Shown here: piece after piece, positions 1-64,000 of the stretch | Numbering within the stretch: position 1 is the first letter of the stretch | Layout of the letters: every line of letters starts with the position of its first letter | Origin: an uncultured Candidatus Actinomarina sp. | GTDB taxonomy: Bacteria; Actinomycetota; Acidimicrobiia; Actinomarinales; Actinomarinaceae | Length of the DNA: 64,000 nucleotides | Assembly: GCA_902596545.1 (NCBI GenBank) | Contig: CACJUH010000004.1 | Location: 25,170 to 89,169 of the forward strand | Direction: 5' to 3' | Position numbers and translations under genes: made by a program | Notes under the pieces: generated by a model | Told to the model about the DNA's origin: nothing | Database searches by the model: none | The model's input: only the letters and a program-made list of their open reading frames with translations

Positions 1-321
1 CACAATTAATTTATCACCATCTATTTGAACTTTGAAGTTACTAACATCTTTAGATATTTCAATATCACAATCAATTCTAATTTTATATTTATTAAATACT
101 TCCATCATTTTTTCAAGAACTTCTGAGGATTGATACATTTGAAATTCTTGATTGTTTAGTGAACAAATAAACCAAAACATGACTTTTCCATCTGGTCCCA
201 AAAGATATGAAAACTTTGTTTCAGATTCTGAGATTGAATTTGAAATAAGTGAATCAACAAAACTAAAGGCATCTTTCCCAGAAAACTTTAAAGATACTTC
301 ACTGCTTATATTTAATGACAT
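1..321 (-). CDS. YgfZ/GcvT-like folate-binding protein, N-terminal part (runs off the window)
   Basis: Not in ORF track. Manual translation from ATG at 321: MSLNISSEVSLKFSGKDAFSFVDSLISNSISESETKFSYLLGPDGKVMFWF...FNKYKIRIDCDIE; matches the YgfZ N-terminal pattern (G.DA..F...l..N, L.P.GK, Y..R..v.i); open to position 1. Confidence 0.7.
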   Translation of the reverse strand, partial: MSLNISSEVSLKFSGKDAFSFVDSLISNSISESETKFSYLLGPDGKVMFWFICSLNNQEFQMYQSSEVLEKMMEVFNKYKIRIDCDIEISKDVSNFKVQIDGDKLIV

Positions 322-324
322 ATT

Positions 325-1032
325 CTAGATTGTACTCAGCCAATCAAGATTTAATAAATACAATATCTCTTGAAAGAAAGAGGCCAAAATATACATTTTG
401 TCTGAATAAATAAGAAAACCTATCCCAATTAAAACAAGTCCTGAAAATTTACTGGAGAATTTTTGAAAATTAACAAATAACCTATTTTTAAGATTGATTC
501 GATTTGAAAGAATCGCTATTGAAAGAAACGGTATTCCCATACCTAAGGAAAACATAATTAAATAGAATATTCCACTATTTATAGTTTCTGCCTTTGAAGA
601 AAGTGTTAATAGTGCTCCAAGGACTGGACCAATACAAGGAGTAAAGCCAAATCCAAAAGTAAATCCCATAAGTAAGTTTTTGGATTTATTGAATTTATCA
701 ATATTTAATAAATTAGAACCATAAAAATATCGAGTATTTAATTTAGGAATTAAAAGTATTAATCCAAAAAATATAATTATGAATCCACTAACTTGTGACA
801 AAATTGTGGCGTTTCTACTAAAAAAAGAGCCTAGAGTAGTTGCCAAAGCACCCAAACTAACAAAGACAAAAGAGAAACCCAGTACGAACTGTAATGATCC
901 AATTATTCGTGAAATTTGGTCGTTTTTATTTAAAGAAAATATAGCTAGATAACCAGGCACTAGTGGTAAGACGCAAGGTGAGAAGAATGATATAACACCA
1001 AAAAAGAATGCAATTCCAAAATTAAGATCCAT
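325..1032 (-). CDS. ccdA: Cytochrome c biogenesis protein CcdA (DsbD transmembrane domain)
   Basis: Six-TM protein with both redox Cys motifs, FFSPCVLPLVPGY and FTPCIGPVLG. Confidence 0.93.
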   Translation of the reverse strand: MDLNFGIAFFFGVISFFSPCVLPLVPGYLAIFSLNKNDQISRIIGSLQFVLGFSFVFVSLGALATTLGSFFSRNATILSQVSGFIIIFFGLILLIPKLNTRYFYGSNLLNIDKFNKSKNLLMGFTFGFGFTPCIGPVLGALLTLSSKAETINSGIFYLIMFSLGMGIPFLSIAILSNRINLKNRLFVNFQKFSSKFSGLVLIGIGFLIYSDKMYILASFFQEILYLLNLDWLSTI

Positions 1033-1083
1033 TATATAAATATATACTTTGATTTTTTTTATGAATATTTACGTTACTTATGA

Positions 1084-1725
1084 TTATTTGAAATTATTTT
1101 TTCTTCTATGTTTAAAGCAAATTATACATTTTTCTAAATCGTGACCTCTAGCTGGACAAAACTCTCTTCCGTAAAATATTATTTGTAAATGCAATTTATT
1201 CCATTTATCCATAGGAAATAAGCGTTTTAAATCTTTTTCAGTTTGTTCTACATTTTTTCCTGTTGAAAGTCCCCACCTCCAAGCTAAACGATGAATATGG
1301 GTATCAACTGGAAAAGCAGGATACCCAAATGCTTGACTCATAACTACTGAGGCTGTTTTATGTCCAACACCAGGTAAATTCTCCAGATCTTTAAAATTTT
1401 CTGGAACTTTAGAACCATGATCTTTATCAAGCATTTTTGATAAAGTGTGAATTGATTTAGATTTTTGTGGTGATAGGCCACAAGGTCTTATTATTTTTTC
1501 TATATTTCTTACACCAAGCTTTACCATTTTTTTGGGATTGTTTGCTTCTTTAAACAAAAGTGGAGTAATTTTATTTACTCTTTCATCAGTACATTGAGCT
1601 GATAATACCACTGCTACCAATAGTGTATAAGGGTCTTTGTGAGATAAAGGAATTGGAGTTTTAGGATATAATTTTTCAAGTATTTTTAGAATATCATTAG
1701 CTTTTTTTTCTTTATTTGTTAACAC
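1084..1725 (-). CDS. nth: Endonuclease III (HhH-GPD DNA glycosylase)
   Basis: LSAQCTDERVN, HhH LPGVGHKTA, PVDTHIHR; GTG start. Confidence 0.95.
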   Translation of the reverse strand: MLTNKEKKANDILKILEKLYPKTPIPLSHKDPYTLLVAVVLSAQCTDERVNKITPLLFKEANNPKKMVKLGVRNIEKIIRPCGLSPQKSKSIHTLSKMLDKDHGSKVPENFKDLENLPGVGHKTASVVMSQAFGYPAFPVDTHIHRLAWRWGLSTGKNVEQTEKDLKRLFPMDKWNKLHLQIIFYGREFCPARGHDLEKCIICFKHRRKNNFK

Positions 1726-1749
1726 ATCACTATTTTAAACAATATATTA

Positions 1750-2589
1750 TTGTTCAACCATATGTTGTTAAGTGATAAAAATAAGTCATTGTTTGCGCTG
1801 TTTTTTTCAGCAATGTTCTTTGGTTCAACATTTTTAATTGTTAAAAACTTATTAGATACCTTTAGTCCAACATTTGTTGTTTTCATGAGATATTTAATTG
1901 CTGCAATCTTTTTCTTAATAATCGGTGGATTACCAAAAAAGGAAACTTTGAAACCAGGTGTACTGATGGGTTTTTTCCTTTGGCTTGGTTACATTTCCCA
2001 AACTCAAGGTCTAGTTACAACCTCAACAATTAATTCAGGAGTGGTAACTGGTTTTTATGTTGTTTTGACTCCTTTTTTCTCTAGAGCAATTAACAAAACT
2101 TCATTAAGCCGTAATAACTATGTGTATTCCGTTTTGGGATTTGTAGGTATTGTTTTAATTTCAATAACTGATTTCTCCCAAATCTTTGGAAACATTTTTA
2201 CATTAATTTGTGCAATTGCATATGCAATGCACATAGTTTTTGTTGAAAGATATGTAAGCAACCTTAGCATCTCTCAGCTCATGGCAGTTCAGTCAATAAC
2301 AGGTGCTATTCTTTGCCTTCCTTTGTTGAATATAAATGAGTTTTCAAATTTAATGGAGTACATACTACCAATATTTTTTCTAGGAATAGTTGTAAATGTT
2401 GGTGCATTCTATCTCCAACTTTATGGGCAAAAAATTATCAAAGCATCTACATCAGCATTAATTTTGAGCTTGGAAGCAATTTTTGCACTTTTTATTGGAA
2501 TATTGATTGCGGGTGAAATCTTAGGATTGGTTAGCTGGATTGGAGTATTACTAGTTTTATTATCAATATTTCTAGTAATTAAAGAATAG
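1750..2589 (+). CDS. DMT/EamA family transporter
   Basis: About 10 hydrophobic segments in two EamA-like repeats; ends LEAIFALFIGILIAGEILG; start could be ATG 1762. Confidence 0.88.
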   Translation: MFNHMLLSDKNKSLFALFFSAMFFGSTFLIVKNLLDTFSPTFVVFMRYLIAAIFFLIIGGLPKKETLKPGVLMGFFLWLGYISQTQGLVTTSTINSGVVTGFYVVLTPFFSRAINKTSLSRNNYVYSVLGFVGIVLISITDFSQIFGNIFTLICAIAYAMHIVFVERYVSNLSISQLMAVQSITGAILCLPLLNINEFSNLMEYILPIFFLGIVVNVGAFYLQLYGQKIIKASTSALILSLEAIFALFIGILIAGEILGLVSWIGVLLVLLSIFLVIKE

Positions 2590-2842
2590 AATCTTCTTTA
2601 TTTAAGTAATTAATAGATTTCATAATAATTCTTAGTAAAAAAACTAGAAAGAAAAAAGCGCTAATAAGAGTTACAAGTAATCTTGGACCTGCAGTAATTG
2701 GAATCGTACAAGTCAAAAGATCTTCGCATACACCGAAACCATTTCCACCAGTTGAAATATCAAAAACAATTAATAAGGGGTATGCAAGAATCATGATTAG
2801 AGAAATCAAGATTAAAAAAACTATTATTCTTAATAAAAACAT
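2579..2842 (-). CDS. Small 2-TM membrane protein with a Cys pair in the loop, unknown function
   Basis: Fills the gap between DMT and thyX; TM-GGNGFGVCEDLLTC-TM architecture. Confidence 0.7.
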   Translation of the reverse strand: MFLLRIIVFLILISLIMILAYPLLIVFDISTGGNGFGVCEDLLTCTIPITAGPRLLVTLISAFFFLVFLLRIIMKSINYLNKEDSIL

Positions 2843-2871
2843 ATTTTAAATATTTTAATATAGTTACATAA

Positions 2872-3534
2872 ATGAAAGTTAAATTAATAAGTTATTCCAA
2901 ACCAACTGAAGAAATTGCAGATAGTGGTATAGATGATGCTCAAGAATTGGTTGCTTTTTGTGCAAGGGTTTCTAATCCATCAAACCAATTAAATACTGAG
3001 ACTAGTGAAAAATTAATAAAATATCTTATAAATAATGCCCATTGGTCACCTTTAGAAATGGTTAGTGCTTGTTTAGAAATCGAGACAACACGAGATATAG
3101 CAAGACAAATGTTAAGACATAGATCTTTTAGTTTTCAGGAATTCAGCCAACGATATGCTAACCCTGTAAAAGATTTGGAATTCATAGTAAGAGAAGCAAG
3201 AATGCAAGATCCAAAAAACAGACAGAATTCTATCGAAACTGAAAATGATGAAATATCAGAGAATTGGAAAAATAAACAAGAAAAGATAATCAAAGATGCA
3301 ACTGAAGCATATAACTGGGCAATTGAAAATGGTATTGCTAAAGAACAGGCGAGGTCTGTTTTGCCAGAAGGTAATACTGTAAGTCGTCTTTATATGAATG
3401 GAACATTAAGAAGCTGGATACATTACATTGAACTAAGATCAGCTAATGGAACTCAAAAAGAACACATGGAAATCGCAATAGCATGTGCTGATGTGATTAA
3501 CAAAATTTTTCCAATGGGTGAAAATTTAAACTAA
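2872..3534 (+). CDS. thyX: Flavin-dependent thymidylate synthase ThyX
   Basis: RHRX7S signature RHRSFSFQEFSQRY; HWSPLEM; GTQKEH. Confidence 0.96.
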   Translation: MKVKLISYSKPTEEIADSGIDDAQELVAFCARVSNPSNQLNTETSEKLIKYLINNAHWSPLEMVSACLEIETTRDIARQMLRHRSFSFQEFSQRYANPVKDLEFIVREARMQDPKNRQNSIETENDEISENWKNKQEKIIKDATEAYNWAIENGIAKEQARSVLPEGNTVSRLYMNGTLRSWIHYIELRSANGTQKEHMEIAIACADVINKIFPMGENLN

Positions 3535-3740
3535 TTGTCTAATTTAAATTTAAAAATTAAATATTCATCTGTAATTTCAACTTCTGAATCAGCAATCATC
3601 ATAAAGTCTTGGTAGTCTGTTTCTGCTTGTTTAATAAATGCCATTCTATCATCTCCCCCTACAGGTGGAATAGAACGGTTCTTTACAGCTTCAGCACGTT
3701 CTTTATATCTATTAATTAATTCTTCTACATTCAACGACAT
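3531..3740 (-). CDS. Small hypothetical protein (69 aa) co-oriented behind dnaE
   Basis: ATG start 13 nt after the dnaE stop, protein-like composition, fills the gap exactly. Confidence 0.75.
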   Translation of the reverse strand: MSLNVEELINRYKERAEAVKNRSIPPVGGDDRMAFIKQAETDYQDFMMIADSEVEITDEYLIFKFKLDN

Positions 3741-3753
3741 AATTAAATTCTAG

Positions 3754-6700
3754 TTATTTTGCCAGTAATGTACTAATTTCATTCTTAAGTTGATTGGTTT
3801 TCTTAACTTTTATTTCTTTTAGTTCTAATAATTTAGAACCCGACTTTGAGTTCACTTCCAGCTCAACTGAAGATAGTCCTGGAAATTTTTCTAACAATTC
3901 TTTTAAAAGGACTAAGTTTTTTTTGTCTAACTTTTCTTCATCAACTGATATTCTAAGTGGTGAAATATCTAAATTTTCAATCATTTTTGATGGTTCTATG
4001 ACTTCAACATCTCTGGCTCTAATAGTATTTTCAGATCCCCCAACATAAGTTCCAGAAACTTTGAGATAGATTTCTCCATCTATTGAAGCATTATATTTAT
4101 CAACTAACTTATTAAATAAGAGTACTCCTGAAGATCCTGTTAGATCTTGTATGTCAAATTGTATCCATGGATTGCCTCTTCTAGAAACTCGTTTTTGAAC
4201 ATTTGAAATTAATCCTGAAATTGTTACATTTATTTCTTCTTCGTCTTCTAGACTCTGTAATTCGATAATTGAATGGGAGGACTCAGATTTTAAAACTTCT
4301 CCATATCCTTCAAGGGGATCTTCGCTTACAAAAAAACCAAGCATTTCCCTTTCTCTTTCAAGTAGTTCTTTTTTATCCCACTCAGTGTTGTTTATATTTA
4401 TGTGTGTTGAATTAGAATCTTCCACTTCAAATAATGAACCTTGATTATTTTCTTTATTAGCTTTTAGTTCTTTTGCATTCTCAATCAATTCAATAGCAGA
4501 ATCAAACATTCCTTTTCTTGTAAGACCAAATTTGTCAAGGCCTCCCCCTTGAATTAATGCCTCGACTCCTCTTTTGTTGAGAGATCTTGAGTCTATACGT
4601 GATAAAAAATCTTCAATAGATTCAAAGTGTCCATTACTTTCTCGTTCTAAAACTATTTTGTCCGCTGTAATATCTCCTACATTTCTAACTGCAGACAAGC
4701 CAAAAAGAATCTCATTGTCATTAACTGTGAAATCTGAAGAGCTTAAATTAATATCTGGGGTTGAAACTTTTACTCCCATATCCCTAGCTTCAGATAAAAA
4801 GATTGCAGTTCGATCTTTATCTCTTTTTACTGCTGTTAAGCAAGCAGCTATGTATTCAGCAGGATAATTAGCTTTTAAATAGGCTGTTTGATATGCCAAT
4901 AATGCATACGGAACTGAATGGCTTTTGTTGAATCCATACCCAGCAAAATATGCAATTTGGTCAAATAGCTCTATCGCAAACTGTTCTGAATAATTATTGG
5001 AAACAGCTCCATCTGTAAATTTTTTCCTCTGCTCCTCCATTACTTTTGGAATTTTTTTACCCATAGCAACTCGTAAATTGTCTGCTTCTTGAAGATTAAA
5101 TCCTGCAATTTTTTCAGCAATCTGCATAACTTGTTCTTGATATAAAATTACTCCATAAGTTTCATTTAAAATACTTTCAAGATCATTGTGTAGATATTCA
5201 ATCTCTTTTCTGTTATTTGCTCTATCCGCAAATTCATTGTGCATACCAGCACCGAGAGGCCCAGGTCTAATTAATGCAACCAATGCAACTATATCTTCAA
5301 ATCTTTTTGGCTTTAAACTTCTTGAAGTAGATTGAGCTACTCTACTTTCTAGTTGAAATACTCCAGTCATTTTACCTTCAGCAAATAATTTAAAAGTTTT
5401 TTCATCATCAAGTTTTAAATTATCTATATCAAGGCTTTCACTACCAATAAGCTCTAAAGTTCTATCAACTATTGATAAATTTCTCAGTCCTAAAAAGTCC
5501 ATCTTCAATAAACCAAGTTGCTCCACTGTGTGCATTTCATATTGTGTAACAATTTCTGCATTCGAGCCTTTTTGTTGAATTGGTAAAAATTTTGTTATAG
5601 TGTCGGGAGAAATTACTATAGCTGCAGCATGAATTCCATCTTGTCTTCTTAAGCCTTCTAGACCTAATGCGATATCAATAATTTGTTTAGCTTCCTCATC
5701 ATTTTTGTATTGTTTTCTAAGTTCTTCTGACGCAGAATAGAATTCTTTACTATAACCACTAGTGTTTTCTTCATCAAGACTTAAGCACTCTGAAATAGTT
5801 GCTGTATTTCCAAGTATCATTGGGGGCATTAATTTTGCTACTCTATCACCACTAGAGAAAGGAAGTCCTAAAACTCTTGCTGCATCTCTTATTGCCTGTT
5901 TGGCTTTAATTGTCGCGAAAGTAACTATATGAGCGACCCTGTCTTGACCATATTTCTCAATAGCATATTGAATTACATCATTTCTATATCTCTCATCAAA
6001 GTCCATATCAATATCAGGAAGAGATTTTCTTCCTTTATTAAGAAATCGTTCAAAGATTAATCCATATTCAAGTGGTTCAATTCCAGTAATTCCTAAACAA
6101 TATGAAACGATTGATCCAGCAGCTGAACCTCTTCCTGCTCCTGTCCTTATATTTCTTTTTTTGGAAAATTCAATTAAATCACCAACAATTAAAAAATATG
6201 AAGCAAATCCCATAGAATTTATGACGTCTAATTCATAATCTATTCTTTCAATAATCTCAGAAGTTAAAGTCCCATATTTGCTTTCTCCCCCTTCGTAAAC
6301 TTTAATTTTTAAAAGCTCTTCTGGAGAAACGTTTTTATCTTCAATTGGAAAATCTGGGAGATAGCTGTTATCAAAATTAAATTCATAATTTACTCTATTC
6401 GCAATTGCAAGTGTGTTGTCACAGGCACCTGGATACTTATCTTCAGGAAACAATTTTCTCATCTCTTCAGCAGACTTTACATAATAACCTGAACCGTCAA
6501 ACCTAAATCTGCTTTCGTCATCTAATGTTCTATTTGTTTGAACACAAAGAAGTGCATCATGTGCTTCTGCACCATTTTCCTCTACATAATGAGAATCATT
6601 CGCAGCGACAAGTGGTGCATCTATTAGTTCAGCAATTTCCACTAAGTCATCAAGAATATCAAGCTGTTGCTTGATTCCATGATTATGGATTTCAATAAAA

Positions 6701-7251
6701 TAGTTTTCTTTACCAAATATAGATTGATATTTTTTTGCAATATCTAAAGCTTTTTCAAAACTTCTTTCATTTGAGGTATTTCCTTCTTCTACTGAACCGT
6801 CCGGTGCTAAGTGTTGTGCTAGCTCTCCTCCAAGACATCCAGATAAAGCGATTAAGCCGTCATGATGTTGATCTAAAAGTTCATAATCAATTCTAGGTTT
6901 GTAATAATAACCTTCTGTATATGCTTTACTGACTAATTCAACTAAATTTTGATATCCAATATTATTTTCGGCTAATAAAGTTAAGTGATATCTTTTATTA
7001 TTTTCTCTATCTGGCCTATCAAATCTGGAACCTGGAGTGATATATGCTTCATATCCAATAATTGGTTTGATTCCTAAATCATTTGCTTTTTGAACAAACT
7101 CCATTGCACCGTATAGATTTCCATGGTCAGTTATTGCAGCAGCTGGTTGGTTTAAATCTTTTACTTTTTTTAAATAATCAACAATTTTTGCAGCACCATC
7201 TAACATTGAATACTCTGTATGTGCATGTAGATGAACAAATGATTTAGTCAT
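3754..7251 (-). CDS. dnaE: DNA polymerase III alpha subunit (DnaE1)
   Basis: PHP domain HLHAHTEYSMLDG; GRGSAAGS; catalytic PDIDMDF; FNKSHS; C-terminal OB fold; 1165 aa with no visible intein. Confidence 0.98.
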   Translation of the reverse strand: MTKSFVHLHAHTEYSMLDGAAKIVDYLKKVKDLNQPAAAITDHGNLYGAMEFVQKANDLGIKPIIGYEAYITPGSRFDRPDRENNKRYHLTLLAENNIGYQNLVELVSKAYTEGYYYKPRIDYELLDQHHDGLIALSGCLGGELAQHLAPDGSVEEGNTSNERSFEKALDIAKKYQSIFGKENYFIEIHNHGIKQQLDILDDLVEIAELIDAPLVAANDSHYVEENGAEAHDALLCVQTNRTLDDESRFRFDGSGYYVKSAEEMRKLFPEDKYPGACDNTLAIANRVNYEFNFDNSYLPDFPIEDKNVSPEELLKIKVYEGGESKYGTLTSEIIERIDYELDVINSMGFASYFLIVGDLIEFSKKRNIRTGAGRGSAAGSIVSYCLGITGIEPLEYGLIFERFLNKGRKSLPDIDMDFDERYRNDVIQYAIEKYGQDRVAHIVTFATIKAKQAIRDAARVLGLPFSSGDRVAKLMPPMILGNTATISECLSLDEENTSGYSKEFYSASEELRKQYKNDEEAKQIIDIALGLEGLRRQDGIHAAAIVISPDTITKFLPIQQKGSNAEIVTQYEMHTVEQLGLLKMDFLGLRNLSIVDRTLELIGSESLDIDNLKLDDEKTFKLFAEGKMTGVFQLESRVAQSTSRSLKPKRFEDIVALVALIRPGPLGAGMHNEFADRANNRKEIEYLHNDLESILNETYGVILYQEQVMQIAEKIAGFNLQEADNLRVAMGKKIPKVMEEQRKKFTDGAVSNNYSEQFAIELFDQIAYFAGYGFNKSHSVPYALLAYQTAYLKANYPAEYIAACLTAVKRDKDRTAIFLSEARDMGVKVSTPDINLSSSDFTVNDNEILFGLSAVRNVGDITADKIVLERESNGHFESIEDFLSRIDSRSLNKRGVEALIQGGGLDKFGLTRKGMFDSAIELIENAKELKANKENNQGSLFEVEDSNSTHININNTEWDKKELLEREREMLGFFVSEDPLEGYGEVLKSESSHSIIELQSLEDEEEINVTISGLISNVQKRVSRRGNPWIQFDIQDLTGSSGVLLFNKLVDKYNASIDGEIYLKVSGTYVGGSENTIRARDVEVIEPSKMIENLDISPLRISVDEEKLDKKNLVLLKELLEKFPGLSSVELEVNSKSGSKLLELKEIKVKKTNQLKNEISTLLAK

Positions 7252-7279
7252 AAATTTATTGTAAAGTTTTTTTTAGAAA

Positions 7280-7945
7280 TTACATGTTCATTATTGAACT
7301 AAAATAATCAGGCATATCAATTTCGAATTCATAATCTTCATTATTTACAGTAAAGCCCAAGTAATACGATTGTAAGCAGATTGCATTCTCCGGTACATTC
7401 TTGTCTCTTTTAGCGCCATAAAGTTGATCATTTACAATTGGGGTTTTTAAATACTCTAAATGTGCTCTAATTTGATGATTACGACCAGTAACTAGGTCTA
7501 ATTCTAAAAGAGCTTTCTCTTCAGTTCTGTTTACTATTTCAAATTTTGTTATAGCTTCTCTCCCGGTTTTATTAACTTCTCTTTTTCTTCTATTTTTTTT
7601 TGATTTTGCAAGCGGAAGATTAATTTCACCACTTTTTGTATGTGGATAACCTTCTACTATTGCTCTGTACTTTTTATTAATTAATCTGTTTTTAAATTGA
7701 GATTGAAAGTATGCAAAAATATTCTCATCCAAAACACAGACCATCAATCCAGAAGTTACTCTATCTAACCTATGAACAATTCCCTCTCTTTGATTATCAT
7801 CTTTGATTGGTAAGTTAAATTCATTAACTAAAAAGTCTCTAATTGTAATTTCTTTAGAATTGCTAGTTGGATGTGACAACATTCCGTATGGTTTGTTTAA
7901 AACCAAAAATTGGTCACTCTTAAAAACTATCTCAATATTATTTAT
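7280..7945 (-). CDS. RluA/RluD family pseudouridine synthase (no S4 domain)
   Basis: LNKPYG, HRLDRVTSG (catalytic Asp), TGRNHQIR. Start uncertain: proposed ATA 7945 after GGAG, or TTG 7975/7981 inside lspA. Confidence 0.92.
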   Translation of the reverse strand: MNNIEIVFKSDQFLVLNKPYGMLSHPTSNSKEITIRDFLVNEFNLPIKDDNQREGIVHRLDRVTSGLMVCVLDENIFAYFQSQFKNRLINKKYRAIVEGYPHTKSGEINLPLAKSKKNRRKREVNKTGREAITKFEIVNRTEEKALLELDLVTGRNHQIRAHLEYLKTPIVNDQLYGAKRDKNVPENAICLQSYYLGFTVNNEDYEFEIDMPDYFSSIMNM

Positions 7946-8396
7946 TTTTAATCTCCGAGTATAAAAGCAAAACAATTCCAAAAGAAATATAAGTATCAGC
8001 TAAATTAAAACTTGGTATAAACAGAAGTTCAACAAAATCTGTTACTTTACCATTATCATTAAAAACTAGATTCCAGCCTCTTTCACCTAAGTTTCCTATT
8101 GCCCCAGCAAGAATAAGTGTAAGTGAATAAAACTCAACTGTTCCATTTTTAACTTCTCTAAATTGAAAAATTAACCAGGTGAAAACAAAAATTGAAAATA
8201 CATATGTTATTAATGTATATTCGCTAAAAAGACCAAATGCGATTCCTGTATTATATGTAAGATCAATAGTTAAGAAATTATCAATAATTACTTGTTCCTG
8301 TATGTTGTTAATTCGAATAAGGTATTTTGTTATTAAATCTAATGAAGCAAAAATAACTGCATAAAGATACGGAAGTATTTTCTTATTAAGATTCAA
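7938..8396 (-). CDS. lspA: Lipoprotein signal peptidase II
   Basis: DLITK, YNTGIAFG, GAIGNLGER, VTDF, FNLAD. Confidence 0.95.
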   Translation of the reverse strand: MNLNKKILPYLYAVIFASLDLITKYLIRINNIQEQVIIDNFLTIDLTYNTGIAFGLFSEYTLITYVFSIFVFTWLIFQFREVKNGTVEFYSLTLILAGAIGNLGERGWNLVFNDNGKVTDFVELLFIPSFNLADTYISFGIVLLLYSEIKNK

Positions 8397-8763
8397 TTAA
8401 CTCAGCACAATTTTTGCAAATAGTTGAATAAGGAATTGCTTCAAGTCTGGCAACAGGGATCGGCTCTCCACAATTCTCACAGTTCCCATATTTTTTCTTT
8501 TTGATTAAAACCAGAGCGTGCTCTACCTGGTTGAGTAAATGTTTAGTGTTTTCATCCAATGTAAGCTCTTTTTCAAGTTCAAATGCCATAGATCCTCCAT
8601 CGGCAGATGTTGGATCAGGACTTCTTTCAGCTGAAGCTTCAGAAAGTCGTATATTTTCCCTTTCTTGCTGATGTAGCTCTAACATAGATGAAAGCTGTTC
8701 TTTTTCAGCTTCAAGTCTTTTTTTGAACTTATTGATTGTATTTGGTGAAAGTTTTCTAGCCAT
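8386..8763 (-). CDS. TraR/DksA C4-type zinc finger protein
   Basis: Coiled coil plus YGNCENCGEPIPVARLEAIPYSTICKNC; usual actinobacterial position before lspA. Confidence 0.9.
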   Translation of the reverse strand: MARKLSPNTINKFKKRLEAEKEQLSSMLELHQQERENIRLSEASAERSPDPTSADGGSMAFELEKELTLDENTKHLLNQVEHALVLIKKKKYGNCENCGEPIPVARLEAIPYSTICKNCAELIES

Positions 8764-8882
8764 GTTCTTTTTATTGTTGAACGTATATTAGCCATTTTTA
8801 AAATAAATCAAAGATTTTTATATTTTTTTAAAACTTCAATAATTACACAAATTGTAAGAGAAACCCTTTAAAATTCTAAGAT

Positions 8883-11800
8883 ATGTTTAAAAGAGTAGAT
8901 GCAAATATAGATCTTCCTTCCGTGGAATCAGAAATATCTGCATATTGGGACAAGATAAATGCGTTTGAAACATCTGTTGAAAATCGTAAAAATGATAAAA
9001 CTTTTAGATTCTATGATGGTCCACCGTTTCCAACTGGAAGTCCTCACTATGGAAACCTTCTTGCTGGAGTAATTAAAGACATAGTTCCAAGATATTGGAC
9101 AATGCGTGGTTATTACGTAGAAAGAAGGTTTGGTTGGGATGTCCATGGTCTTCCAATTGAAATGGAAGTTCAAAAGAAATTAAATTTAGAGGACCCACAA
9201 CAAATTGACGAGTATGGAATAGATAAATTTAATGAAGCTTGTAGATCACAAGTCCAAACAAATACTGAAAATTGGGAAAAAATTACAAGAAAAATTGGTA
9301 GATGGGTTGATTTTGAAAACGATTACAAAACTATGGATATTGAATTTATGGAAAGTGTTTGGTGGGTATTTAAGGAATTGTGGTCTAAAGATTTAATTTA
9401 TCAAGATTATAAAGTATTACCCTACTCATGGGCAGCTTCAACACCTCTCTCAAACTTTGAGGCAAATATGGACTACAGAGATGTTGAGGATCCTTCAATC
9501 TATTTTACCCTTGATGCAAGGGATGATTATAAAAAAGTAATTAAAGGTGATAAGTTTTTGGTTTGGACCACTACACCATGGTGTATACCTGGAAATTTAG
9601 CAATTGCCATAGGAAAAGAAATAGAGTATTCAAGAATCTCAATTAAAAACAACTTTTATTGGATAGCTACAGATAGGTTGTTTGAAATGAGTGATTATGA
9701 AGTAGAGGTTCTAGAGACTTCTATTGGTAAGGATTTAATAGGAGCATCATATATACCTGCTTATTCGGAATATGAGCATTTATTCAAAGATGGGGCTTTT
9801 CGTATCATTCACAGCGATGATACCAATACTGAATCTGGATCTGGTCTAGTCTCTCAAGCACCTGCATATGGAGAAAGTGATTTTTATGCCTTAAAAAATG
9901 CAAGTATAGATGTAATCGCAGATCCAGTAACTCTCTCAGGCAAGTTTGACAGTACTTTTAAAGAATTAGATGGATTAAATGTAAAGGATGCGGACAAATT
10001 AATTATGGACCAGCTAGAGGAAAGAGGTAATTTATTTTCCAAAACAACTGAGATGCATTCTTATCCCTTTTGCTGGAGAACTGGTACCCCATTGATATAC
10101 AAAGCTATACCAACATGGTTTGTCAATGTCGAAAAAATTAGAGATAGAATGGTTGAACTTAATCAGTCTACTCATTGGGTTCCTGGTTTTATTGGTGAAA
10201 AACGATTCTCTAACTGGCTTGGAAATGCCAGAGACTGGGCAATTAGTCGTAATAGGTATTGGGGAAGCTGTATACCGGTTTGGATAAATACTGATGATCC
10301 AGAAGATATGCTTTGTATTGGTTCCGTTGATGAATTAGAAAAATTGTCAGGACAGAAAATTACTGATTTACACAGACACTATTTAGATGATTTAGATATT
10401 GAAATTGATGGAAAAACATACAAAAGAACATCTGAAGTACTGGACTGCTGGTTTGAATCCGGTGCAATGCCATATGGTCAACAACATTACCCTTTTGAAA
10501 ATGAAAAGGATTTCTTTGATGGATTTCCAGCAGATTTTATCGCAGAGGGTCTTGACCAAACAAGAGGATGGTTTTATACATTGACTGTGCTTGCTGTTGC
10601 TTTATTTGATTCTGTAGCGTTTAAAAACTGTATAACCACTGGCATGATTCTTGCTGAAGATGGAAGAAAAATGAGTAAAAGTCTAAAAAACTACCCAGAC
10701 CCAGAAGAGTTGTTAAATAGCTATGGAGGAGATAGTTTGAGAGCTTACTTAATAAATTCCCCTGTTGTAAGAGGAGAACCTTTAAAATTTTCTGAAGAGG
10801 GTGTTAAGTTAGTTACAAGAAATATCATTCTCCCGTTGTGGAATTCATTTTCATTTTTTTCAACATACGCAAACGCTGATGACATTACTTTTGAAGATCT
10901 TGAAAAAGCATCTCCAGTAGAAGATCGTCCAATGATGGATCGATGGATAATCTCATCAATGCAATCATTGATCAAAACTGTTAACGAAAAAATGGAAAAT
11001 TATTATCTTTATGAAGTTATTCCTCCGTTGATGAATTTTGTTGATGAATTAACAAATTGGTATGTTCGGTCTAACAGAAAAAGATTCTGGAAAGAAAAAG
11101 ATGAAAATGATATAGATAAAATAAATGCTTTTAAAACTCTTCACGAAGTGCTTTTAGAGTTCTCAAAATCGATGGCACCTGTTTTGCCATTTATTTGTGA
11201 GAAGATTTATCAAGGATTAATTGAAGAAAATGATAAAAGTATTCATTACTGTAACTATCCAGAAGCAGATGAAAATTTAATTGATAAAGATTTAGAAGAT
11301 AATATTGAACTTGCAAAAAAAGTTATAAAAAGCGTAAGGAATTTAAGAGTAAAATTAAAACTTCCAAACAAACAACCGCTGAATTCAGTAAAAATAATTA
11401 CTAAAGATAAAGAAATTGAAGAAAAACTTAACGTCATAAGTGACTTGATTAAGAATGAAGTGAATGTAAAAGAAGTACTTTTTGATTTTGATGTGGATAA
11501 TTGGATAAATTATGAATTTAAACCTAATTTTAAAGTACTTGGACCTAAGTTAGGAAAGCAAATAAATGTTCTTAGCGAGTATTTGAAAAATGTCGACGAA
11601 AATATTAGTAATGATATTCTTCAAGGAAATGGAGTTGTTATTGATGATATAAAAGTTCCGACAGGTGAAATTGATATTATTTTAAACAAAAAAGAAGACA
11701 AAGAAAACCAAGATATCGTCGATGATTTCTCTTTGTATCTTGATACTTCATTAGATGAAAATTTAATCATGGAGAGATTCTCAAGAGAGCTTGTGTCTTC

Positions 11801-12026
11801 AATTCAGAAACTAAGGAAGGATTCTGGCTTAGATGTAGTTGATAGAATTAAATTAACTATTACTTCAAATGATAGTTTTGTTAAGGAATCTTTAAATATT
11901 CACGATGATTATGTGAAAAATGAAACATTAGCGGTCGAACTTAACTTTATAGAAGAAGAAACACAAAATTTAATTTCTGACAAAAATGTTTCTTTAGATA
12001 TTAAAAAGTTAACAAACAACTCTTAA
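8883..12026 (+). CDS. ileS: Isoleucyl-tRNA synthetase, type 2 (IleRS2)
   Basis: FYDGPPFPTGSPHYGN, GWDVHGLPIE, WTTTPW, EGLDQTRGWFY, KMSKS; 1047 aa with IleRS2-type C-terminus. Confidence 0.97.
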   Translation: MFKRVDANIDLPSVESEISAYWDKINAFETSVENRKNDKTFRFYDGPPFPTGSPHYGNLLAGVIKDIVPRYWTMRGYYVERRFGWDVHGLPIEMEVQKKLNLEDPQQIDEYGIDKFNEACRSQVQTNTENWEKITRKIGRWVDFENDYKTMDIEFMESVWWVFKELWSKDLIYQDYKVLPYSWAASTPLSNFEANMDYRDVEDPSIYFTLDARDDYKKVIKGDKFLVWTTTPWCIPGNLAIAIGKEIEYSRISIKNNFYWIATDRLFEMSDYEVEVLETSIGKDLIGASYIPAYSEYEHLFKDGAFRIIHSDDTNTESGSGLVSQAPAYGESDFYALKNASIDVIADPVTLSGKFDSTFKELDGLNVKDADKLIMDQLEERGNLFSKTTEMHSYPFCWRTGTPLIYKAIPTWFVNVEKIRDRMVELNQSTHWVPGFIGEKRFSNWLGNARDWAISRNRYWGSCIPVWINTDDPEDMLCIGSVDELEKLSGQKITDLHRHYLDDLDIEIDGKTYKRTSEVLDCWFESGAMPYGQQHYPFENEKDFFDGFPADFIAEGLDQTRGWFYTLTVLAVALFDSVAFKNCITTGMILAEDGRKMSKSLKNYPDPEELLNSYGGDSLRAYLINSPVVRGEPLKFSEEGVKLVTRNIILPLWNSFSFFSTYANADDITFEDLEKASPVEDRPMMDRWIISSMQSLIKTVNEKMENYYLYEVIPPLMNFVDELTNWYVRSNRKRFWKEKDENDIDKINAFKTLHEVLLEFSKSMAPVLPFICEKIYQGLIEENDKSIHYCNYPEADENLIDKDLEDNIELAKKVIKSVRNLRVKLKLPNKQPLNSVKIITKDKEIEEKLNVISDLIKNEVNVKEVLFDFDVDNWINYEFKPNFKVLGPKLGKQINVLSEYLKNVDENISNDILQGNGVVIDDIKVPTGEIDIILNKKEDKENQDIVDDFSLYLDTSLDENLIMERFSRELVSSIQKLRKDSGLDVVDRIKLTITSNDSFVKESLNIHDDYVKNETLAVELNFIEEETQNLISDKNVSLDIKKLTNNS

Positions 12027-12275
12027 AATATAAGGCTGAAGGAAATTAATTCCAAAAATTAAAATCAATGGTGACAAATCAATACCAGCCATTCCTATTC
12101 TTAGGGCTGGAATCCTACTCCGTATTGGGTAAAGTATTTTTTCAAAATATTTATCTAAGAAACTTTTTACTTGTCCAATAGGATGATCATATGGAACTTG
12201 AATCCAACTTAATATTATCCAGGCAAAAAGACTGTAATAAAATACTCTGAAAAATAGAAATGTAATGCTACACAT
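12009..12275 (-). CDS. yggT: YggT/YlmG family membrane protein
   Basis: ILSW...PIR..IP.LR..GIDLSPLIL motif; follows sepF. Confidence 0.9.
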   Translation of the reverse strand: MCSITFLFFRVFYYSLFAWIILSWIQVPYDHPIGQVKSFLDKYFEKILYPIRSRIPALRIGMAGIDLSPLILIFGINFLQPYILRVVC

Positions 12276-12705
12276 TTAATTTATACAAACCGAGTTGTTG
12301 GAGTCTTTCCCGTTCATCAGTTGAAAGCGATGAATTTGAGGGAAGTATTAGAAATACACCATCTCTGTTTATAGACCTAATAGTTGCGTTACTCATAAAA
12401 GCCATACCAGTTACAAAATCAAGAATTCTTCTTCTTTCACCTTGGTCTGGAATATCTCTTATATCCATTGCCACTACAAATTCATCCTTAATTGCAACAC
12501 CTAAATTATGTATTTCATTAAAAGATCTAAGAGCTTTAATCTCTACTTCATCTTTAGGTGAATGAATTCTTACATCTGAAATATTTTCATTATCAATAAA
12601 CCTATTTTCACCCGACGGTCTAACTGTTGTAGTAGTTTCAGTATATGGTTCTGGAATAGATTCAGGCTGCTTTAAACCAATCGAAATTAAAAATTTTTCT
12701 AACAT
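12268..12705 (-). CDS. sepF: Cell division protein SepF
   Basis: RRILDFVTG motif and C-terminal VFLILP; position after yggS. Confidence 0.85.
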   Translation of the reverse strand: MLEKFLISIGLKQPESIPEPYTETTTTVRPSGENRFIDNENISDVRIHSPKDEVEIKALRSFNEIHNLGVAIKDEFVVAMDIRDIPDQGERRRILDFVTGMAFMSNATIRSINRDGVFLILPSNSSLSTDERERLQQLGLYKLNV

Positions 12706-13322
12706 TATATGAATATTTTACTTCCTACTCGAACTATAGTAGCACCATAATCTAGAGCTATTTCATAGTCTTCTGACATTCCCATTGAAAGCTCACCTTT
12801 GTATTGACTATACATATTTTTTAACTCAGTGTTAATGTTTTGCATTTTTGAAAATACTATATTTGGATCTGATTGTATATTTGGTATACACATTAGGCCA
12901 ATTGGTAAATTTATTCTATCTTTTGAGTATTCAAAGTACTCAAAAATTAAATCAGGATCTATACCTGACTTATTTTTATCATTATCAATATTTACTTGAA
13001 GAAAAACTTCTCTTTTGTACTTTAATTTCGAAATCAAATCTATCTCTTTGTAACGACTTACAGTATGAATAAATTCAAAATTTTCAAAAATACTTCTAAT
13101 TTTTCTAGATTGAAGAGGGGCAATAAAGTGAAAGATAGCATCATTAAAATTTTCTGAATGCAAATAATAATCTTCAAGCCTATTTTCGCCAAATTCTCTA
13201 AAACCATAGTCATAAACCTTTTTCACTTCCTCAACAGTTCTATTTTTAATAACTGGGATTAGCTTTGCGTCATAGTTTGATAACTTTTTAGAAATACTAT
13301 TTAAATTTTTTTCTATATCCAT
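12705..13322 (-). CDS. yggS: PLP homeostasis protein YggS
   Basis: PVIK (PLP Lys), FGEN, HFIAPLQS, LSMGMSEDYEIALDYGATIVRVGSKIF. Confidence 0.95.
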   Translation of the reverse strand: MDIEKNLNSISKKLSNYDAKLIPVIKNRTVEEVKKVYDYGFREFGENRLEDYYLHSENFNDAIFHFIAPLQSRKIRSIFENFEFIHTVSRYKEIDLISKLKYKREVFLQVNIDNDKNKSGIDPDLIFEYFEYSKDRINLPIGLMCIPNIQSDPNIVFSKMQNINTELKNMYSQYKGELSMGMSEDYEIALDYGATIVRVGSKIFI

Positions 13323-13903
13323 ATGAAACTAAATTGTCTTTCAATTGTCTTGTTTTTTCTGTATGAAAAATATTCTTTATTACAAATAGTACATACATTC
13401 GTATCCTCTAAATTTATATTATTTTCAAATGCAAATTGTTTAATATTTTTTGTTAAATCTAGATAATATTTATCGTTAACTTTATTGACTGAATTGTTAA
13501 ATGTCTTTAGAAACTCAACTCCAACTTCGTAACAACATTTTCTAGCATGTGGCCCTATTGAAATTTTTAAACTAGATATTTCATGTATATCTAAACTTTT
13601 TTCAAATATAGATTTTTCTAAACCACGCCAGCCAGCATGGGTTGCAGAAACTCCTTTGCTTGATTCCATTAGAAGAGGAACACAATCAGCAGTTTTTACA
13701 ACCAATGGTAATTTGGTTTTATTTGTGTAAATACCATCACATTTGTAAGAAATATTCGAGTCAGCAAATGCAATTTCAGATGAATGGGTTTGATCCATTG
13801 TTGCAACTTGGTTTTGAAAACCAATGGTTTCTAATACTTCTTCTAAACTCCCATCATTTGCCGATGAGAAGAAAGCATTATTTAAATTTTGAGAGCGAAT
13901 CAT
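13313..13903 (-). CDS. pgeF: Peptidoglycan editing factor PgeF (YfiH/laccase-like)
   Basis: QTHS, TADCVP, HAGWRG, IGP...CCYEVG, CTIC...YFSYR. Confidence 0.93.
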
Positions 13904-14967
13904 CCCTTAATGAAATCAGGAAGACCGTCACCTCCATTATCAGTTTGCTCTGAATCATTCTTTAATCTTCTATTTGGTCTTGGACCAAATCCAGCAGCAA
14001 CAACTGTAACTTCTACAGCATCACCAAGAGATTCATCTACAATGTGACCGAAGATGATTTCAGCGTTGTCATCAGCACGTTCTGTAATAACTCTTGCTGC
14101 TTCATCAACTTCTTGAAGTTTTAGATCTGCAGAGCCTGTAATAGTTATTAATACACCCTCTGCTCCGTCCATATTTGCTTCGAGTAGTGGTGAAGATATG
14201 GCAGCTTGTGCAGCATTTGGTGCACGTTGCTCACCAGTTGATCTTCCTATTCCCAGTACGGCACTGCCTGCATCTTTCAAAATAGTTTTTACATCTGCAA
14301 AGTCAACATTAATCACACCTGGTTGGGTAATTAATCCTGAAATTCCCTTTACACCATTTGATAAAATCTCATCTGATTTTAAATAGGCTTCATTTACTTT
14401 TACATTGTTATCACTAATTTGTAGAAGTCTATCATTAGGTATAACTATCAAAGTATCAAGCACATCTCTTAGAGCTTGAACGCCTTCTTCTGCTTGAACA
14501 GATCTCCTTCTTCCTTCAAAGCCAAAAGGTCTAGTAACTACACCTACAGTCAAAGCGCCCAACTCATGAGCTATTTCAGCAATAACTGGTGAAGCACCTG
14601 TTCCAGTACCACCGCCTTCACCTGCTGTAATAAATACCATGTCTGATCCTTTTAATGCTTCTTTAATTAAATCTGCAGAATCTAATGCTGCTTGTCTTCC
14701 TACTTCTGGGTTAGCACCAGCACCAAGTCCTCTTGTTGTTTTTCTACCGAGGTCTAATTTAACGTCAGCCTTTGAACCAAGTAAACTTTGAGCATCTGTA
14801 TTTGCAGCAATAAAATCTACACCCTTAATGCCCATCTTGATCATCCTATTAACAGCATTGGTTCCTCCACCACCAACACCGACAACTTTTATAACAGCTG
14901 TATAATTTCTAGGTCTCATATTTAGATTCACTCCCTTTTGATTTGTTTTTTTACTTCTTTGTGCCAT
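13900..14967 (-). CDS. ftsZ: Cell division protein FtsZ
   Basis: [21 protein letters not shown] tubulin signature, NVDFADV, C-terminal LPDF; ATG 14967 preceded by GGAG (alternative ATG 14919). Confidence 0.98.
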
Positions 14968-14989
14968 AAAATCTCCAATTAATGAATCT

Positions 14990-14998
14990 AGATTATCA
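14990..14998 (-). promoter_or_regulatory. Candidate extended -10 promoter (TGA-TAATCT) for ftsZ
   Basis: TGnTAnnnT in the AT-rich ftsQ-ftsZ gap, about 23 nt before ATG 14967. Confidence 0.4.
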
Positions 14999-15056
14999 TC
15001 ATATATAAATATAAACAATAAATTTTTAGTTTTTTATCTATATCTATACTTTAGGT

Positions 15057-15758
15057 TTAGATATTACAATCAGTCACAAATGAATTTGTTGATACAAATC
15101 TTACAGTCCCTTGACAAGAGCCGTCTGATAAGAGCTCACCCACTGCAGCTGCTTTAGTAGCCAGGTCAATCGGGTTTCCAAAAAGTATCTCAGTATCTTC
15201 GTAGTAACCTATTACACTTGTACCCAAGTGAGTTAACTTTAAAGAACCCGTATTAATGTCATCAAAGCTACTCAAGGTCATGAAAAGTGCTACTACCTCT
15301 CCATTGAATCCGTTGTCGACAGGTCCATTTACAATTGTCACTGATAATGTGTTTTTAGACGCATCAATAGATTCGGCAATGTATAAATTTTTATACAACA
15401 CAGATAGTTTTGGCTGAGATCCCCTTAAGTCAGATATTTCAGCTACTTGTTCGTAAAGCTTCAGTTTAATTTCTAATTTAGATGGCAAGATTTTGGTGAG
15501 TTCAATTTTTTCAATTGTAGGATCAGCGCTGTAAAGACTTTCTACCGAGGTCTCATCCAATGTCCATATAGATTCACCATACAATGTTTCTAAAAAAGAA
15601 CTGTCAACTTGGTATTTTGGAGAAAATTCAACATTCCTAACCATGTATTTAGATGAAAATATAAGGTATGAAGGAAGAAGTGTTGCTAGTAAGAAAAATG
15701 AGAATACTAAAAAAGTTTTAAAACTGGTTTTTTCTATATCGATGTTTCCTTTTATCAA
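15057..15758 (-). CDS. ftsQ: Cell division protein FtsQ/DivIB (divergent)
   Basis: Single N-terminal TM, POTRA-like IEKIELTKILPSKLEIKL; between murB and ftsZ; GGAG plus TTG start. Confidence 0.75.
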   Translation of the reverse strand: MIKGNIDIEKTSFKTFLVFSFFLLATLLPSYLIFSSKYMVRNVEFSPKYQVDSSFLETLYGESIWTLDETSVESLYSADPTIEKIELTKILPSKLEIKLKLYEQVAEISDLRGSQPKLSVLYKNLYIAESIDASKNTLSVTIVNGPVDNGFNGEVVALFMTLSSFDDINTGSLKLTHLGTSVIGYYEDTEILFGNPIDLATKAAAVGELLSDGSCQGTVRFVSTNSFVTDCNI

Positions 15759-16612
15759 GAAAAATCTCCAACAAATATAATCTCTTCTTGGAGCATCACA
15801 TCATATTTATCAAAGATACTATCTTTTACAAAATTAACTAATTTATACAAAGCTGATGATTTAGCATCTTTATCAGCAATAAAAAAATTAGAATGCTTTT
15901 CACTCACCCTAACGCCATCTATCTTATATCCCTTAAGACCAGCATTTTCAATTAATTCAGCAGCGTAATAATCTTTACCGTTTTTAAATACGCTACCAGC
16001 ATTATATAAAGCAGAGGGTTGCGTATTTTTTCTATGATTTGTGAATTCTTTCATGTTTTTACTGATTTTGTCAGGATTTCCATCAGGAAATGTCATTGTG
16101 ACAGACAGAATTATTGAATCATCAATATCTGTAAATCTATAACCATAATTAATTTGAGATTTGTTAATTGTTTTAATTTTTTTACTTTTTATATCAAAAT
16201 ATTCAAAAGCCTCTACATAATCTAAAAATTCATATCCATAACAACCAGCATTCATGGATAAAGCTCCCCCAACTGTTCCAGGTATACCTAAAAGAAATTC
16301 CCCATCACTTAAATTTTTTGATTTTAGAAATCTAGAAAGATCTGGTAAATAAGTTCCTGATCCTAATTCAAGTTTGTTTGTTTTGTTATCAAAATTTATA
16401 TAGTTAATTTTTGATTGAATTACAGCTCCATCAAATTCATTTTCTGAGAATGCAACATTTGACCCTTTTCCTAGAATAAAATACTCATCAAAAATGTCAT
16501 ATTCATCAAAATTATCTAAGTCTTTTTTATCCTCAAGTAAAAAGAAGTTCTTACACATACCTCCAAAACGATACGTTGTTTCATTTTTTAATAGAACTTT
16601 TTGATTAATCAT
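15755..16612 (-). CDS. murB: UDP-N-acetylenolpyruvoylglucosamine reductase
   Basis: ILGKGSNV, IPGTVGGALSMNAG, NAGSVFKN, HSNFFI. Confidence 0.96.
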   Translation of the reverse strand: MINQKVLLKNETTYRFGGMCKNFFLLEDKKDLDNFDEYDIFDEYFILGKGSNVAFSENEFDGAVIQSKINYINFDNKTNKLELGSGTYLPDLSRFLKSKNLSDGEFLLGIPGTVGGALSMNAGCYGYEFLDYVEAFEYFDIKSKKIKTINKSQINYGYRFTDIDDSIILSVTMTFPDGNPDKISKNMKEFTNHRKNTQPSALYNAGSVFKNGKDYYAAELIENAGLKGYKIDGVRVSEKHSNFFIADKDAKSSALYKLVNFVKDSIFDKYDVMLQEEIIFVGDFS

Positions 16613-17918
16613 TTAAATATTTTAGTATCTGTGGACCTAATAAGGTAATGTCTCCCGCTCCAAGAGTTAAGACATTATCTCCAGGTTTAATATTGCTTTT
16701 AATAAAAATTGGTACTGATCGAATCGATTTAATATATTTAATTTTACTGTTTGAAAAATTTTTGCTTGAAACACCAGGTATTGGCTCTTCTCCAGCTGAG
16801 TAAATATCTGTAACAATTGGTGCATCAGCAACATTCAAACTGTTCTGAAATGCTTCAAAATTATCACGTGTTCTTGTGTAGCGGTGAGGTTGAAAAATAA
16901 CATACAATTTCCCTTTTGTTATGCTTTTTAAAGCACTAATGGTTGCCTTCATTTCTGTTGGATGATGTCCGTAATCATCGTAGAATTTCGTGTTGTTATA
17001 AGTTCCTATATACTCCATTCTTCTTTTAACTCCTCCAAACTCAGATATAGCTTTTATGCTATCTTCTGGCGAGATACCATAAACATTACAAATTGCTATT
17101 GCAGCTACTATATTGGAAAGATAATGGTCTCCAATTAACTTTGTTGATACTTCATAAGACTTGCCTTCGTATTCAAACGAGTTAGGGAGGTTAATTTTGT
17201 AATCTGACGTTTGTGTTCTTGAATACGAAATTATGTCTTTATCATTTATTAACCTAAGATTTTCATCATCGTAATTTAAAACTTTCACTCCTTTTACATT
17301 TTTAATAACATGATTAAATGCATCAATTAAATTCTCATACGATTCATAGAAATCTATATGATCATTATCTATATTTGTAACAATTAAATCTTTAATATTT
17401 ATATTTTTAAATGTATTGAATGCTTCATCAGTTTCAAGTATTAAAGGTTGAGTCTTCTCACCAAAATGACCACCTAAATTACCAAAACCACTGACCCCTC
17501 CATAAATAAATGATGCATTTTTGTTATTAAAATGAAATATATGAGAAACCAAAGCTGTAGTAGAAGTTTTTCCATGAGTACCAGTTATTCCAAGAATTTC
17601 TACTTCTTCAGATAATAATTCTAAAAATTTTGGTCTTGAAATTACATTTTCATTTTCAGAATAATTTGCAAGAAAAGTGTCGTCAAGGTTAATTGCAGAC
17701 GAGATAACATATAGTACATCTTCTTGATATTTAAAATTATCAAGGTTTTGGCAAGTTTTTACCCCATCACTTTCTAAAAGGTTAGTAATGTAAGAAATTC
17801 TTTGATCATAACCCTCAACATCATGGCCCTTTTGTTTGAGATATTTTGCAATTGAACTCATCCCTGAGCCACCGATACCCATAATGAAGATTTTTTTGAA
17901 ACTACTTAATAAGTTCAT
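16605..17918 (-). CDS. murC: UDP-N-acetylmuramate--L-alanine ligase
   Basis: GIGGSGMSSIA, GTHGKTSTT, ETDE, DDYGHHPTE, FQPHRYTRT. Confidence 0.96.
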   Translation of the reverse strand: MNLLSSFKKIFIMGIGGSGMSSIAKYLKQKGHDVEGYDQRISYITNLLESDGVKTCQNLDNFKYQEDVLYVISSAINLDDTFLANYSENENVISRPKFLELLSEEVEILGITGTHGKTSTTALVSHIFHFNNKNASFIYGGVSGFGNLGGHFGEKTQPLILETDEAFNTFKNINIKDLIVTNIDNDHIDFYESYENLIDAFNHVIKNVKGVKVLNYDDENLRLINDKDIISYSRTQTSDYKINLPNSFEYEGKSYEVSTKLIGDHYLSNIVAAIAICNVYGISPEDSIKAISEFGGVKRRMEYIGTYNNTKFYDDYGHHPTEMKATISALKSITKGKLYVIFQPHRYTRTRDNFEAFQNSLNVADAPIVTDIYSAGEEPIPGVSSKNFSNSKIKYIKSIRSVPIFIKSNIKPGDNVLTLGAGDITLLGPQILKYLND

Positions 17919-18921
17919 CTACTAATTTTTCACTAATTGTTAAATTTCCTGCTTCAATTTTAATTTTTTCTATATTTTCAGTATAATTTTCAAGAAAATA
18001 ATCAACTTGATTAGTAAAATCTTCATAATTTTTAATAATTCTTGCAGCATTTATTTTTTCCAGATACTCAGCATTAAGCTGTTGATGTACCGAAGTAGTT
18101 CCGTGCTTAAATGGAACGAGTAGCTGGTAGATATTGAGATACGCAGCTTCAAGACTACCCCCGCCTGCACGAGAAACTTGTAAATGAATTAAACTGTAAA
18201 ACGACTGCATGTCATCAATATAATTATGAGAAATATAATTTCTTCTATTTGTATTAATTATTTCATTATTTTTACCAACAATGTGGATTATATCAATATC
18301 AAAATACCTCTCATCTTCACAAAATTTGTAAACAAGATCATTTATTTCTTTTGACCCTTGGCTTCCACCTTGAAATCCTATTGTAAGATTAGAATTTTTA
18401 TTAATTTCATTATTGTTGTTTAAGTCTAAATTTAAAACTGGTCCACAATATTGAATTTTATTCTTTTGAATATTTTTAGTATCAGGAAAAGATGTATAAA
18501 CAATTTTAGCGAAGGGAGCTGAAAGCTTATTTCCTAAACCTGAATATATATTCTGTTCTTGAATGTAGAAATTCACTTTCAATAACTTTGAAACAATTGC
18601 TGAAACGGGAGCAATATATGCACCAGTTGTAAAAAGAAATTGTGGTTTATACTTTTTTAAATTTTTATATAAATAAATAATACTTTTTAAGATTTTACCA
18701 AGATTTAGTATATAGCCAATAATACCTTTTCGTGAGGACACAAAAGGATAAACTATAGTCTCAAAGTCTTTTTCTTTGAAATACTCAATACCTCTTTCAT
18801 CAGTCACTATTAAAATATTTTTTTTATCGATACCTTGATCAAGCATCGATTTAATTATGTTATAAGCTGGTAGAACATGTCCACCAGTTCCAACACATAA
18901 AAACACACCTTTAATCATCAA
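17902..18921 (-). CDS. murG: Undecaprenyl-PP-MurNAc-pentapeptide GlcNAc transferase
   Basis: GTGGHVLPA, EQN, GGSQGS, SRAGG, HQQLNA. Confidence 0.92.
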   Translation of the reverse strand: MMIKGVFLCVGTGGHVLPAYNIIKSMLDQGIDKKNILIVTDERGIEYFKEKDFETIVYPFVSSRKGIIGYILNLGKILKSIIYLYKNLKKYKPQFLFTTGAYIAPVSAIVSKLLKVNFYIQEQNIYSGLGNKLSAPFAKIVYTSFPDTKNIQKNKIQYCGPVLNLDLNNNNEINKNSNLTIGFQGGSQGSKEINDLVYKFCEDERYFDIDIIHIVGKNNEIINTNRRNYISHNYIDDMQSFYSLIHLQVSRAGGGSLEAAYLNIYQLLVPFKHGTTSVHQQLNAEYLEKINAARIIKNYEDFTNQVDYFLENYTENIEKIKIEAGNLTISEKLVDELIK

Positions 18922-20014
18922 CCCTACAATGCATTATCCCTAGGGCTACAAAAATAGAAACCATAGCCGTCCCTCCATATGATACAAATGGCAATACAAT
19001 TCCTGTAATTGGTAACAAGTATACAGAAGCACCTAAATTTAAAACGGATTGAAAAAGTATCCATGCTCCTAAACCAGAAATAAATATTTTTTTAAATTCA
19101 TTTTTTTCTCTAACAGCAATTAAGAAGAAAGTAATGATACATATTGAAAGAATAAATATAAATATTAAGTACCCAATGAAACCATATTCTTCACCAATTA
19201 TTGATGATATAAAATCTGAATAAGCACTTGGCAAAGAACCCCATCTTGCTCTAGAAGTTCCTGGACCTAATCCAAGCATCCCCCCAGAACTTATTGCAAT
19301 TCGACTTTGATGAACCTGGTAACATGCACCTAATAATTCTTGACCCTCATTGCATATTTTTTCACTCCAAACCCTAATTCGTTCAGCTCTGTAAAATGCC
19401 GACATCAAAAAATATTTTCCAATGAACCACCCTCCTATTGAAAGCAGTGCTGGATAGATTAGTTTAATATTTGAAAATAAAAGTTGTATAAAAACTATGA
19501 AAGCAATTGTTGCTGTTGTACCATAATCAGGCTGTTGATAGATTAATATTATCGATATTGCTGGTATAAACCCTGTCCTTAATATTGTTTTTAAATCATG
19601 TTCCGATGTATGAATATTAGATAACTGTCTTGCTACAAAAAGAATAATGATTGGTTTTGCAATTTCACTTGGCTGAATTCTTATACTTCCTATTTCTAAC
19701 CAACGTGTACTACCAAAAAGATTTATTCCCAGAGTTGGTAAAACGAATAAAACAATAAGCATCAGGTATACAACTGGAGTAAGAAATTTGAATAAATATA
19801 TGTAATTGAGTTTTTTTATTACAAAAAAGGCACCGACTCCTATTAATATTGCTAATCCATGATTAGCTATCATGTAAAAACTGTCTGAGTAAATTCTTTG
19901 AGACTCTACAGCTGTAGCGGAAGATACAAGAAATACTCCGAAGATAAGTAGAAGTATCACTGAAATACCATTCAGTTTTATAAGATATTCATCAAGATAA
20001 AATTTAAGTTTCAT
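18911..20014 (-). CDS. ftsW: SEDS family cell division protein FtsW
   Basis: RWLEIGSIRIQPSEIAK, QPDYGT, GGMLGLGPG, SDFISSIIGEEYG, LPFVSYGG. Confidence 0.95.
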   Translation of the reverse strand: MKLKFYLDEYLIKLNGISVILLLIFGVFLVSSATAVESQRIYSDSFYMIANHGLAILIGVGAFFVIKKLNYIYLFKFLTPVVYLMLIVLFVLPTLGINLFGSTRWLEIGSIRIQPSEIAKPIIILFVARQLSNIHTSEHDLKTILRTGFIPAISIILIYQQPDYGTTATIAFIVFIQLLFSNIKLIYPALLSIGGWFIGKYFLMSAFYRAERIRVWSEKICNEGQELLGACYQVHQSRIAISSGGMLGLGPGTSRARWGSLPSAYSDFISSIIGEEYGFIGYLIFIFILSICIITFFLIAVREKNEFKKIFISGLGAWILFQSVLNLGASVYLLPITGIVLPFVSYGGTAMVSIFVALGIMHCRVDD

Positions 20015-21197
20015 TTTCAATCTCTTTTACTATTTTTTTGAAAAATTTTCCTCGGTCTTTGTAGTTTTTGAAATCATTGAAACTTGCACCTCCGCATGAA
20101 AAGAGAACTGTGTCACCTTCTTGCATCTCAGTCTTTATCAAGTTTTTAATTTCATTGATTGATTCGTATTTAATAATTTTTCTATTAAATTGATTTAAAT
20201 TTAATTTCATTTTGGACGGTACAATAATTTTTTTAACATCAGATGTAAGTTTTAATTCTTCACTAGGAATATTCTTAGTTAAACCATGAAGAATAAGAAT
20301 TATATTTTTTGATCTATTGATTGCATTTGTTACAGCATGAAAATTTGTTGCTTTTGAATCATTTATAAATTTTATATTTCCTTTAAAATCGATTCTTTCA
20401 TATCTATGTTCTAATTGTTCCAAGCCGACTAAGAAATTATGACAAGCTTCTTCTATATTGTCTTTATTTAAATCCAATAAATAAATCAAATCTAAAAAAG
20501 GTACTAATAATTCATTAGAAAAAGGCGTGTCTATATTTTTTAAGGATGAATACTCAGCATTAACATTTTTTTTAGTTTCATAATCTGCAAACTCTCGAAT
20601 TAAATCACTATAAACAAGGATGTTATTCTTTTTAGTGAATTTAATAATCTTGGACTTAGCTTCTAAATAATTCTTAAAATTTCCATGCCAGTCCAGATGG
20701 TCGCTTGCAATATTTAAAACTACTCCAAAATCAAGTGATAAGTTCCTTGAATAATGAAGTTGGTAACTAGATAGCTCTAATACAAGATATTCAAAATCTT
20801 TATTTATTGAATTTAATGGCGAAGTTCCTATATTGCCAGACGATATCGCTTCATGACCATTCTTCTTTAAAAATTCTTTAACAATATTTACAAATGATGT
20901 TTTGCCATTTGTTCCAGTTATTCCAATAATTTTTATACTTTTATCGTTATACCTAAAAAAGAGATCTAAATCAGTAGAAATATTTAAATTCTGTGATTTT
21001 ATTTTTGAAAGAAGTAAATTATCTGGAGGAATACCAGGAGAAATTATGACTTCATCAAATTCCATAAGATTATCAGTAATATCTCTGTCGAAATCAGAAA
21101 TATTATCATCGTAGATTTCAAAATCTATTTTGTTGTTAATAAAAAACTGTTCTACAGCTTTGCCTGTTTCACCATATCCAAATATTAATTTTTTCAC
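20004..21197 (-). CDS. murD: UDP-MurNAc-L-Ala--D-Glu ligase
   Basis: ISPGIP, GITGTNGKTS, LELSSYQL, LNIASDHLDWH, NDSKATN. Confidence 0.94.
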   Translation of the reverse strand: MKKLIFGYGETGKAVEQFFINNKIDFEIYDDNISDFDRDITDNLMEFDEVIISPGIPPDNLLLSKIKSQNLNISTDLDLFFRYNDKSIKIIGITGTNGKTSFVNIVKEFLKKNGHEAISSGNIGTSPLNSINKDFEYLVLELSSYQLHYSRNLSLDFGVVLNIASDHLDWHGNFKNYLEAKSKIIKFTKKNNILVYSDLIREFADYETKKNVNAEYSSLKNIDTPFSNELLVPFLDLIYLLDLNKDNIEEACHNFLVGLEQLEHRYERIDFKGNIKFINDSKATNFHAVTNAINRSKNIILILHGLTKNIPSEELKLTSDVKKIIVPSKMKLNLNQFNRKIIKYESINEIKNLIKTEMQEGDTVLFSCGGASFNDFKNYKDRGKFFKKIVKEIENET

Positions 21198-22256
21198 TTA
21201 ATTTCCAAACAAAACCCAGTCAGCATAAAAGAGCCCCAAACCAAGTACTACAAAAATTCCATTAATAATCCAAAATCTAACTATTACTGTTGTTTCAGCC
21301 CAGTTTTTCATTTCAAAATGATGGTGTAAAGGTGCCATTTTAAAAATTCGTTTTTTTCTATATCTAAAAGAAACGACCTGAATTATTACTGATCCAGCTT
21401 CTATTAAAAATAAGAAGCAAAAAAATAGAAGCAGCCCTTCTGCACCAAGTGAAATCAAAATTAATGGAAACATTGCACCAATAAAATGTGAGCCGACATC
21501 ACCCATGATTATTTTTGCTGGATTAGTATTCCACCACAAAAAGCCTAAACATGCACCTGACAAAGATGAAATCAAAAGTGAAATATCTACTGTTAAAAAA
21601 GAGTCACTAATAAAATTTGTGTAATATTCTGGATGCCTGTATATCCAAAATGAAATAACTAAAATACCAGCAAAACTAATTGAACTACTTCCAGCTACTA
21701 GCCCATCCAAACCATCTGTAAGATTTACCGCATTAGTAATACCTACAAAGACAAAAACTATTAATATCCATTTGAAAAATCCAATGTCTATACCAAAACC
21801 ACTAAATATATATAGTTGTGTTGAGTAGCCTAAATTGTAAATATATACAGCTGCCAATATACCTGCTAAAAACTGTAGTCCAAATTTTTGTTTGACCGTA
21901 AGACCTAAATTTCTATTACCTTTTACTTTTAAATAATCATCAACTAAACCAACTAAAGCCATAGCTATCGCAATAATTAATAAAGCTAAAACATCTTCAT
22001 TAATTCTTCTTAAAACAACCTCAAAACCTCTACCTATAGTCCAAAAGTTTATGTGTGAAGCAAAAAATCCGAAAGAAGTACCAAGAATCAAGAAAATTCC
22101 TCCCATTGTGGGTGTCCCTTTTTTATGTTCGTGGTGAATAACTTCTTCTTGAATATTTTGTCCTATATTTCTACTCTTGAAATAATTTACTCCTAAAAAT
22201 GTTGATACAAGAACAAATAAAAAACTTAATCCTCCTGATACGATTATTCCAATCAT
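21198..22256 (-). CDS. mraY: Phospho-MurNAc-pentapeptide transferase
   Basis: KKGTPTMGG, DDYLK, NAVNLTDGLDGL, IMGDVGS, MAPLHHHFE. Confidence 0.97.
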   Translation of the reverse strand: MIGIIVSGGLSFLFVLVSTFLGVNYFKSRNIGQNIQEEVIHHEHKKGTPTMGGIFLILGTSFGFFASHINFWTIGRGFEVVLRRINEDVLALLIIAIAMALVGLVDDYLKVKGNRNLGLTVKQKFGLQFLAGILAAVYIYNLGYSTQLYIFSGFGIDIGFFKWILIVFVFVGITNAVNLTDGLDGLVAGSSSISFAGILVISFWIYRHPEYYTNFISDSFLTVDISLLISSLSGACLGFLWWNTNPAKIIMGDVGSHFIGAMFPLILISLGAEGLLLFFCFLFLIEAGSVIIQVVSFRYRKKRIFKMAPLHHHFEMKNWAETTVIVRFWIINGIFVVLGLGLFYADWVLFGN

Positions 22257-23650
22257 TAGATGCTTAACTCTTCTCTAACAACTTCAATATCATCAAATTC
22301 ATACAATTCGTCACCTATTTCTTGAAATTTTTCATGTCCTTTACCTAATACTAGTAGTGTGCTTTTACCATCTAGGAGGTTTACACCTTTGCTTATAGCT
22401 TCTCTTCTATTTAAAATGATCTCTACATTTTTCTTAAGATCAATTCCTTCAAGTATTTGTTTTGATATATCAAGTTGGTCTTCTTTCCTTGGGTTATCGT
22501 TAGTAATAATTATTTTTTCAGCATTTTGAGAAGCTGTACCCATAAATTTTCTTTTTGACTTATCACGATCTCCTCCTGCTCCAAAAACTACAATTACGTC
22601 TTTTTTATATCTTTCTTTTGTATATTTAATCACTTTTTCTATTGCATCAGGTGTATGAGAATAGTCTACGATGATATCACCTTTTGCATAATTGATCACT
22701 TCGTATCTTCCTTTTGGATTTTTTAAAAGGGGTATTTGATCTTTAAGCTCATTAATATCTTTAACTTTTGAAAAATAAGCCATGCTAAAAGCCAAAAGAA
22801 AATTGTAAATAATTTCTGGACCTGATAAGTAAAGTTTTGAATTCACATTTATTCCATCAATATCAAAATCAATTGAATCATTAGTGTATGAATTTAATTG
22901 AACATTGTTATTCTTTGTATTGCCAATAGAAAAACCACTAGAATCATAAATTTGATTTAATTTTTCACCATAATTTGAAACTATGTATGCAAACTGATCT
23001 GAGATTTTTTTATTGAATAGCTTTGTCTTTGCTTCAAAATACTCATCCATTGTGTTGTGGTAATCTAAATGATCTTGACTTAAATTTGTAAATCCTGACA
23101 TTTTGAAATATAAACCATTTAATCTTTTTTGGTCTAAAGCATGAGAAGAAACCTCAAGAACCACATTGCTTATATCTCTATCAACTAAGGACAACATTTT
23201 TACAAGATTAAATAGTTTTGGTGTTGTTAAATGTTCCTCTTTTGTAAATTCAAAAAGATTATCTTCGTCAATAGTTCCTACAAAAATTGAGGAATCTCCA
23301 AGTAGAGAGTTTAGTAAGTGGGCAGTAGTTGTTTTTCCATTTGTTCCTGTAATACCAAAAAATGTTTTATTTTTAAAATCAGGATTTATGTTCTTCAAAA
23401 TATCTTCAAAAACTTTTTCATAATCTTCGAATCTATATACCTTCTCATCGAAAATTTTAGATTTTGAACTGGTTAAAATTTTGTCTACATCTTTACTCAA
23501 TGCTTCTTTTATCAAATAGTCTAACTTTTCAATATCTTCATTATCAATACATAAAATTGAACCAGGTTTTAGGTCAAGTGTTGAATTTACAATTACCGAA
23601 AAATCTAAATTCATTCCCGAATATTCTTCATAATTATAAATTTTATTCAT
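22256..23650 (-). CDS. murE: UDP-MurNAc-dipeptide--meso-DAP ligase
   Basis: GITGTNGKTT, LEVSSHAL, TNLSQDHLDYH, FGAGGDRD, DNPR (meso-DAP specificity motif). Confidence 0.95.
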   Translation of the reverse strand: MNKIYNYEEYSGMNLDFSVIVNSTLDLKPGSILCIDNEDIEKLDYLIKEALSKDVDKILTSSKSKIFDEKVYRFEDYEKVFEDILKNINPDFKNKTFFGITGTNGKTTTAHLLNSLLGDSSIFVGTIDEDNLFEFTKEEHLTTPKLFNLVKMLSLVDRDISNVVLEVSSHALDQKRLNGLYFKMSGFTNLSQDHLDYHNTMDEYFEAKTKLFNKKISDQFAYIVSNYGEKLNQIYDSSGFSIGNTKNNNVQLNSYTNDSIDFDIDGINVNSKLYLSGPEIIYNFLLAFSMAYFSKVKDINELKDQIPLLKNPKGRYEVINYAKGDIIVDYSHTPDAIEKVIKYTKERYKKDVIVVFGAGGDRDKSKRKFMGTASQNAEKIIITNDNPRKEDQLDISKQILEGIDLKKNVEIILNRREAISKGVNLLDGKSTLLVLGKGHEKFQEIGDELYEFDDIEVVREELSI

Positions 23651-25326
23651 TACTCTCCTGGTACTAGGTTGCTGACAATTGTTTTAAATATCGGAGCAGC
23701 AGTTGATCCTCCTGTAACGTATTCAGATGCGGGGTTAACAGAAGCTCCCCATAAAATAATTGATCCAACAACAGGTCCTTCTAGTGTTTGAATAAATCCA
23801 GTAAAAGAAGTATTAAATCTAAAATCTGAATAGCCATCTCCCTCAATATGAGTTCTACTGGTCCCAGTCTTTCCTCCAATTATATAATTATCAAGTTTCA
23901 ATGACTTTCCTGTTCCATTAACACCCTCTACAACATTTATTAAGAGATTTCTTAGTCTTTCAGACATTTCAACACTTATTACCTGTTGAATATTTGAACT
24001 TTCTGTAGGTTTTTTTATTAATGACAAATTTATATTCTTACCGCCATTTGCAATAATACTATATGCTTTGACCATTTGAAGTTGCGTTACATTAACCGAG
24101 TAACCGATTGATAGTGAACTTAAACAGGTTTTACAAATGTTATATTCGGTGAAACTTCCCTTTATCTCGCCGGTCAATTCCACTCCTGTTCTTTCACCAA
24201 AACCAAATTTATGAAGATAGTCTTCTAAATAATTTATATCCAAATCTTTCGTAGCAAGAATTGTCCCAACATTTGATGAGCGCTCTATTATTTCCTTAAT
24301 AGATATTTCATATGGCTCGTGCTTTAAGAAATCTCTATAACATCCTTTTAGACCATCGTAATTATTGGCACAGGATCCCTCTATAATTTCGATTTTATCG
24401 TCAACTAAATATTTAGTATTTTCATCAAATAATCCTTGTTCGATACCTGCACCTATAGAAAAAATTTTTAATGAAGAACCAGGCTCGTACTGAGCTCTAA
24501 TACTCAATAGGTCTATATTTAAACTATTTTCAAGATTTCCACTTTTTTCGGCAGCAATTAATATTTCTCCTGTATTTGCATTAGCAAAAACAATAGAACA
24601 ATTTAATGCTTCAGTCTTTTCCAGTGCCTCAGAACATAGATTTTCACTTATAAATTGCAATTCGGAATCTAGTGTCAAAATTAAATCTTTTCCGTGAGTT
24701 GGTTGAATAGTTTTAATAGGTGCCTGAGGAATAATTTTTCCATTCGGTGAAGCTTCATATTTAATTTCACCATCTATTCCTTTAAGTGATGAGTCAAAAT
24801 AAAGCTCTAACCCTTCTATCCCATTTTCGTCAGGATCAACTTTTCCTATAATTTTTGAAACTGAATTAGAGTGTATTACACGATTAAATGACGGTTCTAA
24901 AACGACCCCTTCAAGATTCCAACTTTTTATTTCTTCCCCTTTTTCATAATCTATATTTCTATCTAGATAAAAAAAGTTAGTTGTGGATATTATCCTTTTA
25001 TGTAATAAATCTTTTTCTATAAATAATATTGCAGATAGTGAATTTACTACTTCATCTAAATTGTCAATTTTTGTTGGAAAAATTCCAATATTATATGACC
25101 GAGAACTTGAAGATAATACTAAGAGATTTTTGTCATAGATATTGCCTCTTGACGCTTTTAGCTTTTCAGTTTTAACTCGATAAGATAAAGCTTGGTTTTT
25201 AAAATAATCAGAATTTGTAAATTGAAGTTCATACACTGTTGATATAAAAACATACGAAGAACCTAAAACTGTAAAAATCACTACAAAGATTAGAAAATAA
25301 TTTTTTAATCTTTGAAAATTAGTCAT
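23650..25326 (-). CDS. ftsI: Class B penicillin-binding protein FtsI
   Basis: N-terminal TM, RGNIYD, SxxK (EPGSSLK), SSN, KTGT. Confidence 0.93.
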   Translation of the reverse strand: MTNFQRLKNYFLIFVVIFTVLGSSYVFISTVYELQFTNSDYFKNQALSYRVKTEKLKASRGNIYDKNLLVLSSSSRSYNIGIFPTKIDNLDEVVNSLSAILFIEKDLLHKRIISTTNFFYLDRNIDYEKGEEIKSWNLEGVVLEPSFNRVIHSNSVSKIIGKVDPDENGIEGLELYFDSSLKGIDGEIKYEASPNGKIIPQAPIKTIQPTHGKDLILTLDSELQFISENLCSEALEKTEALNCSIVFANANTGEILIAAEKSGNLENSLNIDLLSIRAQYEPGSSLKIFSIGAGIEQGLFDENTKYLVDDKIEIIEGSCANNYDGLKGCYRDFLKHEPYEISIKEIIERSSNVGTILATKDLDINYLEDYLHKFGFGERTGVELTGEIKGSFTEYNICKTCLSSLSIGYSVNVTQLQMVKAYSIIANGGKNINLSLIKKPTESSNIQQVISVEMSERLRNLLINVVEGVNGTGKSLKLDNYIIGGKTGTSRTHIEGDGYSDFRFNTSFTGFIQTLEGPVVGSIILWGASVNPASEYVTGGSTAAPIFKTIVSNLVPGE

Positions 25327-25643
25327 TTTCCAAAACCCAAAACAATTACAGGATTTGAATCTTCATTTAATTTGTAGGGTCTTACTAAATCAAAATTTTT
25401 CTTGTGAATATCTAATCTTTTAAAATTAATTTCCTTTGAAAGTTTTTCAATATTTCCAATTGAAAATTCTTCAGTATGTTTTAAATGAACCTTAGACTCT
25501 TCAATTTGAAGTATTACAATTTCATTATTAATTTGCTCTAAATCACTAGATAATTCATTAATTTTTAAGTTGAAATACAAATCTGAAAGCATTGACAAAA
25601 TAAAAACACTTGCCATTAGTAACATAATATTTCTAAATTTCAT
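25323..25643 (-). CDS. ftsL: Probable FtsL-like septal protein
   Basis: TM plus leucine-zipper coiled coil; position between rsmH and ftsI. Confidence 0.7.
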   Translation of the reverse strand: MKFRNIMLLMASVFILSMLSDLYFNLKINELSSDLEQINNEIVILQIEESKVHLKHTEEFSIGNIEKLSKEINFKRLDIHKKNFDLVRPYKLNEDSNPVIVLGFGK

Positions 25644-26554
25644 ATTTTCACCACATATCTCAAAGTAGCTGAAGCTGATCTTGAATTTTTATTGATTTCA
25701 TCATCTGATGGAAATAATTTTTTATTCTTACCAAATTTAAATTTTTGAATCGTATCACAATTGCAAATTGGAATTCTCGGATTGCAAACACATGTAATAG
25801 TTAAATCATTAAAAATATCTTTAACTATTTTGTCTTCAAGAGAGTGATAGGTAAGACAAACAATTACACCACCCGGTTTAATAAAGTTTTTAATTTTATT
25901 TATCGATAAAGTAATCTCCTCAAGTTCATTATTTACATAAATTCTTATTGCTTGAAAACATCTTTTTATTGTCTGATTTATATATTTTGGATTTTGTTTT
26001 CCTAATACATTTTTTAAAACTTTAGAAAAATCTTCGGTCGATTTTAATGGTCTTGAGTTAGAAATTGCTTTTGCTATTTTACGAGAATTTTTTTCACCAG
26101 AATATTTATACAAAATATTTGCAATATCTTCTTCTTCAAATTGATTTAATACTTCATCTGCAGTAATTCTGTCATCTTGGTTCATTCTCATGTCTAGTGG
26201 TCCCTGATTCAAATATGAAAATCCTCTATCTGGGTTATCAATTTGATGTGAGGAAATACCAAAGTCATAGAAAACTCCTGATATATCCAAAATATTTTTA
26301 ATAGATAATACATCAGTAATGTTTGAAAATTTTATATTTAAGACTTCATCAGAGGAATTCTTAACTGCTTCTAAATCTCTATCTATTCCAATAAATTTAA
26401 GATGGCTGTTCTTTTGTTTTAAGTAGTTAAAATGCGAACCAAAACCGTAAGTAGCATCTACAAATATTCCTGCAGGTGAATTAGATACTATTTCATTAAC
26501 TTCGGATATCATTACTCCGTCATGCTTTAAGTACCCTACCCTGTTGTTATTCAT
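25640..26554 (-). CDS. rsmH: 16S rRNA m4C1402 methyltransferase RsmH (MraW)
   Basis: VDATYGFGSH, DFGISSHQ, RGFS, PLDMRM, FQAIRIYVNNEL, YHSLED, NSRSASA. Confidence 0.96.
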   Translation of the reverse strand: MNNNRVGYLKHDGVMISEVNEIVSNSPAGIFVDATYGFGSHFNYLKQKNSHLKFIGIDRDLEAVKNSSDEVLNIKFSNITDVLSIKNILDISGVFYDFGISSHQIDNPDRGFSYLNQGPLDMRMNQDDRITADEVLNQFEEEDIANILYKYSGEKNSRKIAKAISNSRPLKSTEDFSKVLKNVLGKQNPKYINQTIKRCFQAIRIYVNNELEEITLSINKIKNFIKPGGVIVCLTYHSLEDKIVKDIFNDLTITCVCNPRIPICNCDTIQKFKFGKNKKLFPSDDEINKNSRSASATLRYVVKI

Positions 26555-26556
26555 AC

Positions 26557-26633
26557 CCAGCTCTCTAGCACTGGCACCAATTGGAAAGTTGGGCGGAGTA
26601 AGGGTGTTCCAATTTAGTTGTCTAGAGAGCTGG
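26557..26633 (-). ncRNA. Structured cis-regulatory hairpin, probable mraW RNA motif
   Basis: Perfect 12-bp outer stem (26557-26568/26622-26633), 8-bp inner stem (26579-26586/26607-26614), 20-nt loop containing UACUCCGCCCAAC; GC-rich in an AT-rich genome; ends 2 nt before the rsmH ATG, where the actinobacterial mraW motif occurs. Family assignment is from memory, not a search. Confidence 0.75.
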
Positions 26634-26641
26634 CTATGAAC

Positions 26642-27067
26642 TTATCCTTTCACTTCGTTTATATTTGCAAAGGCTTTATCAGCTTCGTTTTGAATTTTCT
26701 TCCAACTTCTAGTTGACCAAACTTCCACAACGGGACCTGAACCAGTTACAGTAACTTCTTCATTGATATCAATTCCGCTATATACTCGCAAGTTTTCAGG
26801 TATTTGCACCCTTCCTGCTGAGTCTATTTTTACATCAATAGCACCACTAAATAAAGCCCTTCTTAATTGCCTTGATGTTCTGTCTGTGGATGGAAGTGAA
26901 GCCATTTTTATTGCTTCTTCTTCCCAATTTGATTTAGTTAGTATTTGGAGACAGTTGTCTTGTCCCTTGGTGATCACACAGCCCTGTTGAAGCTCGTCTC
27001 TAAACTTTGATGGTATTACAACCCTACCTTTAGAGTCCATTGTATGTTGAAACTCACCAAGGAACAC
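26642..27067 (-). CDS. mraZ: Division/cell wall cluster transcriptional repressor MraZ
   Basis: MFLGEFQHTMDSKGRVVIPSKFR, DSAGRVQIP, VEVWS; GTG start with GGCGGAG SD. Confidence 0.97.
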   Translation of the reverse strand: MFLGEFQHTMDSKGRVVIPSKFRDELQQGCVITKGQDNCLQILTKSNWEEEAIKMASLPSTDRTSRQLRRALFSGAIDVKIDSAGRVQIPENLRVYSGIDINEEVTVTGSGPVVEVWSTRSWKKIQNEADKAFANINEVKG

Positions 27068-27090
27068 TTTCTCCGCCTTTCGTGCCTTGA

Positions 27091-27140
27091 ACCACTTTTA
27101 CACATTATATGACACTATCTACCACTTTGCAACACTTTTT
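27091..27140 (-). promoter_or_regulatory. dcw promoter (-35 TTGCAA, 17 bp, -10 TATAAT) overlapped by five 10-bp-phased MraZ-type boxes
   Basis: Minus strand: AAAAAGTGTT GCAAAGTGGT AGATAGTGTC ATATAATGTG TAAAAGTGGT; -35 at 27132-27127, -10 at 27109-27104. Confidence 0.8.
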
Positions 27141-27153
27141 GATAAAAATTTTT

Positions 27154-27666
27154 TTATGCTGAAATTAAATATTCTTCCCATGATGGATCGGGATTTGATC
27201 CAACGATTGTTTTTATCCAAAAAGCTCCAACAGGTTGTTGGGGGTTTCTTTTTAATTTTAACCTAGTATCTGTGAGATCTTTATCAGCTTTAATTAAATT
27301 ACATTTTTTACAACAAGCAACAACATTATCCCAGATATGCTCTCCCCCTTTAGATTTTGGAATAATATGGTCTACTGATTCTGCTTGAGCTCCACAATAT
27401 TGACAAGTGTAAAAATCTCTTATGAAGATATTTTCCTTATTTAAAGCAACTCTCCTTGAATAAGGTGCATTAACAAAATAGTTCAATAATGCAACGTTAG
27501 GTAAAGCAATTCGTTTATTTTCTGATTTAAATATTATTTCAGAATCATTTATGGAATTTATTTTTTTGTTTATTAATAATGATATTGCTCTGTTAAATGG
27601 AACAACAGATAGCGGCTGGTAAGTGGAGTTTAAAATAAGAGTTCTATGGCTACGATATTTTTCCAT
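27154..27666 (-). CDS. HNH endonuclease (McrA-like, common actinobacterial family)
   Basis: LILNSTYQPL, RD..CQYCG...SVDHIIPKSKGG...NVVACCKKCN.IK. Confidence 0.92.
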   Translation of the reverse strand: MEKYRSHRTLILNSTYQPLSVVPFNRAISLLINKKINSINDSEIIFKSENKRIALPNVALLNYFVNAPYSRRVALNKENIFIRDFYTCQYCGAQAESVDHIIPKSKGGEHIWDNVVACCKKCNLIKADKDLTDTRLKLKRNPQQPVGAFWIKTIVGSNPDPSWEEYLISA

Positions 27667-27688
27667 AAATTAACATTAGGTAAAAATT

Positions 27689-28180
27689 TTATGCTTGCAG
27701 TTGTTGACTAAGTACATCATCTTCTACTTTAGTCAATAAATTTAAAAATCTTTCTTTATCTAATTCAAATTTTGATACATCTTCTTTAACTTCTTTTGTA
27801 ATATTATCAATTGTCTCAAAAAATGTAAGTTGTCCATTTTTAAGAGCATCTAACACCTCTTCATCACCTACGGTATAAATTGTGCTTCCATCAGAAACTA
27901 ATTTAACTTCAGACAAATGTTGGGTCAAATCACCATTTTTTGATAAGTATCTCCAAGCTCTTCTTACTCTTTGAATACTCATTCCATTATCAAGCAAAGT
28001 TTTGATTACTCTTAATGCAACAATGTCTCTGAAAGAATACATCTTTGGAACACCGGGTTTTCCATTTGATGATTGTATTGATGGATTAACAAGGTTCACT
28101 TTGTCCCAATATCTTAATTGGTGAGATGTGCATCCTGATAAATAACAAGCTTGCTTAGATGTAAATGCATCTTTTTTCAA
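27689..28180 (-). CDS. MerR family transcriptional regulator (Rv1830/McdR-like)
   Basis: QLRYWDK...PSI...YSFRDIVALRVIKTLLDNGMSIQRVR...LVSDGSTIY; TTG start with AGGAG SD. Confidence 0.88.
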   Translation of the reverse strand: MKKDAFTSKQACYLSGCTSHQLRYWDKVNLVNPSIQSSNGKPGVPKMYSFRDIVALRVIKTLLDNGMSIQRVRRAWRYLSKNGDLTQHLSEVKLVSDGSTIYTVGDEEVLDALKNGQLTFFETIDNITKEVKEDVSKFELDKERFLNLLTKVEDDVLSQQLQA

Positions 28181-28229
28181 AACCTTACTCCTATAAAAAA
28201 TCGATGTATATTTAATTTAATTTAAAGAT

Positions 28230-28577
28230 TTAATTTTGTCTAGAGTTATCTTTGTTTCTTAAAATTTTATATACCTGTTTAAAATTCCATTCAGAAATAT
28301 TTTCAGCTCTTAAAAGTGCTCTGGTATTGGATACAAAAATATAAGCAGACAATGCCATAACAACAAAACCAGCTAAAGCTAAAGTTGGTTGAATGATATA
28401 GGTACTAAACATAGTTAAAAGGCCAATACAAAAAATAAAAAATGAAACAACAGCTCTTGTTCTTGTGTATTTGGAAAGAGTTGATTCTTTTACTGTGTTC
28501 GCAAGTTCAGGATCTTCTTTCAAAAGTTCTTGCTCAATTTGGTTTAATATTTCTTGTTCTTTTTTGTTTAATGCCAT
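28230..28577 (-). CDS. DUF3040 domain membrane protein
   Basis: MALNKKEQEILNQIEQELLKEDPELA plus two TMs; typical neighbour upstream of actinobacterial mraZ. Confidence 0.85.
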   Translation of the reverse strand: MALNKKEQEILNQIEQELLKEDPELANTVKESTLSKYTRTRAVVSFFIFCIGLLTMFSTYIIQPTLALAGFVVMALSAYIFVSNTRALLRAENISEWNFKQVYKILRNKDNSRQN

Positions 28578-28615
28578 ATGTAGATTTTAATCATTTACCA
28601 CACTACGCTAAATTT

Positions 28616-29161
28616 ATGACAAACTTATTTTTAAGACATGCTGAAGTGTTAAATAAGAAAAATATTCAGTATGCGAATTTACCAGGATTTCAAATAAGTG
28701 ACCAGGGGAAAGAGCAGAGTGTTGCAGCTGGAAAATTATTAAAAAATAGTGATAAAAAAATTGAAAAAATTATTACATCTCCCCTATTAAGAGCACGCGA
28801 AACGTCTTCAATTATCTCTGAAATTTTAAAAATTCCTATTTTCTTTTCAAATAATCTGACAGAGTGGACTGGAATAAACAACTGGATAGGAAAGACAATT
28901 GAAGAGATTAAATCTTCACAAGAATTTTCAGAAAGAAAATCATCTATAGATTTGAGTCCTGTTGAGGAGACCTTAAAAAGTGTATATGAAAGAGTTGCTA
29001 TAGAATATAAAAATAACGCGAATACATTATTTATCTCTCATCAAGACACAATAAGAGCATTTACATATTTTTTTACAAATGACGAAAATTTTTCAATGTA
29101 TAGGCCTAAAAATTGTGAAATTCAATTTATTGACAATAATATAGTACGTACCTTGACCTAG
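28616..29161 (+). CDS. Histidine phosphatase family protein
   Basis: RHAE, SPLLRARET, LTEW, SHQD; start reassigned to ATG 28616 because the track's longer ORF overlaps DUF3040 antisense. Confidence 0.85.
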   Translation: MTNLFLRHAEVLNKKNIQYANLPGFQISDQGKEQSVAAGKLLKNSDKKIEKIITSPLLRARETSSIISEILKIPIFFSNNLTEWTGINNWIGKTIEEIKSSQEFSERKSSIDLSPVEETLKSVYERVAIEYKNNANTLFISHQDTIRAFTYFFTNDENFSMYRPKNCEIQFIDNNIVRTLT

Positions 29162-29170
29162 TTAGGTTAT

Positions 29171-29395
29171 TTAACTTACTTGAATTATAAAATAATATAA
29201 AATTAATAAACTTAATCCAAATGAAGAGACAAATCCAATTGATCCAATAAGCGGTTCTAAAGATTTCAAAAATTTAGTTTCAACTTTTGATAAATATAAC
29301 TCCACAGTCTTTTTGCTAAACATAAAAGAAAAGAACCCTGAAAAAAATATTGCAACAAAAGTTAAAATCGTTATCCAAGGACTAGGAAAATTCAT
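29171..29395 (-). CDS. Small 2-TM membrane protein, unknown function
   Basis: ATG start, two hydrophobic helices, fills the gap. Confidence 0.65.
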   Translation of the reverse strand: MNFPSPWITILTFVAIFFSGFFSFMFSKKTVELYLSKVETKFLKSLEPLIGSIGFVSSFGLSLLILYYFIIQVS

Positions 29396-29418
29396 AATAA
29401 GCTAAAGTTAATATAAAT

Positions 29419-29658
29419 ATGAGATTTAGCAACAAAACACGTTTTTTAATTTTTTCTATAGTTATTTTATTTTCTACTTATATAGGTTATCTTTTGGGAA
29501 ATGCATTCTGTTTAGCTGATTCTAATGGTGATTGCTTTAATGATATAGCTCTATATATATTCGTGGTTAATCTTTCGTCTTTAATAGGAACTATGATTTT
29601 GGTTAATCTCTCAGAAAAATCGATTACTGAATGGAATCAAATTAATGAAGAAGAATAA
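29419..29658 (+). CDS. Small 2-TM membrane protein with a Cys pair in the loop
   Basis: TM-FCLADSNGDCF-TM followed by SITEW; fills the gap. Confidence 0.7.
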   Translation: MRFSNKTRFLIFSIVILFSTYIGYLLGNAFCLADSNGDCFNDIALYIFVVNLSSLIGTMILVNLSEKSITEWNQINEEE

Positions 29659-30668
29659 ATTTTCTCTTTTACATATACCAAATCATCAGTTGAAACATCC
29701 TTATGAAAAACTAGCCTAACTGTTTTATCATTTATTAATCCTGATAGCACACTTTCTTTTTCTAGGTTTTTTATAAAATTTTGAGAATTTGCTCCATCAT
29801 TAAATTTAAGAAATATCATGTTTGTATTTTTATATTCTGCTTTAAATAAGCCATCAAATTCTTGTTTTTCACTTATAAAATCAAAAACGTCTTTAGCTTT
29901 TTGGTGGTCCTCTAATATTCTTTCCCGTAAATCTAGTGATTTATTTGCCATTGAAGCTATGACTCCTACTTGTCTCATTCCGCCTCCAAGTATTTTTCGG
30001 TACTCTCTGGCTTCTGTAATAAATTCCTTACTGCCAAGAAGCATTGAACCTATAGGAGCACCCAATGCTTTTGAAAAACAAAAAGTCAAACTGTCAGAAA
30101 TATTTCCATAATTTGTTGTAGATTCCTCACCTAGTATTGCATGCCATAATCTTGCTCCATCTATATGAATATTTATACCTATTTCTTTTGCAAAAGAATA
30201 AACTTCAGCAAGATGGTTATAAGAAACTATCGACCCTCCTGATGCTAAATGAGTGTTTTCTTGTGCAATAGTCTTAATTTGAGGTTTATGTACTTTTGAT
30301 TTTTCATAAACACTTTTAATTGAATCTAAATTTAACGCCCCATCTTTATGATCAATTTCTCTAAACTGGACTCTAGAAAGAAATGAAGCTGCACCATGTT
30401 CATAATTTTTAATATGTGAATCAGATGTTGTAATAACTTCAGTACCAGGTGAATTGTGAATTAATAGTGAGATTTGATTTCCCATAAGTCCAGAAGAAAC
30501 AAAAAGGCCGCTTTCAAAACCTAAGAGTTCTGCACATTTTTCTTGAAGATTATTTACAGTAGGGTCTTCACCATACTCATCATCTCCTAGTTCGGCTTGT
30601 AAAGCCTCCTCAATTATATTTTTGTCAGGTTTAGTGACTGTATCAGATCTTAAATCGATCAATTTCAT
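29637..30668 (-). CDS. ltaE: Low-specificity L-threonine aldolase
   Basis: DLRSDTVTKP, YGEDPTV, ENTH, HIDGARL, FCFSKALGAPIGS, GGGMRQ. Confidence 0.93.
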   Translation of the reverse strand: MKLIDLRSDTVTKPDKNIIEEALQAELGDDEYGEDPTVNNLQEKCAELLGFESGLFVSSGLMGNQISLLIHNSPGTEVITTSDSHIKNYEHGAASFLSRVQFREIDHKDGALNLDSIKSVYEKSKVHKPQIKTIAQENTHLASGGSIVSYNHLAEVYSFAKEIGINIHIDGARLWHAILGEESTTNYGNISDSLTFCFSKALGAPIGSMLLGSKEFITEAREYRKILGGGMRQVGVIASMANKSLDLRERILEDHQKAKDVFDFISEKQEFDGLFKAEYKNTNMIFLKFNDGANSQNFIKNLEKESVLSGLINDKTVRLVFHKDVSTDDLVYVKEKIYSSSLI

Positions 30669-31875
30669 TTTTTTCCTTATCTAAAGATATGAGATTAATA
30701 ATAAATGCAATTATGAAAAATAATTGAAAAAATCCTAAAGAGGTGCCCGAAGATAAGTTTGAAAATATTATCCAAAACAAATTTGGCATAATAATTGCAG
30801 TGATAATACTTCTCTTATCTTTTAGAAAAGAATCACTAACTAATAATAAACAAGGGACAATAAATATAAAATGATAGGGCTTTAGATAAGGATTGATAAG
30901 TAAAACTAAAGTGAAAGTTGTTATGAGTTTTATCTCAGTAGACATTTTGTATTTCCTTAAAACTAAAATCATAATAAAGATACAAACTAAGACATATATA
31001 AGGAGTAAAAATATATTTGAGTCAATATTCAATATATTTAATAAACCCAAATATATTGAAGGAGTATTGTGACCAGGTGATTCTTTCAAAATGTTATATT
31101 GCGAATTTGAATTGAAAATAATCCCTAAAAATTGATTTAAAGAATTAATGTTTATTAATATCGCAAATAATGAAGCAGAAATTATAGTTTTTACTTTTCT
31201 AGCAAAATTAGTATTGTCCAAGTAAAAAAGAATCGGAACTAGTAAAAGAAACCAAATTCTTTGAATTCCAAAAAGAATCAAAAACAAATATAAAAAATGA
31301 CTTTTCTTTTTGTAATGCCAAACGAACAAAATTAGAAATACTAACTCCAACATAACAAAGTTTCCAGTCTTAAGAACCCACCTAAGAGCTAAAAAAGCTC
31401 CAAATAAATACATAGAGCTGAGAAAAAGATTTCTATTTTCATTTCTTAAAATCAATAAAAATAGAATCAAAGCAGGGACTAAAAAAAAGTAGTAATTTGT
31501 TTGATATCCAAAATCACATGAAAAATCTAATAGTTGTCTAAAAATAGGTGGGTAATTAAAGGTGTACTTATATTCAACATCATAAATTGATAAATTACTT
31601 GATTTTGATAGAAAAGTTAAATCACAATAAATCTTTGCGTCACCACCATATGGCTTGTACCTTAGAACATTAAATGTTGTTATGGAACTTAATAGCAACC
31701 CTAAGCCGATAAGAAATTCGAATTTTATATATTCTGAAAACTTGATTACAAGTAAGCTCAAAATCATAAAAATAATTAATACTACAAATGTTCCTGAAGA
31801 TAGGTCTGAATAAAAACCATTACCTAACGAGGTATTGAAAAATAATTCAGATATAAATTTTCTAAACACTATCAA
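30643..31875 (-). CDS. Polytopic membrane glycosyltransferase-like protein (GT87/DUF2029, GT-C fold)
   Basis: About 11 TMs; D..IY, FNYPP, GNF, P....YHF...P motifs. Confidence 0.6.
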   Translation of the reverse strand: MIVFRKFISELFFNTSLGNGFYSDLSSGTFVVLIIFMILSLLVIKFSEYIKFEFLIGLGLLLSSITTFNVLRYKPYGGDAKIYCDLTFLSKSSNLSIYDVEYKYTFNYPPIFRQLLDFSCDFGYQTNYYFFLVPALILFLLILRNENRNLFLSSMYLFGAFLALRWVLKTGNFVMLELVFLILFVWHYKKKSHFLYLFLILFGIQRIWFLLLVPILFYLDNTNFARKVKTIISASLFAILININSLNQFLGIIFNSNSQYNILKESPGHNTPSIYLGLLNILNIDSNIFLLLIYVLVCIFIMILVLRKYKMSTEIKLITTFTLVLLINPYLKPYHFIFIVPCLLLVSDSFLKDKRSIITAIIMPNLFWIIFSNLSSGTSLGFFQLFFIIAFIINLISLDKEKNEIDRFKI

Positions 31876-33034
31876 TTATTTTTGCAAAATTTTTCATTGC
31901 TTGCCTTATGCGTTGTTTGTTTTCAACTAAAGCAAGTCTTATATGTCCTTCTCCACAGTTTCCAAAACCAACACCTGGAGAAACTGCAACATTAGATTTG
32001 GAAAGTAGGTTAATTGAAAATTTCATAGAATCATTTTTATATATATCAGGTAATTTCGCCCATATAAACATTGTTGCGGTACTTTTATAGACTTCGAATC
32101 CATATTTTGTTAAATACTCTTCTGCCAACATTTTTCTATCCTGATAAATAGAAGACACTTCTTTTGGATAATCGTCTAATTCATTTATTGCAACTGTTGA
32201 TGCAATTTGTATTGGTTGAAAAGTTCCGTAATCGATATAAGATTTAAGTTTTGTAAGAGAACTAATAGCACTTTCGTTACCAACGGCAAAGCCAACTCTC
32301 CACCCAGCCATAGAATAGCCCTTGGTGAGTGAATAAAGTTCTACTGTGTGGTCAAATTGTGGATCGGAATTTAACAAAGATGGAGGTTTTTCTTCATTAA
32401 AATATATATCCGAATAAGCAAAATCATTTATTATCAAAAAATTATATCTTCGTGCAAGACGCACAAGTTCGTCATAAAACTCTTGATTTACTGTTAATGT
32501 AGTTGGATTGTGTGGGAATGATACAAGCACTGCTTTAACTTTTTGACTTGTTAAAGCTGTATTTAAATTATTTAAAAAATTTTCACTACTTAAACATTCA
32601 ATTTTAATTACATTTGCACCAGCAATTAATGGAGCATAATGATGAATAGGATAACTAGGGTCCTGAACAACAACATTATCACCCTTGTTTAGTATAGACA
32701 TTAGTAGATGAGTCAATCCTTCTTTACTACCAATTGTATTTACAATATTTTTACTAGGATCTAAATTAATTTCGTATTCTCTCAAATATTTATTTGCAAT
32801 AGCATTTCGTAAACCATGAATGCCTTTTGAAACAGAATATTTATGATTCTTTTTTATTTGAGCAGACTCTATTAACTTTTCTACAACTAATTCATGAGAG
32901 GGAATGTCAGGATTCCCATAGCCCAAATCAATAATATCCTCACCACTTTGTCGCAGAGCTAGTTTTTGCTGATTAATTTTATTAAACAAATAATCAGGAA
33001 AGTTATCAATTAAATTGTTTGAGTATTTAGTCAT
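31862..33034 (-). CDS. alaC: PLP-dependent class I/II aminotransferase, AlaC-like alanine transaminase
   Basis: IDLGYGNPD, TIGSKEGL, PHNPT, DFAYSD, SLTKGYSMAGWRVG, DYGTFQPIQ. Confidence 0.85.
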   Translation of the reverse strand: MTKYSNNLIDNFPDYLFNKINQQKLALRQSGEDIIDLGYGNPDIPSHELVVEKLIESAQIKKNHKYSVSKGIHGLRNAIANKYLREYEINLDPSKNIVNTIGSKEGLTHLLMSILNKGDNVVVQDPSYPIHHYAPLIAGANVIKIECLSSENFLNNLNTALTSQKVKAVLVSFPHNPTTLTVNQEFYDELVRLARRYNFLIINDFAYSDIYFNEEKPPSLLNSDPQFDHTVELYSLTKGYSMAGWRVGFAVGNESAISSLTKLKSYIDYGTFQPIQIASTVAINELDDYPKEVSSIYQDRKMLAEEYLTKYGFEVYKSTATMFIWAKLPDIYKNDSMKFSINLLSKSNVAVSPGVGFGNCGEGHIRLALVENKQRIRQAMKNFAKIIDSV

Positions 33035-33710
33035 TTTTAAAAATATTATCTATAGTTTCTTGAAAAATCTTCAAATTAGAATCTTTTACAACGAATATTT
33101 TCTCGTAATCAAATACATATATCTTTTTATTAGTAACACATCTTGAAAGTGTCCCTATGGGGTTTATTAAATTTTTATATATGTTTTGTTTATCTATAAA
33201 ATCAGAATCTGAACCCATCCACTGATTAATCCCTAAATTGTACTTTTGTACTAAATCTAATTTAGATTGTGAATTTCCTCCAATAAATAATGTTGAATTA
33301 TTTGAAATAAAATTATTATTTTTCAAAATATAATTAATAACTACCTCAATATCATTATCAAATATCTCATCATGCTTTTCATATTTGTTATCACCAGTAC
33401 CTAAACCTATATTTATATTTTTAAGCTCAAGAAGAGGATCGATAATATCTTTAAATAATATATTTAAATCTCTTGCATTAACATTTAATACACAAACACC
33501 TACTTCAATTTCATTTTTTACTTTTTTATATAAGCTAAAGATTTCTTCAGTAAATATATAAGTGGGCTTAATTGAGTCTGTGGGATTTTTAAAATGATCA
33601 AAAAGATATAGTGCATCAATACCCAAATCAAGAATAGACCTTATTTTTTTATCAAAATCAGTCTCAAAAAATTGTGGTGGCAGAAGTAAAGAATTTTTTC
33701 TATTCATCAA
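33027..33710 (-). CDS. Short, divergent luciferase-like (LLM) TIM-barrel protein
   Basis: LYLFDHF, VGVCVLNVNAR, IGLGTG, LFIGG; only 227 aa. Confidence 0.55.
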   Translation of the reverse strand: MMNRKNSLLLPPQFFETDFDKKIRSILDLGIDALYLFDHFKNPTDSIKPTYIFTEEIFSLYKKVKNEIEVGVCVLNVNARDLNILFKDIIDPLLELKNINIGLGTGDNKYEKHDEIFDNDIEVVINYILKNNNFISNNSTLFIGGNSQSKLDLVQKYNLGINQWMGSDSDFIDKQNIYKNLINPIGTLSRCVTNKKIYVFDYEKIFVVKDSNLKIFQETIDNIFKND

Positions 33711-34608
33711 ACGCTAATGCAGCAGCACCAATTATCCCAGAATCTTCTCCTTGTGAAGCAATAAATACTTCAGGAAAAGTTCTAGAAGGAAATTTGTATC
33801 TGTTCTTAATATCGATTTGTATAAGCTCGATTAAATCAAAAGGTTCAGAGGACATACTTCCGCCAAGAACAAAAGCTTCATTATCGAATATTTCAAATAA
33901 GCTTAAAAGTCCATTTGAAATATTTTGAATTATTTCATCTCTTACAGTGGCTTCTTGGTCCGTTAAGTTTAATGTGGTATCGAAAAGTACTGAACCAATA
34001 TTTTTTAAAGCAAATGCTTTAGCAAGTTCCGAATCTTGATTTTTCTCAGTTAGTTCGTGACATTTCTTTGTCCATACTGATGCTGCAACTGATGTCTCAA
34101 AACTACCTTTCTTTCCACTATCGCCCTCAACATCTCTATCATTTGAAGTGAGCATATGCCCAACCTCTCCTGCATTTCCGCTTCCTCTTAACAATCTACC
34201 TTCAGAAATTATTCCCCCGCCAACCCCTGTACCAAAAGTTAACATAATCAAATTTGAGTATTTATTTTTATAATTTAAAAAATATTCACAATAAGCTGCA
34301 ACATTTCCATCATTGTCTAGATAAAATTCGTAGTCTGAAAAATTTGATAATTTTGAAAAATCAATTTCAAATGGTAAGTGTGGACCATACAAATATTTGT
34401 TACTTGCTACATTTACATATCCTGGCATCCCTACAGATACTTTTGAAATGTTATTAATATTTTTTTGAATAATTTCTGAGAGTGACTCTATGAACTTTTC
34501 TTCATCTTTAGGGGTGGGGGTTTTATCTTTGTGAATGACTTCATAACTATTGTTTATAACTCCATATTTTATTGTTGTGCCTCCAACGTCAAAAGATAAG
34601 CAATTCAT
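33700..34608 (-). CDS. ROK family sugar kinase (glucokinase-like)
   Basis: DVGGTTIK, LDNDGNVAA, LTFGTGVGGG, GEVGHM, SGIIGAA. Confidence 0.92.
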   Translation of the reverse strand: MNCLSFDVGGTTIKYGVINNSYEVIHKDKTPTPKDEEKFIESLSEIIQKNINNISKVSVGMPGYVNVASNKYLYGPHLPFEIDFSKLSNFSDYEFYLDNDGNVAAYCEYFLNYKNKYSNLIMLTFGTGVGGGIISEGRLLRGSGNAGEVGHMLTSNDRDVEGDSGKKGSFETSVAASVWTKKCHELTEKNQDSELAKAFALKNIGSVLFDTTLNLTDQEATVRDEIIQNISNGLLSLFEIFDNEAFVLGGSMSSEPFDLIELIQIDIKNRYKFPSRTFPEVFIASQGEDSGIIGAAALAFDE

Positions 34609-35375
34609 TATATTATTGATGATAATTCTAAATATTGGTTAGTGGCTCTAAAGTAACCAGTATTAATACATTTTGTATTGTTTACTATCCAAGTAGAAGC
34701 TTTAGGTTGATGAACATCTCCAAAAAGCGCAAATTTAGGATGATTTGTTTTTATAAAATCTAGCAGACTTTTCCATCCCTGTTCTATTTTATTTGTAACT
34801 ACATCTGTCATTAATTCATCTATATACGGTGGTGCATGGGTACAAATAATTTCAGCCTTATCGAGCTTATTTAATTTTTTTGAAAATTCATTTTCACTAA
34901 TTTCTCCTCTTGCATTGATAGGCGTAGGTACTCCCCCTCCTGCAAAACCTAACTTAGTGCCTTGATGTTCAATTAAAAGACCATCAACATTTTTTATAGT
35001 AGACGACGTGTAGCTATTCATAATCTCAACGTCATCTACATTCCCAGGGATAAACCATACATGATATTTTTTTAAAATTTTAAAAACTTCTTCATATTGA
35101 TTTTCAATAGCATCTCTCATATTTTTCATAATCACTTCTGGATCATTAGAATATAAACTTTTCCATAAATCTTTTCTTTCTTCAAATCTGTGCTCTTTTC
35201 TTAAATTAATAAGCTTTTGCACATTTTCTAATCCAAATACCTCTTTGGCTATGCCATCGCCATTTCTGTAATCTATCCAATTGATTAAATCGCCTAATAT
35301 AACTACTGGCTCATTTTTTTTTGGCAATAATTTTAAAAATTCTAATTGATGATGGACGTCTGAAATAAATATCAT
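34608..35375 (-). CDS. Metallophosphoesterase (calcineurin-like)
   Basis: SDVH, GDL, PGNVD, THAPP, FGDVH. Confidence 0.88.
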   Translation of the reverse strand: MIFISDVHHQLEFLKLLPKKNEPVVILGDLINWIDYRNGDGIAKEVFGLENVQKLINLRKEHRFEERKDLWKSLYSNDPEVIMKNMRDAIENQYEEVFKILKKYHVWFIPGNVDDVEIMNSYTSSTIKNVDGLLIEHQGTKLGFAGGGVPTPINARGEISENEFSKKLNKLDKAEIICTHAPPYIDELMTDVVTNKIEQGWKSLLDFIKTNHPKFALFGDVHQPKASTWIVNNTKCINTGYFRATNQYLELSSII

Positions 35376-35378
35376 CTA

Positions 35379-37040
35379 TTAATTTGTAACAGCACCTGTA
35401 TCAGAACCACTAACTAGTTTTGAATATTTGTATAGAACACCTGAACTGTATCTTGGAGGAGGCAATTTTAATTTACTTATTCTCTCATCTAATTTATTTT
35501 TTTCAATCTCTAAATTTAAAGACCTATTTTCTATATCCAAAGTGATGATATCTCCATTTTGACATACTGAAATAGGTCCTTTGTCAAAGCTTTCTGGAGC
35601 AACATGGCCAATACACAAACCAGTAGTGCCTCCAGAAAATCTTCCATCAGTTATTAGCAAGACATCCTTACCCAATCCTGCGCCTTTAATTGCGGCAGTA
35701 ATTTGTAGCATTTCTCTCATTCCTGGCCCCCCTTTAGGACCTTCATTTCGAATAACTACAACTTCTCCTTTTGAAATTTTGTTATTAAACAAAGCATCTA
35801 AAGCATCCTGTTCAGAATCAAAAACATTTGCGGGTCCAGAGAAAGTATTAATATCTATTCCTGCAGTTTTTACGACTGATCCATTTGGACTTAATGAACC
35901 TTTAAGGATTGCAATGCCACCCTCATTTGATATAGGATTGTCTGGAAAACTTATGACATTTTGGTTTTTTGGAATTTGTACTTTTTCAAGATTCTCACCA
36001 ACAGTTCGTCCAGTAACTGTCATGCAATCCGGATTAATTAATTTATTTTCGAGAAGTATTTTTGATACTACAGGAACTCCTCCTATTTCATTCAAATTAA
36101 CCATATGATATTTTCCAAATGGTTTCATATCAGCTAAGTGAGGAACGTTTCTACTAAGTTGGTCAAATTTATCAATCGATAATTCAACTCCTGTTTCATA
36201 TGCAATAGCTAATAAGTGAAGTACGGCATTTGTGCTTCCACCGAGAGCAAGTACGGTTGTGATGGCATTGGTAAATGCATCATGAGTCATAATATCACTA
36301 GGTTTTATATTATTTTTTAATAAATAATTAAGTTGCTTTCCAGATTCAACAGCAGCATCTCGTAACTGTGCATCCTCAGCTGGAATAGCAGCGGTACCAG
36401 GTAAACTCATTCCTATTGCTTCACCAACTGATGCCATAGTGTTAGCAGTAAACATTCCTGCGCATGACCCTACTCCAGGACAAGCCGCACACTCAATTTT
36501 ATAAAGTTCTTCTTCTGAGATGATTCCTTTTTCAAAAGCACCTATACCCTCAAAAACATCAACTATTGATATATCTTTTCCGTTGTAAACTCCAGGCAAA
36601 CTACTTCCACCATATAAAAATATTGCTGGACGATTAATTCTTCCTGCAGCCATTAACATTCCTGGAAGAGATTTATCACATCCCGCAATTGTCACCATTC
36701 CATCAAATCTTTCTGCATGCATTACCAATTCAACTGAATCAGCAATTACTTCTCTAGAAACTAAAGATGCTCTCATCCCCTCATGACCCATTGAAATACC
36801 ATCAGAAACAGCAATTGTAGAGAATATCAATGCAGCAGAATCAGGGCCATTTACGCCTTTTTTAGCAAATTCAGATAATTCTGGACCTGTCAGGTTACAT
36901 GGAGTAACTTCATTACCCGCAGAAACAACTCCTACTTGAAACTTATTAAAATCATCATCTTGCAGCCCAACGGCCCTTAACATCGCTCTAGCAGCAGATT
37001 TACTAGCTCCTTTTGTTACGTCATCAGATATTTTTTCCAT
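35379..37040 (-). CDS. ilvD: Dihydroxy-acid dehydratase
   Basis: [50 protein letters not shown]. Confidence 0.98.
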
Positions 37041-37063
37041 AGAATAAGAATAGATTATTTCAA

Positions 37064-38158
37064 TTATGAAGTCATACTTTTTAATTTTTCATATTCAAGT
37101 TTTAAATTTTCATTTACTTCATTATCAAGCAAACTACTTATTTCAAAAATTTTTCCTAACTTCCAGAATCCCCACAAAATATAAGTCTTCAAAAAATCTG
37201 AAGAATTTGTGTACAATTTCAAAAAAAAATTAAAAGTACTTTTATTAGGATTATTTGTTAATGCAATGACTGCATTTCTTTTTAAATAATCGACATTTCT
37301 TTTAGGAATATAAAACCAATAATAATTTTTGAGTAATACTTCATCATTTGTTTCAAGTAAATCTTCTAGATTTACTTGAAATTCATTTTTTGTTTTAATT
37401 TTAATTTTATTACTTTGACCAGGTGGACATGATATCAAACATTCATCACAACCATAGAATCTATTTCCAATTGATTCCCTCATATCGTACGGAATTATTT
37501 CAGGCGACTGAAGCCAATAAGATATACATTTATTTGAATCTAGTTTGTATTCATTATCCAATGCACCTGTTGGGCAGGAAATCTGGCATAAGTTACATTC
37601 TCCACATGAGTAAGTTCTTTCATCTGTAGACTGGAAATTAGTTTCAACATAAACTGTTCCTAGTAGTTGCCATGGACCAATACCAGGACTCAACATCATT
37701 GTGCTTCTCCCCTGCCATCCCATCCCAGACTTTTCAAAAAAAGATCTATCGTAGTGTTTTGGATTATCAATAAATGTTTGGTGCTTAATATTTAATTCAT
37801 TAAATATGTCTTCAAATTGATTGATTATTTTTTTCAAAGGTAAATAAAAATCTTGTTGTGCAAATCTTGCTATCTGACCATATCCTATATTTGTTAAATT
37901 TGAAGTATTTACCTTGTTTTTGTAGTCATATGCAAAAATTAGAGCAGAATTGGCCCAATCAAATTTATCAACAAGACCTGAATAGTCTGGATTAGAGAAT
38001 GTAAATTTCATGTTCGCATGTTGATTTTGCTCCTTTACTTTTTTGATTTGATCAGAATAATTTAAACCGGTAGGTACTGATACAACTCCAATAGACACAT
38101 CAAGTGGAATATCTAGTGAATTTTCTATTATGAAATTATTAAGATTTATATCTTTCAT
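37064..38158 (-). CDS. queG: Epoxyqueuosine reductase
   Basis: [51 protein letters not shown]. Confidence 0.88.
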
Positions 38159-38187
38159 TTTTTTTTGATTTTACTATAGTTATTTTA

Positions 38188-38238
38188 ATGAAAAATTTAG
38201 CTGTATTCATTTCAGTATTAGTGCTATTACTTATTTAG
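38188..38238 (+). CDS. ilv attenuator leader peptide MKNLAVFISVLVLLLI (16 aa)
   Basis: Manual translation; 10 of 16 residues are Ile/Leu/Val, including the last 7; directly followed by two hairpins and ilvB. Confidence 0.85.
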   Translation: MKNLAVFISVLVLLLI

Positions 38239-38262
38239 CGCTCATTTTGCTGTGATGAGCGC
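38238..38262 (+). promoter_or_regulatory. Candidate antiterminator hairpin of the ilv attenuator
   Basis: 8-bp stem GCGCTCAT/ATGAGCGC starting on the last base of the leader stop codon and overlapping the terminator's 5' base. Confidence 0.7.
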
Positions 38263-38287
38263 CTCCCAAATCGGGAGGTTTTTTTTT
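38261..38287 (+). terminator. Intrinsic terminator (attenuator) upstream of ilvB
   Basis: CCTCCC-AAATC-GGGAGG followed by 9 T. Confidence 0.9.
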
Positions 38288-38313
38288 AGTAAAGATGGAG
38301 TAATTTAGTTTTT

Positions 38314-40026
38314 ATGAGTAAAGAACAACTTACAGGTGCAGAATTAGTTATTAGAGGTTTAGAGTACCTTAATGTATCAACAGTTTTTGGAGTTCCTGGT
38401 GGTGCAATCTTACCTGCATATGATCCATTATACGATAGCCCTATACGACATATTCTGGCAAGACACGAGCAAGGTGCTGGCCACATGGCTGAGGGATATG
38501 CACAATCAACTGGAGAACTTGGTGTTGTAATCGCAACTTCTGGACCTGGAGCTACAAATCTTATAACTCCTTTAGCAAATGCATTGATGGATTCCACTCC
38601 TCTGTTAGCTATTACTGGTCAAGTAGCTTCTGAAGCAATTGGTAATGATGCTTTTCAAGAGGCATACACTGTCGGGCTTTCTATGGCTGCTACAAAACAC
38701 AACTATTTAATAACTAATGCTTCTGAAATACCTCAAGTGTTAAAAGAGGCAAAGTATATTGCAACTTCAGGAAGACCTGGTCCTGTTTTAATTGATATTC
38801 CAAAGGATATTTTAAATCAAAAATCTGATTGGGTTGAACCAGGTCCACTTGATTTACCAGGATACAAACCTACATTAGAACCAAATCCAAAAATGATTCA
38901 GCAAGCAGCCAACTTAATTAAAAATTCAAATAAACCGATACTTTATGTTGGTGGCGGAATTATTCACTCCAAAGCAAACCAAGAACTTTTTGACTTAGCA
39001 ACTAAATTTAATATTCCTGTTGTTACAACATTAATGGGTAGAGGTGCGTTCCCTGATGGTCATGAGTTATGTTTAGAAATGCCTGGGATGCATGGAAATT
39101 ATACAGCTACAACCTCTATACAAAAATCAGATCTGCTTATTGCTATAGGTGTTCGATTTGATGATAGAGTAACTGCTAATCCTTCATTTTTTGCACAAAA
39201 TGCAAAAGTAATTCATGCTGATATTGATCCTGCTGAAATTGGAAAAGTAAGAGAAGCTCAAGTACCTATAGTTGGTGATGCAAAGAGTGTGATATTAGGT
39301 CTTATTGATGCTCTTGGAGATACAAAACTTAATACTGAAAATTGGATAAACGAATTAAATAGTATGAAAACTGAATTTCCACTTTCTTATAATCAAAACG
39401 AAAATGGTCCTTTGAAAGTTCCGTTTGTTCTTGAAGAGCTTCAAAATTTAACTGAAGAAGAGGCAATTGTTGTATCAGGTGTTGGACAACACCAAATGTG
39501 GATTTCACAACATTGGAATTTTACTGAACCAAATACTTGGTTAAATTCAGGGGGTCTTGGAACTATGGGGTATTCATTACCTGCAGCTATTGGTGCTAAA
39601 ACTGCATATCCTGAAAAATTGGTACTTGCTCTAGATGGAGATGGTTGTTTTCAAATGACTTGTCAGGAATTGATTACTGCCTCTACAGAAAATATACCAG
39701 TCAAAATTGTAGTATTTAACAATGGAAATCATGGAATGGTTAGACAGTGGCAAAAAATATTTTACAATAGTAAATTCTCTGCATCTGAATTAGGTCATGT
39801 AGTTCCTGATTATGTAAAGCTAGCTGAGTCAATGGGTGCTGTAGGTTTAAGAATGACTAAAAAATCAGAAGTAAAAAATGTCTTTTTAGAAATGTTAAAA
39901 ATAAATGATAAACCTGTGTTAATTGACTGTGTTGTAGATCCTGAAGATATGGTATTTCCTATGGTCCCAGCGGGTGGTAGCAACGACCAAATAATTTTAA
40001 ATGAAGAGGATTTAAAAAATTTATGA
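38314..40026 (+). CDS. ilvB: Acetolactate synthase large subunit
   Basis: FGVPGGAILP, RHEQGAGH, TSGPGATN, GVRFDDRV, GGLGTMG, DGDGCFQM, NNGNHGMVRQWQ. Confidence 0.97.
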   Translation: MSKEQLTGAELVIRGLEYLNVSTVFGVPGGAILPAYDPLYDSPIRHILARHEQGAGHMAEGYAQSTGELGVVIATSGPGATNLITPLANALMDSTPLLAITGQVASEAIGNDAFQEAYTVGLSMAATKHNYLITNASEIPQVLKEAKYIATSGRPGPVLIDIPKDILNQKSDWVEPGPLDLPGYKPTLEPNPKMIQQAANLIKNSNKPILYVGGGIIHSKANQELFDLATKFNIPVVTTLMGRGAFPDGHELCLEMPGMHGNYTATTSIQKSDLLIAIGVRFDDRVTANPSFFAQNAKVIHADIDPAEIGKVREAQVPIVGDAKSVILGLIDALGDTKLNTENWINELNSMKTEFPLSYNQNENGPLKVPFVLEELQNLTEEEAIVVSGVGQHQMWISQHWNFTEPNTWLNSGGLGTMGYSLPAAIGAKTAYPEKLVLALDGDGCFQMTCQELITASTENIPVKIVVFNNGNHGMVRQWQKIFYNSKFSASELGHVVPDYVKLAESMGAVGLRMTKKSEVKNVFLEMLKINDKPVLIDCVVDPEDMVFPMVPAGGSNDQIILNEEDLKNL

Positions 40027-40496
40027 GTGAAAGAATTTTATCAGTTTTGGTTGAAGATAAACCTGGTGTATTAGCTAGAGTTGCATCTACTATTTCAAGA
40101 CGAGGTTTTAATATAAATTCTTTGTCTGTAGGACCTACTCACATAGAAGGCAGATCAAAAATGACAATTGTTACTGAACTTGATGCAGTAGAACAAGTAA
40201 AAAAACAGCTCAATAAATTAGTTAATGTTATAAAAATTGTTGAGCTAGATCCAGACATGACAATCGAAACTGAAGTTTTATTATTAAAAGTGTCAATAAA
40301 TAAAGATAGCCAAACATCTGTAATTGAAAAAGCTAGTCTCTCAGGAGCTAATTCAGTAGATGTAGGCCAAGATTATGCAGTTTTTGAACTTACTGGTTCT
40401 TCAAAAGAATTAAATAAATTTGAGGATTTAATGAAACCGTTTGGAATAATTGAAATGGTTAGAGGTGGAAGGATTGCTATTCAAACAAATTTGTAA
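40023..40496 (+). CDS. ilvN: Acetolactate synthase regulatory subunit
   Basis: ACT domain [11 protein letters not shown]...[18 protein letters not shown]. Confidence 0.96.
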
Positions 40497-40504
40497 GGAG
40501 AGAT

Positions 40505-41521
40505 ATGGAAACAAAAATTATATACGATTCATCAATTGATCAAAATCTAATTAAAGATTTAAAAGTAAGTGTTATTGGATTTGGTAGTCAAGGTCATGCA
40601 CATGCATTAAATTTACATGATTCAGGTGTAGATGTTACTGTTGGCCTTAGAGAGGATACAGAATCATTCTCAAGAGCACAAGAAATGGGTTTAAAAGTTG
40701 AAAACTTAGCAAATGCCGCATCTGATGCAGATGTTGTAATGTTGCTTCTTCCAGATCAGATTATGGCAGATGTTTATAACTCTGAGATTGCTGACAGTAT
40801 GAAAGAAGGTGCAACTTTACTGTTTGCTCATGGATTCAACATTCATTTTAACGAGATCATTCCAAGAGAGGATTTGTCTGTTGGCATGGTTGCGCCGAAA
40901 GGTCCAGGTCATTTATTACGAAGAACTTATGAAGAAGGAAGTGGGATGCCGTGCTTAGTAGCTGTCGAAAAAGACTCAAGTGGACACACACATGAAGTTG
41001 CCCTTTCATATGCTTCAGCTATAGGTGGCGGACGTGCTGGCATTCTAAACACAACTTTTAAGGAAGAAACAGAAACTGATTTATTTGGGGAACAAGTAGT
41101 TCTTTGTGGTGGATTAACAGAATTGATTAGAAATGGTTTTGAAACACTTGTAGAAGCTGGATACCAACCTGAAAGTGCCTACTTTGAAACTCTTCATGAA
41201 GTTAAATTAATTGTTGACTTAATGTATGAAGGTGGTTTTGAGTGGATGAGGCATTCAATTTCAGATACAGCTGAATACGGTGACTTTTCACGTGGTTCAA
41301 GAATTATTACAAGTGAAACAAAAAATGAAATGAAAAAAGTGCTAGAAGAAATACAATCTGGTGCATTTGCAAAAGAGTGGATGTCACAGGCAAGAGAAGG
41401 TGCACCATTTTTAAATCAAAAGCGAGAAGAGGCTTCAGCTCATCAGATTGAATCAATTGGAAAAAATTTAAGAAATATGATGCCTTTTTTGGATGCTAAG
41501 GATATTAAAAAAGATAAATGA
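40505..41521 (+). CDS. ilvC: Ketol-acid reductoisomerase
   Basis: [36 protein letters not shown]; AAGGAG SD. Confidence 0.98.
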
Positions 41522-43008
41522 GTGAAGATAAACTTGTAATATTTGATACTACGCTTCGAGATGGAGAGCAAAGTCCGGGTATTGCTTTAACTCCATCAGA
41601 AAAACTTTTAATTGCACAGCAGTTAGAAAAGCTTAAAGTTGATGTAATTGAAGCAGGATTTGCTGCATCCTCCCCTGGTGATTGGGAAGGTGTTAATCTA
41701 ATTGCAAAAAATATTAAAAATTCTACAATTGCATCTCTTGCAAGATGTCATCCAGATGATATTGAGCAAGCTTGGGAAGCAATCAAAGTTGCTAAGGATT
41801 CAAGGATTCATGTCTTTACCTCTACATCAGAAATTCATATGGAACATATGCTACGAAAGACAAAGGAAGATATTCTTAAAGACACAAGAGAATCTGTAAA
41901 ATATGCAAAAAAATTATGTCAAGATGTTGAGTTTTCAGCACAAGATGCAACAAGAACAGATAAAGACTTTTTAATAGAAGTGTTAAAAATTGCTGTCGAA
42001 GAGGGGGCTACAACTATAAATGTTCCCGACACGGTAGGTTATGCAACTCCAAAGGATTATCTAGATCTTCTTCAATCAGTATATGAAGATGTTAAGGGGG
42101 GTAATGAAGATGTTATTATTTCTACTCATTGTCATAACGATCTTGGATTAGCAGTTGCTAACTCTCTTACTGCAATAACTGCAGGTGCAAGACAAATAGA
42201 AGGTGCAATTAATGGTATTGGAGAAAGAGCTGGTAATACTTCAACAGAAGAAATCATTATGGCAATAAAAACAAGACAAGATCAGTTTGGAGTAGATATT
42301 AAAGCAGAAACTACTGAAATTTTTGAAACTTCTAGGTTAGTTTCTAAATTAACGGGATACCCTGTTCAATACAATAAGGCAGTTGTTGGAAAAAATGCTT
42401 TCAGTCACGAGTCTGGAATTCATCAACATGGTTATTTAAGAAATACTACGACTTACGAAATAATGTCCCCGGACTCAGTAGGGCAAGAGGCAAAAATAAT
42501 TTTAGGTAAACATTCTGGTCGGGCTGGATTTAAAGATGCTCTAGACAATTTAAATATAAGCCTTGACGATGATTCATTTAGTAATGCATTTGATACTTTT
42601 AAGAAAATTGCAGATAGAAAGGGTGAAATAGTTGAAAATGAATTAAGAGCTATTGTTGGACAGGTTGAAAATAAAGAAAATTCAACAAAGTTAGTATCTG
42701 TATCTGTAAATAGTAAGGATGAATATGCATCTGCAAAAGTAACACTCAAGGTAGGCGGTAATGAAGTGACAGAAGAAGCAACTGGTGATGGAATGATTCA
42801 TGCAGCATTTACAGCAGTAAAGAAGATATTAGATTCTGATGCAACATTGATTGATTACCGTGTAGAAAGTATTACTAAAGGTTCAGATGCAACTGCAGAA
42901 ATCGTTACAATAATAAATGATGGTCATTTGATGAAACAGGGACGTGCAGTATCTACAGATGTAGTTCAAGGTTCAGTTGAATCATTTCTAAATGCATTAA
43001 ATAAATGA
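41518..43008 (+). CDS. leuA: 2-isopropylmalate synthase
   Basis: [33 protein letters not shown]-terminal regulatory domain. Confidence 0.95.
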
Positions 43009-44072
43009 GTAAAACTTTTAATATCTCACTTCTCCCCGGAGATGGTACTGGTCCTGAAGTAGTCAATGAAGCAGTTAAAGTACTCAGTAAAACCTCATCT
43101 TATTACGATACGCAATTCAATTTCTCTCAGAATGATCTTGGAGGAGATAGATATTTAAATACTGGAGATTTAGTTACCGATAATGATATTAAACAATTTC
43201 AAGATTCTGATGCGGTACTTCTCGGCGCAATTGGCCACCCAGATGTAAAGCCTGGAATATTAGAGCAAGGTATTCTTCTCAAACTTAGGAAAGAGTTTGA
43301 CCAATATATTAACCTCAGACCAGTTGTTTTATATCCCGGTGTAGAAACCCCACTTGCCAATAAAGAGCCTGAAGATATTGATTTTATTGTTGTCAGAGAA
43401 AATACAGAAGGATTATACGCTGGAGCTGGAGGTTATATTCATTATGGAACTGAAAATGAAATAGCAACTCAAGAATCAATCAATTCATATCATGCAATTC
43501 ATCGATGCATAAAATACGCGTTTGAATATACAAAGAATAACAATAGAAAAAAAATTACACTCTGTGCAAAAACAAATGTACTAACTTATGCACATGATTT
43601 ATGGGAAAGAATCTTTTACGATGTTGCAAAAGATTATCCTGAAATTGAAACCGATTATGGACATGTTGATGCAATTTGTATGTGGATGGTTAAAAATCCA
43701 GAATGGTTTGACGTTATTGTTACAGATAACATGTTCGGAGACATTATCACTGATTTAGGCGCAATGATTCAGGGAGGAATGGGAATCGCTGCAGGCGGGA
43801 ATATCAATCCTTCAGGAACATCAATGTTTGAACCTATAGGAGGATCTGCACCAAAGTATACAGGTAAAAATATTATTAATCCTCTTGCTTGTATAGGAGC
43901 TGGTGCAATGATGGTCAAAGAATTAGGTGAAGAAAAATATGCATCCGACATTGAAAAAGCAATCATCAATACGGCAATTAAATTAGATTCTCTTTCAGCT
44001 GGGAAAATGGGAATGTCTACTGAAGAAGTTGGTAATTCAGTAGTTGAAGAACTATCTAATTTAAATGAGTGA
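43005..44072 (+). CDS. leuB: 3-isopropylmalate dehydrogenase
   Basis: [38 protein letters not shown]; follows leuA. Confidence 0.9.
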
Positions 44073-44673
44073 AGATTTCACTTACCTAGAAAACCTTATA
44101 TCAAATAGAAAAGTTGTAAGAAATTATAAAAAAATCGAATTTGACCCTGAAAAATTAAAAAATATTTCAAAATTTAGTGTAAAAATTCCTACTGCAGGGT
44201 TTTCGCGCGGGATAGAAATTTTGCAAGTAACTAATAAACAAAACATTAAGAATATTGCTGAACATTTTAATGAGCTGGAGTATATCAAAAAAGGAAAGCC
44301 AAAGTGGATATCAAATTCCATTTGTTTATTTTTTATCTTATTAAATGAGAATGCTTACCACCAGAGATACGAGAATCCTGACAAGATTAAAAGCGTAAGT
44401 TCAAAAGATTGGGATATTCCTTATTGGTATGTAGATGCAGGTGCAGCAATGATGAATTGTATGTTATTAATTGAAGAGCAAGAATTAAAAAGTGGTTTTA
44501 TGGGATTACACAATACAGATAGGGACGGCATTCATAAAATGTTAAATGTTCCAAATACATATAAAATTATTGGAATGATAACTGCAGGAGTAGAAGATAA
44601 TATTGGAATTGACAAAAAATCAAAAACAAAAATAAAGAAAAAACTAGTACATTATGAACAATTCAATAAATAA
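44065..44673 (+). CDS. Nitroreductase family protein
   Basis: RKVVRNY, PTAGFSRG, PYWYVDAGAA. Confidence 0.8.
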   Translation: MSEDFTYLENLISNRKVVRNYKKIEFDPEKLKNISKFSVKIPTAGFSRGIEILQVTNKQNIKNIAEHFNELEYIKKGKPKWISNSICLFFILLNENAYHQRYENPDKIKSVSSKDWDIPYWYVDAGAAMMNCMLLIEEQELKSGFMGLHNTDRDGIHKMLNVPNTYKIIGMITAGVEDNIGIDKKSKTKIKKKLVHYEQFNK

Positions 44674-45445
44674 ATATATTGAATCTTTAAATAATCCAGA
44701 ATATAAATTTTTAATATCTCTGAAAAAAAATAGAAATAGAAAATCTGAAAATAAATCTATTGCTGAAGGGTACCGGGAAAACTCAAATTTAATAGATTCA
44801 AGTTTAAATGTTGATACTTTATATATCTGTCCAGAATTGTTTGTAGGTGAAAATAATGAAAAACTTATTAGAAAATTTGAAAATAAAAATATTCGAATTG
44901 TACAAGTAGCATTAAAAGTATTTAAAGAAATATCTTATCGTGATAAACCAGACGGAATAATTTCTATATTTGATGTAAATAAAAACAAGTTACCAAAAAC
45001 AATATCTGGCCCTATTCTTATACCTGACCAAATTGAAAAACCTGGAAATTTAGGAACTATGATTAGAACCTCAAAATCATTTGGTATAAATAATATATTA
45101 TTATCTGATGAAATAACTGATGTATATAATCCTAATGTTATAAGAGCTTCAATAGGTCACTTATTCAATTCAAATATATCTAGTGGAAGTAATGATGAAA
45201 TAATTTCATTATTGGAGGCTAATGATTACCAAGTACTGTTATTAGACCCGGAGGGAGATGAGAGTCTTGAAGGTTTTATTCCTAATCAGAATTTTGCATT
45301 GGTAGTTGGTGCTGAACAATATGGTATATCTGATAATTGGTTTAACTCTAACTACACTTCCCTATTTATTAGATCAACAAATAATGTTGACTCAATAAAT
45401 GCATCTACAGCAGCAGCTATAGCAATGTGGGAGCTGACAAAATAA
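44654..45445 (+). CDS. TrmH/SpoU family RNA methyltransferase
   Basis: EG, PGNLGTMIRT, VGAEQYG, SINASTAAAI. Confidence 0.9.
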   Translation: MNNSINKYIESLNNPEYKFLISLKKNRNRKSENKSIAEGYRENSNLIDSSLNVDTLYICPELFVGENNEKLIRKFENKNIRIVQVALKVFKEISYRDKPDGIISIFDVNKNKLPKTISGPILIPDQIEKPGNLGTMIRTSKSFGINNILLSDEITDVYNPNVIRASIGHLFNSNISSGSNDEIISLLEANDYQVLLLDPEGDESLEGFIPNQNFALVVGAEQYGISDNWFNSNYTSLFIRSTNNVDSINASTAAAIAMWELTK

Positions 45446-46960
45446 TTGGAATTTATAAAAAATAAAAATATTGTTGTTTTAGACATTGAAACTACTGGAA
45501 TAAAAGCTAATACTGACAAAATTATTGAACTTTACATGCTGAAAGTTTACAACAATGAAGTTGTAGAAGAATATCATTCAAAATTTAATCCAGAAATTGA
45601 AATTCCATTATTCATTTCAAATTTAACAGGGATATATCAATGGCATGTCAATACCTCCCCCACAATTGACCAGGAAATTGAAAATATTAAAACTTTTATA
45701 GGTGATTCTGTTGTTATAGGTCATAATTTAAAATTTGATTTATCTTTTTTAAATTATGACCTAATAAATAATGGGTTTGAAAATATTGCTAACGAAAACA
45801 TAGATACTTTAAAGTTATCAAGAGCTCTGTTGAGGAATAAAGTTAGAAATCATAAACTATCTACATTAAGTCGTTACTTTAAGACAACTAATAAGAATGA
45901 CCATAACGCAAAAGCTGATGTTTTAACAACTTATGAAGTATTTAACAATCTTGCTAGTGATGAAAGAATTATAAATAAGAAAAGCATTTCACATTTAAAT
46001 TCTTTTTTAAACGAAGTTGATGATGAACTAAAAGTTCAATTTTCCTATGAAGATGTACCTAATTCAATAGGTATTTATTGTTTTTTGCAAAATAACAAAA
46101 TCCAATATGTAGGAAAATCAAACAATCTAAGAAATAGAATTGGATCACACCTAAGTTATGCGAGAAGCTATAAGTCAAATAAAATAGTAACTAATTCAAA
46201 TAATTTAAATTTTATTGAGTTGGATAGTGAATTAATAGCACTCATTGCAGAGCATAGAATAATTAATTTTTTCAAACCAACTTACAATAGAAGCGGTAAA
46301 GTACCAAAAAATATTTATTGGGTTAAGTTAAAAAGTAATAAACTTAGACTTGAAATTTCTAAAATTGAAAGTACAAAAAATACACTTTACAAATTTGGAC
46401 CATTTATAAGTTACTCGAAAGCAGTTAATTATAAAAAGTCTTTAGAAGAAATATTTCAATTAATAAAGTGTAAGAAAAATAATGCAAGAAAAGAGATATG
46501 TGATATTTCATTATTATTAAATTCTCAATGCGCTTGCATAGAAAATTTCAGTTTAGAAAATTACTTAATCCAAAAAAATGAAGAGTTTAAAAATTATTTT
46601 GAGAATCTAGATATAAATATTTCAGAAATAAAAAAATTAATTAAGAATTACTCTAAAAATTTAGAATATGAAAATGCTCAAAAATACAAATTATTATTAT
46701 CCATACTTGTGGAACACCAAGAATTTTCAGATTTATTTAATAAAATACTTCAAAATAATGAAGACCTTAGTACAAAGCTATCAAATCATGGAATTAAGAT
46801 TCAAGATAAACAAATTTTTATAGAAAATTTTAACGATTCTAATAATTTATTTGAAATCAATAATTTGAATGAGGAATACTCTTTTCCACATTTTTTAAGT
46901 GAACTTCATATAATTTTGCGTTACCTAAGAAAATCAGAAGCTAATACAATAGTACTATGA
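45446..46960 (+). CDS. DEDDh exonuclease fused to a GIY-YIG (UvrC/Cho-like) nuclease, Rv2191-like
   Basis: DIETTG, GHNLKFD, HNAKAD; GIY...YVGKSNNLRNR; Cys cluster and UVR-like helix LEYENAQKY. Confidence 0.85.
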   Translation: MEFIKNKNIVVLDIETTGIKANTDKIIELYMLKVYNNEVVEEYHSKFNPEIEIPLFISNLTGIYQWHVNTSPTIDQEIENIKTFIGDSVVIGHNLKFDLSFLNYDLINNGFENIANENIDTLKLSRALLRNKVRNHKLSTLSRYFKTTNKNDHNAKADVLTTYEVFNNLASDERIINKKSISHLNSFLNEVDDELKVQFSYEDVPNSIGIYCFLQNNKIQYVGKSNNLRNRIGSHLSYARSYKSNKIVTNSNNLNFIELDSELIALIAEHRIINFFKPTYNRSGKVPKNIYWVKLKSNKLRLEISKIESTKNTLYKFGPFISYSKAVNYKKSLEEIFQLIKCKKNNARKEICDISLLLNSQCACIENFSLENYLIQKNEEFKNYFENLDINISEIKKLIKNYSKNLEYENAQKYKLLLSILVEHQEFSDLFNKILQNNEDLSTKLSNHGIKIQDKQIFIENFNDSNNLFEINNLNEEYSFPHFLSELHIILRYLRKSEANTIVL

Positions 46961-47550
46961 GTTTATTTTTTGAATCTGACAATCTAACACTTGGTTACGG
47001 CAATCAACTTGTAATTAAAAATCTAGATATTTCTTTAAACTTTTCAAAAAATTATGAAATTACAGGAAAAAATGGTTCCGGGAAAACTACGCTAATCATG
47101 TGTATAAGTAATAATTTTATAGGAAACACTTTTAACTCTAATATTCGCAGAAAAGACACTTCATTAATGGAAATTGGCTCTTCCCCATCCCTCATGCCCG
47201 AGCTTTCCTTGCTTGAAAATATTAAATATTTTTTATTTAACGACAATATAAATGAAAACATGATATCGAATGTTCTTAATAAATATGAACTAGAAAGTTT
47301 TAAGAGTGATCTAGTTGGAGATTTTTCAAGTGGAATGGTTAAGAGAAGTGAAATTGCAATTGCAGACCTTAAAAACCCAAAAGTGCTTTGTATTGATGAG
47401 CCCAGAGTATATCTTGATGAAAACGGAGTTGACCTATTGCTAAATCTTATTACAAAAAGAGAAAAAGAAGGTAGTACTTCCATTTTGTCTAGTCAAGAAA
47501 GTATAGGTGCATTTACGTCAATTGAGAGGTCAATTAATTTAAATGATTAA
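46957..47550 (+). CDS. ccmA: Heme exporter ATP-binding protein CcmA
   Basis: Walker A GKNGSGKT, signature FSSGMVKR, IDEP; heads the ccm cluster. Confidence 0.8.
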   Translation: MSLFFESDNLTLGYGNQLVIKNLDISLNFSKNYEITGKNGSGKTTLIMCISNNFIGNTFNSNIRRKDTSLMEIGSSPSLMPELSLLENIKYFLFNDNINENMISNVLNKYELESFKSDLVGDFSSGMVKRSEIAIADLKNPKVLCIDEPRVYLDENGVDLLLNLITKREKEGSTSILSSQESIGAFTSIERSINLND

Positions 47551-48175
47551 AAAATATATTATAAAAAAAGAGCTAAATATGGAATTTAGAAATAATACAT
47601 CTTTATTTCTAATTACTCCCACAATGTGCGTTTTAATAATAGTTTTTCCCATTTTGTCAGAAAATAGATTTCGTGTTGAAAATGATATCTTTTTGATTGT
47701 TGAGCTTTTATTTTTAATTATATTTACAACACTTTTTTCAATCAGAAACCCCCTAAATGAACAGAAATTAATAAAAGAATTAAATTTTGGTTCTATAAAG
47801 AAAGTAGATTATTTTTACAGCAAGACATTCTCAGAATTAATAATTTTTTATCCACAAATAATCATTTTGTTAATTCTTTTTTCAGGTTTTACAAATACTT
47901 CTTTAAATTCATCTTTATTACATATATGTTTATCAGTTTTATTTTTTTGCTTGAACACAATTATGATAAATTTATTTTTCCAAATTTTTACTACTTTCAA
48001 TAACAGATTTGTGCAATTTACATTGATTGTTCCTATTTATATTGGTTTTGCAATTTTAATTGCACCCCTTTGGTTAGGTTTAAATCGAGAAATAAGTAAT
48101 ATTTACTTAATGATGTTTTTAGGAATAACTATGATCATTTACTCTTTCACTAATTTTTATTTAAGGAAATCATAA
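47543..48175 (+). CDS. ccmB: Heme exporter permease CcmB (very divergent)
   Basis: Six TMs, KKELNMEFR start, between ccmA and ccmC. Confidence 0.6.
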   Translation: MIKKYIIKKELNMEFRNNTSLFLITPTMCVLIIVFPILSENRFRVENDIFLIVELLFLIIFTTLFSIRNPLNEQKLIKELNFGSIKKVDYFYSKTFSELIIFYPQIIILLILFSGFTNTSLNSSLLHICLSVLFFCLNTIMINLFFQIFTTFNNRFVQFTLIVPIYIGFAILIAPLWLGLNREISNIYLMMFLGITMIIYSFTNFYLRKS

Positions 48176-48843
48176 TGATGCTATACGGACCTTTATTAGT
48201 TTGGATCGCCGTAGCGTCTTTTGGACCTTACGATGTCACCCAAGGTATTTCATCAAAATTATTATACGTTCACGTCCCTACAGTTTGGGTTGCATATTTA
48301 GGTTACTCACTTACTTTTTTTTACTCGGTTTTATATTTCTTTACTAAAAAAGAAAAATACGATTCACTTGCCGTTGCCAATGCAAAGTCTGGTGTAATTT
48401 TTACCATTGTTACTTTACTTTCAGGATCATATTGGGGAAAGCTCACCTGGGGAACATGGTGGGTATGGGGAGATGCAAGACTTAATTTAACAGCAATACT
48501 TTTACTAGTTTATTTGGGATACATAGCCTCAAGACAATTTAATAAAGATTTAGCCAAAACTGCTAAAAATTCATCAATAATTGGAATCTTTGGAATTATA
48601 CAAATTCCAATTTTGCATTTTAGTGTTATATGGTGGAGATCTGTTCACCAACAAGCAAGCATATTAAGTCAGGAAACTGTAGCTTCAGGTGATGCACCTA
48701 TGTCTAGTGATATCCTAGTAACTCTACTAATTAGTGTTTTACTAGTGACACTTGTTCATGTATTCCTTACTAAAAGATTCAGAATATCAAATGATATATC
48801 GTGGGAAGATTATTTAAATCCTCAATCAAGAGCTAAAATTTAA
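48175..48843 (+). CDS. ccmC: Heme chaperone-loading protein CcmC
   Basis: YVHVP, WWD motif WGKLTWGTWWVWGDARL, WWRSVHQ. Confidence 0.95.
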   Translation: MMLYGPLLVWIAVASFGPYDVTQGISSKLLYVHVPTVWVAYLGYSLTFFYSVLYFFTKKEKYDSLAVANAKSGVIFTIVTLLSGSYWGKLTWGTWWVWGDARLNLTAILLLVYLGYIASRQFNKDLAKTAKNSSIIGIFGIIQIPILHFSVIWWRSVHQQASILSQETVASGDAPMSSDILVTLLISVLLVTLVHVFLTKRFRISNDISWEDYLNPQSRAKI

Positions 48844-48848
48844 GTAGA

Positions 48849-49250
48849 GTGAAAAAAAATCTATTAGTTGTCCTTTTGGGCATTGGCTTGATTATTTATG
48901 CAAGTACTGTCATTGCATCTAGAAATACTATTTACTATTACACAACCTCAGAGACTTTGGGAATAGAAATATCAAATGAAGAGAGAATAAAACTTGGAGG
49001 ATTTGTTGTAGAAGATTCTATAACTAAAGATGGAGAATTTACACTTTTTACAATAACTGATGGCAATAAAGATATTGATATTGTGTTTGATGGATTTGTT
49101 CCTGAACTATTTCAGGAAAATATGGGTGTAATTCTTGATGGCATATTTGAAGATGAATTATTCCTTGCTGATGACATGTTAGTTAAGCATGATAATGAGT
49201 ATGTTTCAAGCGATGGCGAAACATATAATGTAGAAAATTACTCAGAATGA
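48849..49250 (+). CDS. ccmE: Heme chaperone CcmE
   Basis: YYY, VPELFQE, KHDNEY (HxxxY heme-binding motif). Confidence 0.93.
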   Translation: MKKNLLVVLLGIGLIIYASTVIASRNTIYYYTTSETLGIEISNEERIKLGGFVVEDSITKDGEFTLFTITDGNKDIDIVFDGFVPELFQENMGVILDGIFEDELFLADDMLVKHDNEYVSSDGETYNVENYSE

Positions 49251-51136
49251 TATACAATCTCGGTATTTTAATTAGCTGGTTAAGCTTCTCGGTTTTAATA
49301 TATCTGTTTTTTACTAAAAGCAAATATAGAGTTCATTTACTTGTTCGAATAAATCTATTTTTACAAATTTTCTTATTTTGTTTATTAGAAATAGGCTTGT
49401 TCTTGAATGACTTTTCTGTGTCCTATATAGCTAATTACTCAGCTGTTTCTACTCCCCCGCTTTATAAGTTTGCATCTTTGTGGGGTTCTCTTGACGGTTC
49501 AATTTTATTGTGGAATTTATGCTTGAGCATATTTATGTTCCTTTATTTAAAGTACTATAAAATTGAAAATTCAAATCTAGACATAAAAATATTTTCATTT
49601 ATAACTATATTTTTTGTTGGTTATACAGTTTTCAGTTCCTCTCCTTTTGCAGGATGTATTGAATTAGCAATAGTTGGTTGCAATAAATCAACCTTAATTC
49701 CATTTCAAAATACCCTTATTAGTGATTTAGGAAGAGGACCAAATCCTTTATTACAAAATCACCCCTTGATGGCCATTCACCCTCCAATGCTTTATATAGG
49801 TTATGTAGGTATGACGCTTCCTTTTGTTGCAGCTACTAGTCGGTTGTTCAAAAGAGATCAATCAGATGATTGGATTGATGTAGCTGAAAGAACAACCTAT
49901 GTTCCTTGGTTATTCTTAACAATTGGTATAACTTTGGGCGCAGCATGGTCATATGAAGTTCTAGGTTGGGGCGGTTACTGGGCTTGGGATCCTGTTGAGA
50001 ACGTATCATTTATCCCATGGCTGCTTGCAACTGCATTTTTACACTCGTCAAAAATTCAAAAATCTAGCAATACATTATTAAATTGGAACTACATACTCAT
50101 TGGATTAATGTTTCTTTCTACAATTTTTGGAACATTTGTTACAAGATCTGGTGTTTTAATATCAGTTCATGCTTTTTCAAATGGAAATATCGGTACTTAT
50201 CTACTATTTGGTCTTACGATTTTTAGTTTGTTATTTATATTTATTGGTTCAAAGAATATTGAATACTTTTCTGGTTCTAAAAAAATTACTAATTGGTTTG
50301 GAAAATCAGGTTTTTTTGTTTTGAATAATATCATCTTGTTTTCTTCAGCTTTAATAGTATTTATTGGAACAATATTCCCATTATTTTATGAAACCATCTA
50401 TGACAGACAAATTACTATAGGTAGAGCTTATTACGATATTCTCGTAGGCCCAATGTTATTAGTTTTACTAGGTTTAATGATTTTCTCTATAAAGCTTTCA
50501 GTAAGAAATATAAATTTAAATTCTTGGTTTAATGAGAACTCTAATTTACTAAATTTATCACTAGTAATAGCTATATTTTTCCTAATAAATTTAAACAATA
50601 GTTATTTTTTAGTAGTTACCGTTGCTGCATCTGTAATTCTTATTATTTTAACAATTAAAAATATGGTTAAAAGAATAAGAATTACAGATGCGAATAAAAC
50701 CTACTGGACAGGACAAATAGCTCATTTGGGTATAGCTGTCTTTGCACTTGGTATTGTTTTAAATGTAACACAAAGCTACTCAACTGAAAAGGAAATCAAT
50801 TCTTTTCAAGAATTTGAATTTAATAACACTTCTTTTTTCGTATATGACTCTATAGAAGAAAATAAACCAGAAAAGACAATAATAAAACTCCCAATATCAA
50901 ATGAGATTACTACAAAATATACTTCTCTAAATATATTTAGAAATTCTTCGCAACAAGCAATTAGTTCGCCTGCTGTATTTAGATCATTAGCTAACGATAT
51001 CTATATAACTGTAAAATTTATAGATGAAGATAGTTATAAATTAATTGTTAGGAACAACTACGGTATTTTAATTATGTGGATTGGTTTATTTATATCCTCG
51101 ATTTCATTTATTCCAAGGTTAAAAAAACGTGTATAA
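49247..51136 (+). CDS. ccmF: Cytochrome c heme lyase CcmF
   Basis: SLWGSLDGS, NPLLQ.HP, HPPMLY, WSYEVLGWGGYWAWDPVEN, SVHAF. Confidence 0.96.
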   Translation: MIYNLGILISWLSFSVLIYLFFTKSKYRVHLLVRINLFLQIFLFCLLEIGLFLNDFSVSYIANYSAVSTPPLYKFASLWGSLDGSILLWNLCLSIFMFLYLKYYKIENSNLDIKIFSFITIFFVGYTVFSSSPFAGCIELAIVGCNKSTLIPFQNTLISDLGRGPNPLLQNHPLMAIHPPMLYIGYVGMTLPFVAATSRLFKRDQSDDWIDVAERTTYVPWLFLTIGITLGAAWSYEVLGWGGYWAWDPVENVSFIPWLLATAFLHSSKIQKSSNTLLNWNYILIGLMFLSTIFGTFVTRSGVLISVHAFSNGNIGTYLLFGLTIFSLLFIFIGSKNIEYFSGSKKITNWFGKSGFFVLNNIILFSSALIVFIGTIFPLFYETIYDRQITIGRAYYDILVGPMLLVLLGLMIFSIKLSVRNINLNSWFNENSNLLNLSLVIAIFFLINLNNSYFLVVTVAASVILIILTIKNMVKRIRITDANKTYWTGQIAHLGIAVFALGIVLNVTQSYSTEKEINSFQEFEFNNTSFFVYDSIEENKPEKTIIKLPISNEITTKYTSLNIFRNSSQQAISSPAVFRSLANDIYITVKFIDEDSYKLIVRNNYGILIMWIGLFISSISFIPRLKKRV

Positions 51137-51488
51137 AAAGTACTTAACATTCGCTTTAATATCTATTTTGGCATTTGTTCCTCAATTTCTTCCAGATGAT
51201 GAATCAAGATTTGATGAATGGAGTAAGTCTTTGTTATGCCCTGTATGTCAAGGTGAGACTATTTATGATTCTCCTTCTGAATATGCAGACGACATGAGAT
51301 CTATTCTTCAGGAACAAATAAACAACAATATGACAGATAATGATATTTATGAGTTTTGGGTCACTAGATATGGTGAGAAAATAATTACAAATCCTATTGA
51401 AAGAAATTATGAAGTTGTTTTGATTCCATTATTTTTAGTTTTGATATTCATATACGTTTTTTTGAGGAAGTTATATGTTAAAAAATAA
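51129..51488 (+). CDS. ccmH: CcmH/CcmL thiol protein
   Basis: LLCPVCQGETI, I...W..RYG. Confidence 0.9.
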   Translation: MYKKYLTFALISILAFVPQFLPDDESRFDEWSKSLLCPVCQGETIYDSPSEYADDMRSILQEQINNNMTDNDIYEFWVTRYGEKIITNPIERNYEVVLIPLFLVLIFIYVFLRKLYVKK

Positions 51489-52011
51489 ATGGTTTTATTC
51501 ATCAATTTTTATTATTTTATTCCCAATTTTTCTATTTGTTAATCTACAAAACAATACTGAGAATATGTCAAATCAATCAACAAACTTGGACGAAGTTTCA
51601 AATCAAGAAATGGAAAAAGTAATTGAATTGAATCCCGACATAATGCCTATGAGAATAGCACTAGCTAATAGGTATTTTGAAGCATATGATTATTCGAGTG
51701 CTTTACCCCACTTCATGTATGTTGCTGAAAATTCTAATGACATAGATTTAAAAAGTCTGTCATTATCTCAAATTGGTTGGATGGTATTTGAGTCTGGAGA
51801 TATAAATACATCTTTAAATTATATAAATGAGGCACTAAGAATATCCCCAAAGTCATTATTAGCTGAAACTTATAGAGGAATTATTTTAATTCAACAAACA
51901 GATACAAGAGATGAGGGAATACTTATTTTGAATTCATTACGTAATAATCCTTCATTATCGGAAGAAGATTTGTCAATTATTGAAGAGATTTTGGAAATTT
52001 ATGAAAGTTAG
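51475..52011 (+). CDS. Membrane-anchored TPR protein (CcmI/CycH-like)
   Basis: N-terminal TM plus TPR-like repeats, between ccmH and the thioredoxin. Confidence 0.65.
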   Translation: MLKNKWFYSSIFIILFPIFLFVNLQNNTENMSNQSTNLDEVSNQEMEKVIELNPDIMPMRIALANRYFEAYDYSSALPHFMYVAENSNDIDLKSLSLSQIGWMVFESGDINTSLNYINEALRISPKSLLAETYRGIILIQQTDTRDEGILILNSLRNNPSLSEEDLSIIEEILEIYES

Positions 52012-52483
52012 AATTGTTTTATTACTTTTTTTAATTATCTCATGCTCTGTAGATACTGAAGATTCGAAGATTGAAATTGATCAAAGTATTTTTAACAATC
52101 TTAAAACACTTGAAACAAATGAAAGTTTAACAATTGATACATCGAGCTATGTGATAATTAATTATTGGGCATCATGGTGCCTTGAATGTATTGAAGAACA
52201 TCAATACTTAATTCAATTATCAAAGACAAGAGGCTTGACTGATAAAGTTATACTTGTATCTTTCCAAGATTCTATTGAGAACTCAATAGACTTTCTTAAT
52301 GAATACGGAAGAGGAGATATAATTTACGCAATCGATACAGAAAGCAAGCTAGCTATTTATTCAGGGGTTTTTGGTGTTCCTGAAACGCATATAATTTTAA
52401 ATAATAAAATAGTAAAAAAATATATTGGTCCTCTTTCTTTAAGTGATTTAGAAGAAATAATAAATTCTTATTCAAATGAATGA
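52001..52483 (+). CDS. ccmG: TlpA/CcmG thiol-disulfide oxidoreductase (probable lipoprotein)
   Basis: WASWCLEC, FGVPET, lipobox-like IISC; start reassigned to ATG 52001. Confidence 0.82.
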   Translation: MKVRIVLLLFLIISCSVDTEDSKIEIDQSIFNNLKTLETNESLTIDTSSYVIINYWASWCLECIEEHQYLIQLSKTRGLTDKVILVSFQDSIENSIDFLNEYGRGDIIYAIDTESKLAIYSGVFGVPETHIILNNKIVKKYIGPLSLSDLEEIINSYSNE

Positions 52484-52506
52484 TATATGCAATTAAAATA
52501 AGAAAT

Positions 52507-52834
52507 GTGAGATGGATAATCGCGATTTATCGAGGAAAGTCCGGACTCCGTAGAGCATAGAGCTGGGTAACTCCCAGGCAAGTAATTGACGGAAAGTGCA
52601 ACAGAAAATATACCGCTTGTTTAGGCAAGTAAGGGTGAAAAGGTGGTGTAAGAGACCACCAGTAGTTTAAGTAATTAAACTAGCTTGCAAACCCCTCTAG
52701 GAGCAATACTAAGAAGCAATTAATCTGCTCGGTTAATAATTGCGGGTAAGTAGCTAGATATATTTGGTAACAAATATACAAGATGGATGATTATCATGCG
52801 CATTGCGTATACAGAATCCGGCTTATAGTTTCAC
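52507..52834 (+). ncRNA. rnpB: RNase P RNA (bacterial, type A-like)
   Basis: GAGGAAAGTCCGG, AGTGCAACAGAAA, AGGGTGAAAAGGTGGTGTAAGAG, GGAGCAA, ACAGAATCCGGCTTA; P1 pairing GTGAGAT/GTTTCAC; TAAAAT -10 at 52494-52499. Confidence 0.96.
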
Positions 52835-52841
52835 AAAACTC

Positions 52842-52864
52842 GGGTGCCTCTTAATGGGGCACCC
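52842..52864 (+). terminator. GC-rich hairpin after rnpB (probable terminator or processing signal, no U-tract)
   Basis: GGGTGCCTC-TTAAT-GGGGCACCC, 9-bp stem with one G.U. Confidence 0.6.
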
Positions 52865-52896
52865 ACCTAAAAAAAATATCAAACTATTATTGTTTC

Positions 52897-53877
52897 ATGA
52901 CAAAATTTTCATACTTCTTAGGTTCAGAACAATGGCAACCAGAAGACTTAATTAAACATGCTGAAATAGCTAGAGAAGCAGGATTTGAAATGCTAACAAT
53001 TTCAGAACATTTTCACCCATGGGTTGATGATTATTCTGCATCAAATTTCACATGGTCTACTTTAGGTGCTCTTGCTAACAAAATTCCTGAATTAGATCTT
53101 GGTACAGGTGTTACAACCCCACTTTGGAGAATGCATCCTGGAGTAGTAGCGCAGGCAGCTGCAACTGTTGATAGACTATCGTCTTCTACTTTTCATTTAG
53201 GAGTTGGTACTGGAGAAAACATAAATGAAGGACCTCTTGGATATGACTTTCCTAAATACGAAGAAAGAAAAAATAGACTAATTGAATCGTTAACAATTAT
53301 TAGAAGACTTCTTGATGGTGAAAAGCTTTCTTTCAATGGAGAATATTATAAAACTGAAAAAGCAAAGTTATACTCTCCCCCATTAAAACATATACCTATA
53401 TGGTTAGCTGCTGGCGGTCCTAAATCAGCTCAAGTGGCTGCTGAATATGCGGATGGTCTTATGATTAGCGTCAAAGATCCTAAAGATTCTTACGAAAGAG
53501 TTATAGACCCAGCTAAAGAAAAAACATCTGAGTTGAAAAAAGATAACCTATCAGTTCATACATATAGATGGACAATGTTTGCAGAAAATGATGATGATGC
53601 ATGGACTGCATTAAGATCATGGAGAGGTTTACGTGCACCCAGCAGGCTTCAACAACTAGATCCAGAAGCTTTGAGACTTGAAGCAGATAGTTTTCCTAAA
53701 GAAGAAATTATGGGTAAATTTTCAAAAGCTTCAACGATAGATGAGCTGTATGAAATTTATAAGCCGTTGGTTAATGAATTTGATTCAGAGATTGTAACAA
53801 TTCAAATATCTTCAATAAACCAAGAAGAAACAATCAGGTTATTAGGTAAAGAACTTTTACCCAAACTGCGTAAATAA
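52897..53877 (+). CDS. F420-dependent LLM oxidoreductase, G6PDH-like family
   Basis: EQWQP, AREAGF, ISEHFHPW, GTGVTTP, LGVGTGENINE, AAGGPKSA. Confidence 0.88.
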   Translation: MTKFSYFLGSEQWQPEDLIKHAEIAREAGFEMLTISEHFHPWVDDYSASNFTWSTLGALANKIPELDLGTGVTTPLWRMHPGVVAQAAATVDRLSSSTFHLGVGTGENINEGPLGYDFPKYEERKNRLIESLTIIRRLLDGEKLSFNGEYYKTEKAKLYSPPLKHIPIWLAAGGPKSAQVAAEYADGLMISVKDPKDSYERVIDPAKEKTSELKKDNLSVHTYRWTMFAENDDDAWTALRSWRGLRAPSRLQQLDPEALRLEADSFPKEEIMGKFSKASTIDELYEIYKPLVNEFDSEIVTIQISSINQEETIRLLGKELLPKLRK

Positions 53878-53878
53878 A

Positions 53879-54619
53879 TTGTTAACTTATTTAATAATTG
53901 GTTTTACCGGTGGCTTGTTGTCTGGTCTTCTTGGAGTAGGTGGAGGTGTAATTTTTGTCCCACTATTGACATATCTAACAAAAATAGATTTTAAAACTAA
54001 TACAGGAATTTCTTCACTTGCGGTAGTCTTTGTCGCTTCAGCGAGTAGCTTAACTTACATTTTTAATGACTTTAATAAAGGTTCAAATCTTATATTTGCA
54101 ACTCTAGTGATAATAACTGGTGGGGTTGTTGGTGGATATTTAGGGAGTAAATTAACTCCTAAAATAAATACAAAAGTTTTAGTAAGAATTTTTTCCTTAT
54201 TACTTATTGCAACAGCTTACAGAATGATTTTCTCAACATCAGTTAATGCAATATATGAAAATAACTTATTTCTTTATTTTTTAGTTGGATTTGTATCTGG
54301 AATAGGATCGGGTTTGCTTGGAATAGGTGGAGGGATAATTAGAATTCCAATGTTAATCCTGCTTGGAGGTTTTGAACAAATTATTGCTCAAGGTATTTCT
54401 TTAATTACTACAGTTCCTACAGCGTTAACAGCTGCTATTACAAAAATCCGTAAAAATAAAGATTCAGTAAAAAATGGTCTTTATGTTGGAATTTTTGGTA
54501 TCACTGGGTCTGTAATTGGGGGTAATTTTGTTTTTAATATTTCTGAAAGTATCTTAAATATTAGTTTTGGTATATTCTTAATTTTTGTTTCAATAAATAT
54601 GTTTTTTACATCAAAGTAA
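53879..54619 (+). CDS. TSUP (TauE/SafE) family transporter
   Basis: Duplicated GLLGVGGG..VP and GLLGIGGG..IP motifs, 8 TMs. Confidence 0.9.
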   Translation: MLTYLIIGFTGGLLSGLLGVGGGVIFVPLLTYLTKIDFKTNTGISSLAVVFVASASSLTYIFNDFNKGSNLIFATLVIITGGVVGGYLGSKLTPKINTKVLVRIFSLLLIATAYRMIFSTSVNAIYENNLFLYFLVGFVSGIGSGLLGIGGGIIRIPMLILLGGFEQIIAQGISLITTVPTALTAAITKIRKNKDSVKNGLYVGIFGITGSVIGGNFVFNISESILNISFGIFLIFVSINMFFTSK

Positions 54620-55075
54620 TTTTCCATTTTTTAAAAACAATTTCAAATTTTCAAAATTTTTAAATTTAATAATTAAATATAAGATACCTATTAAATTTAA
54701 AATTATTTCTACCTGTGAAGACAAAACAATAAAATTTTGTTCATTTTCAAAAAAAGGATATAAGAAAATACTCTGATTTGTCCATGTAAAACTAAGAACC
54801 AAATATAAAAAGGCCCCAATTGAAAACAATAAAGCATTGCTTCTAATTTTTGAACCACGTTTGGTAATAATCATTATTAAGAAAAATAAAGAAACATTAA
54901 ACAGTAAGCTATGACCTAAAAATTGAGTTTTATTTGAAATTCCAAAATTATAAATTAATGAATCAAGTAACAAGGGGTATAAACTTCCTAGTATTATAAA
55001 TCTTAAATCTGCAGCATAATCCTTAAAAATATAACGAAAAAGAAATATAGAAATACTTGATGTCCAAATTATCAT
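54611..55075 (-). CDS. Membrane protein, divergent metal-dependent hydrolase (YdjM-like)
   Basis: FRYIFKD..ADLRF..LG...P..LD...GHSLLF pattern. Confidence 0.55.
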   Translation of the reverse strand: MIIWTSSISIFLFRYIFKDYAADLRFIILGSLYPLLLDSLIYNFGISNKTQFLGHSLLFNVSLFFLIMIITKRGSKIRSNALLFSIGAFLYLVLSFTWTNQSIFLYPFFENEQNFIVLSSQVEIILNLIGILYLIIKFKNFENLKLFLKNGKLL

Positions 55076-55464
55076 ATTTCGTCTAAGGCTTCATTTGCTA
55101 GCTGGTCTGCTCTTGAGTTGAATTCTCTTCTGATATGATGAATTTCAATATCTTCGATTTGATTTATTAAGTTAAGGCTTTTTTCATAGTGAGATTGTAA
55201 TTTTTTTGATTTAACTTTATATTCCATGTTTACTTGCTGAACAACTAATAAGGAATCTAAAAATATTCTTACATTATTTACATTGTTTTCAACACAATAC
55301 TCTAAGGCAGCAATTAATCCTAAATACTCAGCTACATTATTTGTGTTAATTCCAATCTTTTTTTTAATAGTGTCAATTTCCACTTTATCTTTGTTGATAG
55401 ATACTCCAATAGAAGCATCGCCAGGATTAGAGCGAGAAGCTCCATCACAATATATTTCATACAT
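55072..55464 (-). CDS. rnhA: Ribonuclease HI (stand-alone)
   Basis: CDGASRSNPG, TNNVAEY, DSLLVVQQ, N.RAD.LAN; ATG 55464 overlaps the upstream stop (TAATG). Confidence 0.93.
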   Translation of the reverse strand: MYEIYCDGASRSNPGDASIGVSINKDKVEIDTIKKKIGINTNNVAEYLGLIAALEYCVENNVNNVRIFLDSLLVVQQVNMEYKVKSKKLQSHYEKSLNLINQIEDIEIHHIRREFNSRADQLANEALDEI

Positions 55465-56171
55465 TAAATAACCACACCCTGACAATATGGACACTGATTA
55501 TATTTAGAATCAAGGATTTTATCTAACTCACTTGATGTTAAACTAACTCCACAACAACCACACTGATCCTCATTTTTATATGCAGCAATTATCTCTACCC
55601 CATTATGCTTTAATTGATCGTAAAGTTTTACAATATCTTCTGGAAAAGAATTGAGTAATTTTGATTTGCTAATTTCGAGGTCGTTTATTTTCACATCTAA
55701 ATCTTTCCATTCAGATTGTATTTTTTTAGAATATTCAATTAATTCGGGTTTTAATCCCTCCAATGATTCTTCTATTTTTGAATAATCTATCAGATCTTCC
55801 GAATTTAATTCATTTAGTTTTTCAAGTGATTGACTCAAATCATTCACATTTTTTTCAACATTTGACTTTTGTAAATTAAAATTTTGTAGTTCCCCAGCAT
55901 CAAGTTTAGGATTTTGGAGTTTTTCTAAAATATTTTTTAATTTGTTTTCGTTTTCTAATATTTGCTTATCAATGCTCTTTTTTTCTTCAAAATAACTGAT
56001 AAGGTCTTCTTTCTTTTTGTTTAAAAGCGAAGTGCTTTCATTATATTTTTTTTCTAAATTTTTTAATATATTTACACTATCCCCTTGGGACTTTTCTGTA
56101 ATTAATTTAAATATTTCGTTATCTAAATTTTGTAAATCAATCAAATTACTTAACAAAAAAGGTTCATTCAT
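55464..56171 (-). CDS. C4-type zinc ribbon protein (DUF164/Rv2229c-like)
   Basis: LQNLD...long coiled coil...CGCC...CPYC; lies between nif3 and rnhA. Confidence 0.85.
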   Translation of the reverse strand: MNEPFLLSNLIDLQNLDNEIFKLITEKSQGDSVNILKNLEKKYNESTSLLNKKKEDLISYFEEKKSIDKQILENENKLKNILEKLQNPKLDAGELQNFNLQKSNVEKNVNDLSQSLEKLNELNSEDLIDYSKIEESLEGLKPELIEYSKKIQSEWKDLDVKINDLEISKSKLLNSFPEDIVKLYDQLKHNGVEIIAAYKNEDQCGCCGVSLTSSELDKILDSKYNQCPYCQGVVI

Positions 56172-56934
56172 AATACTTATTATAAAAATACTCGAGCTTT
56201 GTTCCTAGCTGATTACCTAAATTGTTAACGAATTTTGTCATTCCTGGAATTTCAGTTGATAAGTGATTGACTTGAATTAATCCTAAATGTGTTTCATCGC
56301 CTTTTAATAGATATCTATGTGAGATATCACCAGTGATGAAAACATCGACTTTAGATACAATTTCTTCTAAAAATTGGGTTCCTGATCCAGGCAAGATTGC
56401 AATTGTGTTTATCTCCTTAATTTCCTGGAAATATTCGTTTGTTCTAACAATTTTTGTATTAAGTTTTGATTCAACAATTTCTTTAAGTTCACTGTTTGAT
56501 GTTTTTGGTATATTTCCATAACGGCCAGCTCCAAATTTTCCAACAGTGTGAGCAAAAACTTTAGTGTCTGTAATGCCGAATAAATCAACTAATGAGTCTG
56601 CATTTCCTCCATTGCAAACGTCTTGTGCAGTATGGATTGTAATAATATTTAATCCTGATTCTCTACATTTCGCTGTTAAAAAGTCATCTTCAAAAGTTTC
56701 AGTACCATCATCTTTTAAAATTTTTTGAAGTGGAGGTGGGTGGTAGGTAATTAAAGTGTTGATGTTGTTGTTAGTTGAATAATCTAAAATAGAGTTTTCT
56801 AATTCATGTGCAACAGCTACCCCATTTACTTCAGAATCTTCTGAACCAACAGTTATCCCTACAAAATCGTCTTCAAAAGCATAATTAAGAGGAACTAATG
56901 AATTTACAGTTTCTAGTAATTTACCAACATTCAC
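56164..56934 (-). CDS. Nif3-like dinuclear metal center protein
   Basis: D.VG, ITYHP, HTAQD, GSG, ITGD, H...E. Confidence 0.88.
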   Translation of the reverse strand: MNVGKLLETVNSLVPLNYAFEDDFVGITVGSEDSEVNGVAVAHELENSILDYSTNNNINTLITYHPPPLQKILKDDGTETFEDDFLTAKCRESGLNIITIHTAQDVCNGGNADSLVDLFGITDTKVFAHTVGKFGAGRYGNIPKTSNSELKEIVESKLNTKIVRTNEYFQEIKEINTIAILPGSGTQFLEEIVSKVDVFITGDISHRYLLKGDETHLGLIQVNHLSTEIPGMTKFVNNLGNQLGTKLEYFYNKYYE

Positions 56935-56957
56935 TTAATTAATAGTAATAAATAAAT

Positions 56958-59546
56958 TTATAAAGATTTAGCAGTTTTTTTATTGTGGTAATTTGCCCAA
57001 AATACAAGTAGTGTAGGCAAGATTAAAATTGATGCGACAAGTGCAAAACCCAAAGCAACAACAACAACTTGTCCCATTTGTTGAAATGGTTTTAATGACG
57101 AAGTCATTAAAATACCAAAGCCTGCCATAGTTGTAAATGCTGAGCCAAACAATGAACCGCCCGTTGTCTTTAAAGTTGTTTTAACCGCTTCAACTGGATT
57201 AGGAGCGACCAAGAGAGTTTCTCTAAACCTATTAGTTACATGAATTACAAAAGGTACCCCAATACCGATGGCTAATCCTGACAATGTTGAAGTTACAGGA
57301 TTAAGTGGAATATCAAGAAAATACATGCCTAAATATGTACCCATCACAATTGCAACAACTGGAAGAATTGTAATGACACCAAGAAATGGTTTTCTAATGT
57401 CAATTAAGTAATAAAGGATTAAGAAAGTCATTGAAGCTAAAATTGCAAATATAAGTGATTGAAATTGTGATTCAGAAATTAAATCGCTCACACTTTGAGT
57501 AACAATTGCATCGTTAGTAGCTGCAATTGAAACACCTAGAGAAGATAATGGGGTAAATGCATCATAAATATCATCTCTTAATTGGGCAGCACCTAAGGAA
57601 CCTGCAGAAGTTGTAATTCTTACTTGTTGTGCAGTTACTGTACTTTCTTCATTAAAGTAAAGGCTTGCTAAGAATGCTTCTGGGTCAGTACTTACAAGAT
57701 ACTCATAAAGTCCTTGTACGTCACCGGAGTCTTTAACTCTCAATGCGTCTATACCTTGAGATCCAGACATTAAATCAACACCAAAAGACCCGAGTGTTCC
57801 TAAAAGCTCCATGTCTGGCATAGCTGGTGGTGCACCAGGAGCTGCTCCTTGTGGAGCTAATAACTGTCCGACTGTACCAATAACAGATTCAGCTGCAACG
57901 TTTCCAGCATAAACTACAATATTTTCCTTATCGCTCAGATTGTTAATTGATTCAATAAGTGCATTGTGTATTTCTGGAGTTGCTAAATCTTCTCCTTCAA
58001 TTAAAACTGCAGTAGTTTCTCCAAATCCACCACCAAATTCTTCGGTTAATAAATCAAGAGTCTGTACAACTGGATCATCCTCAGGAAGAAAATCTGTAAA
58101 TTCAAAAATTGTTTCTAAGTTGGTAAAACTGAAATAACCGTAACCAGAAATAGCTACTAATAATGCTAAGGCTACCAATTTAAGTCTCTTAGGTATAATT
58201 CCACTAGATGCTGCAATTTTGTTTAATACACTTTCGCCAGATGATGAAAAAGCCTCGGTACTAATATTTCCTTTTGTTTCAGCTCTTTTATCTAATAAAG
58301 TTCTTATTGCAGGTACAAAAGTCATTACAAGAAAAAAGGCAAAGAATATTCCAGTAGAAACTAATATTCCAAAATCTTTTAATTCAGGTAATGGGGAGAC
58401 TATATTTGTTAAAAAACCAACTATTGTTGCAAGCGTTGCAAGAGTTAATGCAATACCAACAGATTTAAGTGTAGATGAAGTAGATCCTATTATTGAGTTG
58501 CCTGAACCAATCTCTTCTCTATATCTTGAAGTAAAGTGAATAGCATAGTCAACACCAAGACCAATCAAAATGATTGGTGCAATCTGAGACACTTGATTTG
58601 GTGCACCAATTATGTCTAAATAGCCAGGTCCAAGTATTGTTCCTGCGCCTTGCATCCAGCCTATTGATAGAAGTATTGCTCCTAAGCTTAAAAGTAAATC
58701 ACTAAATGTTCTTCTTCCAGATTTAAGAATACCAAAACCTTTCCTTGGCCTAATGAAAAATATATATGCAAGAACAACAAGAATGATGATGAATGCTTGG
58801 CCAAATAATAAACCTATTTCCTCTAGAAAATCATCACCTTCATTACCAAGCAAAAGCCCAAAAGAAAAACCAGAGACTTTTATATCTCCAATTGAAATTT
58901 CTGATAGTGCATCAGAAAGAGCTACTTCCATGCGAGGCTGTTCGATAAATGCTCCATCTGAACCACCAAATTCTTGAACAATTAACGAGCTGTCTATAGT
59001 AACGATTGCTAATCCTGCTGATGCAGTTGTTTTATCTTCATCATAAGTTGATGACAAAAGTGCAGCAGCAAAAGCCTTGAATTCTGGAGGCATTTGTCCA
59101 TTGGCTTGGTTATAAAGTTGTTTAAATTGCTCATCTGACATTGCACCTACATTTAGAGTAGGATTAAATGCTTTAGCAAAGTCAACTGGTGCAAAAAAAC
59201 CTTGTACAGCACCTCCTTGTTCTTTAACTAAATATGGGTATATTTCACTCTGTAAAACTGCTTTATTTATTTCTTGCCAAGCGAGGTATCCATCCACTGT
59301 AAGAACATCTTCTCCACTTACAATAATTTGAAAAACTGATTGTGAACCTGATGTTTGGAAGTACTCACCTAATTTAGACTGGGCTTGAATTTCTGGAGTA
59401 TCAAGTTCTCCACCAAAACTTGTACTCAATTCTTCAGCTTGACCTGCCATATAACCAAAAAAACCAGTTAGAAGAACTACAACAAGTATTGTGATTACTG
59501 GTCTTTTCGTTGCAGCTGAAGAAAAAAAGTTTGTTAAAAGTTTCAT
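56958..59546 (-). CDS. RND superfamily/MMPL family transporter
   Basis: Two repeats of 1 TM + large loop + 5 TMs; GLGVDYAIH, TIVGF, TTMAGFG. Confidence 0.9.
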   Translation of the reverse strand: MKLLTNFFSSAATKRPVITILVVVLLTGFFGYMAGQAEELSTSFGGELDTPEIQAQSKLGEYFQTSGSQSVFQIIVSGEDVLTVDGYLAWQEINKAVLQSEIYPYLVKEQGGAVQGFFAPVDFAKAFNPTLNVGAMSDEQFKQLYNQANGQMPPEFKAFAAALLSSTYDEDKTTASAGLAIVTIDSSLIVQEFGGSDGAFIEQPRMEVALSDALSEISIGDIKVSGFSFGLLLGNEGDDFLEEIGLLFGQAFIIILVVLAYIFFIRPRKGFGILKSGRRTFSDLLLSLGAILLSIGWMQGAGTILGPGYLDIIGAPNQVSQIAPIILIGLGVDYAIHFTSRYREEIGSGNSIIGSTSSTLKSVGIALTLATLATIVGFLTNIVSPLPELKDFGILVSTGIFFAFFLVMTFVPAIRTLLDKRAETKGNISTEAFSSSGESVLNKIAASSGIIPKRLKLVALALLVAISGYGYFSFTNLETIFEFTDFLPEDDPVVQTLDLLTEEFGGGFGETTAVLIEGEDLATPEIHNALIESINNLSDKENIVVYAGNVAAESVIGTVGQLLAPQGAAPGAPPAMPDMELLGTLGSFGVDLMSGSQGIDALRVKDSGDVQGLYEYLVSTDPEAFLASLYFNEESTVTAQQVRITTSAGSLGAAQLRDDIYDAFTPLSSLGVSIAATNDAIVTQSVSDLISESQFQSLIFAILASMTFLILYYLIDIRKPFLGVITILPVVAIVMGTYLGMYFLDIPLNPVTSTLSGLAIGIGVPFVIHVTNRFRETLLVAPNPVEAVKTTLKTTGGSLFGSAFTTMAGFGILMTSSLKPFQQMGQVVVVALGFALVASILILPTLLVFWANYHNKKTAKSL

Positions 59547-59634
59547 AAATCTAAAGACTACATTAAATATTAATTTAGCGGTACTTTATTAATGTTAAAT
59601 TAATGTAAATCTACGAAAAACTTAAAATAATAAT

Positions 59635-60780
59635 ATGCTTTATGCACTTTTAACTTCAATGATATTAAATTTTTCAATCTCACCAGATATGAGTCATGAA
59701 AACGAAAATCATTACACTAAAAATAAAATTGATAATTACGACATAATTACTATTTCTCAATCTGGAAGTCTTTTCTATAGTGTTACAAATCAAATTTTAG
59801 AAAGCGTAGATAATTTAAATACAAATGTTACTTTTATTGGACGAGCAAATGTTGGACTTGAGTCAACAACATTTGCAAATAATGAAATTAATTTAACTAC
59901 ATTAGATAATTTTTTATACAACTTATCGATTAAAACAATTGAATCGTCAGTAGTAGATTACTTTTATGATGAAGAAAGTAGTCAAGCTATTAGAGACAAT
60001 AAAATAGTTATTTCTGAGCTAACTGCAAACAGGTACGAATTAAATGTTGGCGATTATGTAAATCTTGTTGGACTTAATAGTGAAATTATTCCAATTGAAG
60101 TAGGTAAAGTCATTAAGGATTCCAAAATAGGCTGGTTTGAAGGTGTTGTAAATAAAGAGTTAGGTTTTAAATTAGGGATTTATAGAAATATCCAAGCGAT
60201 TATTTGGGATAGTCATATAAATGAAAATTTTTTGATTGAGCTTCATAAAAATATTAACTACAGAAAAGTTAAATTAACTTTTAGAGAAAACAGAGTTAAT
60301 AAAAATTGGGTTCTTCCAACAGCACTAGTAAAAGAAATGTTTGGTGATTTTCAAATCAAAGAAAGAGATGGCGTTTGGATTACTACTCAACCTTCATGGA
60401 GACAGGAAAATATTCAGCAAAAGAGAATGCCCATCATTGGTTTAACAGTTTGCCATAGACTTATGTGGGAACCTCTAGAAGGTGCTTTAAATCAAATTCT
60501 TGCAGAAGGCTTAGAAGATACTTTATCGATAGAAGAATTTAGAACCTCTGGAGGTTGTTATGCTCCAAGGAGAATCAACAGGTTTGATGCAGGAGGTAGT
60601 ATTTCAAGGCATGCTTGGGGAATAGCAATTGATATAAATACAAAATCTGGTTATCCGCCTAGAGTAGTTGAAATATTTAATGACTGGGGATTTGCCTGGG
60701 GAGGTACATGGACATCTCCCGATGAGATGCATTTTGAACTAAGAGATTTATCAGCCAGTGTTTCTAAGACCAGCGGCTAA
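59635..60780 (+). CDS. M15 family Zn peptidase with an N-terminal MacB-periplasmic-like domain
   Basis: SRHAWGIAIDIN (SxHxxxxAxD), WGGTW, DEMHFE; N-terminal VISELTA...LNVGD.V resembles MacB/FtsX loops. Confidence 0.8.
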   Translation: MLYALLTSMILNFSISPDMSHENENHYTKNKIDNYDIITISQSGSLFYSVTNQILESVDNLNTNVTFIGRANVGLESTTFANNEINLTTLDNFLYNLSIKTIESSVVDYFYDEESSQAIRDNKIVISELTANRYELNVGDYVNLVGLNSEIIPIEVGKVIKDSKIGWFEGVVNKELGFKLGIYRNIQAIIWDSHINENFLIELHKNINYRKVKLTFRENRVNKNWVLPTALVKEMFGDFQIKERDGVWITTQPSWRQENIQQKRMPIIGLTVCHRLMWEPLEGALNQILAEGLEDTLSIEEFRTSGGCYAPRRINRFDAGGSISRHAWGIAIDINTKSGYPPRVVEIFNDWGFAWGGTWTSPDEMHFELRDLSASVSKTSG

Positions 60781-63195
60781 ACCATTAATAGATAATAACA
60801 AAGCATTATTTTCAAACTGACTTAACTCTTTTTTTCTCATTTTTTTCATAAGAGAAACTTGAATCAAAGACAGAGGATCAAGATAGGCATTTCTTATATT
60901 TAGAGTATTTTTTAGAACTTTATTGTCATTTAAAAGTTCAGAATTTTGTTTTATTTGTTTAATCATTTTTATAACTAATTTTGACTCAATGAATATATCT
61001 TCATAAATATCTTGATATTCCTCCCCTACTAGTTCATCAACGTATAATTTAGAAATTTTTAAATCAGATTTAAATACAGTCATCTCAATATTGCTAATTA
61101 GGTTTTGAAAAAAGTTAGATGTTTCATAAATACGTCTAACTTTCTGTATTCCATATTTATTAATAAGACTTTCAAATGCTGTTCCAGCACCATACCAGCC
61201 TGTTAGTGTACTGCGTGTTTGGGCCCAGCCAAATACCCACGGAATAGCTCTGTAGTTATCTAATGAAGTAATTTTATTAGATCTTTTTACAGGTCTGGAG
61301 CCGATATTTAATGTTGATAGTAAGTTTACAGGTGTAACATTCTCAAAATAGTTTATGAGATTATTCTTATCTATAAGACTTCTGTATTTTGAATATGAAT
61401 TATGTGATAACTCTTCAAATATATTTTCATATTTCAATTTTGATTCAAGCGTGCTTGAAGAAGTATTAATAAATGCTGCAGAACCTAATTTAAGATTTTC
61501 AAAAGCTAAATAGTGAGTAGAGTATTTATCTGATATAACTTCTCCTTGTTCTGTATATCTAATTTGCGAAGAAATAGTTCCTTTTGGTTGGGACATTATT
61601 GAATCATATGTTGGACCACCACCCCTACTTATTGTGCCACCCCTACCATGAAAAAAATTAATATTAATATTATTTTTCTTAGCTATATTAAATAGCGAAA
61701 TCTGGGCTTTATAAACATTCCATTGTGATGCGATTATCCCACCATCTTTGTTTGAGTCTGAGTAGCCAAGCATAACTTCTTGGTTATTCCTTTTTAAAGT
61801 CTTTATAAATTTCTTGTATTTTTTATTTTTTAGCATTTCATTAATTATCAAATGTGATGATTGTAATTCTTCTATTTCTTCAATTAGAGGTGTTAGTGAT
61901 GGAATATTTTTATCTGGAATCAATGAACTGCATAAATTAAATAAATTTAACAAATCTTGGTGAGATTTAGTCATGGATAAGATAATTGAATTGAATACCT
62001 TCTGGCCATAAATATTCTGTAGTTCAGGTATTTCTTTAATTAAATTAATGAAGTCTTTATATATTTTTCCTTTTTTTGAATTAATAACTGATGAATTTTG
62101 ACGAATATCTAAAGCAACACCATGAAATTCAAATTGTTTTACATAATCAACAAAATCATCTAATTTAGATATTCGAAAATTCTTTCCAAAGACCTCATTA
62201 ACACTATTTTGGAAAATTTCCATATCTTCTAAAAATTCATTAAAAGAGTTATAGCCTTTATTATTTTGCTGAAAGTTTTCTAATCTGTGAAAAACTAAAG
62301 AAAGAAATATTCTAAATGGTTCGTCGAAATTTACTTTAGAGTAATGATCAAATTCTTTTTTCAATAAAATTGAATAATTTTTGATTCTACTCTCTAAAAT
62401 ATCAGGGCAATAAACAAAATTTGTTGAAACACTGAAATCATCTGATAATTCGATGATTTTTTCTTTATAAATACTGATTATTTGATTTGAGTATATCTTT
62501 AATGCCTCTTTTGTAATTTTTGTTGTTACAAATGGGTTACCATCTTTATCTGCTCCAACCCAGGAGCCGAAACTAATGTTGAAATTAGAGCTACCCTTAA
62601 TAATGTCTGGATCTGAAATAAGATCGTTATAAACGTTTCTGTATAAAATGTCTAAATAGAAAATTAATGACTTAACTTCATCTAATGGATTGGGCTTTGA
62701 AGACCTTGTATCCCTTGTGTACCAAAGTTGTGCAATCAATCCGTTTATCTCTTCCATGTTGTCCGAATCATTTTTTTCAATAATTTCACCAATTTTATAT
62801 ATTTTTTTTAATGTTGACTGTCTTGAGCTTTCAGTAGGGTGTGCTGTAAAAACAGGAGTAAAAGTTAGATGTTTTTTATCAGAGGGTTTAATTTTAATTT
62901 TTATATTTTCAAGAAAATGTTCACGAAAAACCTGCTCAGCAATATTTGATAAATAGAAAAATATTGTAAATGATTTAGTTATTACATATATTTCTTCTGG
63001 CTTGAGATGTTTAAGAAGATTGAAAATATCGTTCAGATATTTCTCATTTTGACTTGCTCTATATTTTTTTGATTTTTGACGAATCTCTTCAACTATTTTG
63101 TAATACTTAACACCTGCTTGTTGCTTAATAACATGTCCTAATTCATTGCCAAGAAGTTTTATAGTATTAGGAAGTGTGTCAAATTGAACAGGTAT
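60751..63195 (-). CDS. ppc: Phosphoenolpyruvate carboxylase (814 codons from proposed AUA start)
   Basis: Frame open from 63216 to 60751; LSNIAEQ, FTAHPTE, SWVGADKDGNP, MLGYSDSNKDGG, FHGRGGTISRGG, RAIPWVFGWAQ, AAGLRNTG. Confidence 0.93.
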   Translation of the reverse strand: MPVQFDTLPNTIKLLGNELGHVIKQQAGVKYYKIVEEIRQKSKKYRASQNEKYLNDIFNLLKHLKPEEIYVITKSFTIFFYLSNIAEQVFREHFLENIKIKIKPSDKKHLTFTPVFTAHPTESSRQSTLKKIYKIGEIIEKNDSDNMEEINGLIAQLWYTRDTRSSKPNPLDEVKSLIFYLDILYRNVYNDLISDPDIIKGSSNFNISFGSWVGADKDGNPFVTTKITKEALKIYSNQIISIYKEKIIELSDDFSVSTNFVYCPDILESRIKNYSILLKKEFDHYSKVNFDEPFRIFLSLVFHRLENFQQNNKGYNSFNEFLEDMEIFQNSVNEVFGKNFRISKLDDFVDYVKQFEFHGVALDIRQNSSVINSKKGKIYKDFINLIKEIPELQNIYGQKVFNSIILSMTKSHQDLLNLFNLCSSLIPDKNIPSLTPLIEEIEELQSSHLIINEMLKNKKYKKFIKTLKRNNQEVMLGYSDSNKDGGIIASQWNVYKAQISLFNIAKKNNININFFHGRGGTISRGGGPTYDSIMSQPKGTISSQIRYTEQGEVISDKYSTHYLAFENLKLGSAAFINTSSSTLESKLKYENIFEELSHNSYSKYRSLIDKNNLINYFENVTPVNLLSTLNIGSRPVKRSNKITSLDNYRAIPWVFGWAQTRSTLTGWYGAGTAFESLINKYGIQKVRRIYETSNFFQNLISNIEMTVFKSDLKISKLYVDELVGEEYQDIYEDIFIESKLVIKMIKQIKQNSELLNDNKVLKNTLNIRNAYLDPLSLIQVSLMKKMRKKELSQFENNALLLSINGLAAGLRNTG

Positions 63196-63196
63196 A

Positions 63197-64000
63197 TTAG
63201 ATCCTTTCAGTGCTTTTTATAAAGTCACTTCCTGTAGTGTCGAAAATAATAGTTTTAAGATTATTAAATTCTAATTGTGAAAATTTTGAGTGTGGTGTAA
63301 GAACTAGAAGCATATCATAGTCTTCGAACGAATTTGTATCTACCTCTCTATCAATTATATGGCCTGAAACTTTAAATTCTTCAACATAGGGGTCATAGTA
63401 AGATATATCGACTTCTTTATCCAAAAGCAATTCAGCAATATCTATAGCCGGAGATTCTCTCATGTCGCTAATATCTTTCTTATATGCAACTCCCATAAGC
63501 AATATTTTTGAGCTATTTAATATTATTTTATTCTTATTCAAAATTTCATTAACTTGATTAACTACATACAAAGGCATAGAGTTGTTGATTTCTTGTGCCA
63601 ATTCAACAAAACGAACTGGTTTACCTATTTGACGAGTTTTAAAAGACAAATATTCAGGATCAACTGGTATACAGTGACCACCAACTCCTGGTCCTGGTTT
63701 AAATGATTCAAAACCAAACGGTTTTGTTTTTGCAGCGTTTACTACTTCCCAAATATCAATATCTAACATTTTACACAACATAGCTAGTTCATTTATTAGT
63801 GCAATATTGACATGTCTGTAAGTATTTTCGAGCAACTTAACCATTTCAGCTTCCTTTGTGCCCTTTACAAGAACTGTTTCGTCAATTATTGATTCATAAA
63901 AAGACTGTATTTTTTCAGTAGAAACATTATTAATACCGCTAATTACTTTTGGTGTGTTCTTAAATTTCCATACTTCATTTCCAGGATCAATTCTTTCTGG
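63197..64000 (-). CDS. Nucleotide-sugar dehydrogenase (WbpA/WecC/UDP-Glc-GDP-Man DH family), C-terminal part
   Basis: Manual extension to the window edge: PERIDPGN...TPKVISG...EAEMVKLLENTYRHVNIAL; PGPGVGGHCIPVDP; YKKDISDMRESP. Confidence 0.92.
   Translation of the reverse strand, partial: PERIDPGNEVWKFKNTPKVISGINNVSTEKIQSFYESIIDETVLVKGTKEAEMVKLLENTYRHVNIALINELAMLCKMLDIDIWEVVNAAKTKPFGFESFKPGPGVGGHCIPVDPEYLSFKTRQIGKPVRFVELAQEINNSMPLYVVNQVNEILNKNKIILNSSKILLMGVAYKKDISDMRESPAIDIAELLLDKEVDISYYDPYVEEFKVSGHIIDREVDTNSFEDYDMLLVLTPHSKFSQLEFNNLKTIIFDTTGSDFIKSTERI

Follow-up and report, generated by a model that had tools for sequence, protein, structure and literature searches.

A conserved hairpin between mraZ and rsmH of Acidimicrobiia and its complementarity to the mraZ start region in Actinomarinales

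The genes mraZ and rsmH (mraW) form the head of a division and cell-wall gene cluster. In an uncultured Candidatus Actinomarina sp. the spacer between both genes is occupied by a long RNA hairpin, and a segment around its apical loop is complementary to the Shine-Dalgarno-like sequence and the start codon of mraZ, which are located upstream on the same RNA. This raises the question whether the hairpin reaches back over the mraZ coding sequence and shuts off translation of the repressor, as the original prediction proposed, and whether such a pairing is the reason for the conservation of the loop. The question was addressed with the 64,000-nucleotide stretch of DNA from which the prediction had been derived (contig CACJUH010000004.1, positions 25,170 to 89,169; referred to as the window) and with the corresponding loci of related bacteria. 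All features of the locus are listed in Table 1.

Both genes are well defined, and the MraZ N-terminus MFLGE is identical in all relatives. Metatranscriptome contigs run from the 3' end of mraZ through the hairpin into rsmH, which joins the two genes on one RNA. The contig word depth over mraZ and the 5' half of the hairpin (26533-26643; two metatranscriptomes) is several-fold above that of rsmH, a difference which need not indicate attenuation, since many strains may be pooled where the sequence is invariant; because the contigs were assembled from mixed strains, the depth across the hairpin is not interpretable. Upstream of mraZ, AGTG or AATG recurs at constant offset in five consecutive 10-nt blocks, and this array over the mraZ promoter resembles an MraZ operator, a role which we assume from the MraZ repeat sites known from publications. 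Relatives carry GTGGGG-type repeats at the matching position. The sequence AAAGUGU at the start codon was considered as an extra MraZ box and rejected, since it is shifted by 2 nt relative to the period-10 register and the spacer is of variable length. Apart from these elements, the window contains a class A RNase P RNA (RF00010, 273.6 bits) at 52504-52841 on the + strand, which is its sole Rfam match above threshold.

Table 1. Features of the mraZ-rsmH locus and of the segments discussed in the text (positions refer to the window)
Feature	Position	Strand	Remarks
HNH gene	27666-27154	−	First in gene order read along the − strand
Period-10 AGTG/AATG boxes, candidate MraZ operator	27091..27140	−	Overlap the TATAAT box; read from the sequence
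TATAAT -10 box	27109-27104	−	Within the HNH-mraZ spacer
mraZ leader/start region with three complementary blocks	27061..27086	−	RNAduplex energies (see text)
mraZ CDS	27067 (GTG) to 26642	−	141 aa; ORF and Pfam PF02381, E 5e-31, 106.9 bits
Site inside the mraZ CDS complementary to the mraZ start region	26947..26972	−	-22.4 kcal/mol
mraZ-rsmH spacer	Between mraZ stop (26642) and rsmH AUG (26554)	−	87 nt
rsmH leader hairpin	26549..26641	−	-39.3 kcal/mol, z -6.1 versus shuffles
P1	26641-26635 / 26555-26549	−	Contains the rsmH AUG (26554-26552)
P2	26633-26622 / 26568-26557	−	Contains the rsmH Shine-Dalgarno-like GAGAG..GG
P3/P4	26620-26607 / 26586-26576	−	Inner stems
Hairpin segment proposed as partner of the mraZ start region	26592..26610	−	GGAACAC-CCUUA-CUCCGCC
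Apical loop	26587..26606	−	20 nt, CACCCUUACUCCGCCCAACU; CCCUUACUCCGCCC invariant across Acidimicrobiia
Third block GUGCC, complementary to leader GGCAC	26573..26577	−	Inside the invariant GGUGCCAG; noticed post hoc
3' bulge GCCAG	26575-26571	−	
rsmH (mraW) CDS	26554 (ATG) to 25640	−	304 aa; PF01795, E 5e-80, 269.7 bits

For the comparison, 35 Actinomarina loci and a few distant ones were collected via MraZ, and about 120 more, mostly from Acidimicrobiia, via DNA patterns, of which a first, loose version had returned mostly random GC-rich matches and only eight real ones. The element was found between mraZ and rsmH in about 150 loci, mostly of Acidimicrobiia, and is a class-wide element of this group. 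The Shine-Dalgarno-like purines and the AUG of rsmH are paired in its 3' arm. Its outer stem covaries: in an alignment of 107 sequences (A1), both bases have changed in 13 of the pairs, and the AUG columns are paired; P2, for instance, shows CG/UA at six positions, and in P3 GCCA/UGGC is exchanged for ACCA/UGGU. The loop CCCUNNCUCCGCCC and the 3' string UGGYGCCAG are constant in genomes from about 30% to about 65% G+C. Thus a 14-nt loop and a 5-7-nt bulge are invariant in AT-rich and GC-rich genomes, whereas the stems covary freely. The invariance of the loop columns CCCT..CTCCGCCC is partly built into the DNA search pattern; loop and UGGYGCCAG were, however, also present in loci found by MraZ alone and do therefore not depend solely on that pattern. 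Three loci of Microbacteriaceae (Rhodoluna, Actinomycetes; L046-L048) have a mraZ-rsmH spacer of about 20 nt and no hairpin, so some lineages can do without the element.

In the original prediction the hairpin was addressed as a member of the mraW RNA motif, which was described by Weinberg et al. (2010; PMC2864571) and was still without known function in 2017 (PMC5640933). This assignment was not supported, as the covariance model RF01746 (gathering threshold 50 bits) gave no match on the window and on four other Acidimicrobiia loci. No match was obtained at E<=1 on positions 25500-28500 of the window, none at E<=5 on the loci L036-L038, L018 and L027, and none at the gathering threshold on L104, L272 and L257; true Actinomycetes loci used as positive controls (L308, L296, L343, L299, L297) scored 52-78 bits. 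Both RNAs occupy the same slot directly upstream of rsmH, each is a long hairpin whose apical loop is rich in C and U (ACUUCCCC in mraW, ACUCCGCCC here), and the string CUUCC...GG[CU]GCCAG is common to both (CUUCC..GGUGCCAG in the window). However, GGYGCCAG is a stem strand in RF01746 and half-bulged in the Acidimicrobiia hairpin, the loop comprises about 9 nt in mraW and 14-20 nt here, and the hosts are Actinomycetales in the former and Acidimicrobiia in the latter case. The mraW apical hairpin CCUGgcgcA-CUUCCCC-gcgcCAGG is absent; in its place the window has AAUUGGAA/UUCCAAUU closing the 20-nt loop. The Acidimicrobiia hairpin is hence mraW-like, a relative or analogue of the motif which is not listed in Rfam. 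Some Actinomycetes, namely Williamsia, Prescottella and one Microbacteriaceae-like locus, carry two tandem mraW apical hairpins CCUGACGCACUUCCCCAGCGCCAGG in the mraZ-rsmH spacer (L298, 109-172; L346; L387).

A switch confined to Actinomarinales would be the closest successor of the original prediction. Leader and start of mraZ would pair with the apical half of the hairpin, either by a 6-7 bp contact between Shine-Dalgarno and loop or by a duplex of 16-30 bp after opening of P3/P4; mraZ initiation would be lowered, the mraZ CDS looped out and access to rsmH possibly altered. On the whole we hold this reading to be unlikely, and the evidence which bears on it is given in the following. The two strings and their geometry were described correctly: on the − strand, positions 27077-27061 read GGCGGAGAAAGTGTTCC and 26610-26592 read GGAACACCCTTACTCCGCC, and RNAduplex reproduces the pairing of GGCGGAG-AAA-GUGUUCC with GGAACAC-CCUUA-CUCCGCC as 7+2+7 = 16 pairs at -24.6 kcal/mol, interrupted by a 1x1 A.A mismatch and a 2-nt CC bulge. 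The start-codon side of the duplex, GUGUUCC (27067-27061), consists of the GUG start, a Phe codon and the first base of codon 3. It is also correct that GGAA belongs to the inner stem (26610-26607) of a hairpin with a strong local fold.

The match extends beyond these 16 pairs. The best RNAduplex between leader and apical half reaches -35.5 kcal/mol with three collinear blocks, GGCAC:GUGCC, GGCGGAG:CUCCGCC and GUGUUCC:GGAACAC, by which all G/C blocks of the leader are used (GGCAC, 27086-27082; the Shine-Dalgarno-like GGCGGAG, 27077-27071; and GUGUUCC). The loop-only duplex amounts to -16.6 kcal/mol in the window and to -12 to -13 kcal/mol in most species, and is thus at least equal to the anti-Shine-Dalgarno pairing of the mraZ leader (-11 to -12 kcal/mol). 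The C in GGCGG, which makes the anti-Shine-Dalgarno duplex about 4.5 kcal/mol weaker than for GGAGG (RNAduplex), is invariant despite this cost and despite the AT-rich genome. A metagenome scan for leaders without the C in GGCGGA gave 11 matches, all of them unrelated sequences; no variant turned up in this sample of leaders, whose size is not established. The apical stem of Actinomarinales is weak (-6.7 kcal/mol in the window versus -10 to -18 kcal/mol in relatives). The strength of the loop-only contact, the invariant C, the weak apical stem and the joint transcription of both genes all count in favour of the switch.

The predicted energetics of the whole transcript count against it. When the long-range form is forced on a nested fold of the 599-nt transcript, it loses 9.6 kcal/mol of stability relative to the closed hairpin. 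The long-range pair has a probability of 5e-6 in this scoring, which covers nested structures only. A long duplex formed within the closed hairpin would probably be topologically strained. The predicted local hairpin of the leader, CAAGGCAC/GUGUUCCUUG, is no better than shuffles (z 0.18).

The complementarity had been called unlikely by chance; it is unusual, but less extremely so than this implies. Of the 574 candidate start sites which the window contains, that of mraZ pairs best with the loop (-24.6 versus -18.9 kcal/mol for the next), and only 4 of 2000 dinucleotide shuffles of the leader reached the observed extended duplex (p ~0.002). The match originated, however, from a free search of the 64-kb window, in which sites of equal energy exist. 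When the loop was scanned over both strands (128 kb), the mraZ site ranked third after the trivial antisense. It was surpassed by two sites on the − strand, -27.1 kcal/mol at ~61642-61600 and -24.9 kcal/mol at ~14172-14140, which lie in unrelated coding regions (a 668-aa ORF, 60751-62757, and a 372-aa ORF, 13900-15018) and are probably chance matches. With the mraZ start region as query instead, the loop ranked second, and seven more sites were found at -22.0 to -25.2 kcal/mol, among them the one inside the mraZ CDS (Table 1). This last site is the partner of the start region in the minimum-energy fold of the transcript (RNAfold) and illustrates that near-equal chance partners occur within one mRNA; it reads CACCAAGGGACAA...CUGUCUCC and encodes the conserved ITKGQD motif. 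GC-rich mraZ start regions of other lineages were also tried as a null for the Actinomarina loop and rejected as uninformative, since GC-rich sequence pairs strongly regardless. We estimate the chance of a match to this particular target at ~1e-3 and that of some partner no more than 1 kb from the hairpin at ~0.03.

Every Actinomarinales genome sampled retains the complementarity, including the most distant at 68% MraZ identity. The 9 distinct combinations of loop and start region (MraZ identity 68-100%) all pair at -19.2 to -24.6 kcal/mol (z -3.7 to -5.8), each ranking among the best 1% of windows in its own locus, and the extended complementarity between leader and hairpin is kept in 19 of 19 distinct pairs. 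This persistence speaks for the switch, as does the position of the variation, which sits in the predicted internal loop. The mraZ leader from AGUGGUUCAAGGCACGAAAGGCGGA onward is invariant except for one C>U (L257), of which the resulting GGCAU still pairs with the third block by G.U, and for the variable spacer. Covariation, however, was not found: no compensatory double changes occur between the start region and the loop of Actinomarinales, and all changes are one-sided. In most species GGCGGAG is changed to GGCGGAU or GGCGGAA, by which the G of GGAG is lost without compensation, the spacer to the GUG ranges between 2 and 4 nt, and in the loop GGAACAC becomes GGAAUAC with a G.U pair retained. 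As both partners are nearly invariant and no double change is present, the order counts as a single evolutionary event. Moreover, the leader bases UCAA, which are unpaired in the pairing model, are equally invariant, so another constraint acts on the mraZ leader.

Outside the order the match disappears, although the loop is the same. None of 92 distinct pairs from other Acidimicrobiia falls into the top 5% (median z 0.03), and in the longer test of leader versus hairpin 4 of 95 pairs from other lineages reached p<=0.05, which is the chance rate. A search of 80 loci from outside Actinomarinales for a conserved cis partner of the loop, up to 640 nt to either side, returned only G-rich tracts, namely the hairpin's own 3' arm, the GGxGGxGG coding stretch of rsmH and the MraZ boxes. 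In Actinomycetes an unusually strong mraZ Shine-Dalgarno meets a true mraW loop, ACUUCCCC, which looks like an anti-Shine-Dalgarno sequence. The complementarity between loop and start is mostly explained by this strength; beyond it about 1 kcal/mol is left (p 0.01-0.04, uncorrected for phylogeny). Since the same loop occurs elsewhere without the match and compensatory changes are missing, pairing with mraZ is not the conserved function of the loop, contrary to what had been proposed.

Taken together, the observations are probably best explained by two independently constrained RNA elements on one mraZ-rsmH transcript, of which the hairpin acts as a brake on rsmH and the match to mraZ is incidental. 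The 3' arm of the hairpin, which pairs the rsmH Shine-Dalgarno, the AUG and the first codons, would hold down initiation at rsmH in cis. In Actinomarinales P2 follows the mraZ stop after 6-7 nt and the base of the hairpin after 0-7 nt; as the stem begins at the stop, it is probably opened by ribosomes that terminate on mraZ, and rsmH would thereby be translationally coupled to mraZ. In other Acidimicrobiia a median of 37 nt separates the stop from P2, so coupling is not the whole story. Across the class, the invariant loop CCCUNNCUCCGCCC and the GCCAG bulge are probably recognized by a putative partner acting in trans. The mraZ leader would be a separate element bearing the Shine-Dalgarno-like GAAAGGCGGA. 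A C-rich loop matches purine-rich Shine-Dalgarno regions by its very composition, and the 16 bp and the 5-bp third block occur in Actinomarinales alone. That the loop matches the mraZ start region is most likely a coincidence, or at most an addition peculiar to this lineage. Against this explanation stand the unusual quality of the complementarity and its order-wide persistence, the collinear pairing of the leader G/C blocks with three invariant hairpin blocks together with the retained C in GGCGG, and the fact that coupling by terminating ribosomes fits Actinomarinales only.

The same three blocks invite a stronger version of the switch, which appears rather unlikely to us. The streamlined Actinomarinales would have recruited an ancestral rsmH hairpin as partner of the mraZ leader, giving a reciprocal translational switch between MraZ and RsmH on one mRNA. 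A contact of about 30 bp or of 6-7 bp may close the mraZ ribosome-binding site, and the weak apical stems may be pulled apart, by which access to the rsmH start may be changed.

Alternatively, the hairpin could serve as a coupling or stability structure without any trans partner, the loop being kept by tertiary contacts of the RNA or by a signal at the DNA level. The position of the stem at the mraZ stop of Actinomarinales is in line with this idea, and so is the drop of RNA word depth across the hairpin, an unreliable measure. We nevertheless consider it improbable, because the invariance of loop and bulge amid covarying stems argues for specific recognition and the distance from stop to stem elsewhere is too long for simple coupling.

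Finally, the loop might mimic the RsmH substrate, the 16S rRNA around C1402, so that RsmH would bind its own leader, stabilize the hairpin and repress itself; the element always precedes rsmH, the loop heptamer CCGCCC(G) is that of E. coli 16S 1399-1405 with C1402 in its center (sequence from L280), and autoregulation is reported for other rRNA methyltransferases (ErmC, KsgA), but this is very improbable, since unbiased local alignment places the best matches elsewhere and without significance (shuffle fractions 0.05-0.82), only the 7-mer CCGCCCG is held in common, the true mraW loop ACUUCCCC is unlike this site, and RsmH acts on assembled 30S subunits and not on naked RNA.

Long-distance pairings between the 5' and 3' parts of an mRNA which gate translation exist in the fold-back element of hok mRNA and in the RNA phage MS2. 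The mraZ case is similar to these in that a start region is matched by a remote segment further down the same RNA and that closure of the ribosome-binding site is proposed. It differs in that those systems are based on covariation or mutational evidence, whereas the mraZ case is a sequence match in one order, without covariation. Hairpins which occlude a ribosome-binding site are also a general means by which the translation of adjacent genes is coupled. The rsmH hairpin resembles them with its paired downstream Shine-Dalgarno and AUG and, in Actinomarinales, with a stem starting at the upstream stop; it deviates in the invariant loop and bulge, which suggest an additional specific partner, and in the median distance of 37 nt elsewhere.

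With these results two questions are separated which had been treated as one: the conservation of the loop, which is unrelated to mraZ, and the match to mraZ, which is a trait of a single order. A loop conserved for a reason other than mraZ points to a putative trans-acting partner. The genome of Actinomarina is among the smallest of free-living organisms. If the match to mraZ is not functional, it is a useful warning that, in an AT-rich genome, islands of high GC content are easily taken for complementary partners. If it is functional, this transcript would be a rare bacterial mRNA that closes its first cistron via the structure of the second.

Follow-up and report, generated by a model that had tools for sequence, protein, structure and literature searches.

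Classical leader-peptide attenuators include those of Escherichia coli ilvBN (ivbL) and ilvGMEDA (ilvL) and of the trp/leu/thr/phe family. The closest characterised analogue of the element described here is the ilvBNC attenuator of Corynebacterium glutamicum, which encodes the leader peptide IlvL, comprises anti-antiterminator, antiterminator, and terminator hairpins, and is transcribed from a start site 1 nt from the leader AUG (PMC11857589). Its antiterminator and terminator abut and have only the trinucleotide GCC in common, and mutations in this boundary zone or in the terminator base raised expression 7-8 fold in a mutational study of 2025 (PMC11857589). The attenuator, for which Morbach et al. 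2000 is cited, is referred to as a three-hairpin "fast" attenuator (PMC11857589, PMC10272879). In Corynebacterium, an "ilvB-II motif" consisting of an ILV-rich upstream ORF (uORF) of 15-17 codons and a terminator represses a reporter in rich medium (PMC10272879). In case of Mycobacterium and Streptomyces, ilvB leader peptides and terminators were predicted with no clear antiterminator (Seliverstov et al. 2005, PMC1262725), and for the ilvB leader of S. coelicolor mutations of candidate regulatory codons were reported to be without effect (PMC1262725).

The locus analysed here is situated on the forward strand of a 64,000-nt stretch of DNA (the window; G+C content approximately 30%) from an uncultured Candidatus Actinomarina. 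The best relatives of its IlvB are encoded in Candidatus Actinomarina single-cell and metagenome genomes with 85-86% identity, and identity to other Acidimicrobiia is at most 64%. NCBIfam equivalog matches above cutoff identify ilvB (38314-40026), ilvN (40023-40496), ilvC (40505-41521), leuA (41518-43008), and leuB (43005-44072), which form the regulated operon ilvB-ilvN-ilvC-leuA-leuB at 38314-44072. Upstream lie a queG-like gene in divergent orientation and, after it, ilvD (NCBIfam). Only 26 nt separate the end of the U tract of the leader terminator from the ilvB ATG at 38314. Due to this short gap and the divergent orientation of the upstream gene, ilvB must be transcribed through the terminator, and the gap leaves no room for a separate ilvB promoter. 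The 109-nt leader folds with -30.3 kcal/mol compared to -19.2 +/- 2.9 kcal/mol for dinucleotide shuffles (z = -3.9), none out of 200 of which was as good. We consider it likely that this element is a ribosome-mediated (leader-peptide) transcription attenuator of ilvBNC-leuAB comprising three hairpins. Comparison with related leaders and the C. glutamicum precedent (PMC11857589) argue strongly for this core reading, which had been put forward in the initial annotation.

That annotation had also placed the element in a type known from the Actinomycetia, in agreement with the same design of the C. glutamicum ilvBNC attenuator (PMC11857589). Both elements occur upstream of ilvBNC in actinobacteria and contain an ILV-rich uORF (15-17 codons there) lacking a Shine-Dalgarno sequence. 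Both comprise three hairpins with a short boundary between antiterminator and terminator, GCC there and GC (38261-38262) here. In C. glutamicum, transcription begins with the leader AUG or 1 nt ahead of it, and a corresponding start is predicted here from the spacing of the -10 element. Unlike these shared features, the sequences themselves have no detectable similarity. Here, the uORF extends exactly to the base of the putative antiterminator, and the protector would be formed by the last ORF codons together with the 5' arm, the loop, and part of the 3' arm of the antiterminator, whereas the Corynebacterium uORF spans P1, the loop of which pairs with the 3' shoulder of the terminator in one published model. 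Furthermore, the Actinomarina element is approximately 100 nt long and located 26 nt from ilvB, in contrast to an element approximately 150 nt upstream in Corynebacterium, and its operon also carries leuA and leuB, unlike ilvBNC of C. glutamicum.

Similar to the ivbL and ilvL leaders of E. coli, the element combines a peptide rich in cognate residues with a protector (1:2), a preemptor (2:3), and a terminator (3:4), between which the ribosome footprint would choose. The preemptor of E. coli-type leaders shares a whole strand with the terminator, whereas the overlap in Actinomarina is 2 nt, and E. coli-type leaders carry a Shine-Dalgarno sequence in a 5' UTR, whereas the Actinomarina leader appears leaderless. 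A short ILV-rich ORF and a terminator with no obvious classical antiterminator are also features of the Mycobacterium and Streptomyces ilvB leaders. The ORFs of the latter were reported to overlap the terminator hairpin, whereas in Actinomarina a separate hairpin lies between stop codon and terminator. The codon mutations reported to be without effect in S. coelicolor (PMC1262725) speak against the attenuator reading.

Relatives were collected from metagenome contigs by means of a degenerate pattern that lies 84 nt inside ilvB, so that the search was unbiased with respect to the leader. Among the 116 loci returned, 50 carry an Actinomarinales-type leader, representing 29 unique sequences, and most of the remaining loci belong to acI-type freshwater actinobacteria with a related design. 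A common layout was observed for all 50, consisting of a -10 box spaced 7-8 nt from the AUG, an in-frame ORF of 10-16 codons, a UAG overlapping hairpin A, and a terminator of the CCUCCC/GGGAGG-U9 type that follows without a linker. Three Actinomarina loci keep the 16-codon ORF (MKKSVNLISLLVLVLM, MKNLIVLILEVVLLLK) along with the overlap of UAG and hairpin A and the terminator. In other Acidimicrobiia, short uORFs ending with ..ILVLP, ..LLLIE, ..LLVVT, or ..VVVT occur, and a GC-rich hairpin starting from the stop codon precedes a CCCUCC/GGAGGG terminator; acI-type leader peptides are MSTTFVVVI and similar. Considering 105 unique leaders, hairpin A starts at -3 to +2 nt relative to the end of the stop codon. 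Between hairpin A and terminator, the linker measures 0 nt in 25/25 Actinomarinales, 0-1 nt in 24/31 acI, and 0-7 nt in other Acidimicrobiia. Hairpins without overlap are found in acI and in many of the Acidimicrobiia relatives; those of acI abut and have no bases in common.

The leader ORF of the window encodes MKNLAVFISVLVLLLI in 16 codons followed by UAG (38188-38238, forward strand; stop codon at 38236-38238) and reads ATG AAA AAT TTA GCT GTA TTC ATT TCA GTA TTA GTG CTA TTA CTT ATT TAG. The peptide had been described as rich in Val, Leu, and Ile, and indeed 10 of the 15 residues after Met are ILV, compared to a window background of 25.7% (binomial P = 0.001). An equal or higher ILV fraction is reached by 1.6% of 614 short ATG ORFs of the window. 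We presume that the ORF is translated, since its frame is kept in relatives: it is in frame in 29/29 unique Actinomarinales leaders, with lengths of 10, 11, 15, or 16 codons, its start and stop hold fixed positions relative to promoter and hairpin A, and indels in the ORF are multiples of three. Conservation of peptide composition, proposed at the outset as a check, was found as well, given that codon positions -6 to -2 from the stop are 100% Leu/Val in all 29 unique leaders. Among these leaders, codon -1 is variable (I, M, K, N, T, or Y), codon -8 is Ser or Thr, and codon -9 is mostly Ile. Due to the fact that positions -6 to -2 are all Leu or Val while the last codon is free, the pattern fits sensing codons and not a conserved peptide. 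The stop codon of the Actinomarinales leaders is always UAG, the G of which opens hairpin A, and the rare Val codon GUG (6.5% of the Val codons of the window) is invariant in 23 aligned main-group leaders and pairs with GCGC.

Direct reading located the proposed -10 element TATAGT at 38175-38180 (forward strand) within the palindrome ACTATAGT (38173-38180), separated by the 7 nt TATTTTA from the leader ATG at 38188. As a palindrome, ACTATAGT could be used by the divergent queG-like gene as well. The arrangement of ACTATAGT, 7-8 nt, and ATG is invariant across the main Actinomarinales group, while the promoter of a sister subgroup reads TTGACA-16-CATACT-7-ATG and that of the acI relatives TTGAC-N17-GAGAAT-6-ATG; a spacing of 7-8 nt between -10 box and leader AUG recurs in three independent promoter types. 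The idea that ACTATAGT is a general promoter word proved uninformative: the window contains 3 copies compared to 1.0 expected, 6 out of 100 shuffles reach 3, and no long ORF starts 6-8 nt after either of the other two copies.

The leader is transcribed together with ilvB in nature: metatranscriptome contigs from 12 runs, 95-100% identical to the window, span leader, terminator, and ilvB. Seven RNA contigs start within 38188-38222, namely at 38188 (depth 14), 38199 (two contigs), 38201, 38206, 38211, and 38222, and six have their 5' ends 4-42 nt before the AUG, between 38146 and 38184 (depths of 2-14). The public RNA consists of assembled contigs without strand information, which may include the 5' end of the divergent gene or residual DNA. 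These contigs are compatible with a transcription start at the AUG, without proving such a start. None of the contigs ends at the U tract, although assembled contigs cannot reveal partial termination. As judged from promoter geometry, the leader transcript is probably leaderless. The spacing of 7-8 nt agrees with the initial claim to this effect, whereas the six contigs beginning upstream of the AUG count against a strictly leaderless transcript.

Hairpin A, the putative antiterminator, is located at 38238-38262 (forward strand) and consists of the stem GCGCTCAT/ATGAGCGC (RNA GCGCUCAU/AUGAGCGC) with arms at 38238-38245 and 38255-38262. It comprises 8 bp and a 9-nt loop (-11.7 kcal/mol) and begins with the G of the stop codon. 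The intrinsic terminator (38261-38287, forward strand) is formed by GCCUCCC/GGGAGGU with arms at 38261-38267 and 38273-38279 and ends with a U9 tract at 38279-38287. It comprises 7 bp and the 5-nt loop AAAUC (-12.8 kcal/mol, or -8.4 kcal/mol if cut to 5 bp) and is the top match of a consensus scan covering 11 kb. No linker separates the two structures, and G38261 and C38262 are able to join either stem. The hairpin beginning on the stop codon and the nine-U terminator sharing 38261-38262 were consequently recovered exactly where the initial annotation had placed them. In relatives, the terminator is kept by compensated or wobble changes, e.g., CCUCCUU/AAGGAGG and CCUCCC/GGGGGG, whereas hairpin A lacks covariation in the main group because its stem is invariant there, so that hairpin covariation, another of the proposed checks, has a counterpart in the compensated changes of the terminator but is lacking for hairpin A of the main group. 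A sister subgroup has a different hairpin A stem, GCGCACUUA/UAAGU-U-GCGC. No G-rich segment was found upstream in the sequence as a classical antiterminator partner for the terminator 5' arm CCUCCC. A bidirectional or convergent terminator was considered as well and dismissed in view of the divergent upstream gene and of the lack of a T run after the reverse complement of hairpin A.

The initial annotation missed a third predicted structure, in which the ORF codons 7-13 (38206-38226) pair with 38236-38259. In this protector (anti-antiterminator; 38206-38259, forward strand), segments 38206-38211, 38213-38217, and 38220-38226 pair with 38254-38259, 38248-38252, and 38236-38242, respectively, which results in a long interrupted helix that joins codons 7-13 to the stop codon as well as to hairpin A (5' arm, loop, and most of the 3' arm). 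It is the minimum free energy (MFE) structure predicted without a ribosome (-17.5 kcal/mol) and leaves the full terminator intact. The protector is the MFE fold in nearly all relatives as well, with registers shifted by 5-6 nt between subfamilies. RNAalifold, applied to 23 aligned leaders, recovered the invariant hairpin A along with a small local stem as the only structures, and no protector. Due to the shifted registers, column-wise covariation fails for the protector, and per-sequence swap and synonymous-recoding tests were used in place of column-based covariation. Native duplexes of ORF and hairpin region average -16.8 kcal/mol compared to -13.0 kcal/mol for between-subfamily chimeras (permutation 0/20000). 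For 12 representatives, synonymous recodings drawn from the codon usage of the window itself average -6 to -10 kcal/mol compared to -14 to -19 kcal/mol for the native sequences, with p = 0.001-0.03 per representative and a Fisher combined p of 9e-19. Both tests support selection on the protector pairing. The existence of a protector in turn indicates indirectly that the outcome depends on whether hairpin A forms.

The effect of a translating ribosome was modelled by masking the RNA as far as 12 nt past the first base of the codon in the A site, followed by constrained folding. If codons 14-16 or the stop codon occupy the A site, the footprint extends over the 5' arm of hairpin A in the model and the terminator is complete, which reproduces the earlier proposal that a ribosome at the stop codon masks hairpin A and lets the terminator form. 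With the A site on codons 2-8, protector remnants are predicted to keep the terminator complete. Only an A site on codons 9-13 lowers P(C62-G78) from approximately 1.0 to 0.45 and P(G61-U79) to 0.13 in the model, and the inner terminator pairs hold P = 1.0 under every ribosome mask. Codons 9-13 (UCA GUA UUA GUG CUA, S V L V L; 38212-38226, forward strand) thus represent the predicted sensing window. The same three-codon window (positions -6 to -4) was obtained across the family, and a footprint edge of +11 or +14 shifts it by one codon.

Stalling on Ile, Leu, and Val codons had been proposed to free hairpin A. The model agrees for codons 9-13, whereas a stall on any of the last three codons (L L I) has the same effect as a ribosome at the stop codon, namely masking of hairpin A. 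Sensing of Leu and Val is predicted on this basis. Sensing of Ile is uncertain, and the model gives no support to the claim that all three branched-chain amino acids are sensed, because the Ile codons 8 and 16 fall outside the predicted sensing window. Energies of the two-hairpin states amount to -20.1 kcal/mol for A8 + T5 and -19.2 kcal/mol for A6 + T7. Due to this near equality and the overlap of 2 nt, equilibrium folding predicts only an approximately two-fold effect. The predicted thermodynamic switch is partial, with the closing-pair P falling from approximately 1.0 to approximately 0.45 and not to 0. A doubt voiced earlier about the short overlap is justified insofar as the modelled switch is only partial, but the 3-nt GCC boundary of C. 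glutamicum provides an experimental precedent. Overall, the modelled leader geometry fits an attenuator.

For the exact transcription start, the weakening of the terminator by hairpin A, and the response to amino acids, we infer the following course of events. Transcription would start at the AUG at 38188 or slightly upstream of it, and the 16-codon leader would be translated by a 70S ribosome. In case of no ribosome or a released ribosome, codons 7-13 would pair with the hairpin A region, resulting in the 7-bp terminator and a stop at U9. If Leu and Val are plentiful, hairpin A would lose its 5' arm to a ribosome at UAG or on the last three codons, and the terminator would form fully. If charged tRNA-Val or tRNA-Leu is scarce, the ribosome would stall with its A site on codons 9-13 and mask the 5' strand of the protector. 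With such a stall 38238-38262 would be free, and hairpin A would form first, take G38261 and C38262 from the terminator base, and abut the rest of the stem without a linker. Termination would be weakened, and RNA polymerase would read into ilvB.

The main rival concerns the sub-mechanism of the last steps. It retains the sensing by the ribosome, but hairpin A would be no true RNA antiterminator and would instead have a steric or strap-like role, and the shared GC would be incidental. According to this model, hairpin A is closed behind a stalled ribosome, the 5' arm of the terminator emerges beside a bulky helix and the ribosome, and the bottom of the stem stays incomplete inside RNA polymerase, whereas a ribosome reaching the stop codon opens hairpin A and frees enough single strand for termination. 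Since the acI hairpins abut without common bases, it is tight packing (linkers of 0-7 nt among the 105 unique leaders) and not overlap that the wider family conserves, and due to the missing overlap in acI and many Acidimicrobiia, base-pair competition cannot be the general mechanism of this wider family. The nearly isoenergetic base-pair competition in the window also favours a steric contribution. However, the mutational data from C. glutamicum are explained by competition at the boundary, and linkers of 4-7 nt in Acidimicrobiia would weaken a purely steric effect. We regard the steric explanation as rather unlikely for the window. With the same reservation, it is tempting to speculate that the element and its Acidimicrobiia and freshwater acI relatives may form an attenuator class without a classical RNA antiterminator.

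Two further explanations dispense with sensing by the leader ribosome altogether. The ORF might be a gene for a small hydrophobic (membrane) peptide with a leaky terminator, ilvB being expressed by constitutive read-through. The 16-residue product is hydrophobic with a Lys-rich N-terminus and in this respect resembles a mini transmembrane segment, and leader transcripts or peptides with functions in trans occur elsewhere in bacteria, e.g., peTrpL. This explanation is nevertheless very improbable, given that length (10-16 residues) and sequence of the peptide vary, that I, M, K, N, T, and Y all occur at its C-terminal end, that unrelated ILV-rich peptides occupy the same position before ilvB in acI and Acidimicrobiia, and that RNA pairing constrains codon choice beyond the peptide sequence. 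Slightly less probable still is a ribosome-independent RNA switch, i.e., a riboswitch of the ppGpp class or a tRNA- or protein-binding leader, with a coincidental ORF. Two or three alternative hairpins before a terminator would also suit the expression platform of a riboswitch, ppGpp riboswitches control some ilvB genes (PMC10272879), and the ppGpp class precedes ilvB in Firmicutes. However, Rfam scans of the window (E up to 10) and of 8 related loci (gathering score) yielded no ilvB-related match and no family at threshold, the best match being Phe_leader with 20.2 bits compared to a gathering score of 55 (E = 3.3). Conserved unpaired nucleotides for a ligand pocket are lacking, as the loops vary and covary with the codons, and indels in threes along with a start and stop fixed relative to promoter and hairpin A are at odds with a coincidental ORF.

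Attenuation of this kind, the reading that we prefer, is a textbook mechanism; its recognition here is useful for annotation and comparison and is not surprising. The packing of stop codon, hairpin, and terminator with linkers of 0-7 nt is an architecture in common with the C. glutamicum attenuator, and the family represents a natural sequence series for testing how a nearly non-overlapping antiterminator works. Interest resides in the question of how abutting hairpins antagonise a terminator and in the retention and extreme compaction of the element in a genome with almost no other regulation (PMC7771536). Genomes of Ca. Actinomarinales measure approximately 1.1 Mb, encode two sigma factors and no two-component systems, and have a median intergenic spacer of 2-3 bp (PMC7771536), features in good agreement with the earlier remark that such an element is notable in a regulation-poor lineage. 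That a conserved intergenic region of 155 nt is given to a cis switch suggests that control of branched-chain amino acids is worth keeping. Such control would need no regulatory protein, which fits RNA-based regulation surviving genome streamlining.

The -10 element of the leader, which comprises a 16-codon ORF, hairpin A and a terminator ahead of ilvB, lies in the intergenic stretch 38159-38187 within the perfect palindrome ACTATAGT (38173-38180, both strands). The minus strand of this palindrome also reads TATAGT, 14 nt upstream of the ATG (38158) of a divergent queG-like gene, and ACTATAGT may represent a bidirectional -10 element common to both transcription units. Metatranscriptome contigs from the queG side, of low depth and lacking strand information, extend to 38174-38231. 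The queG-like gene itself (37064-38158, minus strand) matches TIGR00276 (tRNA epoxyqueuosine reductase QueG) below the curated cutoff (172 versus 200 bits). Since ilvD is located on the same strand, 23 nt beyond the end of this gene, it does not lie downstream of the proposed attenuator. Within the queG-like coding region, on the opposite strand, a perfect 15-bp inverted repeat (GTTTCAAGTAAATCT TCT AGATTTACTTGAAAT, 37350-37382) is followed by a T-rich run; it was also scored as a terminator-like match, and the Rfam hit to mir-2767 is weak (E = 0.87) and at chance level.

Downstream of the terminator, the ilvB 5' UTR (38288-38313) is approximately 14 nt longer than in related Actinomarina loci, where GAGG or AGGG is situated 4-7 nt from the ilvB AUG. 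Due to these extra nucleotides, the sole GGAG (38297-38300) is placed 13 nt from the AUG and a mini-ORF, AUG GAG UAA, occurs at 38295-38303. In a single metatranscriptome contig of depth 29 (run X31), the terminator U tract (38279-38287) is one base shorter, U8 instead of U9, which is natural variation in U-tract length.

A related ilvB leader is found in freshwater acI-type actinobacteria (loci L083-L196, e.g., L086 and L115), with the layout TTGAC-N17-GAGAAT-6-AUG and the leader peptide MSTTFVVVI*. Its hairpin of 11-12 bp is rich in covariation, the terminator begins 0-1 nt past the hairpin, and no bases are common to both. A protector helix was not found in MFE folds of the acI-type leaders.

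The geometry of the leader start recurs at the start of one long ORF, as TATAGT-TACATAA-ATG at 2872 (region 2857-2874). In 15 out of 57 long ORFs of the window, this one among them, TAnnnT is located 6-8 nt upstream of the ATG, a raw count that includes the AT-rich background; uncorrected as it is, this proportion suggests a wide occurrence of leaderless mRNAs in the Actinomarina genome.

Follow-up and report, generated by a model that had tools for sequence, protein, structure and literature searches.

A conserved AUA codon behind a strong Shine-Dalgarno element is the probable start of phosphoenolpyruvate carboxylase in Candidatus Actinomarina

Introduction

The E. coli genes infC and pcnB start at AUU codons, and weak AUN start codons of this kind are kept by selection to limit synthesis. 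In S. aureus, infC, ccpN and citZ start at AUA and cvfC1 starts at AUU, each behind an extended Shine-Dalgarno (SD) sequence and with approximately 10% of the output of AUG (PMC13009471). Termination-reinitiation coupling has been described at overlapping or abutting gene pairs with junctions such as ATGA and TAATG (Huber et al. 2023, PMC10666635).

Here we analyze the start of ppc, the gene for phosphoenolpyruvate carboxylase (PEPC), in a 64,000-nt stretch of DNA (the window) from Candidatus Actinomarina, a very abundant, streamlined marine bacterium in which PEPC is the anaplerotic CO2-fixing enzyme. Judged from comparative sequence evidence, ppc is very probably an intact gene encoding an 814-residue PEPC through SD-directed AUA initiation, with a probable coupling to the upstream gene. 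Literature searches turned up neither a published non-canonical start for ppc nor any work on start codons in Actinomarina.

Results

The PEPC frame has no canonical start ahead of its catalytic His motif

The PEPC frame, on the minus strand, begins to be open at 63216 and ends with the stop codon at 60753-60751 (Table 1). A first-pass annotation of the same DNA had described this frame as lacking a canonical start ahead of its N-terminal region, and all coordinates it gave matched on the minus strand: ATG, GTG and TTG are absent upstream of ATG 62757, 146 codons past ATA 63195-63193. Among window ORFs of at least 120 codons, the set to which this comparison was limited, PEPC is the only one with more than 29 codons ahead of its first canonical start, namely 153. 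Translation of the startless segment yields LLGNELGHVI, LSNIAEQ and FTAHPTE, as had been read from the sequence at first pass. The His of TAHPTE, encoded upstream of ATG 62757, is catalytically essential in E. coli PEPC.

Table 1. Features of the dehydrogenase-PEPC junction and the PEPC gene (window coordinates)
Feature	Position	Strand	Remarks
Nucleotide-sugar dehydrogenase gene, 3' part (WecC-like)	63197..64000	-	Pfam UDPG_MGDP_dh, UDPG_MGDP_dh_C; continues beyond the window
In-frame TAA	63217..63219	-	Cuts off every upstream canonical start in the window genome
GAAAGGA, extended Shine-Dalgarno-like element	63202..63208	-	6 nt before ATA
TAA stop of upstream nucleotide-sugar dehydrogenase	63197..63199	-	1 nt (T 63196) before ATA
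ATA, proposed PEP carboxylase initiation codon	63193..63195	-	Conservation, E. coli Met1 alignment, DNA and RNA contigs
First canonical start ATG	62755..62757	-	Product would be 668 aa, without TAHPTE
PEP carboxylase CDS as proposed	60751..63195	-	814 codons plus stop; Pfam PEPcase, NCBIfam PRK00009

The whole frame matches Pfam PEPcase (PF00311) with an E-value of 2.4e-207 and a score of 691 bits, the cut-off being 22.4. Its score for the NCBIfam equivalog PRK00009, 671.9 bits, lies under the strict cut-off of 815, which marks the protein as a divergent and short (814 aa) member of the family. The catalytic motifs sought (TAHPTE with its His, the GRGGxxxRGGGP loop and a C-terminal NTG) are all found in the translation as FTAHPTE, FHGRGGTISRGGGP and the terminal GLRNTG. 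Purifying selection on PEPC is strong, with a mean column identity of 79% over the full length, and in the alignment of relatives conservation is high across the N-terminal 146 codons, where many columns, those of TAHPTE among them, are invariant. E. coli PEPC aligns gap-free out to its N-terminus and its Met1 falls on the ATA codon. At distant PEPC loci, a canonical start is present in the open frame in 72 of 72 cases, mostly no more than about 10 codons away from the aligned N-terminus.

The ATA codon is conserved in relatives and present in DNA and RNA

The codon aligned to ATA 63195-63193 is ATA in 14, ATT in three and ATC in one of 18 distinct relatives sharing 59-94% identity (collectively ATH). 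The first-pass annotation had called for this ortholog comparison and had named ATG in reads or close relatives as the sign of an error or private mutation; ATG occupies the start position in none of the relatives and in none of the read-derived contigs. ATA is unchanged in DNA contigs of four independent metagenome runs, and junction-crossing RNA contigs carry it in 3/4 metatranscriptome runs. No AUA-to-AUG editing was seen in these RNA contigs, which drop rare variants and would leave room for editing at a low level. Reassignment of ATA to Met is untenable, as ATA accounts for 36% of the Ile codons in the window and swaps with ATT and ATC at the start position.

In seven distinct lineages (the window, L015, L016, L017, L094, L095 and L098), the stretch from the upstream in-frame stop to at least codon +7 is free of canonical starts. 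The ATH position is the sole near-cognate codon common to all lineages without a canonical start. Where a GTG, TTG or ATG is retained upstream in frame, as in 11 lineages, ATH conservation is also compatible with an internal Ile.

PEPC directly follows a nucleotide-sugar dehydrogenase gene with conserved spacing

The full-length L094 ortholog of the upstream dehydrogenase matches TIGR03026 with 441 bits. The TAA-N-ATH spacing is identical at all 17 distinct junctions with 65-94% identity, L110 among them, while the more distant L017 and L018 show stop/start overlaps instead, TTGA in the case of L018. RNA contigs cover both the dehydrogenase and the PEPC gene, and no minus-strand terminator was found between them. 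The junction combines the features expected of a translationally coupled pair, namely genes on the same strand, co-transcription and closely spaced stop and start codons. A separate PEPC promoter or leaderless mRNA was considered and rejected, given 6 promoter-like sites against 5.8 expected and the continuity of RNA contigs through the junction.

Substitution patterns at 16 junctions place the boundary between the two coding frames. In the 60 nt upstream of the junction, 19 of 20 variable sites are third positions of the upstream gene (second positions of the PEPC frame), and in the 60 nt downstream all 20 variable sites are third positions of PEPC. The substitution periodicity shifts from the frame of the upstream gene to that of PEPC exactly at the junction.

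A strong SD element precedes the ATH codon

AAAGGA at 63207-63202 is followed by the spacer TCTAAT and then ATA, an arrangement already described at first pass. For the extended element GAAAGGA, we predict a duplex of -9.4 kcal/mol with an anti-SD taken from general knowledge as the assumed actinobacterial 16S tail. Of the 57 ORF starts compared in the window, that of PEPC has the second strongest element, a strength reached by 0.7% of random positions. Relatives carry GAAAGGA or GAGAGGA 6 nt before ATH with energies of -9.0 to -9.7 kcal/mol for the same assumed anti-SD. The AGG core is invariant across lineages keeping ATH, although AGG accounts for only 12.9% of the window's Arg codons, and the GAA/GAG variation next to it keeps SD pairing. 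Genes in the window are rarely SD-led (10/47 ORFs), and a window scan for near-cognate starts with a strong SD yielded ppc alone. The element overlaps conserved C-terminal E-R residues of the upstream protein and, owing to this overlap, its conservation could be partly protein-level. An SD-masking hairpin was also considered and dropped, the local fold around the start being not significant (z = -1.19).

In the L107 subclade, ATG has been gained at codon -6, the ATH position reads AAT and the SD is lost, with the Arg codon being AGA and the SD energy -0.4. This subclade seems to start at ATG -6. The contrast it offers represents one evolutionary event.

Alternative explanations for the PEPC start

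PEPC translation in this clade could truly start at a canonical codon located within the upstream gene (GTG -11, TTG -16 or ATG -6), which would make the window copy a decaying or N-terminally crippled gene. Such a codon is retained in frame in 11/18 lineages, public gene calls use these codons to give 825-, 830- and 820-aa products, and the L107 subclade does appear to have adopted one. However, their positions are inconsistent and they are by-products of conserved residues in the upstream protein. In-frame stops sever them in six lineages and L098 has none past a stop at -18, yet PEPC is still under strong purifying selection. Such stops have emerged recurrently by synonymous substitution in the upstream gene. 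The window TAA at 63217..63219 results from an ATT>ATA substitution of this type and was recovered in four metagenome runs that are independent and belong to different studies; L015, L016, L017, L094 and L095 have equivalents of it (TAA, TAG or TGA). Coding periodicity in the PEPC frame is also absent upstream of ATA. Taken together, we regard an upstream canonical start as very unlikely. It would predict the tryptic peptide GCNISIQFDTLPNTIK (after Arg) from PEPC of L001-type strains; initiation at ATA would predict the N-terminal peptides (M)PVQFDTLPNTIK, (M)SIQFDTLPNTIK or (M)SVQFDTLPNTIK, with Met kept or removed.

Initiation at CTG 63210-63208, five codons before ATA, had been listed as an alternative in the first-pass annotation and is highly improbable. 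This near-cognate codon lies in the PEPC frame past TAA 63219-63217 and is kept in the window, L001-5, L012-15 and L094-99, but it is CCG in L008-11, L016 and L110, and in L017 an in-frame TGA about four codons before ATH closes the position. The codons from CTG to ATA evolve in the frame of the upstream gene and not in that of PEPC, and the SD is located downstream of CTG.

A +1 frameshift or short hop over UAA-N could produce a dehydrogenase-PEPC fusion without separate initiation. Reminiscent of prfB, the stop codon immediately follows an SD-like element and the two frames differ by +1 there, and the last sense codon in the window (ATC) and the landing codon ATA both encode Ile. This reading is hardly conceivable given that a conserved slippery site is absent, the last sense codon being ATC, ATT, ATA, TTG or TTA depending on the lineage. 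In L001-4 it encodes Leu, which makes re-pairing of the peptidyl-tRNA on ATA impossible there, and the frame relation of the two genes differs in L017 and L018. We know of no precedent for the resulting 1,230-residue fusion.

ATA is one base from ATG and the window was assembled from an uncultured organism. An error in the assembly or consensus, or an ATG>ATA mutation private to this genome, an option raised at first pass, nevertheless has a negligible probability given ATA in the DNA and RNA runs and ATA, ATT or ATC, never ATG, in the related lineages described above. Equally negligible is translation only from ATG 62757, the first canonical start of the frame and the origin of the 668-residue automatic call, as few parts of the protein are better conserved than the 146 codons before it, which include the invariant TAHPTE columns, vary at in-frame third positions and can be aligned to the N-terminal region of the E. 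coli enzyme.

Proposed mechanism of PEPC initiation

The comparative evidence favors what the first-pass annotation had proposed, AUA initiation behind an SD and adjoining the upstream stop. AUA 63195-63193 would be read by the initiator tRNA as fMet, with the strong extended SD GAAAGGA selecting this weak codon across a 6-nt spacer from within the last codons of the upstream dehydrogenase gene. Since the two genes are co-transcribed and AUA follows UAA by 1 nt, ribosomes terminating on the dehydrogenase UAA would be delivered to the start site, and the PEPC start is probably coupled to the upstream gene in this way. Both SD-directed initiation and reinitiation may contribute to PEPC synthesis. 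The weak AUA start may keep this synthesis low and bound to upstream translation; a lowering or regulating effect on PEPC is plausible. In E. coli reporters, AUA gives 1-2% of AUG (bioRxiv 10.1101/063800). Output of 1-2% looks low for a central anaplerotic enzyme, which counts against an AUA start.

rluA shows a similar junction in the same window

rluA in the same window has a TAA-N-ATT junction like that of ppc but lacks a well-placed SD, in contrast to ppc with its strong SD. The first-pass annotation had suggested, from ppc together with rluA, that start-codon selection may be relaxed. rluA does hold up as a real second case; a broader relaxation is supported only in part, with only two of about 45 same-strand junctions in the window being of this kind. 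Tentatively, UAA-N-AUW could represent a recurrent, conserved class of coupled starts in Actinomarinales, with or without an SD, in which terminating ribosomes would restart at AUA or AUU one base on, although we consider such a class rather doubtful. Were it real, it would imply lineage-wide relaxed start discrimination at reinitiation, perhaps through an altered IF3, and a few percent of genes would be systematically mis-annotated in a very abundant marine actinobacterial group. The 64,000-nt window contains no tRNA genes.

Discussion

Public PEPC gene calls examined here have lengths of 668, 796, 805, 807, 820, 825, 830 and 835 aa and never 814 aa, and the N-terminus is wrong in every one of them. 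Some calls drop the catalytic His motif, with the consequence that metabolic reconstructions could score ppc as broken. That a weak start is retained down to 59% protein identity suggests a deliberately restrained PEPC output, linked to how a cell-envelope sugar gene is translated. In addition, this PEPC family provides a natural series of start-site replacement, from a TTGA overlap to TAA-N-ATH with an SD and on to a new ATG without SD or ATH.

The mechanism proposed for the ppc start is itself already known from other bacteria (infC, pcnB, ccpN and citZ). Similar to E. coli infC and pcnB, ppc would have a weak non-canonical AUN start of the type that tends to escape gene finders. In contrast to the AUU of these genes, the ppc codon is mostly AUA, and no regulatory loop can be argued for ppc of the kind found in infC, which is autoregulated via IF3 discrimination.

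The S. aureus and B. subtilis cases (PMC13009471) share with ppc a conserved AUA or AUU codon, an unusually long SD and proper spacing. Like citZ and ccpN, ppc is a central-metabolism gene whose start has been overlooked by annotation (PMC13009471). Unlike in these cases, ppc belongs to a marine actinobacterium with a streamlined, low-GC genome in which few genes are SD-led, and the proposed start would lie within an operon, separated by 1 nt from the stop of the preceding gene. With respect to coupled gene pairs (PMC10666635), the dehydrogenase and ppc are similarly located on the same strand and co-transcribed, with stop and start 1 nt apart and this spacing conserved, and in L018, the most distant relative, the two genes overlap in the classic TTGA form. 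The ppc junction differs from those pairs in that its restart codon would be non-canonical.

The PEPC frame of the window has no canonical start ahead of its conserved N-terminus

Phosphoenolpyruvate carboxylase (PEPC, gene ppc) had been described in the first-pass annotation as lacking a usable ATG, GTG or TTG, with an ATA codon as its probable start; the sequence features so described are fully borne out by sequence, translation and Pfam searches. None of these canonical starts occurs in the PEPC frame from 63216 down to the ATG at 62757, and the startless segment encodes LLGNELGHVI, LSNIAEQ and FTAHPTE. The entire frame matches Pfam PEPcase (2.4e-207). Among all window ORFs of at least 120 codons, PEPC alone is open for more than 29 codons ahead of its first canonical start. 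The upstream gene encodes a nucleotide-sugar dehydrogenase identified by Pfam UDPG_MGDP_dh domains; its full-length ortholog matches TIGR03026, while the best WecC-like matches fall under their cut-offs. At the dehydrogenase-PEPC junction, neither a promoter or terminator signal nor significant RNA structure was found. The 3' ends of PEPC and the convergent M15-peptidase gene (59626-60780, + strand) overlap by 30 nt (window 60751-60780), and this tail-to-tail overlap is present at all related loci (e.g. relative L008, 4934-4963).

Coordinates of features at the ppc and rluA junctions of the window
Feature	Position	Strand	Basis or remark
PEPC open frame	63216 to stop 60753-60751	-	sequence reading
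In-frame TAA, PEPC frame	63219-63217	-	sequence reading
SD-like GAAAGGA	63208-63202	-	6 nt ahead of ATA
Dehydrogenase stop TAA	63199-63197	-	then single base T 63196, then ATA
Proposed PEPC initiation codon ATA	63195-63193	-	sequence reading
First canonical start, ATG	62757	-	146 codons past ATA 63195-63193
lspA stop TAA	7940-7938	-	then T, then ATT 7936-7934
rluA (RluA-family pseudouridine synthase) with lspA junction	7280-7940	-	TAA-N-ATT junction

An ATA, ATT or ATC codon is retained at the junction in relatives

The compared DNA comprised 18 distinct relatives (59-94% identity), one outgroup (48%) and 72 distant PEPC loci. Gene order is kept as epimerase, dehydrogenase, PEPC, opposite-strand M15 peptidase and MMPL. 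At the place of the window's ATA (position 0, from which other codons of the PEPC frame are numbered), 14 of the 18 relatives have ATA, three have ATT (L008, L016 and L017) and one has ATC (L110), collectively ATH. The layout of TAA, one base and ATH is found at all 17 junctions at 65-94% identity, and no lineage, down to 59% protein identity, has changed position 0 to ATG. Seven lineages (the window, L015, L016, L017, L094, L095 and L098) have no canonical start from the nearest upstream in-frame stop to codon +7 or beyond. The 59% relative (L017:1440-1520) keeps the dehydrogenase-PEPC pair, with TAA-TAA overlapping ATA-ATT at the junction. The pair is also kept in the 48% outgroup (L018:1440-1520), in which a canonical TTG overlaps the upstream TGA (TTGA). 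A canonical start lies within the open frame in 72/72 distant loci with an aligned N-terminus, in most at no more than about 10 codons from the aligned position. Because these loci and the outgroup have canonical starts, the putative ATH start state is derived in the clade of the window's PEPC.

Upstream in-frame canonical codons, where present, vary in place (GTG at -11, TTG at -16, ATG at -21 or -6). That one of these is the true start, lost in the window's genome, is at odds with the repeated, independent origin of in-frame stops under continued strong conservation of PEPC. The stops are products of synonymous or conservative changes in the dehydrogenase gene; for example, dehydrogenase-frame TTT-ATA-AAA gives TAA in the PEPC frame.

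Substitution patterns point to the junction as the beginning of PEPC coding

Substitution periodicity was analyzed over 60 nt on each side of 16 distinct junctions. Before the dehydrogenase stop, variation falls mostly at the dehydrogenase third codon position (19/20 sites), a position that comes second in PEPC codons. Past the ATA, PEPC third positions are variable at 20/20 sites and the second position is least variable (7/20). In the junction alignment, Phe +4 and Leu +7 are invariant yet show synonymous changes. Based on this periodicity switch and the synonymous changes at Phe +4 and Leu +7, PEPC-frame translation includes +4 and does not reach upstream of the junction. Position 0 is the sole near-cognate codon common to all startless lineages between the in-frame stops and +4. 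A phmmer alignment pairs query residue 11 with residue 4 of E. coli PEPC (1fiy), and when this alignment is extended without gaps, the ATA codon coincides with E. coli Met1.

Initiation at the upstream CTG (-5) instead of ATA is unlikely because this codon is not conserved, being replaced by CCG in L008-11, L016 and L110, and because the surrounding sequence evolves in the dehydrogenase frame. Likewise unlikely is a frameshift or hop carrying ribosomes from the dehydrogenase gene into the PEPC frame: there is no conserved slippery site, and re-pairing is impossible in L001-4, whose dehydrogenase ends on a Leu codon. A 668-residue product starting at ATG 62757 would lack the N-terminal TAHPTE motif and disregard 146 conserved codons.

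The ATA codon is preceded by a strong predicted Shine-Dalgarno site

The usual actinobacterial 16S 3' tail is ACCUCCUUUCU. Assuming this tail, which is general knowledge and may not be the host's own, predicted Shine-Dalgarno (SD) pairing before the ATA is -9.4 kcal/mol, a value reached by just 0.7% of random positions and second strongest among 57 window ORF starts (median -1.8), with relatives at -9.0 to -9.7 kcal/mol. The SD core coincides with the dehydrogenase's penultimate Arg codon, which is AGG in every ATH-keeping lineage; window Arg codon usage is 12.9% AGG and 69% AGA. The adjoining Glu codon is GAA or GAG, and pairing is preserved both ways (A-U or G-U). A 4-mer SD core lies near the first canonical start in 10 of 47 long window ORFs, by which measure the Actinomarina genome is poor in SD sites. 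At most operon junctions in the window the two genes overlap by 4 nt or 1 nt (ATGA, TAATG), or an ATG precedes the stop by 5-8 nt. Overlap-type junctions and few SD cores fit a genome relying on coupling and leaderless starts.

A subclade of 26 protein clusters whose sequences begin MPIDYKN, at about 66% identity (L107-L109 compared; representative L107), has ATG at -6. L107 has AAT at position 0, AGA as the Arg codon and AAT in place of GAG, and its SD energy is -0.4 (assumed 16S tail). The sister lineages L008 and L110 also have ATG at -6 and retain the SD and ATT/ATC, and L099 of the same clade has ATA and SD without ATG at -6. L099, L008 with L110, and L107 look like a start-site replacement seen in stages. 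The L107 contrast is supporting evidence binding SD and ATH into one putative functional unit and, as a single evolutionary event, carries no statistical weight.

Independent DNA and RNA contigs carry the ATA codon

The nearest genomes are Candidatus Actinomarina (OCS155) single-cell and metagenome assemblies at 86-94% protein identity. Contigs of four independent metagenome runs, from separate studies dated 2014 to 2023, match the window at the ATA and also at the in-frame TAA that precedes it. RNA contigs cover the ATA in 4/4 metatranscriptome runs and none differs there; strain differences occur nearby at 63192, 63196, 63200, 63206, 63215 and 63218. Because independent DNA and RNA contigs agree with the window, the sequencing or consensus error initially considered for the ATA is excluded. 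The RNA contigs show no sign of editing of the codon to AUG. As those of three runs (X25, X27 and X30) cross the junction, the dehydrogenase and PEPC genes are co-transcribed, although metatranscriptome libraries can carry contaminating DNA.

A second junction of this type is found at rluA

The first-pass annotation had linked PEPC to rluA as a possible sign of relaxed start-codon selection. RluA-family models align starting with the first residue after the ATT, and the next canonical start (TTG/GTG) falls within the catalytic domain. The TAA-N-ATT junction is retained in relatives at 60-90% identity (L100-L106 compared); in four distinct ones (L100, L101, L102 and L104) an in-frame TAA closely precedes the ATT. 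No well-placed SD precedes the rluA ATT, a GGAG lying 17 nt off. The second case is thus real, but only ppc and rluA, 2 of about 45 same-strand window junctions, lack a canonical start beside the upstream stop, and a window scan for strong-SD near-cognate starts returned ppc alone. On these counts, the non-canonical post-stop start recurs in the window and is not pervasive.

The proposed PEPC start resembles known AUA and AUU starts

Public PEPC calls reflect the shifting places of the upstream canonical codons: lengths in the best 120 protein clusters are 796, 805, 807, 820, 825, 830, 832 and 835 residues, and neither an 814-residue PEPC nor a Met at the ATA position is among them; public rluA calls are 200, 208, 210, 231 or 233 aa, never 218. 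The chief practical consequence is that ppc and rluA are systematically mis-annotated in Actinomarinales; the chief scientific interest lies in a well-resolved evolutionary series and a recurrent UAA-N-AUW junction.

Judged from sequence conservation, the PEPC ATA is a real, conserved non-canonical start of a kind already known elsewhere. The data are best explained by initiation at AUA (AUU/AUC in relatives), which would be chosen by the extended SD, with the 1-nt gap from the dehydrogenase stop probably contributing translational coupling. Termination-reinitiation coupling needs overlaps or very short distances (PMC10666635). The persistence of ATH without a switch to ATG, down to 59% protein identity, suggests that lineages maintain a weak PEPC start, perhaps keeping PEPC low. 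In E. coli reporters, AUA, AUU, AUC and CUG give 1-2% of AUG output (bioRxiv 10.1101/063800). In S. aureus, infC, ccpN and citZ start at AUA and cvfC1 at AUU, all with extended SDs, and such starts yield about 10% of AUG output; the proposed PEPC start shares their design of AUA/AUU plus extended SD (PMC13009471).
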